Below, in pieces: positions 1 through 64,000 of a DNA stretch of 64,000 bases. The stretch is from Phallusia mammillata. Its lineage: Eukaryota. The position numbers and the translations under genes are program-made. Numbering within the stretch: the first letter of the stretch is position 1; every line of letters starts with the position of its first letter. The notes beneath the pieces were generated by a model. The model worked only from the letters and a program-made list of their open reading frames with translations, was not told the DNA's origin and ran no database searches. The stretch is taken from assembly GCA_965637545.1 (NCBI GenBank), contig OZ281498.1:3100001-3164000 (forward strand), read 5' to 3'.

Positions 1-1084
1 AATCAGTTTAAAAGCCAATGTTTTATCGTTGATCTCTCTCTTTTGCATCGTATTTTTTCCTTGAGATAAATGAGACTTGATGTGTGTTGCGTAACCAGAA
101 TAAAAGACAAGAACTAAATTGATCTTTTGTGGATCGTGTCGGCTCTATGCAGCAAGCGTTAAGAATCGTAATAATGAACTTACTCGCTACTGCAGACGAC
201 CGATACGAGCCACGAGAAGCAGAAGAAACAACAAGCTTTCAAATAAAGAATAACACAGCGCGCGCGCACACGAGCCCCCGCAAATTGGTGCCATCCGATT
301 GTGGTTCGGCCACGCATTTTAAGAAACTGCAACCTAGACACTACCGAGAACATTGCATTCTACTCGGAGATCTACAGAAATCACGTCGCCAAGATCAAGC
401 TGGCACATACGTTGATCGCCTTATAAAGTAAGCGTGCTTGATACATTTCTATACTTGGCAAATTTCCCCTGTGTGCATGTTATTTACCAAACGCTATTTT
501 GTAAATTAAATTTTGATTGACTTCGTAGCATCAGAAAACACAAGGAAGTTTGTGAAATGTTAATGTTAAATAAATGTTTGTTAGACAATACGTTGTTGCA
601 TGCTAATTTATGTGTTGCATGTGCATGTACTGAAATTGTAAAAGAGGCAAACATATACACACACACCACCGTGGATCAGTTTATACAGTCAGTGAAGTTT
701 GGTCGCTCAGAAAAAAGCAAAAGTGTATCGCAAAAGAAAGACACACTTAGTAGTGGTCCTGCAGCGAAAACTCGCAGCAAAAGCAGAATGGCTCGTTCAG
801 CTGAAGACGCTACAACGACCAAGACACCAGAGTGAAGCTAGACAGCAATCGCTATTGCGCTAAAACTAAAAAAGATACGGTACTGAAATTTTGAAACAAT
901 ATTCTACGTTTTTAGAGCGTTTCAGCGCACAAACTTTCGAAAAAAAAATTTTTTTTAGTTAATAATACGTGTATGTTGAAATTAATATTCATCGATATGA
1001 ACGTCATAACGCCAGGAGTACTCCATAAAATGTCTTGCAGAGTCTTTTTATAAACACATGCTTCAAGATAAGCCCAAAGACAAT

Positions 1085-2045
1085 GATCTAGCAACGGAGA
1101 GTCAAGTCGAAATATTAATAACAATATGCCATATTCACCCCCAACAATATCGGATGTGCGCTGGCCCTAAAATTTAACGCAGTGAATTGAAATTTACAAA
1201 TTTTATTCTTTACATCAGGGGTGGGGAACTTGCGGCCCGCTTGCCTTTTTAATGTGGCCCGCGTCACAATTTTGTTTAAAGTACAGCATAAAACATAGTA
1301 TGAAAAAACAACAACAATAAAATGTTTATGTACAAATATTTACTTGAAAAGACTTCGACATTTCTACATTTGACGCCAAACTTATTAAAATTGCCACAAA
1401 TTTGACGACTTGCTGTATTTGTGACGTAACAGTCACTCGACTGTCTCTCCTTGCAGTAACGAATCATTTGCCATGTGGTGTTAGTTTTAAATTGATTTTA
1501 GAGCTATTAGCGTGGATCCTTATAGTGTTACATAAAATATATTCGATATAATGGAGCTAGGGTGTTCCAGAAAGAATGGACAGATTTTAGTCGAATTAAG
1601 TGATAAACCTGTATGCCTTGTTTGTTGCGAAAAAATCAAATCTTGGAGCGATGAAATATAAAATTACTTGTGTGCTTAGGGTATTACACGAAATTTGAAA
1701 ATAAAAAAAACATTTGGCCCGCCCGAAAATGTTGTGCAATTCATGCGGCCCGCAGCACTAAGTAGGTTCCCCGGCCCTGCTTTACATCCATACCTTTAAA
1801 ATGAGCCATCACCCGATCTTCTAGCAACGGAAACAAAGCACTAATACACTATCGAATATTCATAACCGACATCCCAAAACCGAAATAATTCCATCCAAAT
1901 AATATTCAATGTGCTCTGGCCCTAAACTTCATCGCTACTCCATGAAATTTACAATTGTTGTTCTCTACATTCCTACCTTTAAAATGAGCCATCACTCGAG
2001 CTTCTAGCAACACATTAAAAGCACATTGAATATTCACTCTGGTAG
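1085..2045 (-). repeat. Degenerate ~180-bp tandem repeat (about 2.5 units) interrupted by the hAT element
   Basis: Blocks CTAGCAAC, GTGC(G/T)CTGGCCCTAAA, GAAATTTACAA and CCTTTAAAATGAGCCATCAC recur; minus-strand translations align (LLEARVMAHFKGRNVENNNCKF / LLEDRVMAHFKGMDVKNKICKF) but contain stops. Confidence 0.7.
1216..1779 (+). mobile_element. hAT (Charlie/Buster/SPIN-type) non-autonomous element, 564 bp
   Basis: Termini CAGGGGTGGGGAAC...GTTCCCCGGCCCTG; perfect 8-bp TSD CTTTACAT (1208-1215, 1780-1787); internal decayed transposase 5' fragment (~1551-1650) shared with the copy at ~50270-50661. Confidence 0.9.
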
Positions 2046-2299
2046 CTTCACTCTGGTAAGACACAAGACCGCAGATGTCATTTTGTTCTCCACTGAACTC
2101 TTGTACATTGTTGTAAATACTATTATTGTGATACAACTTACGATGAACTTTTGATGTCTATTCGCCAGCAATCACTTCCTTATTGCAATATCCATCCGGA
2201 CAAAAACATCGTCCGCAACAACTAAACATGCTAATGTGCTTTTCCACTAATTCCAACTTCGTTTCGGACAAGCAGTCCTTTTTCAACGAAGAATTAAGA

Positions 2300-2632
2300 A
2301 AGTAGAAACTATCTGCTTTCCAAATATTACGAGGTCTATCAATGCGCATCCTTTATGCGGACAACAAGTCCCTTTTAATAAGATATACGAAAGTGGAAAC
2401 TATCCATTTTCTCTATATTACGACGTCCAATTAAAAACCTCGAGTATTAATAACTGCTCTACCGACGATTTTTCTGTAGAAACTATCTGCCACGCACGTC
2501 GATGATTACAAAGCAGCTAACGAGTGGAAACTATCTGCTGAAATGAAGATGAAACAAAAGAACTAGTTCAGTAGAAACAATCTACTCTAAAGTCGACCAA
2601 AGCAACTAGCTGAGTAGAAAATATCTGCTCTG
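2300..2632. repeat. Six degenerate copies of the motif AGTRGAAACTATCTGCT at shrinking spacing (~90 to ~42 bp)
   Basis: Copies near 2301, 2391, 2476, 2523, 2571 and 2613; adjacent sequence also partly repeats (CGGACAA..AGTCC, GTCGACCAA). Confidence 0.7.
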
Positions 2633-3711
2633 TCGACCAATTTATACAACGAAGTTGCCATTTTACTCTATCTTGAGTACAAAGGCTCGCACGAATAAGT
2701 CATTTTCTATGTACTATAAGTCGCGTCGAGCCTTTTGCAACAATACCCAATGTAATTTTTTTGGCAGTTTTTATAAAATTTCTCCCCTGAACTCATAAAA
2801 TTCCTCCCTAGGGAGGAATTCCTCCCCGGTTGGGAACCACTGTATTAAACGAACCGTGCTGTGTCTCTTATCGTCGTCCAATGGGGTTGTTCAGCCGAAT
2901 CAAAAATTCCGCTAGGTGTCAGCACCTTCCGGTCATGCAATGCGTTGGTTTATGCTGGACACAATAGCAAAAAACATATATCGGCAAGCTTCGCACGTGT
3001 TTGGGGTGCATTTTTGTCGTCTAAATGTATGTTACGAATCAATGGACTATTATTCTTGTTATCTAAGACAAGTTTGTATGAACTGCAGGTTCAATATGTG
3101 TATTTCAGCTAAAATTCAGTGTTTTTTTTTCCCGCAAACCACTGCAGCATAGACGTTGGAAGACATGATAGGCACAGTAGTTTCGGAATACTTGCTTGTC
3201 TGCAACCTGGTCACGATTGACTTGACAAAACAATATCTTTAGGCAAATTATCTTGCCCTAGAGCCCATGTCAAACCGCTGTACCTGTTAATTTGATTGCG
3301 CACGCGTCGAGAATGCTCGGTGTGATCAGTTGCGGTTCGTCTATTTACCCATATGTAAGGAACTGTTACAGAATATTTTCGTATATACATTTTTGTGTCC
3401 ATTATAATTTGGACCCGGTTTACATTCGGTAAAGGATTCTGAACGGACATCTCTAATGGTAAGGTCTATTTCAAATTGCTATAATTTTTTATGTTATATT
3501 TGTTTTTCTTCTTATGGGGAGGAATGAATAGTTCGAAAATGAGGGAAGGGATGAATGTAACAAAAAAGGTTGGGAACCACTGGTTTAATACATTAACAAA
3601 TAACTAATTATGATTTACTTGAATAAATCAAGGGTTAAAATTGATTTATTTTGATATTGTGTCTATGGGTTGGTTAGACACATTACACATCCCACTGAGG
3701 CGAGTTGCTTT

Positions 3712-4008
3712 GGTAAAACTACTAACACAGGAACTCAAAGCACGCAGGCTTGCTAACTTCCGGTAGGTAGCGCACTCCGCACTCAAATAAAGACAGTTTA
3801 CGTAAAAAATATTGACAGTTAGGGCTATTATGGTTAGTCTGAGGTTTCATAATTTAATTACAAAAAAAATTAACCTAAAAACCTAGTTGTTTATGTTAAA
3901 TTTAGTCCCTAATCCTATCCCAGTTTCACTGTTTTTTAAATAGCTGCGGTATTTATTTACGCCATCCATCGGTATTTAGCAAACCGTCCCTGTGTTAGTA
4001 GCTCTACC
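3712..4008. mobile_element. MITE with 20-bp TIRs, Merlin-like
   Basis: GGTAAAACTACTAACACAGG ... CCTGTGTTAGTAGCTCTACC (18/20 match); flanks AGTTGCTTT / TGTTGCTTA are a 7/9 TSD. GG-starting TIRs with an 8-9 bp TSD fit Merlin, but the superfamily is inferred. Confidence 0.7.
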
Positions 4009-4810
4009 TGTTGCTTAAGCCTAAATTAAGCAAACTAGTAACTGCTGCAATATGCAAATTATGTTTAAGGAAGTCACTTAAAGTCTTAAACGGCTTAATA
4101 GCAATACATAAACAAACATTATTTGATATGATGAAAACCTTATTTTTTAAAATATGCAAAAACTACAACCCAAACAACCAACAACGCGTTTTGCTATTCA
4201 TTGATGCCAACGTACAGTCCTTTTTTATGCCTTACGAGAAACTTCATTTCAAAGCGTCGTTTCAAAACTTAGGACACAACACACGTTGCTAAATATTCTC
4301 ACGAGAAAAATACCAGCCAATGTCTGTGTAAAACATCACCACGTTTCTACAAATACTGTTGTCATTGTCAGCTGAAGTAAAACGAATAGAAGGGAAGTAG
4401 GTTCTTACGCGCAACTGAGAAAAAAGGAGCGACGTAAACTGCCTGACTCGTGGCATGCGCGTGTTTGCTGTTGAACCGTAACATTTTTGTCCAGGCCAGG
4501 CAAGGAATTATTACCAGTTGGGTTGTTTGCAGACGCTTTTACTGGTCAGACTTATTGGCGTCAATAAGTTACAGGGTTTTGTACAAAGTGCGTAGTGTTC
4601 TCTTTGCCTTACCTTAAAATGATGTCGTCGTTTGAGTTCGTATCTTTAAGAGTTTACGTATTACAACAAGCGCAGTGCAAACTCAAGTGAGATTTTATTT
4701 TTCAAAAATCTATTAAACAATTGTATTAAAACCTTTTTCGATGAATTGTATTAAAACCTATATTGGCCCATAAATATGTACAGCAAATGCATTGGCAAAA
4801 GTCAAAAAGT

Positions 4811-5783
4811 TCAATTGTTTCTCCACACATTATCATAATTATCCCACAGCGAACTCCAACCACTTGGACCTCCTTTTTCTTTAATCAGATCTTCCATAAT
4901 CTTTGACTGCTCTGGACACAAGTGGTTTTTCCAATCGCCAACTTCTCCCTTGCGAATGAATGGTAGACTTTCTGGTCGCTTAATTGCCATCTGTTAAACA
5001 CAAAAAACAGAATGGCACAAGTTAAATACATTTTTGGTAACATTGCGATCAACCCACTATTTCTGCCGAGACGACTTTCATGCTGGAAAAGCTGCTCTTT
5101 TCAATTACTTCCTGAAGAAGTTTTTCATTCTCCTTCATGAGAGACTCGTAATATTTGTTGCCGAGAAACTTGGCGATCTTCAAAATCTCGCCCTTTGGAT
5201 CAACTTTTAGATCTTCGTAAAGTAAAAACAGAATATTCTCTTCATGGCGCCGTTCGTACCAGTCAGCCACGTGATCAAAGTAACCCCAAAACTCGATGTC
5301 GCTTTTTACATAGCGATCAAACATCTTGCTAAAATCAAGATCTGGACACTGGTAGAGATCAAATCCCTTGCAGTGGTAGTAATAAGACACCATTGCATCT
5401 TTTGGATTGCGAGTTATGTACAGGTATTTTGCTGTAGGGTGCTTGGAAACCCAGTCGTACTTGTAATGATTTTTTACTATTCGAGGATACTTGCTGTCGT
5501 CAATATTGTCGGCAAACTCGCTCCCACAGAACTCCAGCATCGGAATCGAGTCCATCATGGATCCATTGATTTTCTCGCCTTCATGTATTATCAGCCAAAC
5601 AATATTATGAAGCCAGGTTGTTCCGCACTTTGGGGCCGAACAGACAAAGATGTCGGTTGGTTTTGCTTTATACTGTAATGCCGAATCGAGATGTTTCTGT
5701 TCAAAACCGCCGGGGTAAACGCAAGTTTCCCCTGTTATTGGATGTTTGAGGTAAGCATAGGTCACATCAGTTGGATCGCTCAT
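4811..5783 (-). CDS. Cytosolic sulfotransferase (Sulfotransfer_1 family), 2 exons, 301 aa
   Basis: Exon 1 5783-5058, 67-nt GT-AG intron, exon 2 4990-4811. 5'-PSB loop SAPKCGTTW, KNH catalytic His, 3'-PB motif RNPKDAMVSYY, C-terminal RKGEVGDWKNH in exon 2; frame and phase are consistent. Confidence 0.95.
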
Positions 5784-7607
5784 TTTTTTGACGGTAATTT
5801 TTACAGGTAGGCAAAGTATTTAGTTGCAAACTTGATGTTAGTTCTTCAAACAAATGCACAATCAAATAACCCAAGCAATTTGGAAAAAAAGTAACTTTTT
5901 CACATGTCCAGTCATACAAGAAAGCAAACGAGATAGCCTGAGTTGCTATATTTTAACACTTTTTCATTTCTAAAATCAACATGAAATGTTTGATGGCAAA
6001 CTTCAGAACGCAATACTTCAATACAGATAACCCTTGCATGGTCAACAACGGCAATACAGTATAAACCGCATTTAGTCGCAATGTCAAGCTGAAACTACGT
6101 CGATCATTGCCACTCGCTGGGCGCGGGATAAAAACATTGCTATTCCCGCTGCAGTATACATTACGTTCAATGTAACTACCAGCACGTTTTAATAAAAAAG
6201 GCGGCACTTTTGTCACTTCACGCACCTGTTTCAATAGTGACTTTCAGCTGCATTCGTTCAGTTCCTGCGCGTGTTACAAAACTCTACTTTTGGTCTGTGC
6301 GTTTGATGCAAGTAAGAGTCGCCATAACCGCAGTACAGTACCGGCCTTTTTATCGAAGGTCTTATCTGTAAATCATCAACTTCGTTCTGCCAGTCCTAAA
6401 ACACGTCGCTTGTTGTATTTTCACGATGCTTTTCCATTGTTTAATGTTTAGCCTGTGTGTGCATGTGTTGAACGTAACTAGATACCCAGCACAGTACCAG
6501 TCTTTCCATCACTAATCTCGTTTATATCGCCCCAATCACAAATCTTTTTGTGCCGAATTTCCCAACTCGTTCTGGTGTAAACACACGGGCTGAATAATAG
6601 AAAATTTTGGACTCACGTACCTGTCGTGGAGCTGATGTTGTCTTTTGTAACTTTTGAAGCTTACTGCAAGCACACTGAAAACACAAGTGCGATTTGTAGT
6701 TTTTCATCCAAAACCTCATGACATATTGCAATGACATGTAATTACACCCGTATTTGCCTATACTTTCAAATATACTAAAAGTCAAAAAAAGTTTGTTTGT
6801 TTATTTGCATGTTTGTCACGACACGCACTTACCTACCGTTTTAGCGATTGAATGACTTTGTCACGTTGATTTTTAATGTTCAACTTTGAGCCTGTGTTTT
6901 TGACAAACGTATCAGCTACTGAACCCGTCTTCTCAAGAAGCATAGTACCGGTCTTGCAATTGCAAATCTTTTTTGTGTCGCAGCATACTGACTTGAGTAA
7001 CCAAAATGTTTTTAGCACTGTGCCATGTAGAAACATGTTGATGAAATTTGCTATAGTGAAACAAAAAACTACTGACAACAAAAGTCAAAGGGAACCAAGT
7101 GATCTCTGCCATCGGAGTATGGCCCTCTCAAATCAGCAGTTTTTATTTTGCCTATGGTCACCATCAAAATGTTATTCAATTTTCATTCCTTGGATTACAA
7201 CCATTAAAAGAAATCTTGCTTTAACCACGACACGATGTACTATGTTATATATTTAAACCAAAGATAAGTAAGACGAGAAAAAGGTATATGTGACGGAAAA
7301 AAAAGAAAATGACAATTTCAACAACATATCTGCAAATTGAGGTACCAGTAAGTATAAGTTTCATTACCATATGACTAACAACTGTATAACAGGGTGGAAG
7401 CCTCAAGGTATGTAATCGTGCTGCTGTAAACTTTCAGTGCCGACGATTTAGTTTTTTGTTGGTTATGGTTGGCCTTGCTACGCCAATAACAGCAGCTATC
7501 ATGTCAAAACTACGTTCGCGATGTATTGTACACAAAAACACTGCTGGTTGCATAAATGTAAGGTTTTCTGAACGTATAGTATCAATGTTTTTGTACCTAT
7601 TTTTCAG

Positions 7608-8395
7608 TAATTCGATGCGGATCGCCAGAAGAGTATCTTAAAGAACGCAGAGCAAAGGCGACAAGTTTTTCATGTGAGGACTTTTACGGAACCCAAGTGC
7701 TGGTGGAATGTGTGAATGGGACCAGTATGGACGAGCAGCAGTTTCTGGAATGTGAAAACGACGGCAAATGGAGCGGAGAGCCTGGGTGCTTCTATAGCAA
7801 ACCAATCGACGAAGATTAGGATAAAAATGTCTTTTTAGGATGAGTTTGCATTGCGTAAGGAACTAAATTGTTGAAAATGACTTTCAATTTCATGCATTAA
7901 GTGTCTACTTTAGATTTCAACGTTTACTGTCATCAAACATCATAAAATAGATAAACCCAGTTTCTTCATGAAATTTTTGTGTTATTAACCTAAATGACCA
8001 TGTGTTAAAATACCACTGTGAAATTGGTATAGCGTTAGTTTTTAGTGGAGCTATGACCACTTAAAGGGTAATGTTTGTGTCAGCCCTAAGTTTGTAAACT
8101 AGGGAACAACCATGATCCCTGAAGGTGATGAGACAACGACGCCATCAGTTTCTGAATCCACAATGTCACCAACCGAAGCGGTCCAAACAACACGTAGGTC
8201 CAATGTAACTCATCAGTAAACTGGTCAATCTAAGTGAATACTAAATTACTTCGATTTAGAAACTCCACCGTCTGTAGCTGACCCAAAACATAGAAATGAT
8301 GAAAAATCGTCACCTTTTAACTTGTCACTGATAATTCCTGTTGCTGTTGCTATAGCGGTGGTTATTATGGCAGCTATTGCGTACTGGTGTTACAG
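7608..8395 (+). pseudogene. Decayed type-I membrane protein: CCP/Sushi domain(s), Ser/Thr stalk, TM helix
   Basis: Exon from 7608 reads IRCGSPEEY...FYGTQVLVECVNG...LECENDGKWSGEPGC (CCP) and ends in ATTAGG where a GT donor is expected, with in-frame TAG at 7817. A stop-ridden second CCP-like stretch follows at ~7913-8067, then a stalk exon from 8103 (GTTMIPEGDETTTPSVSESTMSPT) and a TM exon 8260-8395 (LIIPVAVAIAVVIMAAIAYWCYR). Upstream exons could not be rebuilt. Confidence 0.6.
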
Positions 8396-8744
8396 GTATG
8401 TTCGGTTAAGCAGTATTTATTGGTATATCGAAGTATGTATGTTTTCTGTATTTTTTTTGTCAATTGTGATAAATTTTGCTGGAGAATTTATTAAAAACCA
8501 ACGACGTGTTTATATTTATTTGCCTTGCTATCAGCAAAATGTATGACACAAAGATTTGTTTAGTGCAGTTTTGCGGATTTTGTGGTATACATCACTCACA
8601 GACAGCCCATAGTACAAAACTGATTACGATTACCGAAAACAGGGGTGTGCAACCTTTGTCACTGTGGGGCCAAAAACAATTGTCAAAATTAGATCGCGGG
8701 CCGCACCTATGTATAACACTAGGTGATTTTACTTTGTTGCTTAA

Positions 8745-9395
8745 TTCGGAAAAAGTATTCACCAAAAGGACATCGACGAGGCACTGCAATGTAAAGCTGT
8801 TCCCATGGCCGTCTTTATTTGTTCCTATGCTAAAACCGGAACAACATGGTTGCAGAATATAGCATGGCTTATTCTCCACCATGATATGCAAGGCTGTCTT
8901 CGTGACAACATTCCAATGTTAGAACTTGACGGTAGCAACTTTACAAACCAAATTGACAACACTGAGTATCCCCGCCTCATAAAGACACACATCAAGCAGA
9001 GCTGGGTACCTTTTCATCCAAAAGCAAAGTACCTGTACATCACACGTAACCCAAAAGACGCCATGGTTTCACTGTACTTTCACTATGAGGGTTTTCCACA
9101 ATAGCTTGATGCAATCGATTTCGACAAGCTTTTTGATATGTTCGTGCAAGGTGAAACTAACATAAACGGCTACTTCGACCACGTGACCGAATAGTACGAG
9201 AAGCTCAATGAAGCAAATGTTCTGTTTCTGCTCTACGAGAATTTGAAGCAAGAAGCAGAAAGTGAAATATTGAGAATTGCAAGGTTTCTGGGCGAGGAAT
9301 ATTACGAGGCGCTGCTAAAAGAGGACCGGAAACTATTGAAAGTCATTGTGGAGAAAAGCAGTTTTAAGCACATGAAAAACAACAACGTTAAATGG
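8745..9395 (+). pseudogene. Sulfotransferase pseudogene, paralog of 4811-5783
   Basis: SYAKTGTTW, KTH and RNPKDAMVSLY are collinear with the intact copy; in-frame TAG at 9102 and 9192 (the latter at a conserved Trp); donor at the homologous position (KW|gtatga); no RKGxxGDWK exon seen downstream; TAA upstream at 8742. Confidence 0.88.
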
Positions 9396-10790
9396 GTATG
9401 ACTTGAAAGTAGCCAATTTAAAATCATATTTATGCTGGTCCATGTACAAATTTACAAGTAAATTTTATAGGAGACCTTTAAAATGTCCATCAAATAGGCT
9501 ACGCTATATTATTTTTAGGAAGTTGAGGGCCGCAGTCTAAAACCAGTTCTTGGCCTGCTTTATCCAAATGTATTTTTTTATATAAATGAAAATTTTTGAA
9601 GATTTAATTACTTTACCAAAAACACACAAGATTTAAAAGAAATCTCGGGACTGGTACACATTCTTATTGAAGATAAGCTGTATTGCAAGAAGTCCTACAC
9701 CTATGTGCAAATGTCATCACATTTAGGTGGCTCTGTTGGGTCATTTTATCAATATTAGTTGTGGCTTTTATTGATTGTATCGGGCAACCTTAAGCTGAAA
9801 TGTTTTTGTGGCAATTTATGACGTATTTACACGCCTGGGTGTTTTCCTTTTAAGTCGCCTTTTAGTATTTATGGTTTTGCTTCTGGTGCCTGGGACTAAA
9901 ACAGTTTTTTTACTACAATTTTCAAATTCTACTACAGATCGATAAATCTCCTGTTTAAATCCGGATGCTTTTATTTCGCAGAACGTCACTTTCGCATTTA
10001 CTTTCGACAAAGATATTCAGTTTTGTTTGTCGGAACATTCACATGTAAAAAATGGCGTATGCGGGTGTCAATCAGTATTGGTAAAGCATTAGGCTGCACA
10101 TCGATGTGAAATCTTGGGGTTTAGCTACGGTTTAGCGGTTGGTCAAATCATTTATTTCAAAATTAGGAAAGTAGCTTTTTTAAAAAAGGGGTCGCTTTGT
10201 GGGCTTGTTATCATAACTCATTAAACAAGAGGACACTACTCCTCTATAGTGTTTGTTGCTTGATTCGTGAAACCTTCATAAATATTAGCTACCTTTGGTT
10301 TAAACCTCATGTAATGGAAGAGGCACTTGTAAGAATGTCGCGATTGCTGTGTAAAAAAGAACAAATGTATGTATGAAAGGCGAAACAATACTGAATGGGA
10401 AGTTACAATTATTTGAAATAACTACATAATACGCCTAAATACGCAAAGAGCATGAAAAAGTTTAAGAATCACCCAAAGGGGATGACACATAAATAGGCTA
10501 CAATGTTACCTCTATTAGTGTGTAGGAAAGTTTGAAACGTATGTTTATGGCTGAGGTAACAACGAACGACATGGAACAATAATAAAAAGTTCCTTATGAA
10601 AAGTCCTACAAACAACAATAACATCCTTCTTAATGCTTCAGTTGTCGAAAGAGCATTACATGGCTATAAAAGTGGAAAAAATAAGCTATTGCACTAAATG
10701 TATTTTAGTGAATCGGCCTAAAAATGTACAACAAATCAATATATATATGTACAAATGAAGAAGGAAACAAAGTTAAACACGCTACACAGT

Positions 10791-13700
10791 TTACGAAACA
10801 CATGAACAGAAATGAAACCACCTTTTGACGACTCCCCTGTCGCGGAAAAAATCTCTTGCTGCTCGATCCCTGCGCCTTCTTGTGGCCAATATATCCTCCA
10901 AAAATTCTGTCTGGAGGTCGCTGTCGTCTAATCCGTTAAAGTGGTAAAGCTGTACAACAAAACAGTCGCAGTAAATAAATTATCACAATATATATTGTTT
11001 GTTAGTTTTTAAAAATTGACTAACAGGGATTTGACAGTTGTTGAACGCAAATGTGTAGAAATGATTGCAGTCAGCAGTAAAGGGGGATACTGATGATATC
11101 AAGTCGCTGTCGTTGTCTGATTCGAAAGGTGATGATGTTGCGCAGTTCGACACTGGAGTCTGAGAATTGCTGTCCGGAGTAGCTGTAAGCCACGAATTAT
11201 TTTCGCTGGCGACGCTGTCTGAAACGGAATTGAAAATTTTAATAAATATGCTAAAAGACCTTGCATAGTGAAAAGTTGGACCGATACAAATTGACCGATA
11301 ATCTTAAATTTTTTTAACGCAGCGCAATGACAGTAAACATGCCTAAACACAACAGCGTGTGAAAAAATGTTGGTATTGTGTACATTAACAACTGCATTAA
11401 AGCCAAAATATTTAGGCCAACACATCAACCTTTTTTAAACATGCTGACTTATAACTGCAAATACAATAAAAAAAGGCGGATTTACCACAGCTTGATGTCA
11501 AACTGTCGATGCACTCGACCAGTTCAGGAAGCTGGTTTTTGGACGAGATGCGAACAAACACGAATCGAATTGTTCCTCGACCCAACATTTCACTGCACAC
11601 CTCATGAGCCTTTGTTTTTACTAAAGCATAAAACAGACATTGCTTGAACTTGTAAATAGATATTTTAGGTAGCTACGTTGGTGCGGGTTACTCTCTTATT
11701 AATAACCAAAAACGAACTTAGTTTTGTGTATATTTGCCGGTTACACAAAACGGAAAGTTTATGGAACTAAACATTTTGTTAACCCATGTAAACAAACGAA
11801 AAAAATGAAATATTTACCATCCATGGGATCTACTTTATTTTCAAGCATCTTCATTACTCTTGCGAGAAGCTGTTGACCTGAGAATGATTTCTGTTGTCGG
11901 CATAAAAATCGTATCATTTCACCGCTAAGAGGTTGGTTTGGGTTTTTGACCTGACGCAAAAATATGCTGTTTTATTCACCAACAAATGCAATTCTCCAAA
12001 CGTTTTCTTAAAAATTTTAATTTTTTTTCTAATTTTACCATAATTTCGGTGTGGAAACCAACAACTTTGGGCGTCGGCATGAGAAATAGTTCCAGGATTG
12101 AGAGTGTTCCCTGCAGATTGTCTGACATTTCATCGACGGTGAGAACTTTTACAGATGCGAATTCCTTCAGCAGACATCGATACAACACAAGCAGCAGAAA
12201 GGCCCGGGAGTGAGCTGAATCCCCATGATCTTTTAACGATCTTGTGGCGTTACCAAGTTTCTGAAAAAAATGTTTAAAAGCGTTTCTGAACAATGTGAGC
12301 GTTGCGCTACAAGTAGCGAAACTCGAAAGCACTATTCCTCAAACCTGCTACAAAAACAAATTTTTTTTAAACCAAATCAAGCTTTTAAAAATTGAAAAAA
12401 ACTGTCTTACATTTACCCAAAGGCATTACAGAATTATACTTGATTAAGAAACTCTCTTTTGTGTAATGCGTACCGATATAAGGTGTTTCCAAAGAGTTTC
12501 CTGTACAACTTCGACTGGATGACCACAGAACCATTTTAGGCTGATATTGAGAGTTTCACGAACAGATGCATTAATCTGACCGCAATGTCTCTCACATGTG
12601 ACCAGATCCTTTTCAAGGCTGGATCTTGTCAATCTGACGTTGTACGTGAATGTGTTTAGGGTTTGTTCAACCTTTTCCACTAAAAGCTGACCGATCCGGA
12701 AGCCCCACATACTGGATAGCGACTGCAATGTGGTTGTGGCATATGTTTGGACGCTGGACTATAAAAAACATATTTGAAAAGTGTGTATAATAAGCAGTGC
12801 GTAGAGCATACGTTTGTCCATTAAAAGTATGCTTGTTTTGATTAACGTCAACAAAATTGTTCAAATGTAAACAACGGTGCTTAACTGTTATTTTCGTTTA
12901 CCCTCTGCTTTCGAAATTACAATTTCACCCTTATTTCTTTGTAACATCTAAAGTCTAGAGCAATGGTTTTTAACGTTTTTTTTTAATTATTTTTGTTACC
13001 CCTAAAAACAACCAAATTAACCTTTTGTTCTAAAACTAAAATTCCTCTACCCTCACAAAAGGATAATGATATCGTTGAGCTAAAATATGATGACGTAATT
13101 ACTCCCACTAATGGTAAATTAACTATTTGCAGGTAATTACTTATAGGTTAAGAACCACTGGTCTATACAGCTCATTTTTATAAAAAAATATATATATCAA
13201 CAATATGATGCTAACATGCATAACGTTGTAAACATCAAAAACCAGTTTCCTTACACATTCCCCCAAAGGCAAACTTTTACCATTGTGTGTAACAGGCGCA
13301 ACATATTACATACACTCTGTACCAGCACATAGACCGAAGTTGGCCCGAGAGGCATGTTACGTCAAATTTTAAAATAGGATGCTTGTTTGAAAGTCACATC
13401 AGGGGCATCAGGGTTCGACAACGCAGCGTGCCAAAATACTCGCTTTGGCAAAATGATAATATGTTCGCGTGCCACAAGTTTTATAGCTAGTGATTTAAAA
13501 AACGATTAGAAAGCAAACAGGTGTATGTTGCGTTTTTGGTATAGTTACATTAAACCTTAACAAACTAAACACAAGCAATGTAATAATTCCCATTTTATAA
13601 AACAGTGTTGCAAAGTGACGCAAACATCTTTTTGCATGGGTTAAAAGGGTTGCCGTCCACCAAACTAGGTACGTAATGTACTTACCATGGTGTTAGCAAA

Positions 13701-16700
13701 TACGCCGACAAATGATGATTGGGTGGTAAGACATCCCTCCGTGGCACTTCGAGGGCGCTGTAAGTCCGTTGATTTCATTACACATTCCTTTACATTCGAG
13801 CAGGTAGCTGAAATTGGCGAGCATTCTCTACCATCATTTTCTGGTGTGTGGGTGGACACATCAGCTTTGACTTCATCGCCATCAGGATTTTTATCACCTC
13901 TATGTTTTATTACGTCGCATGAGGCGTTTGCAAGGTGTCCGGGGTCAGTTTTTGTGTTGTTATTGACTTTAAGAGGTTCCGATACTGCTCTGCTTCGAGA
14001 CCTATTTGAAACGTTGCTCGCCTCAGAAGGGGCGTATTCCTGAAAAGGAATGAAGATAAATAAAATGTTTGAAACAAAAGAAAAATATGCGCAAAACTGC
14101 ACTGTACAGAACTACTGTATAAATCTGCATGTATGTTTCGTTGCGCACGTTTTAACAGCGTGATAAACACACGGATTTTGATTGCGCAATTAGACTGATT
14201 TTCACTAGGGAACGCTTGCCCCACAACTGCAAACGTCTAAACAGGGTGAACTGAGGGAATCCATCTCTGAAATTACATCCACATACATGAATGTGTTAAC
14301 CATCAAACCATAGTTTAGTAAACAGTATTGATTTTGCAAATAAATACCGAATCATAAGCTTTGCCGCCGACGGACATGGTAGAACCGCTAAATCCACGCA
14401 TCGACGTCCCGGTCGACAAAGTAAGCAAAGGAATATCCAGAGCCAGTGAGAGACGATCCCAAATTGCGTTCAATCCCTCACAAATTAGAAACACATTGTT
14501 TGACCTTCGGGCCATCTGGAAACACAAACAAATCCAGTTTATTCACGACTTAAACATATGCTGTACAAAGCAGTGATTTGTTTTTAAAACCGCCGGCATC
14601 TCCGCAAGATACGACCTGGTGATTTCCGCGATAAAACACGAAAAATTAAACTGCGGTGTTAACACCGGTGCATCCGCTTCGGGGCGTTTGGAAAATCATC
14701 AGCAGTCAAAAGTTGGGTCACTAAGTTGGTATATTTTGATGTGTATTTTACCACTAACTTTATTTAATACTGATCAGACGTAAACATGAGATTTCAAAAC
14801 GTTGCACTAAAATGAATAAGTTTTTGATAAGCAGTAATAACATGCTTTGGTCTCACCTTTCCATACACAGAATTTCGCTTTATGAGGCTTTCTTGTCCCA
14901 CAGGATCAATGCAAGGCGTTTTGTTGTTTCTCATCTGATGACGACAGCAGTCTACAGTTCCATTTCTCCTTCTGTGATAACGTAAATGTCAAAAAGCACC
15001 ACGAATGTTGTTTTCTACAAAGCTAAACGTTTAAGTCGGCTTTGTAAACACATAATACCCCATCATTAAAAAATGTTTAGAAAGGTGACTGTTAAATGAC
15101 CGTTAAGAGATAAGTTTCTACAAACAAAATTTCAGTAAAGTGCCCTGGTAAAAGTTAAAAATATAAATTCGGAAAAGTAAAATGTGCATTATGGTGTAGG
15201 GTTATACTGTTTTGTGCTGTTGTTTTCATGTTACCTTTCTTTCAGCTCTCGCCGCCTTTCCCTCGAAACAAACTGAGACACGTTGATTTTGGGAAAAAGA
15301 CACAGGTCAAGGTTGAGGGTACAATCACAGTACTGGTTGATAACCGAGGACATGGCCTGGAAACATAATGTTGGCTGACATTCGAGTTACTTTTGACATG
15401 CAACTTACAAATCTCACCGTAAATACTGCGGCCACAAATGTGTCTTTGTTTGTTAAAATCGTCCGGTTTTCGCTCCACTGCTGAGGTAGTCGATATATTA
15501 CGTCGATCGTTTGCGCAGAGAATGCAATAAACCTTGATAAACATAACGTATTTGTATCATTTGATTATTTCATGCCGTGTGTTTTAATTAGTCCATTTTT
15601 AAACACTTCAAATATCTTTAGCGTTTTTGTGTAAAAAACTCTTTGACTTCACAAACGCAAAAAGCGTTTGTGCTAAGCATGACCCCGTCTGCTAGCTGAG
15701 GCTCAACAATGTTGACACATCTACACATTGACCTTTGATATTGGTTGTTTATTAAAGGCCGGTGTAGTTTGCTATTTGCGTTGGTTGCAAAAGTCGCGTG
15801 ATCATCTGCAAACAATGACACAGCGAAAGCCATCAAAGGGCAGGGCTGGACAATTGGGCAAACAACGCAAATAGTACAAACAACTAAAAAGGCAATAATG
15901 CATTTAAAGAAATGCAACCGCGGCTGGAACAAAGAAGTACTTTAAAAACGGGTTTGAGTTGTGCCTAACGATACGATTCATAGGCAGCTATAGACAGCAA
16001 GTATGTGTTGGTGTGTAAAAACAAACAATAATACACAACAGTCAACTTTTCTTTTTTTCAGTATAATGGTTTTAACACATATAACCCTTGTCTTGTTTGT
16101 GTTCGGGGTCCAATAGGTTAAGCACTCGACTGTTGGTAATTTTAGTACTTCTCACCTGTTTACGAGCACCAGAAAGTCGACAGCAGCGCGAGAGCAATCA
16201 AATGACGTCGTTGCAACACATTTTAAATCTGCGCCTCTAGTTTCGGTCGTTTGGGCTTTCTTTTGGCCTGTAGTATTGAACAGATTTGAATCTGCAAGTG
16301 TTGATTCGGCGTGATGCGGAACTTCGCTCTGACTGTGACTGATGATTGTATTCATGCGAAGTCGATTTGCGCCCTAAGCAAATAACAAATAATGCAAAGT
16401 TCAGGAGCATGATGTAATTCGCACCTCGCACGACATCTTCTTTCTTATACTAAGCTATTAACAAACTTTGGCTACAGCCTACGTAGGCGCAGTTAAAGTT
16501 TGTTTAAATCCAAAGCTAGCAGCCATCTTTGACCAAGTAGAAAAAGGCACGTTGTTTTGTGGAAACATTACGCGATAATAAAATCTAGAATTCACATCTA
16601 AAAACGTACTTGTGGAATTTCCGGTGACTCCTCCTTCACAGGAACTCTGTTGCCAGATGGAGGTTGTTCGACGCGAGTGATGATGCAATCGGAACTGCTA

Positions 16701-19700
16701 TCACTGCTCGTTTCATCGTCTGTGGTGTTTCTCGACGAGGAAGACAAAAACGTTTTGATGTTGACCGGTTCATCGTCCCTCATACATTGCAGGATAAAAC
16801 CGCTCATCTTTTGAGACATACACTTGACCCAGAGCGGGGTAAATTTTGAGCAGACTTCCCGCCACGACCGATCAATGTCAGCCAATTGCAGTTTGTAGCC
16901 AGTTTTAAAGACAGCCATTTCGAATTCTGCCAATCTGTGCATGAATAAGCAGTTTAGTAATGTTAAATATCAAGTTCAATAGCTGACAGGCTGGGCGCAA
17001 GTTTTGGCGTTTGTAAGGCAAAACCTGGACGTTGGGTAAAATAAACTAAAGGCCAAGGCACATCACTGTGTCTACCGTAAATCATGTCTGCGTAAATTAA
17101 ATTATGTCCAACTGGAAAACTTGGGCAAAAATGGAACAGAGACACATATTGATCCGAATCGGGAAAGGATATTACAAATCCAACGAATGTTTGGAGTGTT
17201 TGGTTCTTATTATTTAGCTGGCGAAACACTTTAACAGAATAAAAAGACAAACAAAAGTACTTACTTGGAAGCAATAACAACCGACGCACAAATTTCTTGC
17301 TCGTCCTCAAACATTTCCTTTGACATTAACCCCTCGCCCATCATTGCAACATCGTTTAGAACGCAGTCGTACAATACAGATGCCCTCAACAGTCCAATGT
17401 TTTGTATGTACCGTTCAAATATTGACTGGTAAATATCGTGCACCTCTTGCAGAAGGGAATGTGTGGCGTAGTTGACGGCACGCAGCAATTTTAAGCTTGC
17501 CGACTGACCACACGGATCATCGCAAGCGCACCGAAGTTGCTTGCGGGAAATGTAGTCGTCTTTAATGGCACATCTGTACAATAATTATTTTATTTATTAC
17601 GATAGTGACAAAAATGAAAGAAATATAAATAGCTAGTTTTGCAAACGCAGGATTGAGAGATCTAAATAAAACAATGGACCGAGAATTGACAAATCATTCT
17701 TGGTAATCTGACTATTCAAGTGCACATATATTTTAAGTGCAAATAGATTAAAAAAACATTGTAGTCATAAACAACTCGTTACAGCTTATTTAAGGCCCTT
17801 TCGACAACCAATGGACACTGATCAAAAACAGAACATTTAAAGTTTATGTCAGCTTGCATGCTAGTAAATCTATATTGTACGTACTTGTCATATGACACTA
17901 GGGGGTAGCAAAGAACAATTTAATGCAAGATCTTGCGCACTAAACGTACATGCGTAAATGCTTGACGTTAAGAAATTGCCTGTCTCGCAAACCACAGACT
18001 TAAAACATCGCATCAAACCGCAGTTTAACAAAGCCAACAGCCACCTACTCGAGCCAGCGCTGAACGTAGTCGCACAAATCCCTCTCCGGTGCATCGCCAA
18101 ACTCGGCCTGAAACTCGTAGCATTTGCTGAGCAGGGCCAGGACCGACGACAATTGTTCGTGGTCGGGTTTCCACTGCGACACGAATGAGCACATGAGCTG
18201 CTTAATCCACTCGATCGCTTGAGCTGCAGAGCGATTGCAATTATGTCAGGCGATGCAAGGTTAGGTATGTTGCAGTTATTCTGTACGCCAGACATGAAAC
18301 TTCGTTTGTACTAAAAAAAACTGTGCCTTTGCCGAAGATCGTTTGAGTGGTTTACCAACAGTTTTTAAATTCGCGTATTGTCGTTCGAATAACTTTAAAT
18401 CGTTCATGAAAAGAAAAAAATATTAGCACGATACCAAAGTATTCGCAAAATATTTAAATGAGTCAAGATTAAAAATTGTGCGAATGAAAATCAGGTAACA
18501 GGTTAAGCATGGGTTGTTTAATGCAGACAAACATAAACACGGTCTGGCAGTTACCCGATTGCCTTGCGTCATGTGCCCTATATACACAGTACAATGCAAC
18601 TGCAGCTATAAAACCGCAAAGTTGCGCTATCAAAGTGAAATGTTAGGGGCCCACACTCGCTCGGTACAATAGTATTGCGACAGCTAAAATTTAAAATCAT
18701 GTGATACGATAGTAAACAGGTCGTTGTTAGATAAAATGCAAAATTTCAGTTCCCGAGGGGCGAAACATTGGTTAAAACCCTAAAAACAGCACCAATCAAA
18801 AAGCACCATGTGATTGCATCAGACGAGCGCAAAACATTCGTAATAAATTGCTAACTATGTTTGTGAATGGAAAAATTGCAGGTGTGATGTCATTCAGGCA
18901 GTTAAAATAAGCAAACACAAACTACAATGATGCAAATTTTGAACATGTACGTTTTCTACCTGTAAAATCCACCATAAACTCCAACTCTGATCCTAAAATA
19001 ACGTTTTTTGACGTTTTGTCCAAAAGCATGCTCATCAAATCTGCCAGCTAAAACAGAGGATTAATACATTTTTTAAATGTTGATAATATTTCGAACTTTG
19101 ACTTAAAATACGAAGTCGAAATTGACTGTTATGGCTTACCCGCTTTTTTATCACCCACAGAACAATTTGGTCACCAAATTGGAAAATTCCATCTTCACAA
19201 CATAGTTTTATACACTGAAGGAAAACTACGTGCTGCGTAACGGGGTTTATTCTGAAAAGGTGGGAAAATTCGCACAACAAACGCTCGGCTTTGGACGGCA
19301 AAAAAGAATGGTTATTATGAGGCGATGATGTAGATTGTGGCAGGTCGGCGTCGGACAGAGCACGTGTAACGCTGTCATGTTTTTCAGCGTTATAACCAGC
19401 TTCATGCGTAAGTATCTGTAATTAAAGTAAATTTAGCAATACAGTGGTATATTTAACTCCATTTGTTTTGTCAAAAACCATAAAAATGTACATGGGCCAA
19501 GTTTAAAAATCGTTTGATGTGTCAATGTTTAAAGTTAAGTCAAGTAATTATCTGTACAAAGAACAATATGTTTTTATAAGCCCTTTGTTTTTACAAGCTA
19601 TGACAATAATCAATGAAATGAATGATTCATTTCAAAGCAAATACAAATTCATACAAACTGATACAATCTTAGTGTATCATTATCAGGATTACCTTTAAAA

Positions 19701-21593
19701 TAAGGCTTTGATAATCCTCAACATGATTTCTGCAGGTCTTCCCAGCTTTATGAACACTCTTGTCAGATGGAAAATTGTCTCCCAACAGTTTGAAAAGTGT
19801 TTTCTGTTCTTCTTCATACCATTTTTGATAATCTTCTTTGGTCTAAAACACATTTATTTAGTTTTGAAACAAGGAAAGCTTAGAAAAAACTCAATGTAAA
19901 ATTGTCATGCAAAACAACACTTTGTACACAGGGTTTTTTTTAAGGTTTGGTTTGGGTGACCGCTAAGTAGTTTTAAGAGACCGCAAGTGTTTCATTTAAA
20001 TACCAAAAAATAGCCATGTTTGCTTAAACGAATTATTTATACAAATTTTGGGAAACACCTTAAAAAAACACTGGCTGTACATATTAGCACTTAAGAAATT
20101 CTTTTTATTTTAATTCTTTTTGTTCATCATTTGTAGTATCAGAAATCTAATAAGTGGTTCTAATTCTGTTGTAACAAAGATTTTTTTTTAGAAATAACAA
20201 ATAAATCAATCAATGTTTACCTGAAATTGATCTGCTCTATAGTAGGGATTTTCATTTGATTCAAGTTGGCATAATTGTGTAAATAGTTGTAATCTCATAA
20301 TTTTGTCTGGATTGTTCTCTTTGTCCAAAAGTTGTTTTTGATATTGATAATGCTTGTTTTTGCCCATGTTGTAAATGATGCGCAAATATCTACCCAGTAT
20401 TTCTTTTACACGCCTAAAATTTAGCAATTGCATAAAACATATACAACATACATTAATTTTCAACACATCAAAAGCATACCTGGCATTTTTGTGCATCATT
20501 GGAACCTCCATTGCTACACACACAAAATTGTTGATAAATGTTTTATTATTAAAGAGCAAGTAAGGTTGTTCAGCATATCCATTCATTTATTTATTTACGT
20601 CTATTTATACTTGGAGTACCAAAACAGTATGTTTTTTTACTGGCAAAATCAAATTTCGGTAAAATCGCCAACTGTTTTGTAAGTCATGCACATAATTCAA
20701 TGCAACAATCATATAAAGTGAATAATCCATCTAAACCAGGGGAAAAAACCTTGACTAATTGGAAATAGGACTAACCAAACTTAAAAAAGTATAGGACTTT
20801 ACAACATATACCTGGGGTTTGTGCTGTACATTGGGGTGCAAGAACTGGGTTTTGAACACAAATTGAGGCAGCTATGTACACTTCAAATCCATGTCCAGAA
20901 AGTCTTCCTTGTTTGTTAAGTTCTGCATGTACATCCAGGTTTCCTTTGAACAAGTGGTACATTAGTAACAGTTAACTCAATAAAGGTCTAGCGACATTTA
21001 ATTTTTAGATACCTGTGCTACTGAAGACTTCATCACTGAAAATGCTGGAGATGTCACTGGTTGTTTCAGAAACATCAGAAAGATTTTTTTTTATTGTTGA
21101 AGTTGGTAATGAAACTACAGAGTTGCGCTTTGAGTGTTTTTTCCTCTCATACAATGCTTGCAGCCTTGTTTCACTTTGACTGGATCTTTCTCTTGAACCA
21201 GGAAATTTACTATTCGCAATGTGTGGCAGCATGGTATCTTGAATTTCATCAAGTGGGCACTGATGAAGTTTCACAATTTTTTCAAAGTTGGAAAATCTGT
21301 AAAACCACATTTTGCTTTAACTTGAATCAGAAAATCATCAAAACTGTTGCAAATATATACCTGAACTTTGAGAAGTATGCCAGGGTGGATTTGATACATG
21401 TTGACTGCCTATAGAAAAGAAACATAAATTTAAGAACAAGTTTTTCATTTATCTTTAACATTTACACTGTTGCCTACAGAGAAATGGTTCCAACGGAGGT
21501 CGAATACTCTTCATGTTCATCTGCTTCCATAATTTTATCTATTACTTTATAGCACAACCTTTGTTGGTCAATCAATCTTTGATTATAATCCAT
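10791..21593 (-). CDS. Large multi-exon protein of unknown function (over 20 exons; weak resemblance to MUN/Munc13-homology helical proteins)
   Basis: Chain of open, GT-AG-bounded exons, e.g. MDYNQRLIDQQRLCYKVIDKIMEADEH (from 21593), TKEDYQKWYEEEQKTLFKLLGDNFPS (~19850), LPSKAERLLCEFSHLFRINPVTQHVVFL (~19290), ORFs at 17261-17581, 16598-16942, 13665-14040, 11976-12260, and last exon LYHFNGLDDSDLQTEFLEDIL...CVS* (stop 10791). Several internal exon boundaries are unresolved and the family assignment is low confidence. Confidence 0.7.
12961..13160. mobile_element. hAT-type MITE, 200 bp (intronic)
   Basis: CAATGGTTTTTAAC...GTTAAGAACCACTG; flanks GTCTAGAG / GTCTATAC (6/8). Confidence 0.7.
19929..20073. 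mobile_element. hAT-type MITE, same family as 33196-33350
   Basis: CAGGGTTTTTTTTAAGG...CCTTAAAAAAACACTG; about 75 bp nearly identical to 33196 onward; flanks TTTGTACA / GCTGTACA (6/8). Confidence 0.8.
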
Positions 21594-22205
21594 GTTTATT
21601 TCTAATACAAACGACTGAAAATGAAATAGGATTAATTTTTTGACTATACATGCAGTGAAATCAGTTGAGATTGTTGACAACTTTGGGGCAGACACAGTAA
21701 CACTAACAATGCACGTGATACCAAGCCTGATTGCACAAGTCATAACAAGCTCAGCTTTGCATGTCGGCATATGTAGAGGTAAAAGTTAATTATTAGCTCC
21801 AAATGAGACAACGACGCCCTTTTTCGCGTTTACTGAAACACCTGACAAAGTTACTGCAGTTCTTTAGCCGCAACGTTCAGCATTACGTTGAAAACCAAAC
21901 TTTCGTCAACACATGTCCCCTACGTCAGTGCAAAAAAGTGATTGATTAATCAAATTTGCGGAATCAATTTTTGTTGTGTGCCCTAATATCGCCAAAAAAT
22001 CAAAATGACAAGAAAGTTATGTTTACAATAGTGCTCAACCATGCGCATAAAAACAGTTATGCATCAGTGATTACACCAATCAGATATTGCTTTCAAAAAC
22101 AGCTGATTCATAATGGTCATCAATGCATAAACAGTTTCCAGCCTAAAGCACTTTGTAGTTTTTGTTTGGTTCTTTTGTTTTTTAGCGTAACTGAATATTT
22201 TAATT

Positions 22206-25200
22206 ATGCCACTACTTGAAAATGTTCCTGGTAGATGCGGGTACCCTGTGATTGGTGAAACATCAGTAGAATTTTACAGGTTTGTTGAATATTTGCCTAT
22301 GTATGGTTTGATTGCTTGTGCATAACCTTTAATTGTTTTAGAGACCCGGTGAAGTATGTAAACAGCAGAAACTGCCATCACACATCGGAAATATTTCTTG
22401 TCAGATTTTTAAATAACCCAACCATATTTATTTCGTCGCCCTGGCTAATTAAAGAACTTCTTAATGGTAAGTGTAAACTAAAAAACTGGTAGAAGGAATT
22501 GTGCCATTGATCTTAACAAATATAAAATACGACCACTTTAAATTGATAATTAAATTAAAGTACAGTGCTTTTTATTGCAGAAAAGTTTCATGATTTTGGA
22601 TTTGGGTACAAAGCATTTCTGCAGAAAATCTATGGTGACAACATCCTTTTTCACGACGGTGCTCATGCTGAGACATTACGATCATTGTTCGAACCATTGT
22701 TTCAAGATTCAACAAAATATCAACAATGTTTTGACAGGTAGATATCTTTTTTTGTGATATCATATGTGTTTAGCAAAATCTCTGAATATGGATATATAAA
22801 AAAACATTCATTTGGGATTACCAAACACTGTTTTTGTTTCTTTCCAGTGTGATTGATCCATTTGTTTCATCACTGAAAGGAAGGTGGGTTATTAATAATT
22901 TATAAAACAGACACATTTATTGAGTCTTTACTGTATGACATGTTTTAGTTAAGAATTCTTTTTGAGAAATGATTTTTTTACCATAGAACATTATGTAATT
23001 GGCTTGGACCATAGAAATTTTTTAAAGATGCTTGTTGTACGTTGGTTATATGTTAGCCAAGCACAAACTTACAATAATGTGTGTTTTGCATGACATATAG
23101 GCATGATGTGCCAATTTATGAAGAAATTAAACATATGATGACAAAGTTATGTCTGCAATTATTTCTTGGTTTGGATGTTTCCACATCTGAAGAGGTGGTT
23201 GAAAATATACAAGATCTTGCAACTAAACATTGGCATGGTAATAAACTTTATAATTGTGTTATGTCATGTGAGCATTATATCTTTTGATGAAAGCTATGTG
23301 TTGTGATTGAATACGGACTAATCCAGGTCTTCTAACTTGGACAATGGCCCCATTTGGACACACTTTTGAGGTTAAAGTGTGTGGCTGGTATACAATTTAG
23401 TTACACAGTACATTATTTCTGTTTGTCTTCTGTTTGGGGGTGAAAAACTTCATGTCTAGACTAATCTAATGTTAGGAGGATGAAACAAGGATGTTAAAAA
23501 GCCCTTGTCTAAACTTTATTTTGCAGGTATTATATCTGTTCCCATCAGCATTAGAGTTCCGATGGGAGGACCTTCTACATTTGCTCAAGCACTACAAGCC
23601 AAGGAAAAGCTGCTAGTTGCCATTAGGAAAGTTATTGCACAATCTCATTATCAGAGTGGTAAGCACATGTTTGTTCATACATTTTCTGGTAACCATTTCT
23701 GACAAAGAGAGTTCATAGTTGTTGTTTGCAGGACAACAATTGAGGATAAAACTCTTTATAAACACTTAGTGGCACGTTTTAACAGGATTATGGAAACCTA
23801 ATATGCCTATGACAACTGCCAAGACAATTTGAAGACGTGTGTTTTTAGTGCCACACAAAGGACATTCATGTGGTGTACTGAGTGGTCTTGGGGGCATTGT
23901 TCAGCTCTAGTTATATTAAGCATTCATTCAAGTATTGCGATGGTGCAAAGCTTGGAATTTGTCCACTAATCTTGTATTCCCGTTTTCGATGCTTTCAAAC
24001 AGTTTCATAAATTTACATAAATATGCTAAATATACTGGATACAAATAATTATTAAACCGGCGAACGACCACATTACATACATTGCTAGTCGCAAAACACT
24101 CCGGTGGTAACATATTTTTTCCAAGCGTGTTTATGGAAATTTATGTGCGTTATGTGTTGTTTTAACATGTCTAACTACCTTTAAATCAAATCCAAATCCA
24201 GTGTATACATACAGTAATAAATTTTCACGTATCTCCGCAGGCTGCAGGAACGTACTGCAGAGCATGCAAAGCATCGAATTCCCTGATGACAAAACGGCCG
24301 AGCAGCATCTGCTTATGTTCGTCTCCGCACTTATACCCAAAGCATTCGCCTCAATTCTCAACTCTTTTGTGTTAGCAATGTCAGGAAGCAAAAAGGTTGG
24401 TTCGGACACACACAAACAACTGTGGCCGTCGCATTTTGCCTGCGGTGTTTCACAGTAGCAGACTCATGCAAAGGCTATGCGAGTGCGTATATTGATATAT
24501 TGTGGTCATTTTCGTTGCTACAAAAAAATAGACCTGTCTTGGTTGATGTACAAGACATCGCTGTTAGGACACAAAACGGACATTTTCCAAGCTATTTTAT
24601 GCCACACGTTATAAGTATTATTAAAAAAACTATAAATTCATCAAACACTGCAAGTCTTTTTTCCTTAAGAAATTTATTTATAATTTCTGCTTTTCTAAAG
24701 TAATTATACCGTAATTAACGACGTAAATTACGTTTGCAAAATAAATACTCAGGTTAGTGTGTCTAAATGCTCGTACCAAATAAACATATTAAATTGTAAT
24801 TGTCGCCACAGTGAATGATCCCTTTATTGTAATTTAGGTGAACTTTGTATTATTTTAGCTTTGAATTGTGTGCTTTCTTGTTTAGAAAGTTTGGAGACAA
24901 CGAGCAATCGCCGATGAAAATTTTCTTGCTGACGCTTTACTTGAAGTGGAACGGTTGTGGCCTCCTTTTTTCGGCGGACGTCGATTGGCACTGAAACAAA
25001 CCACAGTTGGACGATACAAAATTCCTAAGGTAACAAACGCATCCTCTGTTTTAAGCAGAGTCGTGTTCCATTTTTCATTGTTTGAGTATGGGGCAACGCA
25101 TTAACTATTGGTGGCAATTAAGGTAGTCAAATCATATTGTTTGTATATGCGATTTAAGAATATGCTAGATTTTAGTAATTAATTGACTTTTAAGTTGCCA

Positions 25201-28200
25201 CAAAGACGCCATTGAATAAGCCTACAGCGTGTGTCAATTACAAAACCGCAATGGCCCACTTGATGGGAGTAGTGAGTAACTACGCCAGAGCGATGTCGTT
25301 CTGAGTCAAAGATTGTGATATTAGATACTCCATATCAACACTTTCCAGCGAAATTGCGGCCCCAATAAAAATCAATCTTATCGGTAACGTGATTTAAATT
25401 GCTGCCCCGTGGAATTGGCTGATAATAGTTGTGACATCATCGCCCTACTAAGTTAGCGCTTTGTTTTCCTCTCGAGGAAAAGGGCAAGGCGGCTACCTGG
25501 GATTTTCCACTTCAGAGGAATCAATGACCTGTAGTGTACAACCCGGGATCAAAGCTACCGGAATGCAAATTTAGCACTCAAACGTATAAACAAAACTTTG
25601 ACACAATTTTGCTGCGGATAAAATTGGGCAATTTAAAAATCACTTTGTGACCTAAGAAAATTATTTTTGTACCACAGTCCAGAAAATATTTTTTAACTGT
25701 GTTGTGTATCGCTTATTGCCAGAGCTTTTGATAACGCAGTGTAGCTGTTAGACAATGTTTATTCTGTCGCAAGTTTTCACCATTAGTGGTGTTTTTGCGA
25801 CATGCTGTTGAAGAAAACAGCTTTGAAACTGTGGGAAACAATATACAATGGGACACAACATCAACCGCAAAAAGGATGGTGGAAAAATTTATGGAATGCC
25901 AGAAATATCTCCACTGTATAATGTTAGCAAGTAGAAATCTAAAACGCATTTTTCGACGAAAACTTCTACGAATGGTAGATGTATCGCCCTTCGCAGTAAT
26001 AGCTTTTGACTTGCGCTCCGTAGAACAGTTTACGTGCCAAATACCGACGATACCGCAGCCCTAACATTGGTTACATAATTAGCGATCGACAGCAAAGTAA
26101 AGTTTGTATTCTTACACAGATAGCAACAATCCATTTTGCCAGCAAGCGCGAGCATTTGAATAATTGAAAACCTCGTTGGTTGGTCTTGTCACTCCCGATT
26201 TCATTACCGGCGAAACAAAACCTTTTAAGCCGGCGAATGTTTAGAAATTCTGCGCGCCGATAAGTAGGAGTTTGTTGACGATCTTTGAAACATTAATATT
26301 GCGATAATCTGCTCGATTTTTCGACTGTGACTGAGGACATGGCAGACCTCAATTTTTCACAAGAAATGTTCTTGTGTTGCTGGTAGCTTGTCGATGGCTT
26401 AGTGGCGAGTACCGATGTAATTCGCCAACTGTTTGTGCACGATTTTCAGCAAGTTGACAAGTAAGTGAAATTCTCCCCGATGACGACAGACATGGAAAAT
26501 ACAAACCGTTTTAAAGTCTCCACCCGAATGAAATAAATGTAATCGCCGACGCGACGCCTATATCCGTGTCAATGGGAGAGCACGCCAGAATGCTTATCGT
26601 GTGGGTCAAAATCCTTTTCTATATTCATCTTAGTGTGCCTATTTTCACAAACAAGGAAATTTACATGTCGCAATCGCTCATTTTTGACCCACCTCTTTCT
26701 ACACAGGACTACGCTGTGGTCTACGCCTCCCACGTGGCCCACCGCGACGAGCAAGTATTTCCGCGACCGGATGAATTCCTTCCTGAGCGCTGGACGACTT
26801 GGTGGGTTTCAAATATCCGTTATACTATAGGTTTTATACTTAACAGGGCCTAAGAAAATATAACTAAATTGAATAATGTTTAGGTACACTATTCACGGTT
26901 TTGAATAATCTGAGCAAAAAAATCAGAGCCAATATAAGAAAAGAAATTTCTTATAACCTGACGATGACAATAGTACTTGTCGAAACGTAGTTATGCTCTA
27001 CACAAATATATTGGCTCTGATTTTTTTGCTCTGAATAATGTTTGTTAGACAATATTGGATAGGACAGTATACGCCACTTGTAGGCCTTGTTAAGATTGTC
27101 TTTCTTTTTTCAAGAAGCATTTGTTTGTAGTCAGCCTTTTTTGTATATAACAACAGCACATGTATGATTTGTTGTAGGTAAAAAAACGTTTGAGCCTTAA
27201 GAAACCGTTTCGTTGCAACACTTGTAATTTTTGTCTTCAATTGTTTAATGCCGACGGGTAAAAGATACCGATCTAACTGATAATTATCAATTATAATTTG
27301 TAGGCTGTTGGGTAGTTATGGTATGTCTTAATATAGGCAGATTTGATAAACGTATGGACTTACTAAGGTGAATGTCATCTTTAAAAATGAATGAGGCTCT
27401 ATGAAATTCCCCATCGTGGTTGTAAGATTATAGACATTGGGCATTGAAATAACGGGTTTCAACCGCTGGGTTATATTTTCATCGTTCGGTCCCTTTCATT
27501 TGGGACATGTGTCACCCGACACTCCCAAGCTATTGCGTCACCCCGGACATGGATTTGAATCTGATCGGAGACATCAAATATTCATTGCTCTTATCAAATG
27601 CACATTTGTACTGACAACTGGCTGGAGAGCTTTGAAGGCCTTAATTGTTACCTCTTATCTTATGTGTGGCCGCGCTGCAATTGTTAATTATGAAGGATAC
27701 AAACACTATTTTCGGATTACAGTGCTTATAAAGCTAAGCGTAAATATGAATAAAAATCAAAAGTACGTTAAAGTCCATAAGTGTCAATGCAGGTTTCGAA
27801 CTGAATACATATTCCCTATCCTAACGCCTTGTGTTCTTAAACATCATTGACTCTGCCAACAGTAAAGTAAGCTGAAACGCTCAGGATGTCATTCGGGAAA
27901 TAATTGTTGCCGGTCTGACGAACCGCTAAAAGTTCAAATGCCAAAAAATGGTGTCATATGTATTGATATCATAAATCTATGATAAAATCTTTTGACAATC
28001 TTCGCATGCTTTTAATGCTATCTATGATATTTTGTCTTATCGTTGTTTTCACTGTTAGACAGTAACATAATTACAATAATCGTTGAAATTTCGCGACGAT
28101 GCTGACGAATACCGGATCATTTACTTGAGAAAATTTATCTACTCGTCACTAGCAGGCTTACCAAAACACACACGCATCACGACGACCTCTAAAAATGAAC

Positions 28201-29302
28201 AGTTTTTTTTTTCTTTTCCCATGAAACTTATTTCTCCACAATAGTGGATTGTATTCTGACAATTGAAACCACATGTATAAAAGGGAAACCTTAACACTAA
28301 TGACGATAATTGTTTGACTAATGTCTCGTCGTCGTAACACGAAACATTGGATCATATCGTCTGTTTTTCATCCATTTGCTTTGTTACAAATTGCTCATGA
28401 CGCAGATGTTTCAAAACAATAATTTTGTTAAACTGACGACCTCGATTTATAAATCCGGTCGTGGTTCCTTAATTCCTTTGACTCGAAAACAAATTACAGG
28501 TTCCAAAAAGCCTTCAATTAGACGATATGGAAAATAAAAGAAGTGAAATAAGGAAATCATACGTTTGTTAGTCACTATTTTTTGTCAACTGTTTTGCACA
28601 CTTGCTGGCCGCCTGTGACTACATGTTTTTCTTGAAGAATTTGAGTGAATTGACGCACCCTGGTCAAGTGCCGGTTTCGCAAATTTGCAGTTGCCTGTTG
28701 ATTGGTTGGAGAAAGGTTCATGACATTGTTTTCGACGCGTGTTTGTGGCATTTTATGATTTTTGTGCTTTGCGCTTTCAACCGCCATTATCTTGTAAACT
28801 TGACCGCACGGGCTGATACAAAAAAATAACGCTCTCAACGAAAACAGAGTCTTTGACGCAATAAAACGTGGACATATCGCTGAATCCATGTTTGCAACGA
28901 AGCGATTATGTGTTGTATGGACAGAAGCGTGCAACAATATGCTTTGACTGTAAACACAGAGCAGTCAGGCTACTTTGCACACGGATTTAGTGATTGCATT
29001 ATGTACACATATATGCTCGCCAAGCCATATTGACCCTTTGTAACCCGTAACTATTTGCAGCTTTTTTGTGCAGGAACTCCGACCACAGGGACCTTGTCTT
29101 TTGCTTCGGTGGTGGGCCACGTTGCTGCATTGGGCGAACGTTTATCGGGAACATCTTACGTGATGTTGCCGCCCGTCTACTACGCACCTACGACTGGGAA
29201 ATGAACCCTACCGACCAGGAGATTAACTACAAGTATCTTCCGGTGGCACGCCCCGAAAACGCCACCACTGTCAAGTTTCAATCAATCTGCGATGTACACT
29301 GA
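22206..29302 (+). CDS. Cytochrome P450, CYP26-clan-like (CYP16/CYP120-like), 10 exons
   Basis: Exons 22206-22279, 22342-22466, 22581-22737, 22848-22883, 23101-23237, 23527-23658, 24241-24395, 24886-25029, 26707-26801, 29074-29302. Motifs: PGRCGYPVIGET (proline-rich hinge), EVERLWPP (ExxR), FLPERW (PERF), FGGGPRCCIG (heme Cys). Confidence 0.93.
26910..27031. mobile_element. 122-bp hairpin mini-element enclosing the hammerhead
   Basis: Perfect 25-bp inverted repeat (26912-26936 / 27007-27031) and 8-bp direct repeat TGAATAAT on both sides (26902-26909 / 27032-27039). Confidence 0.75.
26953..26994 (+). ncRNA. Minimal type I hammerhead ribozyme (Penelope-like element type)
   Basis: Helix I ATAAC/GTTAT; core CTGACGA (26958-26964) plus one extra U; helix II GACAA/TTGTC with a 6-nt loop; GAAA; palindromic ACGU helix III; GUA cleavage triplet (26987-26989). 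Confidence 0.85.
27040..27680 (-). mobile_element. Highly decayed Penelope-like RT remnant (C-terminal RT/thumb region)
   Basis: Frame-shifted minus-strand pieces FLKMTFTLVSPYVY, KSAYIKTYHNYPTAYK and QKLQVLQRNGF resemble the PLE pattern FLD...VYRKPT...HP...K...L..NGY; it adjoins the hammerhead. Many stops. Confidence 0.45.
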
Positions 29303-32300
29303 GATATGGCCCTTTTTGGTAACAGTTGTAAACCAACTGAACAATTGCAGCATTAATATTTATCAGATGTTGTGTACATTGAGAAAGCGCAATGGGATTC
29401 ACACTTTAAAGTGATAAAGTCATATTATCCTTAATGCATATAAAAATGTTATCGAACAGGTAAATACTTGCGGTTCCCGTTCAACACCTTCATTGCAGCG
29501 ACATGAACCGACTACAGTATCAAAAACCATTTCTGTTGCGGTTCTAAATACCAGATCTTATCGCTATTTTTCTCTGCACGCCGCACTTCGTCCAAATTTC
29601 GCAACTTCTCAAACTTCTATAACATTTCCAGCTTGCGCGCACACGGTACGATGTCTATTGCGTAAACTTTGCTGCGCTTCCACGATTCCACTATAAAATA
29701 CTTAAGAAATGCAACCACTTGCCAACCGAGTTTTGGGCAAACAACCGGACTGGTTTGTCGAAGATACAATCAGTTATGAATCAGTTTCGCTTGGAGGCCG
29801 GTCAGCACCACTGGTTGGCAACCGAAGCTGACCACTTTAGCCCGCCGGAACCGAACTTGGTTGTGATTAATCTAATCCGAATTCCACGATAATGTCACTT
29901 GGCCAAGTTTCTGCCGCAAAGGGTTATTTTTGCACAACCTTGAATATTTTTAGCCAGACTCTTTCGATCTTGGCTAGCCGGTGTATTTTTATGCTCTGTA
30001 TGATTTATCCCGGTGACGAAGCGACAATTTTGCGATTTAAAAGTAAATGGCTTGTCCGGTCCCTACGGCTGGCGATGATTAGGTGCCGGGTGTGAGTGTC
30101 GTGGCCGCGACGGTGACATTGTGCGATATCACTAAAAACATTTTTACAAAAATACCGTATGAAAAAGTGCGCTTGCGGCAATTTATTCCCGATTCTCCGG
30201 TAAATGTAAAACTTTGGTGTTTTGTGTTATGAAAACCCAAGCACGAACAAACAATAGCTGTTTCGCTGACTTGGTTTACGCGCGGTTTGCGCCAAATGAT
30301 ACATCGTCATTTTCCTAGAAGTACGGTCAAGTACGGGAAACAACCTACAAACCTGCGGCCCAAAACTCGCTTCGCGTCGTTCGAATTAATGGTTTCGTTC
30401 AATCGTAAGTGCGAGGCAAAGACTAATGTGCGACCTTCAGCATCTGTATCCGCCCCTTGTTAAAGTCGTCGTTGTTGCCATTCGGACGACTGCCATTCCA
30501 GGTGAATCGCAGGTCAGCTTTGAATCGGCTTGTTTTTCAATTTTGATGATTCGCACTGTTGTGATGATTATGACGCCGCCGCCAGGGACACGTCACGCGC
30601 CACTTCCAATCAGTCACATCCTTAGAAAGGTTGCATAGACTTACAACAGGTGCCCGACCGCGGAGATGTTTGGACTGTAGTTTATTATGTTGCCATTGTG
30701 CACAGATTTGAGGGTACCAATACGCAAAAGCGATGATATCAGCTGTTTTTTGCACTTGCGGCTCAGTTACCTACAATTAACATTATCTTTTGGCGTTTCA
30801 CTAATGAAAATACGTGTTTATTCCAAAAACTGTAACATACATATACTTTCCTTGATTCGACCAGTAATTAAAACTAGAACGGAACGGTTGAATTTTTTTA
30901 GTTTAAAAGTTGCATTGAAAAAAGAACTGAAAATCGTTTCTACACAATTCCATTGGCATGAAATTTATTGAGTAATAATTTCCTTGTTATTTGCAATATT
31001 TTTTATCATTGTGGGATTGGTTTAAAAAATAGTATTGAATTATCTTGCAAAACGGCAATTCTTTCCAAGAAATGAAAATAGTTAAATAAGTAATGGATGT
31101 GGTTTTAAAAATGTAAATAAATTTGTTGCATTTTTCCGCTCCACCTTTCATTACTGTACTGCCCAGGTTTTGCACCTACTCTTCAAATAATGGGCCTGGC
31201 GTACCGTTACTCTTCAAATAAAAAAGTTTACCTGCCGCACCAAGCTCCAATTTATGTAATATACGGTGCAGCCACCTGGCAATTTTGCATTTAGCAATAA
31301 TTTTGTTTTAAGATTTCCATACGTGTTTTGTATGCTCGTCTTTCTTCAAGTGACCAGAAAATGTATGCACGAAATCTCGACGCACTTTACACACACGCAC
31401 CTTCACCTCAATCAGTCTATTAATGCTTTAATGTTTCTGCGAGATTTTTCTAACGCTTTTTTCGTCCGCCCAAAACATTTATTTTATTCTCGATTGGACT
31501 TGACATAGAAAATTGTATATGCAAATAAACGCGGATCCAAGTGTGTGTGCTGGTTATGTGTTAGCCTAAAAGCATGTTAAGTCGAGGTCAGCAAACTGTC
31601 ATTGGACGAATAACGCGATTAACTAATACTACAGTGCATGTCATGAATAGTCTTGCCATGGACCTGGGTATTCATTAGAATGTAATTAGTCACGTACAAA
31701 AACAATCATTTGCTAGCTCTTTATCATTGCTTACAGCTACGCTAACTAATTTGAAGTAATTGAACGAGATAATACGCCAGATCCAATAAAATAAACCAGT
31801 TTTGTTTTCGTATATTGTTAGAAAATAGCTGTTTCATTGGTTTGGAAAAATGCCAAACGTTTGCAGCATTGCAAGTTTGGGTTGCTGCTGTAATTTACTT
31901 TCTAATTTCATTTGGCACACTTCCTTGCTAATCTAAGCTTTATTAACACGGGGCGTTTGACGCAGATGTGCGCACGTCTATTATTGTTGTCTTTCTCCTT
32001 TTCACTTTTATGTTCTTGCTTCAACATCTTACTCATGTTGCTTACGCACGTTGTGGTGTTTTGATTTGCGTCTCAAGCCCCGGCGGAAAGCCAAAATTGG
32101 CACTGGAGCTTACGCAAAACAAAAATACTTTTGCGTCGTTACGCACTCTGGCAGCAGTTCAATTTGCGTGCTCACGTTTTATTTTGCGTGCTCACGCACG
32201 CCTGTTTGTTTTACAGTGCGTCGTTACGCAACGTGATAACGTTAAATGTCAGGCAAAATTTTAAAATGTTGTCGGTATATTTGAATTGGCCATGAGCGAC

Positions 32301-33195
32301 GAAACATCTATTGTTTGCTGGTGAACTATCGCGGAACTCCAAAGTTTGCTGCACGCTGCATTGCCACTTTTTTGTTTGGCCTTTTTTACTCCTTAAATTG
32401 CCATTTTAGGTAGTGTCAACTGACGTTTCGTATAAAATCATATTTCTTAGAAAGAAAATCAAACACGCTTAATTGTTTAGCTGACCTATAATTGCTCCGT
32501 CCAGATAAATAAGATTGCACGTCACTCAAAATTACATGAGGCTCAAAACAACACAATCTTAAACTGTGGCAGTGCAACCATAAATGGTTTGTAAATTTTT
32601 AATGGGTACATAAATATTGTTCGTTCTGTTAAAAATAACCTCTAAACAGGCAAAAACTATCAAAATAAATTATTCTGTTCTCAAACCCTCCAGACACATA
32701 AGCTTTCAGAGATACCGCAGCAAAATTTTGTTATTTCTTCAATGTTTGTCTCTTTAAGGACGAATTAGCGGTCGTCTGAAAGTAGCGCTGTGATGTTGCC
32801 CAGTATAACACACCCATCCAAATTGCTTTTCTTCGGTCAACGTGGTTTTTCACAATCATGCTGGAATGAAGTGAGATGTAGACAGCAATAAAAAAAATTG
32901 GTTACTTATTGCACAAGATAAAAAAAACGGAGCAAAGTTTGAAAATAATTATGCGCCTCTAAGCCTCTAATCTCAATTTAATTACTGCTGTGTGAGTAAA
33001 AGTTTGCCACTGCCCAAACCTCTGGTAAGCGTGACATGTCGCGAGGTCAAAAAACAAGGGGAATCACATTGTTTTATGTTACAATTATATTTTCGATGAC
33101 ACACGTTTTATTAGGATCAGTCTGTTAACGACAAACTACATTTTAGTGAAACAAATGATTATCCCCAAATGAAGCCCAAAACGTTGTGTTGTAGG

Positions 33196-33350
33196 CAGGT
33201 TTTTTTAAGGTTTGGTTTGGGTGACCGCTAAGTAGTTTTAAGAGACCGCAAGTGTTTCATTTAAATACCAAAAACTGTAGTTGTAGTTGCAAGTCCAAAT
33301 TTTGGGAAACCGCCGAAACGGTCCCCCAAAACACCTTTAAAAAAACACTG
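33196..33350. mobile_element. hAT-type MITE, 155 bp
   Basis: CAGGTTTTTTTAAGG...CCTTTAAAAAAACACTG with perfect 8-bp TSD GTTGTAGG. Confidence 0.9.
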
Positions 33351-34088
33351 GTTGTAGGTCGAAAGCAGGTTGAAAGCCGATACGATGCCGAAAATGCCAC
33401 CGACAGGACAATTCCACTATTGAGGGTCCGCCCAAAAACAGTCTTGACCAATTTATTTACACCACACCTTAACGCCATCAAATAGCTTTCGATTCCTCGT
33501 GCGATCTCCTTCCAGCGGCGGTTAGGAATCGTCGCAAGGAGTGGCGATTATATTGATAATAAACTCTGCTACCGGCAATAAATAACGTCAGCAGTGCACC
33601 AGTTTGCAAATAAAGACCAAATATGTTCTGATCATGACTGATTTACAAGCCAACTGGTCCCGAAACCCACTGACATAACACGTTCGCAAAAAAACAGGTT
33701 GTTGTTATGACAGAACAATGGAATAAGCTGCTTTTCTGGGAAAGTGATTCTTTCAAACTTTTGCGTGTATTTTAAAGGCAATAATAGCTCACAGCAACTG
33801 TTTGGTGGAGATGCTAAATGCAGATAAGAGAGAAGGTGACGTAACATGTAACGCCGAATTATCCGACCGTAAGCCGATCTAAATTTCGGAAAGCGAGCGG
33901 GCGCTCTCGCAGCGAAGTTTCGGATTCTACGAAACGATGTATAATGTTTATTTAGGCGCGCGTTTTCACACATAAACATTTCGAACAAACTTTGTAAAAC
34001 ATTTCAAACAAAGCATGACCACACGATTTCTGACGAGCATATTTAACAGTTCATGCGTTGTTAACGTTCTAAATTCCATTAAAAACCC

Positions 34089-34286
34089 CAGTGCCGGATT
34101 AACCATTAGGCAAAGTATAGGCACGTGCCTACAGGCCAGTCAAAAATCCAGGCCACTTTACAACAACGATCTTTGTAAAAATGATTTGGCAACACTGATA
34201 ATTCTATTTTTTTTAGTTGGCAACCCTGATTTTAGGGCCACTTATAAAATGTGCCTACAGGCCAGCAGACCCTTAATCCGGCACTG
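34089..34286. mobile_element. hAT-type MITE, 198 bp
   Basis: TIR CAGTGCCGGATTAA...TTAATCCGGCACTG; TSD AAAAACCC / AAAAGCCC; internal duplicated GTGCCTACAGGCCAG. Confidence 0.88.
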
Positions 34287-36423
34287 AAAAGCCCATGTAC
34301 AGCAATGTCACTGAATAGAGAAGTCGAACCCAAATTTTAAAGAATTTGTTTTACAATCTATGCCTTAAAATGCCATGATTCGTTTAAATCACGAAATACA
34401 AATTGAAACGTTTCGCGTTTCGACAAATCTTTTGCGTTAATTACTAAGCCCATGTAAAATATTTGCTTCGGTTATTTTACAGCTGATGAGTCACAAGTTA
34501 GGTGCTGTAAGTGGCGGTTGACGTTCTGACGTTGAGATTTTGCTTCCTACACAAACCCGCACGATAAAATCTGTCAGGTGCTTAAGTTATTCCACCGCTT
34601 CATGCAAGTGTACATGACAAGTTTAAGTAAAAATACATTTTGGGTGTTGGTATTGTTTTTAGAACTTAGTTGCAGAGTTCCATGTGCCATGCAAATGTCA
34701 AAAAACGTTATGACAACCTATACCTGTGATCAGCCATGAAACATATTTATTTTGGGAAGAAGCAAACCAGACTGAAATCTGATGCAAAATCAAAGTTCAG
34801 TGTAAACCGAATTTTGGGTATTGTTTTAGAAAAATTCCACATGTTTGACTGCGCGATGTGTTCTTTTAATCGACATAAAATACAACTCTTGCCTGTAAAC
34901 ACGACTTTTGTGAATAGTTGCCGGGGCATTTCACTTGAGTAACGCGTTAATTGCTACATGATTGGATAAAGTTATCTCCATTGACGTGTAGGTTTCCGCC
35001 TATGGTCAACACCGGTGGTGGATTATGCCCCAAAGCGCCTAATCAAGTCGATCTTATTGGCATATGTAGCTTTGAGGTGCGACCTTGTATCTGGTCTTTC
35101 GAAAAACGGCTACATGGAGTGTGCAATTACGATTAAAGCGTGAACTCCGCTTGCACTTTGAAAACAACGGTGTAAGGTGACTTTGGCGTTTTTAGATTAC
35201 TAAAGTTCATTTATACGTTTTTAAAACTTGCAATAGCGCGTGAACTGTATATAGCATAAGTTTCATTTCCGGAAAGCATTTTGCTTCGGGAAACGTGCTT
35301 GTATCGGGAGCAAGAATAACGATGACATGCCATGACTTATTGCCGTTTACTGACGCGGCAGATTATAGTGTTACGCATAGATTTGGTGAACGTAAGCTAT
35401 TATAAATCAAGGAGTAATTGCCTGTATTTATATATTTAGAATTAAAAAATCTTCCCATTATTCGCGAAAAACAATGTTATGTGCTGTATCACCTGGCCAC
35501 ACCGCATTGTTTGATAAAGTTAACACAAACTGTCGTGTTGAGTTGCGAAGTCGAGTATCGTATGTGTTGTCAAGTTGCCTTCGAGGCAATGTGACTAAAT
35601 TCGTGCCGATCGACATTTGTAAGTTCTCCTGTTACTTTTATTTTTACAACAAAGGGAGAAATGTTCACAACATCTCGGTTTATTAAGTTATTCTCGTATA
35701 AACATGACACAACACATAAATCTATAAAGGGCGCAGAAATAGTCAGCATATAAATGGCTTTCAATCACATATATTTCAAGCCAAACGCGATCTGTGTAAT
35801 AAATTAAATAACACTACAGTTGACTGAATAAATTAGCAAATAAAATAAAAGCAACCACGATATGACTTAATTTTGTTAGAATAACAATAAAAACAGTCCG
35901 CCCACTCAGGGTCGATAAATAAATAAGTGACAAACGAAAAACATAGGACGTCATAACGTGTGTTACAGCGGTTACTCTTCAACAACAGATTTTCGGGACA
36001 ACTGCCTGCGTGTTGTCTTAGCCACAGCAGTGGTTGATTCTCCTTCCTCTTCCTATGGCACAGGTACAAACACGATTACCATTGCGAGCATGCAGTAAAA
36101 ATAATAATTCTGATCTGGAGAATAGGAGGAGTTTTGCATTCTGTGGTCAATTCAAGACAACACACGTGTTTAGAGTCAGGCAAGAAAACAATGGTAAAAC
36201 ACGATTGAAGAAATAAGTGCGAAAAAAGTTAAACTGAAACAAGTATGTGCACGCCATTTAATGACAAGCAGAAAATGTTACGGTAGTACGAAAGGCGAGA
36301 AAAATAATAAAAAATAGTCAAACATACCGGTCGTCGAATAAGATTGTGCTGTTAATTGCTGTGCAAAACGCAAAGGCGTTCCGGTGCAGATGAATTGGGC
36401 GATCGTCCAGCGCCTACACCGGG

Positions 36424-39054
36424 TTACATCGACCGAGTGCTTGCATGAGAAGGGCAGTGGTGGAAACGAGGGCAAGAAGAGCAAAAATGGGATGGCGACT
36501 CAAGGAAAGGAATGTCGAAAAGCACCGCGACCACAAAAATCCGGTAGTGATGGAAAAGCCGCGCAGTGGAAAGCAATGACAGTATGATATAAGCATAAAA
36601 GTATTCCTTCTTGTCGGAAGGGAGTAAGAGGTTGTAAGTGCAGGCTGGCGCGTGGTCACGCGGTAGTGACGTTCCTCCGGTCACATATCCGCGACCGACG
36701 CACATTTTTATTCGTTCAGCCACTAATCGGTTCCGGCAGTTTGGTTTGCACCTCTGGCGCCACGACCTCACCGCCCTTACAGCACTTGTCATTATCTGGG
36801 GAATACCCTCGCCTAGAAATCAAAGCGACCATTGGTCAGAAGTTTTGCCACGAAACAGCCGTCGGTTATTTGCATTGCATGGCGCAAAATTTAGTACCCA
36901 ATTATTTTACTCTGGAGCAATAATTTATGTCACATAATGAATTTCCTTAATTGTGCGCGAGCAGTAGCATTCGTTTAAGCTTGAGCATGACAATCACCAC
37001 CTATCGCTGGTTAAGGTTACAGCTCGTATCACTTGATTAACAGCGTCAGAATTACGTGTCACGTGTTAATGCATACGCACCCTTATCTGTCACACCTGGT
37101 CAACAACAAAAACCTATTTATTTCGGCAACTTTGACTAACCTCATTGAAATCACGCAATATGCAGTTTGCAGGACGAGCATTACGCCCAACAGGCCAATG
37201 CAAAAGAAGAAACCTAATTGGAAGTTTACTGACTCCTCGCTCTTCGAATCGGTGCCACTCAGTACTGGACTCTATACACATTGTACATGACGTTTGCCGT
37301 GGAATAATTTGTTGACAACCATATGTTACGCATGCGCTTTCCATCGCGATGACACAGAGATGGTGTGATGAATTAATGAGCGACTTGTTTGGTTCTTTGT
37401 AGTTCGTTAATGCAGCTACGAGTCAGTGACGCACCGCTCTACCGCCGGTGACGTACAAGGCCACTCATTATGACCAAAACAAGAAATCCAGGGCGGCTTT
37501 AAAATGTTAAAAGATTTTGCGCATGCAGTGGGTCAATTAATTTGTGTTTTTGTTTCAAACGTAGTAAAATGACTGCTTTTGGCTGGTTTTGATAAGTGGG
37601 AATTCACCACTTTTTCTGCCAAATTTGTGCTCAATGGCGCACGAAAGCAAGGTCGCCGTGTGAAGAGGACGAAAAACCCGCAGACAGAAACGTCCGTCGT
37701 CCTATGTAAGGCCCGCGTCATGCAATGCAAATTGTCTTGAAAGCTAGGGAAAAAGCTCCGACGGCAGTTGTTTGAAAGCACAAGCAGCATTCGAAGATTT
37801 CGTATCGTTATAGCCATGCAAAAAATGAATTAAAAAGTTTTGCACGGATATTTAACCAGTGAATGACTGATACACATTTGCAAAATAACTTGCTCTAAAA
37901 TTAGATACAGTTCGGTTCCAATTGATTTTTGTTATATGAATAAAGGCAACTCAACTTACCGATTTAAAGAGACAGCGATCTCCAGTGAAACCCTTGTAGC
38001 ATCTGAACAAGACAGTAGATTTTAAAACTTTGTCACATTTATTGCATCCTTGTTTTATTGCAACAACTTACTTGCAGAAGGGTTGGGGATTTTGGGTTCC
38101 ACGGTCAATCACACAAAGGCCACCGTTTGCGTTACAAAACAACTGCTCCTCCTCGTTACAAGCTTCCTCAGTTAAAGCTGCAAGGGAATGTTCATGATAA
38201 TATTTCGCGTTGCTGGTATTTTCTCAAGAAAGCATCTCAAACAACGGTATCTAATGTCCTTTATGAATTTAATAGGTCACCGAGAATCCCGGGGGAGTTT
38301 CATGGTAATTAAACGCCATTATGCAGAAACATAACCATATGAAAAAGCTGCAGTAACGTGCTTTGCATTCCAGGCACTAAAACTCATGGCCCGACAGCTT
38401 TCAGAGATTTGAAAAGTGTTCTGTAGTGTTATAATCGTATATTGAGAGCCACTGAAGATTTGCAAGTCGTTAGAAAATCCATATACTTACGTCTACAATC
38501 TTCGTTGCAGATACCTTTGCAAATCGGTGTAATTGGCGCTTGTATTAAGCATTCTCGAGAGCGCCGACAAAGCTCGTTGAAGTGAGTCTTTTGTACTCTG
38601 CAAAAAGACAAATCGTCAAACATATTTACTTATCAGTCGGCCGCTAAACCATTTTATTGTCTAATTTAGTAATATTCCTTAGCTCGAAATTTGGTATTAC
38701 TTACCCTCTTTCGAGGCCACAAACGGCGTCCATCGGCAAAGCTATGTAACAAGGCATGGAAGGACATTCGCAAATGTATCGCTCGGCGCCTATATCGTCC
38801 AGGGAAATTTGCGCTATAGATCGTGCAGGAACGCAATTGCCACCAAAGCCACACGTGGAAGGGTCGTTGGGGTCGCAAAAACTTGCCTCGACTTTGACCA
38901 GGAAACTGAAGATTATCAAGACCGAGGCAAATTTCTGGGCTACACAAAAAAGTCTTGTCCCCCTCCGGCAACCAGATGCCCTGGTGCATACCCTTTCAGC
39001 TTGTGCATTAATGCCGATCCTGTCCCCCGCTGTTTGATATTGGTTGTCATGCAT
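36424..39054 (-). CDS. Secreted or membrane-associated follistatin-type (FOLN + Kazal) domain protein, 3 exons, about 281 aa
   Basis: Exons 39054-38705, 38597-38491, 36812-36424, phases 2 and 1 consistent. Hydrophobic signal-like FASVLIIFSFLVKVEA, then CDPNDPSTCGFGGNC...ICEC...C...VCG...THFNELC...EC...KGIC, and a hydrophobic C-terminal stretch. Confidence 0.78.
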
Positions 39055-42000
39055 TGCTTCTGGTAATTAATCCAAATTTGAATTGAAAGATTTCTATAAT
39101 GTATACCCTCGCTGAAATTCACAAAAAAAACTTGTTCACCACTGTATGCAAACCGACAATATCCCAAAGTTTCACAAAACACTTTAGACCGCCAAACCGC
39201 TTTCAATCAGCGAGCCGAGATATGACACCTATTGCGATAAAACTTGATTGTGGGCAAGTGAAACGATACCGGCAATCGGATAAAACGGCTCTAGCTCCAG
39301 GCGCAAATCGCAAACACACTATTCGTCGACATCTGTTTCGCAATTACATCGCACTTCTCTAACGAGCGGCGTGAAAAGGGTGCAACACCCGGTCGGTCCG
39401 ACTCATTGTTCAAGCTCCACTGCTAATACCCAATTGAACTGAGCACGCCCCCGAGGTAAGGCGTATGCTCAAATTAAGAAAAGGCGCACTAACGGCGATC
39501 ACTAACAATCGAAATCGCACTTACGTCCTATTATCCTGGCTCAGCTGCATATCTTGGATGCGCACGCGTTGCCCGATTGCAAGCAACCACTATAATTTGA
39601 CTCGGCGGCCTGGTTGGCCGAATTTCAGTCAGTTTCACTGCATTTTAAGTGGCCCAATGTCGCGCTATGCAGCGTAGGCACAAGACAGTAACCTGACCTC
39701 TTTCGACAAACCGGGTGGACTGAGTTATATCACAAGTCCATGCGACCTCAACAACAGACTGCCTTATCAGCTAAATTTCTCTCGCTTTTATTCCCACCGA
39801 GCTAGCATCTTCTTTCTTCTATTTTTGTGGCAAGGAACCCACTTTGAGCATCAACAAATTTAGGCACTCACGTACAGCCGCAAGAGTGCGTAAAAATCTA
39901 GTTTGCCATTGGCCCCGTTCTTGCGCTACAACCTATTCTAGCCCCAGGTCCTCACTGTTTTGTGTGTTTCCACGAGCGCGTACCTTCTTCTTCACTCCAA
40001 GCTTGTGGGAAGAAATATAACGAGCGACAAAAGTGAGATTGACTCAGCTCCAATCTCCGGCGCTTAAAGCGTATCGCAGGTGTGTATTGATTTCTTTTGA
40101 CTGTGTTAACGCAGAAGTCACAAATACATAAGCGGAAGCACGCTGTAAGAAAATACTAATGATGGCGTGAAATATAGTCGTAGCACGGCAAGGAAAAACA
40201 GGACGTTTTTCAAAAACCTGCTAAAGCAAGAAACCGAGAGATTTAGAAACAAGATCCTTTGAATTTATCGGCTGTAAAAAAGCGTCACCAATCCTAAGTG
40301 TGCTTTTCCGGCTATTAATAATGCATGGACAATATGTACGAAAATCAAAGATTCGTTCATTACACAACCTTGCCACGACACGGCGTCGACGCGACTCCGA
40401 TTTCGGGTGAAATATTAATGGGGGACTCGAATTTCTCAAGTGTCCGACGGGGCACGTCAACCAGCTCCTGTGCTATTAAGTAGGGATTATATGCACCAGA
40501 GAGGTAAGTTTCCGAAGACGGCTATGAAACCTGGAATACCTACATATCTCCTTGATCTGACGTTGAATCACCTGTTGTGGTTGACCTCCGCTCACTTTCT
40601 CTAAAGGACTATTCTCCCATTCGCGCCAACGTAACAGCGTTATCTAACTTTACTGTTTATGACAATAATCTCCACATACGTAACCATGTTATTGTATGTC
40701 TAATAGCACCCTGACCGACAACAGTCTACCATATTATGTTACTTTAATCGTGAGATTTACTGTTTGATTGAGACTTAGTTTTGTCGACTACTTGGGCGGG
40801 TAAAAATAATGCTTTTATGGGGAAAAATGTCTGTAATTGACAAGTAGCATGGTATGACGTCATGAGTAAGGATAACGCGGACGAAATGTTGGTGACGCAA
40901 GGTCGTAAAACATAGTTGGAAGCAGCTGCAAGTCATCATGTATTGGTGAATAAAGTTCCAAATGACCATTGTAAGTTAGGGTGAACGATGAAACAGAATC
41001 GAAATAGTAGATTTTCGTAAAACAGATACATAAAATGACATAGCTGATATGCGATACTCAACAACCGTTTCTGTTTGCGAACGTACATGTCGATTAACCC
41101 ATATAGCGAATTTCGAATTCAGAACACCCCACTGCCTAAAATGTGAAAATTAACTGCAGAAAATTTCTGACATCTGATTTACCAATCTGGCACGTTGTGT
41201 TGGCTTGTTGGTATGAACCATTTCGGCTTGCACCTATAAACGCTTTCTACCTTCATGCAAGTTAGAGAAATATACGTTTTTACCTATAACTACTCGATAT
41301 AACCTCATTCCATAAGCTTTCTGACAAACGTTGCTTTGAGCGGGGGTTATAACACAATGACTTAGAAAAAAGCCAGCCCGATGACGTCAACCGTTTGCTC
41401 AAACGTCGAATGACGAAGCATGAACGGCTTGACGCATTTGCAGCAATATTTTTGATACGCGAGGGAGGTGTTTTATTGCCCTATTTAGAAGCAACGAATG
41501 TCGCAACCAATTCATATTTTTCAGTCGAAACTAACACATATGGGCTGTTCATGATCATCAACTCGATTTGTCGCTGACAAGGGCGCGGTGAGGTACGACC
41601 TCAGAACTAGCTCATCAAAGCAAGAAAAAAACCGCGTCGCTGTGCAGAACGACGAGACTTTTTGAGTCAGTATAGGCCACCAAGAGCTACACTTTCCACG
41701 CCCAAATTAGTGGCTATAGACATGACCTCACAGGAACCGATATGACCTGCCTGACATAAAATTTGACTTCTTGCGGTCTGAGGCGATAATCACCTTGTTG
41801 GTAGATTTTGCAACTTGATTACCGACGTTATGTACAGTACATAGATCTGCAACATACGATTTGACGTCAATTAAAGACGGATTTTTGAGCAAGCTCGATT
41901 TTAGCACTTTAACTTAAGGAAAACGTTTGCAATAATCCCATTAGAGTCAAATTTTCCGATTCTTAATCTATACACAAGAAAGTTGGCATTTTGTTTTTGC

Positions 42001-45000
42001 ATAAGTAAAGACAAAAAAAGTTAAACATACATGATGATGTTTGCCTCGAATCAACGAAGCTACAATTTTGTCGATGGTTTATGTCGACCTCCGGTTCAGC
42101 TGCAACGGGGAATATGCGACTGCAAATTGGCCACGTCCCACGTATTCACCGCAATATTTGCAACGGTGTTTTGTTGTGGGCCAACGTCTAGTTTAATTCT
42201 AATTCCTAAAATTCATCAACGTTTTAATTTAGAAACACTTACCAAATTTGAGTCCACTAAACGTTGGTTTGGGCACTATTTTGGGGTTTGTATTTTGAAA
42301 GGACCAATATGGCCATTTCCATGTTTACTCTCCTAATTTTTTTAAATGGCATGTAGCCTGTATCACGTTTGCATCAAGTAGCTGTTGTTTTAGGGCAAGT
42401 GGAACCGGTACAACGTCATTGCAGGACTAAAATCACCATTTAGGGTTTAGTAAAATTCGCGTTGCTTAAGCATTACCTAAACGCGGCAGTTTTATTTCGT
42501 GCGAATTTTGGGTAATTAATTCTTTCTATCAATGAAAGTGTGCAATTTGCAAACATTTTGCCCACCGGTATGACGGGTTATATTGGTAACATGTGAGTAT
42601 TATATTCGCGTATTATCTAATCTAAACAGTATAATTGAGAAACGTTAGTCACGATTTGTCAAACAGCTAAATGGTTATTTTTATAATCCGAAAGAAAAAT
42701 TCTGCATCCGAAAATACCAAACCAACATGCAGAGGCATGTATGTAACCTTGCTATATTTGTACAAATGTATCTGAAACGAGGTGTTTGCGTGAATACAGT
42801 GCGAGATATAAAAATAAAAATTTAAAAGTTGATTTGACTATGTTTAGATGTACCACGGACAGACGTGAATTCACGTTGGTGCTGCATTGAGTTTACACAT
42901 GTAAGGTAAGAAAATGGGATTGATCTATTGTTGGATAAACGCCGCATTTAGATCAGTGTATTTTTTGGCCAGTGCTGAGTATAAGTTCACCGTGTAAACG
43001 TTAAAAAATCTAACACAACATACAACGATACGCGTACAGGCGGACGACTGTGGATTGTTTCATGAAATGCAAATACTGTAACTTGTTACGACGAATCGCT
43101 AGTTACTGGTTTTCCACGTGTGCACACACCAATTTCTTATCAACCCAATTACAATACACCTTAGTTTGTTAGGGTACTTTTTCGCCAATTATCCCTTATT
43201 TTTAAAGCTGAACTAGAGAGTTGCGATTCGGTGAAGTTGGGTGTTTATAAATTTAACACTCTACTGACACCTAGTTGTTAATTTTCAAAGTACATTATCA
43301 ATAATTAACTGGCAAACAGCTTCTAAAACAAAGGCGCCATCCAATTTTAAAAAATTGATAATAATGAAGAAAGTTTTGCACCGCATTGCGTTTATGAAAC
43401 CGCCGCCTAAAACAAACTAATACAAAACTCTCTAACCTAATTAAAGTAATGCTGTATGGCCTGTAGTTATCGTTCAATTTCCAAGCCCAAGGTATAAACG
43501 TACAGAAATAATGGGTGACATGACTTGATATTTTTTTCGAAAATTTGGGTGTGGGGTGTTACGTAAATGGTGTGAATCACGTTCAACATGTACCGACCTG
43601 CCTGCCACGGCCGCATCTTGCACAAAATTATGACAATCGTGCATGCAACTACCAATTGTAAAATGCGGTACAGGCTATATAAACCTGCAAGCTGTGGCCG
43701 CAAAAACAAATCTCAAGTCCAATTTCAAAATATGTGCAGAGAATTTTGTGTGAATAAGATATAAAAGACTAATAATTTTGAAGACAAAATTAAAACTTCA
43801 TAAAACAACATTTAGATTATTTTAATTTAAAATTAGGATAGAAATTTTAAAAAAGTCTTAGGTGTTTTGGCGGGTGTTTTTTGCGCTTATTTTTCAGAAG
43901 CTTTTGGTAGTCGTGTGTTTGAAATGTGAAAAAAAGGATTCAGCTAGGGGGGATGGTGTATCCGCCGCAGTTGGTAGGGTTTCGGACGAAACCCGATCGG
44001 GCGATGTCGAATAGTGTGGATCCGGTTTGTACGATTTACGGTGAAATGGTTTTGGTTCCTGCCCGAATTTCAGGGCTGACCACGGCCCAAAAAGTAAAAT
44101 TTAACTGAAGCTGCACCAAACCACTGTGCGATGGCGTAGCCGAGGGTCGGCGACTTTCATTGCGTGGAAAATCATGAAAGGTAAAGGAACATGTCGTGTA
44201 AAGGCGGCACCGTTTTAACGACAGGGGAACATATTTAGGTAAAGGGAGGGGGATCGATCAAAACGGAAGAAATGACCGGTTACGTAGAATCAACAGCTAG
44301 TTATCCCTTAACACTTAACGCCTCCTGAAAGTGTGTGGATTCCACACATAGCACTGGAGAACACGTTTTCGCTCACCGAAGTTGTTACTCGCTCTTTCGG
44401 GACACTCTTTACATAGGGACACAAATTACTCCGCTAGGCCGTTGACCCAAAGGTGATAAGAAGCGAGTGCTTCCAAGCAAGCCAGGCCAAAAAAGCAAGC
44501 CAAAAGTCTTGGATGTAGCAATGCAGGGGGGCAATTATCTTTGAAACCAAATGCATGTAGTGAAGAGCGGTACTTAGTGGCAACATGATGTACGCATTTG
44601 TACTCTTTTTTTACTCTTACCCGAGTTTAAACGAATGGCAGGCCTAATAGTATTTAATTAGATCAACAATCAAGTTTTCAAAGACACAAAATCCAATAAT
44701 TTCGGCGATTCAAATCAAACAAAAGAATTCGTGAAAGAGACATGGGCCAAGGGCTATTATTCACAAAAAAATAAAGATTATACTTAACAAAATATGTTGG
44801 GATGATGCTATTTGTAAAAACATCTACATTTATTGATAAATTAGTGAAAATTTACAGCACATATTTTGGTTATTTTACGAACGAGTTATCATCGCATCAG
44901 AAATTGATTCCTAGCGCATATTTACCACATATTTTATTTCACTTTGGTTTACTTTTAGATCTAAGCTCATCAGAATGAATAATCCCGGCTACTACTTGAC

Positions 45001-46579
45001 GTTATTTTGACCGGAATATAAAGGTAAAATGTTTATTGTCAAATAGTGTTTAGGTTATCAGGGAATGTGGCTTAAAACCCATGTTTCATTACTTTAAGTT
45101 TTACCTTAAAAGAATGTCGCCAATTTAAGTTTAACTCAGTGAGCCAGAGGAAAAACTGCATGAGAGTACTTTCAATTTGACTATTTTTATACATTTTCAA
45201 ATACTAATTTAATCAAAAAAATATTTGTTTAATAAGATATTTATGTCTTTACCCAACATACGTTACATGCTTTAAGTCCATACTACCTATAACTTAAATC
45301 CACAGTATGCGTAGCCTACTTGTCTTGCGGCCGGCCGTGTTTGTTTTATTTTTATCTCCGATGGATGCTCATCGCCTGAAAGAGTTATGCGCACAACGAG
45401 ATTCCTGACAAGCAGTCCAATGTTTATTAAAGGAAAGCAAGGATCGAGGCTGGGTTTGAACCGACAAATTTGTAAGCGCATGGCGGTTGCGCTCAATTTT
45501 AAACATTTTTGTAAATCGGTCCATTTTGCCAATGCAACGTAACTGAAGAACCCTCTTTAACTGAAGAAAAGGTCTTATAGCTTTTTTTAGCTTTGCTATT
45601 TCTTTCACAAATAGGTAGCCTGTTACATTACACTGCGTCCTAAAAGCACAATCTAATTATCGAACTTTACTGCTTGCATATTTGCCAACACGGCGCGAAA
45701 AGGAAATTACGTAAAACCAATTATATTCTGTATAGTCACATAAAACTCTTTTTGTTGTAATGGTCATAATGTAACCCAAAACAAGTTTAAAAGATAAAAA
45801 CAACTGCGCTAAATACTCGGCTTTTGTGGAGGTAGCCCTCATCTAGCTATTGTAAAACCAATGTTTAGTTTGACACACATTTCTATTGTCAAAGTATGCT
45901 GTTTTTTTGTTTGATATTACTTCCTCGGTTTTTTTTAATGTTTCCCTTAGAATAGAATGTTAATCCCGCTGCGTCACTTGTTAACAAACAGTTCCAGTCA
46001 AAAGTAAACACAAACTTATTTTCCAACTGCAGTTTGTCCATCATAACATTAAGTAGTGTTAACTTCAGATTGCTACGCCCGACTGTACAGACCGAACTAC
46101 CTGGAACTATCCAATAATTTGATCCCAAGCGTTGGTACCGCATACAAATGTTATGGAGACCGCATACAAGCACTTTATCCGCTTTTTAACTTTTCCGTGT
46201 TTCTTTTTATCTGTAAGTTTGTTTATTCTAGCCTTATTTACTAAAACGTGTGGAATTTCTTCCATGAACGACATGCGGACGTCCAAAGCAAATAGGGGAA
46301 TATTTGAACTTGCTAGATTGTAAAAAAAAAACATATTTAAGATGGACTATTATGTTGTTATCTTCCTTGGCTTGGAATTACCTCTAACAGGAGTAAATGT
46401 TTGAAAAAGCGCACGTGGAGCGAACTTGTGTTAAAAAAACCTGGACGATCCACATATAAATAGGTCGAGCTACTTACACAATAACTCACGTCAGCAGCAC
46501 ATTTAACAATTTTCGGTAGGTGGCGCAGGAGCTGAATTATTTATTTAGCGGCTAAAGAGGGGTAGAGTATAGAGTTGGA

Positions 46580-46681
46580 CAGGACCTTGGTCCGATGGTC
46601 TCGCGCGCCTGTTCCACATACAGACATAAAAAAATCTTGATCGGGATTCGTCCCTGGCAGTGACCCGGGTTCGAACCCCGT
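46580..46681 (+). mobile_element. tRNA-derived SINE, copy 1
   Basis: A-box-like TGGTCCGATGGTC and B box GGTTCGAACCC; closely similar to 61007-61118; no acceptor stem. Confidence 0.8.
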
Positions 46682-46908
46682 ATTAAAGATAGGGATAGAG
46701 TCGGGAAGTAAGTTTTCATAAATTTTACATTAAGAACTAAATTTGTGGGTTAGTTTCATTTAATTTTTAATGATAATACTTTACCTAACCCCAACAGCCC
46801 TAACCGTAGGCATAGTTTATGGTGTTAGTAGATTTTCCAGTGAAAAAAAGGAAACAACTTCCATTAAAGGTTGATTAACAAGAAAAAATCAGTGGCAATC
46901 AACTACAC

Positions 46909-47125
46909 CAGTGGTTCTCAAACTCGGTTTTCGGGGCCGCATGCGGCTCTTAACTACTTATATTGCGGCTCGCAACAGACCTCAGAAAACCACCAAACAT
47001 TGCTATTTTAGCTTTCAAAGTCATCTTCTTTAGTGATTTTCTCAAGGTATCGTTTTTTTGCGGCTCCCTACACACTTAAAAAAATACCATTTGGGCCCGA
47101 CAATAAAAAAGTTTGAGAACCACTG
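46909..47125. mobile_element. hAT-type MITE, 217 bp
   Basis: CAGTGGTTCTCAAACT...AGTTTGAGAACCACTG; TSD AACTACAC / AACTACAG. Confidence 0.9.
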
Positions 47126-47390
47126 AACTACAGTGTGGTGACCAACTTTTTTGCAAGGTGTTTACTGTTAGACATTGTTTGTGTTTCCCTTAAACAGACA
47201 CAAAAATGGATTGCATCATTAATAGGCAAAAATTAATCAAAACAAGTCACAGACATTTGTAACTGTAAATTTATTTTGAAAAAAATTAAATCATCAGGTG
47301 AAAATCTGCAATTTGTAGGTAACCAAACAGTGTAATAGTGATATTAGTGAACTTCAAATTACTGCATCAATGAAAAGATACAAATCAATC

Positions 47391-49461
47391 TCATGCTATA
47401 ACTTCGCTTCGTTCTTTGCAGACCACATAGAAAACAATAGTTGCCACAATCAGAGCAAGCAACTCTGAACGAATCCATAATTTTGATGAGAGACCCTGTT
47501 ACAAATTTGTCATTGTTACAAAACTGAAAAATATCTTTATTTAGTCAATTAAATTCGTACCGGATGTTTAAATTCAACCTGAAACAGTTCTTTCACAGAA
47601 TTTATATCCTGGGAGCTTCTGATTGCTTTTCTCAGATTAGAGTAGCCTTCCTCATCAAAGAATCTTTTACAAATAATTGTGATTTATTTTAAACTTAATT
47701 AACAAATTTTGCACAGTTACAATTATTCTTACCTAACTTTGTACATTTTGCTTGCTTGGACTAAAGAACTGCTAGTCCAGCTAACTTGAAAGTTATTTCC
47801 TTCTGGGGATTTTGTGACTGGAATTTGTGTTCCCTCAACATCAGCAAACAGCAGCAAATCCTGCCAATTGTTGTTTCAATTACTAGTACATTATGTTTTT
47901 GCACTTAATGATAAATATGTAACAGGTAATATGAACAGGTGGTGAACTACCTTAGCTGTTAATCAAATGACAAGCAACTTCCAAACTATAGAGCATGGCA
48001 GTTATATGTTTAAACTTTTTTAAACTGTTTGCAAGCCATTTTTTAGGACAAAAAACTATTTTCTTGCATTCGGGTTCTGCAAGTGCACAGATAATAAGAA
48101 ATCTGAATGTTTCGTAACATGAAATAGGAATTGTTTAATTTGTTTTAAATGTTACTATTTCACTATATTATTCAACATATTATTCCACAAAGTTGTTTTA
48201 CAACATGATTGTTTCCAAAGGCACAATAGGCAATAAATTTTTGCATTAATGTTAAACCCAGAGTGACAGATCCTAATAAATAAACCTTAGAACACCCTTG
48301 TTTTAAGGGCATGAAAATAAAAAAATAATGTGATGATATATGTCTTCTTATTTTGCAAACATTATACTTTCAGCAAAAGATGTTTGAAACACTAAGAACG
48401 TGGTTTAAAAAAGCTACTATAAAACATGACTACAACAAAAGACATAAACAAAATGCAGGTAAAGTTATAAGCAAAACTTCAATTGCCCCCACATACGATC
48501 TGCCCCTTTTGAAAACTGTTGCTTAAAAGCCTAACTGGAAAACACTGAGGCTATAAGAATAAAAAATGCTTATTACAACAATAGCACCTGTAAACAATAT
48601 CCTCATGCTACACAGAATAGAGTATAAAACTAAGTTATGTGCCTTTTGGGAAGGAGTGCATAATAAATTAAATACTGGATATCAAGCTGACTTTTACACA
48701 CCAGTGGACAAGTAAAATAGCAAGTGGCAACAATTATTATGTGAATGGAACCTGTGTCACATAAATGTTGACACTAAAACATTTGGATACTTAACAAATG
48801 CATTGGCTGTAGAGGTTTGGTACTATTTAAAACAGCTTGCTCGCTGCAAGCTAATAATATTTTTCATATCTTAAAAACGCAGGAGCTTCAAGTAATTAAA
48901 ATAACACTATTATCTAACCTCTGATACCTAGACTTTGCACAGGCTAAGTACATGCAAAGTAGACTAAGCGGATTGTAGTTTTACATGGCACGCCAGACTG
49001 TCTCTTAAACAACAACCTACACTTAATTTGGTCAAAGTGTTTGAAAAAAAACATAGTTTTGGCACACAAATTCTTTAAAAGCACTATTTTTAAGCTAAGA
49101 TATATAATTTTGCAGCGGTTGAACTGCTGCTCTTGGTTACTTACATCAACCTTGTTTTTGCATTTAAGTGTAAATTCAACAACAACCGCTGAACTTTGAC
49201 TTAATTTTTCATTGTTGCTTGTGTAATGTGAAAAGGAGGGAGTTGGCTGTACGCAAGTGTTTGCTGTTGCACCTGTGGAAGAAAAATCGGCGTCAATAAC
49301 CAATGTACATTTACAACTCAAGATTTTAAAGATATAAACCAAACAACATTAAAGACTGTAAAGTTACAACTTCTTTGCCTACGGTTTTTGAAAGAGAGTC
49401 ATTGCATACCTCCAAATAGTACAAAAATAAAAGCAAAGTTGATCAAACGCTGGAAACCCAT
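47391..49461 (-). CDS. SSR4: Translocon-associated protein subunit delta (TRAP-delta), 5 coding exons, 171 aa
   Basis: Exons 49461-49410, 49272-49145, 47860-47733, 47663-47561, 47495-47391, all phases consistent. Signal peptide, then CVQPTPSFSHYTS...VEFTLKCKNKV, LFADVEGTQIPVTK...FQVSW, RFFDEEGYSNLRKA, WIRSELLA and a TM helix. Probable 5'UTR exon with a donor near 49620. Confidence 0.95.
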
Positions 49462-50269
49462 GATAATTCCAAAAACCAGATAAGCCGACAAGTGCCTTCC
49501 AAAAAATCTCAAAAAATATTCAACTGCTTCCTAAAAGTATACGTAATCAGTAAATAAAAAAACTTAATTCTAAGGTAATACTAAAATATGCGGTGCGTGA
49601 GGGTAAACTTAAAAAAGTACCTATGTGACGTGTGCTCATTCAACCAAAACAGCATCAGATCCGTTTCTCTCCTGTTCGTTCAAAGTGACGAACAAAATTT
49701 CATTGGACTTCAATAGCACACAGTATGGTTAAATTTTATCCAAACTTTAGTTACGTTTTACGAAAAATATGCCAGGTAATCACAACAAAGTTTCCAAAAC
49801 ACTATAACTTTCAACAATTTACTTGGCTGCTGAGGATTTATTTACAACTTGTGCAAAGCACATTTCAACGTGGCAAAGATTTGTGAACAAAATCTTTAAA
49901 GCTCAGATTTTTGTTAATTTGAAACAAATGTCAAATATTTTAACTAAAAATGGGGTTGAATGTTCAAAACTTTTGACAAAATAAAACACCTGGCCCACAG
50001 CTTTTACACATTTAAGCTTAGTGCGTTTAACTTCAATTTAAGGAGTAGAAGAGGAACTGAGCACGAACCCAGAAACCGGTTTATGCGGTTCTTGTTCATA
50101 CTCAACCAAAACCAAACCGTAAATTACAATTTCCTTAAAACCCAAACCGGAGTTGAATCTCAGATTTTTATTTCCTTGAAATGACTTGTGCATTATTGGT
50201 AATTTATGTTTAATATCTTCCCATTCCACATTATGACGTCAAACTTCCATAAAAAATGCTCCACATTCA

Positions 50270-50661
50270 ACCACTTGCTATATTTGTGACGTAACAGTCA
50301 CTCGATTGCATCTCCTTGCAGTCAGGCGAGGTGTTAGTTTTAAATTGATTGGAGTGCTAGCAGCGTGCGATCCTTCGAAAATATATTTTTGCAAAAAAAG
50401 ACAGATCGATAATGGAGCTAGAGGTTTTCCAGAAAGAATGGACAAACTATTTTTTAGTAAAAATAAGTGATAAACTTGTATGCCTTGTTTGTTGCAAACA
50501 TGTAGCAGCAAAGAAAAAATCAAATCTGGAGCGATATATAAAACCGCTTGTGTGCTTTGGGTATTTTTACACGGAATTTGAAAGTAAAAAAATATTTGGT
50601 CCGCCCGAAAATGTTGTGCAATTCATGCGGCCTGCAGTAGTAAGTAGGTTTCCCACCCCTG
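50270..50661 (+). mobile_element. 5'-truncated copy of the 1216-1779 hAT element with a transposase N-terminal remnant
   Basis: Collinear with ~1400-1779 and ends GGTTTCCCACCCCTG; ORF 50412 MELEVFQKEWTNYFLVKISDKLVCLVCCKHVAAKKKSNLERY matches the FQ.EW..YF...K.VCL.C...A.K..NL.RHY start of Buster/SPIN/GTF2IRD2-type transposases. Confidence 0.8.
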
Positions 50662-51568
50662 CTTTAAGACCTTCGCCTTGGACCGTATGACACGAACGTA
50701 GAACTTATTTGGTTTTGTTTATCGATTCTAAACTGAGCAATATTCCAACAGCAGAAATACGTTTGAGAATTCAACGTTGAGTAAATCCGATAGTACAATA
50801 GGATAGCAATACAGAATGAAAGGGACTAAGAATGTTTTTAAGTACCCTTGCTAGCGCACTGTAGAATGCCAGACTATTGTCCACGTAGGGGGATGTAACT
50901 GGGCAACCGCAAATAGAGTAGGACCCTTGTTGGACACAGTAAGAAAGCGTCAGAACTTATTACATGATTACATGAGGGCTATTGAGTTTACCAAACTAGA
51001 ACACTAATACCAATTTGTTACACTGTTGTATATGTAAAGAAACCGATAAAAATGCAGCCTGTATTACTTTATGTGATCGCCGCCCAAACATTTTTAGATT
51101 TCCAACCATGTACTGAAGAATACGCTAGAGAACGGCCACAGGCCGTTTCAAAAACTAACTAATTATAACGCGTGACAGCCACGATTCTTATGGAGTTTGA
51201 TAAGACCGTGTATATAATGAGTAGAATTAAGGTTTAAAAACCCACAAACCGTTTCGCACCGGACTGGATACCTTTGCCCAAACCGAAACAAAATCAGAAC
51301 CAGAAAGTATTTTTTTAATATTACATTTTTTTTAAAACCTGAACTGAACCCAAACCCCAAAATCAACACATAATGAACCCAAACCGCACCTAAAGACCTG
51401 CTTTAAGTACTAGTAAACATTTTAAATAAACTTTACCTTTTGGTCATGGGATTTATTTTTACTCCACTCTTCCTCGCGTTAAAAACGCGCGGTGCTAAGC
51501 ATTTACTGGATCTCGTTTGGTGAAGCGAACAGTTTTTTTCGCAAAAGTTCAACAAATAGACAACAATC

Positions 51569-52958
51569 ATGACTGTAAGTTAAGAGTTCTAATTTATTGT
51601 CATTAAAGTAGCTTTTTTAGGGTTGCATTGTATTCGTATAAAAGGACGAACTGTTAGTAAATGGAGCTGAACACTTTTAGGTTTCCATTTTGGTTAAAGG
51701 GTTAAAATATCAACAACAACTTACCAATGCAACCCAGATATAAAAAGCTTCAATACGTTTTTATTTGCTGTTAGCAAAAATGCATGTCTTTAGGGCCATT
51801 CTAGCCCTGTCACTTCAAATTCGATGTATTGCATGGTAATCCAAATTTGTGATTCTCCGGTTTTTACTATTAACAACTATTAATACCGGTAACAATTTTA
51901 CTAAGTACTAAAGCACAAACTCTATTACATTACGACTTATTAAATCGTTTTACCCTTAAAGATTATTAAAACATGTTTTTGGTGTTTGCCTACTTTCAGA
52001 CCTTGCCTATGAACCCAAAGCCATTTCTAAATGCTCTTACTGGAAAGCCTGTTCTAGTAAAACTGAAATGGGGAATGGAGTATAAAGGTTACCTTGTGTC
52101 AGTTGATGGCTACATGAACATGCAGTTGGCCAACACCGAAGAGTATATTGAAGGGGCTTTATCTGGCCATCTTGGTGAAGTATTAATCAGGTCACAAAAT
52201 GTTATTTCTTTTGTAAAATTATGGTCTCTTCGAAGCGGTATTTGGGAGATCAGGTTTTATAGCCTTGTCTTGAGTCACACAAGCTACTAAACTTTTTTTT
52301 TACCTCTAAACTTGGGATTTAAAAAAATTCCAACTTATTTGTTTCTTGAAGTAGATTCAAAACCCCAAAATATTATAATTTATTGTGATAATATTGGCTA
52401 GTGTTTTTCAGCCAATCACTGTACTGCAAAAATCAATGCTGTTAAAGGATGTTTGCAGAAAACAATGTTAGGTAAAACTCCAACCCCAACTAGTCAGATA
52501 AAACACAACTGACCATTTAAGTACAGAGATGGATTAATTTCTCAGTTATTTGTCTTTTTGGGTTTCGTACTATTGCCATACACAGGTAAAGGTACTTGTA
52601 TTTTGGTTAGTAATATAAATTGCCGCAACATGACATAAACTTGTGTCAGGAACACAATTACAAACTAAGCTATTTGTAAGCTGTGATTTGTTTGACACTA
52701 CAAAAGATCATTTTGTATCAATAAAATGTGATGACATGTCTGCTTGTTAAAAATGTTTAGTGCTTTGTGGGCCTCCAGGTATGACTGGAAAATACTTTGG
52801 GCTACAATAATGGAACTTTAATGACCATGGATTTAGGTGTTATATGATTAACCAACACAAGGATAACTTTTATACATATGTTATTATGCAGATGCAACAA
52901 TGTCTTATACATCAAGGGTGTGGAAGAGGAAGACGAGGATGGTGAAATGAAAGAATAA
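51569..52958 (+). CDS. SNRPF: Small nuclear ribonucleoprotein F (SmF), 3 exons, 87 aa
   Basis: Exons 51569-51574 (ATGACT|gtaagt), 52000-52190, 52892-52958: [51 protein letters not shown]...[27 protein letters not shown]. Confidence 0.96.
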
Positions 52959-53131
52959 TTTTGTGCCAATTCATTTCAACCATTATTTTCTGCTGTTTGT
53001 TAGCTATATCTTATGTATACAACATAATGAGTAGCTGATGTGGAATTGAAGGCTGAAATTGTTTGTGCATTACGTGTTACTTTGTCAATACATCTTTTTC
53101 TACAATTTCTGCAAGTTCCTATGGTTCAGAC

Positions 53132-53422
53132 CATGAAAGCCACAATAGAAAAAAGTAGATGTTTTAAAATTTGCTATTTTTGAAAGTTTGCAATGCAGCA
53201 TATTTAAACACTATTATTATTCAACCCAATCAATCTATTACACAGGACAATTACGTACAAAGGCAATCATGTCTAATAAGTCAGAACCAGCAAGTTGCAG
53301 CTATTCCTATTCTTGTTGCTTGCTGTTATCCAGCATTATTTTTTATTCGTTTTTTTGTGGCTCCTTACACACTTGAAAAACTACCTTTTGGCCATGACAA
53401 CAAAAAAGGTTGAGAACCACTG
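53132..53422. mobile_element. hAT MITE of the 46909 family with damaged left end
   Basis: Right end GGCTCCTTACACACTTGAAAAA...GGTTGAGAACCACTG matches 47060-47125; GTTCAGAC (53124-53131) / GTTCAGAA may be the TSD. Confidence 0.6.
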
Positions 53423-54012
53423 GTTCAGAAAAACAAAACTGGGCCAACTTAAAATGAATATTACATTATAATGCTTCATAAAATATCCAGCAGCATGATA
53501 GGCTTGAATCTAAACATTACTGTTAAAAATCCACACGCCCGCAACACTAAAGTAATAGTGGTTTATTGAAAACACATTTGCAAATCACATCAACATGCAA
53601 GGGTCGAGAGAAAGGAATGCCCATAAAATTCTACCAAACCGATTTACCTGAAACATAAAAATCAATGTGTATGGTTTTGTATTCAGTTTGAACCACATTA
53701 ACTCAGAACATTGCAGAGACCACTGTGGAAATGTGATAGCATTTTGGGAACCTTTAATTTGGAATGTTGTATGGTGCAACAGGATTTGTATAGAATTACT
53801 TTTTAACTTTTCATGGAACTTTTCATACTTTTTAACTTTTCATGGAACAAATAAAATGAAGTTATAGGAGCTAAAACAATCAATTTTTAAATTATTGGCC
53901 GCACAGGTAAAAAGTATACTGTGACATTAACTTTTGATAGTGTAGGTATGGTATGACAAACATTTTTTATGAGAGTATCTTGAAAAAGTAGAAAACCATT
54001 GATAAAGACCAT

Positions 54013-54083
54013 ATGCATCAGAAAAAGCCGCAAAATTATCGTCACAATAATCAGACGGTAATTCCACATTATCATCATATGAC
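54013..54083 (-). ncRNA. SNORD65: Box C/D snoRNA, SNORD65/snR77-like, copy 1 (divergent flanks)
   Basis: C 54078-54072, D 54021-54018; both guides conserved although the flanks no longer match the 228-bp unit. Confidence 0.85.
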
Positions 54084-54250
54084 CTGGAATAAGACATACT
54101 AAAAACAAGAATAAATTAATTGGTATCCCACCTGAGCCACTTGGCCATTTGTAGAAAAGAAAACAACATGTTCTGGCAGCATCTACAAATGCAAAATACC
54201 TTGTATTAAAACACAGGAAACATTTTTTAAAGTAGTATATCACATGACAT

Positions 54251-54322
54251 CAACTTTAGAGCAAAGTCGCAGGATTTCTGTCACAAATTTCAGACGGTAA
54301 TTCCATAATTTCATCATAAAAC
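54251..54322 (-). ncRNA. Box C/D snoRNA copy 2, degenerate D box (possible pseudogene)
   Basis: C box, D' guide and D' intact; C' GTGACAG; D box reads CTAA (54259-54256); second guide diverged. Confidence 0.65.
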
Positions 54323-54463
54323 ACTATTAACAATAAAATGTAAACACACCTTTTGCTAAGCATCAAGAGGCATCTTGTTTCTCGTTGTTTGCTCTGTCAA
54401 ACAAAGATGTTTTTTTTATTAATTCATAGAGAAATGTTAAACTGCAAACATGAATATTAGCAC

Positions 54464-54534
54464 AAGAATCAGATAAAGCCGCAAAATTATCGTCACTGGT
54501 TTCAGACGGTAATTCCATTTTTTCATCATTTGGC
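54464..54534 (-). ncRNA. SNORD65: Box C/D snoRNA, SNORD65/snR77-like, copy 3
   Basis: C 54529-54523, D 54472-54469; boxes and guide intact. Confidence 0.88.
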
Positions 54535-54690
54535 TCATTGTAAAAAAACAACTGCTGTCAGAGATGTGTTCACTTACCACAAGTTCCAGCTTTTCCATAT
54601 TCATGTCAGGTCCATTTGTCTGTTCTGCTGAACAAAAATATCTCTGTTTATCTTTTTTTACTTGAAAACTACAAATTTAAAGATTAGCAC

Positions 54691-54761
54691 AAGAATCAGA
54701 TAAAGCCGCAAAATTATCGTCACTAGTTTCAGACGGTAATTCCATTTTATCATCATTTGGT
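54691..54761 (-). ncRNA. SNORD65: Box C/D snoRNA, SNORD65/snR77-like, copy 4
   Basis: C 54756-54750, D 54699-54696; boxes and guide intact. Confidence 0.88.
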
Positions 54762-54920
54762 TCAAACTAAAAAAAAACTGCCACAAAAGTTGATATAACT
54801 TACCACAAATTTCAGCCCTCCGCAATATTCATGTCAGGTTCATTCGTTTGTTCTGTCAAACAAAGATATCGCTATTAATTGATTTTTTAACTTTAAAACT
54901 ATGAATTTGAAGACTAGAAC

Positions 54921-54991
54921 AAGAATCAGATAAAGCCGCAAAATTATCAGCACTGGTTTCAGACGGTAATTCCAATTTATCATCATTTGGT
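54921..54991 (-). ncRNA. SNORD65: Box C/D snoRNA, SNORD65/snR77-like, copy 5
   Basis: C 54986-54980, D 54929-54926, same D' guide; C' is a variant (GTGCTGA). Confidence 0.82.
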
Positions 54992-55148
54992 TCAAAGAAA
55001 ATAAACTGCCACAAAAGTTGATATAACTTACCACAAATTTCAGCACTCTGCAATATTCATATCAGGTCTATCTATCTGTTCTGTCGAACAAAAATATCGC
55101 TGTTTATCTTCTGTTTTACTTGAAAACTACAAATTTAAAGATTAGCAC

Positions 55149-55219
55149 AAGAATCAGATAAAGCCGCAAAATTATCGTCACTGGTTTCAGACGGTAATTC
55201 CATTTTTTCATCATTTGGC
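55149..55219 (-). ncRNA. SNORD65: Box C/D snoRNA, SNORD65/snR77-like, copy 6
   Basis: All four boxes intact (C 55214-55208, D 55157-55154); 12-nt complement to 18S GCGGUAAUUCCA; 73 nt to the acceptor. Confidence 0.88.
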
Positions 55220-55376
55220 TCATTGTAAAAAACACCTGCTGTCAGAGATGTGTTCACTTACCACAAATTCCAGCTTTTCCATATTCATATCAGGTCCATC
55301 TATCTGTTCTGCTGAACAAAAATATCTCTGTTTATCTTCTCTTTTACTTGAAAACTACAAATTTAAAGATTAGCAC

Positions 55377-55447
55377 AAGAATCAGATAAAGCCGCAAAAT
55401 TATCGTCACTAGTTTCAGACGGTAATTCCATTTTATCATCATTTGTT
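55377..55447 (-). ncRNA. SNORD65: Box C/D snoRNA, SNORD65/snR77-like, copy 7
   Basis: C ATGATGA 55442-55436, guide TGGAATTACCGT + D' CTGA, C' GTGACGA, D CTGA 55385-55382; 70 nt to the 3' splice site. Confidence 0.88.
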
Positions 55448-55747
55448 CAATGTAAAAAACTTGTCAGAGATGTGTTAACTTACCACAGATTCCAGCACTT
55501 GACCATTCATGCAAAGTCCTTCCGACCTGCCCAGAACAAAAAGGTAAAATCTAAACTAGACTTTAAGAACAGCAGATTGTTACTTACCTTAATAACCTCC
55601 TTACAACACAAATACTAAATAAACTGCCTAACATAAAAACAACAACAAATGAAATATTGTAATATAACTTTATTTCCCATCAATATTGATATCTCAAAAC
55701 TGAAAGTCTTTGCATTCAGAATGAGTGTGAACGCTTCTTTTGAGAAT

Positions 55748-56732
55748 TTAGTCCAACTAGAAAAAAAACAAGCATAGTTTAAACAAGTGTGTGAAAAGCA
55801 TTTAAATTATTACAAAAATTGTGGAACTCAAAACACCTTGACAAAGCCAATGTCTTTGGCAAACTCTCTGAAGCATTGGCGAGAGATGTTCAATCCATAC
55901 TTTCTAATGAGGCCGTGACGGTTTCCTGTGATGCGACTAAAACAAATGTGTACAACTTTAATATCAACCAACATACATGATCATTAACACAGCAATCATG
56001 TGGTCACTTGATAAATTAAGTCTCACTGCAGATTTTGTGGCTTTTAAAATGACCTTTGGTTCGATATGAATAAATTCAGACAAGATTCTATAAGTTTACA
56101 GTAAAAAAATAGTGGTTAATAGGTTTTCTCGGCCAAAGAGGGGGTTTGCAAAAACAAACAACAGTTTAACATGACTAACAGTGCCCTATAGTCTATATAT
56201 ACCAAACCACATTTGGACATGGTAGGTCACAAAATTACAACCTACTTATTTTTGGTGGTCGTAACACCACAGGGTGGGCAGTTTTGATGGTTACAAATAA
56301 ATACATGCAAAAATAAAAAGGTGTTTATTGCAGTTTAGGTGAGGGTTTCACAATCAAATTACACATAAACACTCATCACAGATGCGATACACCAGACAGT
56401 GTCATGCAAGTAGTTTTTAGTTTCAATGCTTATTTCTTTCATTAAGCTTCTGGAGAAACAAAGTTAGTTGTTGTAGTTTAAGTTGTGATGATTCTACCTG
56501 TGGTGCGTTTATATCTACATTTATATTATTAGATAAACAATGAAATAAAAGTGCAGCTGTTACAACATGAACTAATCTCTAAATGGCGGATTTGTGCCGG
56601 TCAACACTAAGGAATTCATTCATTTTGTGGCAGATTAATTTGTTGCACACGTAGTACATTAAATACATACCAGAATCGCGATCCGCGGCCGTATTTTCTA
56701 GGGTGAGAATGCCAGATGTTTTGGTGACCCAT
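55748..56732 (-). CDS. RPS29: 40S ribosomal protein S29 (uS14), 3 exons, 56 aa
   Basis: Exons 56732-56671, 55936-55837, 55756-55748: [56 protein letters not shown]; pyrimidine tract CTTCCTTTCTT upstream (TOP-like); AATAAA at 55674-55669. Confidence 0.97.
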
Positions 56733-57902
56733 CGTGCTGGATTTCGAAGCAAGAAAGGAAGCATTGGTGCGAAATGCATTTTGGGTAATTTTATGTCGTT
56801 AGGGGTCGCTAATAAAACACAATTATTTTTACCAGGTATTTCAACACAGGTTGCGGCTTGCGGTGGCTCAGTCTACACCTCGTTTGTTTCATTTTAAAAC
56901 GAAAAATCGCTATACAACATATATTTCAGAGGCATTGCCGATCGAATAAAATTGCGTTGTACGTGCGGCCTCCACCGCCCTAGGACGGTGGGTGGTATAT
57001 TTGTTTATATTTGTGTTTGTTTTAAGTTAGGGCGGCAGTGCACACCAAAAAAGTGATCCACAAAGGTAATAAAATCAACAGAAAAATTAAAAAGGTTATT
57101 GTATTATATATTGTAAAATGTATGAGTATAAAAAATATTCTTAAATAAAGGCTAAAAAGTTTCATAAAAATCTACAGGCCTACATAGCATGCTGTTTTTG
57201 GACCCACACTAGAAAAACTGTTGGCTTACATGTAAGCCGGCTAAACTGTGCAACAAGCCATACCGAGTTTAAGCCACGACCCGTTTCTAGCCGGATTGTT
57301 TCAAGCCATTTTGGTTTCAGTGGCTAAATCCAAGCCGACTTTGTTTTTGTCACTTTAAGCGATCCCAAAACCATTCACCCTAGCTGTCATGTTTTGATTT
57401 TTACGTTGAATCTGTCTATATGCTTGCATATCTTAACTTTGTCACTTCTGTTTGGGCACAACCTAAACCATTACTCTTTATCTTTAGATGGTCCTTGGTT
57501 CTGTACTGGTGACTTCCCAAGCAAATAATACAGACTGATTTCAGTGCACTGAAAGCTGCTTTTGCATAACTATCGAGCTTAAAAGGACGTTTGAATTGAG
57601 CGCACGTGGTTTACGATTTCTGTATGAGCACAGCTTTTAAAATTTGAATTTAGTAAAAGTTGAAAACTGCACACCTTTTTTGATTAGGCCTATTTGCTGA
57701 GATATAGGCACCAACAGGGTAACCCGGAAATATGACCAAACAATAATAACGTTCAGGTGATTTTGGTTTGAACTCGAATAAGGTTGCTGTAAGCGAAAAT
57801 CATCAGACGTTTCTACAAACAGTTTCAACTATAATACTAACTCGAACAATTGTTTGACATCCACCACAATTTATTACAGGCAAAAGCAAAAAAGGTTATG
57901 AT

Positions 57903-60900
57903 TTATACAATATGGGTGTCCAGGAAACTTAGGTAGTTGGCGACTTTTGTGTAAATCCCAAGTACATGAATCGGCTTGCAATCGATGCTGGTACCGAACG
58001 AAACAATCCCGTTGAGAAACCATTTGCTATTGGACACGTCCTTAAACATCAGCGGGCCACCTGAGTCCCCTTTGCATGAGTCTCGGCTTCGAGATCTAGA
58101 AATTCCAAATACAATAATTTTCCGTGATATTCTGATATAAACTGACTGCCCAACTTGTCTGCGCGTCACATTTCTTTGGCATAAACTTACACAAATCCGG
58201 CACATATCATGTTGGTCGTCAATTTCACGTGCGAATATCTGGCGTCATTTTGGGTGGATTGCTTAAACACAACGACACACTGGGTTCGGTTCACGAAGGG
58301 AACTCGTGTCATCATTAACCACATTGAAGGTTCGTCAAGCTCTGTGGAAAATAAACAACAATACAAACTATACAATTACAAGTATTGCATGTCTTACCAT
58401 TTTTTCCCCAGCCGGCAATAACCCCCCTTTCCTGATATCCCTTTATTTTCTTTGCCCCCATTTCTGGCAGTTGTTTTTCTCTTGGTGTCCTCGGCAGGCA
58501 AACCGGGCGTACCTACATATGAAAAGTGTTTAAAATCAATCTTGATATTTTGGCACAATGTACACACATATCTGCCAATAACAGCGCTGGAATTCAGTTT
58601 GATAACAGCGATATCATCGTCCATAAGATTGTCTAACTCAGGATGAAGAAATCCATTGTGTACGGTGACTTCGATAGCGCGAAATACCTAATTTAAAATA
58701 TGTTGACGTGAACCGTAGCATAAACGGACGAAAATTCCCAAAAGGTTAATTTCTACCTGCATGTGTGGATTTGATGAATCGGATCTGTTGGTGACTCCCA
58801 AATAAACATGAAAGTTTCTCTGTCTGTACAAAACACAATTGCGTGCATATATGCTATGTTATAGTTCAGTGGTTTTGAACTAGAGGACTAGGATATTTAT
58901 AACAATACGATTTATTTTAGAGAGAATATTTTTAAGGATAATTTAAAAGGCATACAACGAGCAATTTGGCCTAAAATATATTTTTAGAGAAGATGGAGTT
59001 GGAAATACATTAGTTAGGCTTCAACTTCGTTTTTGAATGGGGCATTTTAGGAAAATCCACTAACACCATAAATCACGTCAGCCGCACAATTAACTAATTT
59101 TCGACAGGTCGCGCAAAGAGCACTATAAACCTATTTGAAAAGATATATATTCAAAAATGCTGACCGTTAGAGCTATTTGGGTTTGGATTAAGTATTATCA
59201 TTAATCATTCAATAAAACGAAATTGAAACGTACATTGTAATGTGTTTTTATAAAAAACTTACTTCCCAACCCTATTCCACTTAAACTGCAAAACTAATAA
59301 TTCAGCTTTTTGCGCCACCAATCGAAAGCTAGCTAAATGTGCAACTGACGTGAGTTATGGTGTAAGTAGCTCTACTGCTTTTTTAACCGTCGTCAGAGTT
59401 TACAAACTATGTTTACCCTTGGGGGACGCAGTGTGCAGCAGTTACGACATACTGCTCGTGAACCAGCGATCCTCCGCAAAACGTTTTGGCTTCAAGACCT
59501 TGGTTAGCTAAAAATGGAAATAGTTGACTTCTTTGCAGAACATATAAAATAAGATAATTTTTCAAACCCAGATCAAGAAAAGCCATCCAAGGCCATTCAT
59601 AATTTCTAGCTTCGCGCCCTCCTATAATTTGCGTTTCTGCAAAAATCTCATCAACACGATTTTTTCTGCCGCAAACTGAAACAAAATGTGGAAATGTAAT
59701 CACTTATGTATTAAACGTACTTTTTCGGTTTTGTAACTTTCCAATAACATAAAAGAATGATAAATTAGGGTTTTATATTCGCAACAGTTGGAATCATCAT
59801 ACAAAATCTTACGTAATTTTCAGTCAAAAGTATGCACTCACAAGCAGTAACTTAAGCAAATAGCCATTGCTAACAGTGTGATCTAAAAATCATTTGCTTT
59901 CGTTTACTTTATTCAACCGCTCACCAGGTTGACATGATGGCAAATTATCGTTGTAAAATATTGAAGAGTTTGTGACTGGTTGCCATGTCTGATCGTCTCC
60001 ACAGCGCCATTCGGATGATCCGGATACCATTTCATACCTGCATAGATAAGTGGAACAGTAAGTAGAGATGACTTGTGAAAGAAAGTTTGAAAAAATATTA
60101 TAGCACAGGTGTAATGTGTTATAATAATTTCCAGAAAACACTTTATTAAATATCCTAAACATATTCAGGCTGATAATGAGTAATCAAGAGATAGTTAAAG
60201 TCACTCTAGGTTACGACAAAGGATAGATAAAGTTGCATGGTAAAAACATCCTTTTTGTAGATTTACTTTAAACATGTAAATACAGGTGCTTTTCAATAAA
60301 AGTAAATTCTGAAACGTTTTCAAGTGACAAACTGTTGTGGTTGGTATAACTATAACACGTGTATTATTAAGAATTGTTTAACAGGTATTTATTCTTTTTG
60401 AAGAGAATTTTAAAACTATTCCATCATGGTCAGATGGTCTGATTCAGGGGTCATCGAGCTTTTTTACCGCGGACCGGATTGTTTGAGGAATGACGCGAAT
60501 AGTTAGGCCACAAAAAGCTTTAACAAGCTTTAACGCAGTGTTTACAAAACTGCCAAGAGCCTATGGTCTTCTACGACTTAATTCAGACAACTGTTAATTT
60601 GCAAATTATACAGAAGTTTTGAGAATCTTCTTTTCCGAAGAATGCTACTTTATTTTATCACAAATTGAGGGACTTATTCGCACACAATTTATGTTTTTTA
60701 GGCTTGTCTGCAATAATAGACATAAAAAAACTGTCTTATGACCATTTCTATGTGTTCATGCAAAACAGGGTAAAATAAATCGTACATGTTGTTGCGGGTG
60801 GGTAATTAATGTGTGATAATGCATTTTAGCAAAAGTTTATAAAGACCGCTACAAAACTTATGTAAATTGTTCTGCCCAAAGGTAACTCTCTGTAGGATGA

Positions 60901-63753
60901 AAAACAAACTACGAAACAGTTATTTTGAGAGAAAAACCTTTTAACCACAAGCCGGCCTTCTTTAAGCGTTACTTGTCTGACAAACAAATGTTACAAAGTG
61001 CTGTTTGGGCAGGAACTTGGCCGAATGGTCTGGCGCGCCTGACCCACATACAGACATAAAAAAAAACTTGATCGGGATTCGTCCCCGGGAGTGTCCTGGG
61101 TTCGAACCCCGTGAAAAAAAAGTGCTGTTTCATACGTATTATTGACCAATTTAAATACTGTTGGGTGAAATGACGTCGTGAGCCGTGGTTTTGTGACCCC
61201 TGATGTGATGTAACAAATAAATAGGCTACCAGCTGCAAAAAATGCAGAATTGTTTAAAAACCACACAAATAATGGTAAAACTCAAGATGATAGCTACTTA
61301 AAAATAACCGATTTTAAAAGTTACGGCACCTCTGGTATAAAGCAACACATGACATGCGTCACCGCAAAAACTCTTTTACAGAACAACTCACCATTCAAAG
61401 CAGTTGATGACAAAGCTTGATCCATAATGCAATTGCAGATTTTCTTTGTCCACAACAATGGACTTAGAAATATTTAGCAAATGGTCCGGCCGCGGACAGA
61501 CTTTTACTGAAACGATAAAACATTTGTTATTGGCTTAAATTTGATATAGCCTTTCAATTTTATTACTTATCAGTCAAACTTAAAACTAAAACATTACTTT
61601 GGCATGTTGGAGGCGGATGATCCCATTCTCCTGTATCTCCACAAGTGCGGACTTCCAAACCTATCATATTGTAGCCCACGTCACACGAATATTGCATTAC
61701 ATCCCCGTACTCAAAGTATTCCTTGTCACTAGGAATTTGAACATTGCCGTTCGCCAATGCACTCCCCTGTCTGCACCTCCGTTCTGAAGATATTTGTTTT
61801 GTCAATTGTTGGCTTTCACAAATACTTTAGTAAGTAAAGTTAAAGACATACCCAAATTACAGCAATAAAAATAAATTGACTAGACTTACTGCTAACGCTG
61901 TAGTAGAGCTTAAACCCTGTTTTTTCCACACTCAGGTCGGAGTAAAACTCTACAATGATCGCTGATGTATGTAGCTGCAACCAACTTCCGTTTGCCGGGG
62001 CCGTAGATCCACAGTATTTGTCCGAATTTCCATCAGGCAAAATAATCTGCAAGTAATATACACGTATGGCAAACTGGGTGTCACACTTTGCTAAAGTCGT
62101 TTTCAGTTTAGGTTTTGCACCTTCACCCAATCATAGGCACAGCCTTCTTCATAATGGTCTTCAATTTCAAATACTGAATCGAAACGAACATCAATGGTGT
62201 GTCCAGGAATTGCCTAAAAATACTTTTATTTCAGAATTTCCCGTAACCATTTTTAATTGTCAGAATATAAAATACTTCAATAGCGTATTGGCAGTTTGAT
62301 AGTTTTGAATACGGATTGGGATATTCAGGTGAAGCCAGGGTGCCATTTGAGCCAACAACAATGACGGAAGAAGGACAATCAGCTGTGTGACATGTCAAAC
62401 AGTCATTATTTTGATTAGTACATAGTACGTTACATAAACCAGTGGTCGGCAACCGCCGGTCCGCGGTCCGGTACCGGTCCGCGAGGAGTTCGTTGCCGGG
62501 CCGTATACTTTTTCAGTTTAAATGCTATAAAACATTTTTCCATGTATCCTGGGGATGATAAAGTAAATTTGGCGTTTTTGTTGCTAAATATTTGTAGCTT
62601 TTTGAAGACCGGTCCGCGATAAAATTTCACTTTCAAAAACCGGTCCGCAGTGCAAAAAAGGTTGCCGACCCCTGACATAAACGACAATGAAAACAAATGT
62701 CTCACCTACACATGTATGTCCGTTTGCATGCAGGGAAAAACCACGTCTGCACGAGCAGTAATACGAACCCGGTACATTGTGACAGAAGTGATTGCATCGA
62801 ACCACCTGATCCCAATCTTCCTCTTGAGCCTTTAGCAGCATCTTACATTCGTTTATATCTTAATTTCAATATAAGACTTTACTTAAAACTAAAACCGTAA
62901 GCATATGTTTAGAAAATGGTGCAAAGAAACCGTTACAACCTTCTGCTCTAAAATGTGCCACAAATCCATAAGGCAAGGGACTTTCGTTCGAATAATCCGA
63001 TACAAACCGCACAACCATTTGATTGCTGGTAGAAAAAAACTTTTGGTATACTCCTGGAGCATCGCTTTGGTGTTGAGCCATGTTTCCACAAAATCTTTTG
63101 TTGTTGATCTGGCAAAAATTTCAGCTATGTTTTTTATAGCTATTACATTGTTTTACTTAAATTAACGTAGTTGATAAAATATATGGTTAAATAAACACTT
63201 TTTGGTTCATTAGTTTTCTTTTCCTTCCGCAGAGTTGACGTTAGAAAAGCATTACATTTATCAATCAGTTATCTCAACCAAATTACCATTATTTATAATA
63301 TTAACAGAAATAATTAACTAATATTATTGAATAAATTGCGTATCAGGTAATATATATTACTTTCAGGTAATCATAAACACATGAGCCTTGTGTTTCTTCG
63401 TACGAATTTTCCACGTCGAACACGGTAAAAAAGAGACGAACTACAAAACCTTCAGACACAGTGATTGTCCAGGTTTTATTGATATTGTTTGGATACGTAG
63501 CTGGGTAGTCGTCACTCGAAAAGGTTCCATAGTCAGCTTGGAACTCTTCACAGAAACATCCAAAAACCCCAAGAAACCCCAACAAAACTCCGACAACAAA
63601 CCTTAAAAATAACAAACTTTAAGTCGTTTTCATCGTTTGGCTTATTTTATGTATGTATAATACGCAACAATTTGTTGCTTTATTTCTAAATTTGACTAAA
63701 ATCGTCGAAAACGCATTGCGACGTGCTAAACATATTCATAACTCTTACCTCAT
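57903..63753 (-). CDS. MASP/C1r/C1s-family serine protease (CUB-EGF-CUB-CCP-CCP-trypsin), TCN type with intron-split protease domain
   Basis: ATGAG|gt at 63753-63749; signal peptide; CUB1 (YPATYPNN...YDYLK|INNKRFCG); Ca-EGF (DINEC...CHNVPGSYYCSCRRGF); CUB2; two CCP domains; IIGG; CGGSLVHEQYVVTAAHC; DDDIAVIKL; RDSCKGDSGGP with Ser codon TCA and S1 Asp; stop at 57903. Confidence 0.95.
60445..60480. mobile_element. Terminal fragment of the 62440-62674 MITE family (inverted)
   Basis: CAGGGGTC...TTTTTTACCGCGGACCGG resembles the reverse complement of the right end of the 62440 element; no second end found. Confidence 0.5.
61007..61118 (+). mobile_element. tRNA-derived SINE, copy 2, with A tail and 12-bp TSD (MASP intron)
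   Basis: A box TGGCCGAATGG, B box GGTTCGAACCC, short poly(A), TSD AAAGTGCTGTTT (60995-61006 / 61119-61130). Confidence 0.88.
62440..62674. mobile_element. hAT-type MITE, 235 bp (MASP intron)
   Basis: CAGTGGTCGGCAACC...GGTTGCCGACCCCTG; perfect TSD ACATAAAC; subterminal CCGGTCCGC motif repeated. Confidence 0.92.
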
Positions 63754-64000
63754 TGCCTTTGAAAAACACGCCGCCTTCCAAATCACAAACTTCAACGAAA
63801 TAAAGTAACTACATTCCTACACAATAATAGCTGAAGGCTAAACCAGCCTTTAGACTGCAAACCAAGGCAGCATCGAAACTGCTTGCAGTGTAAGAAGAAC
63901 GATTAGCTTGTTAACAGCCGCCGGGCAAAAAGTTTTTGTTCATTGGACTCAAGTTTTTACATGTTTGTACAGAAAAAAAAAACGCAAAACGGTTTGTGCA

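Follow-up and report, generated by a model that had tools for sequence, protein, structure and literature searches.

Seven copies of a predicted SNORD65/snR77-type box C/D snoRNA form a compact, candidate intronic array downstream of RPS29 in Phallusia mammillata

A 228-bp tandem repeat in the genome of Phallusia mammillata raises the question of whether it is an ordinary satellite or a set of functional RNA genes and, in the latter case, from which transcript such RNAs would be made. The repeat lies in a 64-kb window (the whole stretch of DNA analyzed here, which is free of N); the coordinates of all features are collected in Table 1. Seven box C/D snoRNA genes of 61 nt each were found on the minus strand between 54018 and 55442, that is, within 1.4 kb. 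The initial annotation had described seven uniform units of 227 to 230 bp. The number of copies stands, but the spacings between successive copies are 228, 228, 230, 227, 212, and 239 nt, and the 228-bp unit is confined to copies 1 to 5, which are also the only copies taken in by the array that TRF reports.

The 12-nt guide and the D' box together form a 16-mer that is invariant among the copies, with seven exact occurrences between 54051 and 55430, all on the minus strand; by chance, 0.46 occurrences would be expected even with three mismatches. No eighth copy was detected by a profile of the seven across the 64-kb window. The C box (ATGATGA) is present in all seven copies, 12 nt upstream of the guide, and the D box (CTGA) occupies nucleotides +58 to +61 in six of them, the exception being copy 6, in which a TTGA sits 6 nt beyond the CTAA. 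The box C/D arrangement, with C and D boxes at the ends and internal D' and C' boxes, was found in six of the seven copies. An earlier reading of every unit as a C box, a CTGA D' box, a GTGACGA C' box, and a CTGA D box is correct for most copies but not for copy 3, owing to its variant C' box, or for copy 6, in which both the C' and D boxes deviate. Judged from its boxes, copy 6 is probably impaired and appears to be decaying. The terminal stems of the copies comprise only 1 to 3 bp, and neither a consistent external stem nor a stable fold emerged across the array's introns; an external duplex outperformed shuffled sequences in intron 1 alone (P = 0.015) and not in the other introns. An external intron stem spotted by eye, CATCTCTG/CAGAGAT, was rejected as inconsistent across units.

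Table 1. Window coordinates of the snoRNA copies, the predicted exons, and the neighboring genes
Feature	Position	Strand	Details
RPS29/uS14 gene	55748..56732	-	ATG 56732; coding exons 56732-56671, 55936-55837, 55756-55748; Ribosomal_S14, E 7.7e-10
RPS29-array junction	55624..55674	-	AATAAA 55674-55669; GU-rich tract ~55648-55630; acceptor AGs 55628, 55624
Predicted first host exon	55588..55623	-	Acceptor AG 55628 or 55624; donor AAG/GTAAGT at 55587; 36-40 nt
Predicted exon before copy 1	55484..55526	-	43 nt
snoRNA copy 1 (61 nt from C box to D box)	55382..55442	-	Guide 55419-55430; D' box 55415-55418
Predicted exon before copy 2	55262..55308	-	47 nt
snoRNA copy 2	55154..55214	-	Rfam comparison, 16-mer, boxes
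Predicted exon before copy 3	55032..55080	-	49 nt; stops in all three frames
snoRNA copy 3	54926..54986	-	Variant C' box GTGCTGA
Predicted exon before copy 4	54804..54852	-	49 nt; stops in all three frames
snoRNA copy 4	54696..54756	-	Same body as copy 1
Predicted exon before copy 5	54578..54624	-	47 nt
snoRNA copy 5	54469..54529	-	Same body as copy 2
Predicted exon before copy 6	54350..54393	-	44 nt; donor AAG/GTGTGT, cf. RPS29 intron-2 donor AAG/GTGTTT
snoRNA copy 6	54256..54317	-	C box, guide, and D' box intact; D box CTAA; C' box degenerate
Predicted exon before copy 7	54132..54182	-	51 nt; donor CAG/GTGGGA
snoRNA copy 7	54018..54078	-	Every box intact; top Rfam score, 37.6 bits; flanks unrelated to those of copies 1-5
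Candidate last exon (uncertain)	53562..53647	-	Strong acceptor 53648; AATAAA 53567-53562; weaker AG at 53979
228-bp tandem array	54456..55496	.	TRF: 4.6 units, 83% matches
SmF (SNRPF) gene	51569..52958	+	Convergent; stop 52958; bounds the far side of the array

Conservation within the array is concentrated on the snoRNAs. Among copies 1 to 5, mean identity is 96% for the bodies, compared with 73% for the exons, 74% for the 5' intron flanks, and 78% for the 3' intron flanks (ranges, 93 to 100% for the bodies and 57 to 96% for the adjoining exons and intron flanks), although gene conversion over short tracts could produce part of the same contrast. A neutral satellite would behave otherwise, and the excess conservation indicates that the snoRNA bodies are under selection. 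That the locus resembles snoRNAs by chance, being an ordinary satellite or a duplication introduced in assembly, could be argued from the TRF result and from the lack of an Rfam match at the gathering threshold. However, the tandem units differ by about 17%, conservation peaks precisely on the boxes and the guide, two copies lie outside the repeat in unrelated flanks, and the guide equals an Rfam consensus, which makes this explanation extremely unlikely.

The copies do not share a single history. Comparisons involving copy 6 or 7 gave an identity of 81% for the body and of 45 to 50% for the flanks, which is the level of shuffled sequence, and the flanks of these two copies bear no trace of a common origin with those of copies 1 to 5. 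The proposal that the host had grown by duplication of whole exon-plus-intron units can thus be upheld from the alignments for copies 1 to 5 only. Within these, a higher-order repeat is present at an offset of 686 bp (383 nt at 91% identity; longest exact run, 104 nt), and identity is mosaic: the bodies pair copy 1 with copy 4 and copy 2 with copy 5, while the exon and 5' flank of copy 2 resemble those of copy 5, and those of copy 3 resemble those of copy 4. The mosaic and the repeat fit unequal crossing-over followed by duplication or conversion of several units, a combination described for SNORD115/116 (PMC12429941). Copies 6 and 7 would then be old cis-duplicates and copies 1 to 5 more recent products of unequal crossing-over of the whole unit, with a subsequent multi-unit duplication or conversion giving rise to the 686-bp offset repeat.

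Arrays of snoRNAs as a rule evolve by birth-and-death (PMC12429941, PMC4063771), and it is conceivable that function is confined to one or a few copies, with the others being neutral recent duplicates or pseudogenes in decay within an array that is prone to slippage and whose exon-intron pattern is partly dead. The broken D box of copy 6 would agree with this, as would the position of the identical copies 1/4 and 2/5 inside the recent 686-bp duplication. Such an array would not be expected to keep its bodies so much more alike than its exons and flanks, nor to retain GTAAGT and the acceptor distance in all of units 1 to 5, and we consider this reading unlikely.

Comparison with Rfam assigned six copies to snoR77Y, with E values of 1e-4 to 4e-3 and scores of 31.5 to 37.6 bits (about 31 to 38 bits), while copy 6 matched snoZ7/snoR77 weakly. 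In the comparison with Rfam models, which the initial annotation had put forward as a check, snoR77Y was the best model, and no copy reached its gathering cut-off of 52 bits, even though the guide and D' box are identical to the model consensus. As several evident homologues from metagenomes likewise score just 32 to 42 bits, the subthreshold scores of the copies reflect a narrow model. Weak matches to SNORD49, SNORD44, Afu_300, and TtnuCD7 were discarded, as the boxes alone match. SNORD65 (HBII-135), snR77, and snoR77Y constitute Rfam clan CL00057, with the targets Um627/Um578/Um580 (PMC3511168, PMC8817022); the site belongs to helix 18, within the decoding region (PMC2794176).

The guide pairs over 12 bp (-18.4 kcal/mol) with the 18S segment conserved in eukaryotes, as printed in PMC3940700, which was used in place of the Phallusia rRNA. 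By the fifth nucleotide rule for box C/D guides (PMC8162545), the position concerned is an A, the fifth base before the D' box (CUGA), and it lies opposite the U of GCGGU in 18S helix 18. The earlier claim of a 12-nt pairing that places this rule on the U methylated as human Um627 and yeast Um578 is therefore supported, and the complementarity agrees with the prediction that the guide points at this U. Together with the boxes, it supports the identification of the array copies as putative SNORD65/snR77-type rRNA methylation guides. A second element, UGCGGCUU, located before the D box, could pair with the 18S AGCCGC adjoining the target, though not significantly so (P of ~0.10 versus shuffled sequences). 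Extra base-pairing beside a target is known as a concept (PMC3116282), but the pairing of UGCGGCUU does not obey the D+5 rule at that site, and just 8 of 20 homologues have its GGCT; it may be regarded as a lead only.

A pattern scan of metagenomes retrieved 28 loci sharing the C-guide-D'-C'-D layout. These homologues occur in one or two copies, 1.4 to 2.1 kb apart, and none of the loci has more than two. On one animal-looking contig, a single copy lies between a GTAAGT donor and a pyrimidine-rich AG acceptor, the same intronic layout as in the array, while homologues in other eukaryotes adjoin other snoRNAs such as U14 in clusters. No match was found among viral contigs, and an exact look-up of two open reading frames of the window also returned no match.

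Splice-like signals surround the copies at regular distances. Candidate donors lie 32 to 53 nt before each C box, reading GTG/GTAAGT five times; GTAAGT as the donor of every unit, as first described, thus applies to copies 1 to 5 but not to copies 6 and 7, whose donors diverge (Table 1). The distance from the D box to the acceptor is 73, 73, 73, 71, and 75 nt in copies 1 to 5 and 73 nt in copy 6; counting to the first AG of CAGCAG shortens it to 68 to 70 nt in copies 1 to 5. This bears out the 68 to 75 nt originally given for five units and agrees with the reported optimum of about 70 nt before the 3' splice site for intronic C/D snoRNAs (PMC8178906). Copy 7 lacks an acceptor near 70 nt: the AG that lies at 39 nt is weak, and a strong acceptor, which precedes the AATAAA at 53567, is 370 nt distant. 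With rough scores whose thresholds were chosen after the data had been seen, the chance per position was 0.063 for such an acceptor and 0.037 for a donor-like site; copy 6, with its unrelated flanks, has both. The predicted exons are 43 to 51 nt and the predicted introns 167 to 184 nt long. Taken together, these signals support a predicted arrangement of one snoRNA per intron for copies 1 to 6.

The snoRNAs could instead be cut from an unspliced polycistronic read-through RNA, as in plant, yeast, and trypanosome clusters, with the splice-like signals being incidental. Branch-point motifs are not evident before several acceptors, acceptor scores are modest, and the clustering of homologues with snoRNAs such as U14 elsewhere in eukaryotes would be in line with such processing. 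In contrast, 27 GTAAGT motifs occur on this strand of the 64 kb, and six of them fall within this 1-kb stretch at a fixed distance; the distance from the D box to the AG has stayed within 71 to 75 nt in introns that have otherwise diverged, and conserved stems for an RNase III-type cut are lacking. An unspliced precursor is accordingly very unlikely.

The putative host exons look noncoding. The absence of any frame open across a unit, as asserted previously, does not apply to the unspliced DNA, which contains open frames of 79 codons (54440-54676) and 120 codons (53890-54249), but it is recovered after predicted splicing: in an exon-by-exon test, two internal exons had stops in all frames, so no protein could be read through the spliced array. 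The longest ATG-started frames in the array are 55 to 63 codons, and no Pfam match was found for its open frames where tested.

The array follows RPS29 closely. On the minus strand, a trypsin/EGF protease gene, RPS29, and the array succeed one another and are then met by the convergent SmF gene. The SmF exon matches a Phallusia entry exactly, down to a tail that derives from the retained intron, and the SSR4 exon is identical as well, which assigns the DNA to Phallusia mammillata or to a source that cannot be told apart from it. The first host acceptor lies 41 to 45 nt downstream of the RPS29 AATAAA on the same strand, and the first host exon is followed by a 61-nt intron without a snoRNA, with a strong donor at 55587; alternatively, this exon would be the last exon of RPS29 in extended form. 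The AATAAA of RPS29 is canonical and is followed by a GU-rich downstream element, and most of the RPS29 transcripts may end there. A TOP-like pyrimidine run is present at the 5' end of RPS29 (56761-56751) and is the only one, none being found at the junction. As the host abuts the 3' end of RPS29 with no obvious room for a promoter, it is probably not an independent gene and likely belongs to RPS29 transcription as a downstream part, either read through or trans-spliced. RPS29 and the guide were both absent within 10 kb at the SmF loci of ENA metagenome assemblies, at the Clavelina SmF-SSR4 loci, and at the Styela SSR4 locus, and a search with the RPS29 exons returned fungi and algae and no tunicate.

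The same snoRNAs could also be hosted by an independent noncoding gene of the GAS5/UHG type with its own promoter overlapping the 3' end of RPS29. An initiator-like TCATTT at about 55650, the strong donor of the first intron, and the normal poly(A) signal of RPS29 are compatible with this, and dedicated noncoding hosts with short exons are common (PMC2653536). However, the first acceptor and donor follow the RPS29 AATAAA by only 41 to 87 nt, a TOP-like start is missing from this interval, and the junction has the look of a cleavage element with an acceptor after it. We therefore regard a separate host promoter as improbable.

Spliced read-through and a spliced-leader downstream cistron appear about equally likely from the layout of the junction, with a promoter of the array's own rated lower. 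Ascidian operons have little or no intercistronic DNA and trans-splicing resolves them, although only 3 of 79 Ciona ribosomal protein genes are in operons and ascidian operons are mostly unlike the AATAAA-bearing type (PMC1488885). In a more specific and tentative version, which we consider doubtful, the array would be a noncoding, spliced-leader trans-spliced downstream cistron of an RPS29-headed operon, with most or all seven copies being expressed and selectively maintained and the dose of the Um627 guide tied to ribosomal protein transcription. No description of a noncoding operon member of this kind was found in a targeted literature search, which is weak evidence of absence.

The explanation that we favor, and hold to be reasonably probable, is a compact intronic snoRNA cassette fed by the RPS29 promoter and supplying SNORD65/snR77/snoR77Y guides to the 18S helix-18 U. 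RNA polymerase II starting at this promoter would continue past the RPS29 poly(A) signal into the array, and the transcript would enter the run of short noncoding exons and snoRNA-bearing introns. The array exons would be joined as a spliced 3' extension of RPS29 or following spliced-leader trans-splicing at 55628/55624. Each lariat would be debranched and trimmed to a box C/D snoRNA of roughly 65 to 70 nt, whose D' guide would direct fibrillarin to 2'-O-methylate the helix-18 uridine, and the spliced exons would be discarded. For Phallusia mammillata, we infer splicing, expression, dependence on RPS29, and the methylation itself.

The array is well explained by known snoRNA biology and calls for no new RNA class or mechanism. 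Its parts are well known, but their layout is unusual, with a canonical rRNA guide in all snoRNA-bearing introns, seven copies in 1.4 kb, 228-bp units, and a junction to a ribosomal protein gene in an invertebrate chordate. Selection for guide dosage is hypothetical, and copy 6 appears to be decaying. The array provides a tunicate representative of a deeply conserved guide family, one that is missed at standard Rfam thresholds and would be hidden by repeat maskers. As such, it bears on reports that many snoRNA families were lost in tunicates, losses that, by the source's own warning, may be detection failures (PMC5006418). If the host is indeed trans-spliced off RPS29, operons would be used to coexpress rRNA modification guides with a ribosomal protein. 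On a small scale and with a canonical target, the locus also parallels the SNORD115/116 architecture, and it does so in an embryo model that is tractable, so that copy-specific expression, birth-and-death, and dose would be testable within 2 kb.

The host of SNORD115/116 sits downstream of a small housekeeping protein gene, as the array does, but its units measure about 1 kb or more, compared with 228 bp here. GAS5/UHG-type hosts carry several families, usually with two to four copies each, and have a TOP promoter of their own, whereas a single family fills every snoRNA intron of the array and no TOP-like start exists other than the one at RPS29. SNORD115/116-type arrays consist of orphan guides, are imprinted and eutherian, and number tens to >100 copies; the seven copies in Phallusia carry a canonical 18S guide and fall outside that class. 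Exons and intron flanks repeated along with the snoRNA, as in Bsr and SNORD115/116, are found in units 1 to 5 and are undetectable for copies 6 and 7. Like SNORD115/116, with its Snurf-Snrpn read-through host, and rat RBII-36/Bsr, the array has one C/D snoRNA per repeated intron between repeated noncoding exons (PMC3413130), and it shares with SNORD115/116 birth-and-death, conversion, and divergent copies at the distal end (PMC12429941). GAS5/UHG-type hosts and cis-duplicated C/D families likewise combine short noncoding exons, one snoRNA per intron, and cis-duplication into adjacent introns (PMC2653536). Cis-duplication within one host is the usual mode for C/D guides (PMC2653536, PMC8178906), and 59.5% of human multimember C/D families share one host (PMC8178906). 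The view that multi-snoRNA hosts usually carry mostly different guides was thus overstated, given both these one-host families and the repeated exon-intron arrays (PMC3413130). Ascidian spliced-leader operons resemble the junction in having both parts on the same strand with <100 nt between the upstream 3' end and the downstream acceptor; unlike the array, those of Ciona consist of protein genes, mostly without intercistronic DNA and rarely including ribosomal protein genes (PMC1488885), while in Phallusia an AATAAA and perhaps 20 to 30 nt intervene, the downstream part is noncoding, and leader addition is hypothetical. The closest relatives of the copies themselves are SNORD65, snR77, and snoR77Y, with which they share the C box, the D' guide to 18S helix 18, the predicted target U, and the overall layout, and from which they differ in being shorter (61 nt from C to D box), scoring below the cut-off, having a weak terminal stem, and occurring seven times in 1.4 kb.

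The element TGCGGCTT precedes the D box in six of the seven snR77-type box C/D snoRNA copies, while copy 6 carries TGCGACTT at this position. The element could pair with 18S rRNA beside the guide target; when compared with shuffled sequences, this pairing was not significant. Within predicted intron 5 of the array host, an AATAAA motif lies just upstream of the divergent copies 6 and 7, and could mark an earlier host 3′ end that would exclude both copies. A strong acceptor abutting a donor-like GTAAAT (TTTCAG/GTAAAT) may represent a recursive-splice-like or zero-length-exon site.

Homologous snR77-type guides were also found on other contigs. In three metagenome contigs (L013, L016, and L031), the guide directly adjoins a U14 (SNORD14) gene, an arrangement that appears to be conserved as a cluster. 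A eukaryotic contig binned within a Coxiella metagenome-assembled genome (L036) contains one intronic snR77-type snoRNA, at positions 1446 to 1681, and is probably host contamination of that assembly. Separately, a generic scan of the window returned an isolated 56-nt C-box/D-box candidate.

Features of the window and their coordinates
Feature	Position	Strand
TGCGGCTT before D box (equivalent position in each copy)	54485-54478	-
AATAAA, predicted intron 5	54420-54415	-
TTTCAG/GTAAAT	53654-53642	-
Related short repeats	53340-53420; 47050-47130	
SmF	51569-52958	+
SmF intron 2 donor, AG/GTCACA	52191-52196	+
Spin-doc zinc-finger fragment	50361-50687	
SSR4	47391-49461	-
RPS29 exon 2	55837-55936	-
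C-box/D-box candidate	23135-23190	+

SmF intron 2 opens with a weak donor, and the publicly available SmF protein of Phallusia (P0001) is the translation of a transcript that keeps this intron. SSR4 and SmF are adjacent and head to head in Phallusia; they are also adjacent in Clavelina (L033/L034), but on the same strand. The Styela SSR4 gene has no introns and is located elsewhere. Two short related repeats with ends GGTTCTCAA... match the SmF locus of an ENA metagenome assembly (L001; 81% over 68 nt) and look like a small transposon-derived element.

In RPS29 exon 2, two of the four cysteines that usually serve as zinc ligands are replaced, by Thr and by Ser (CRITG, ISRQC). These losses have precedent, as the Schizosaccharomyces pombe RPS29 homologue (P0132) shows similar ones.
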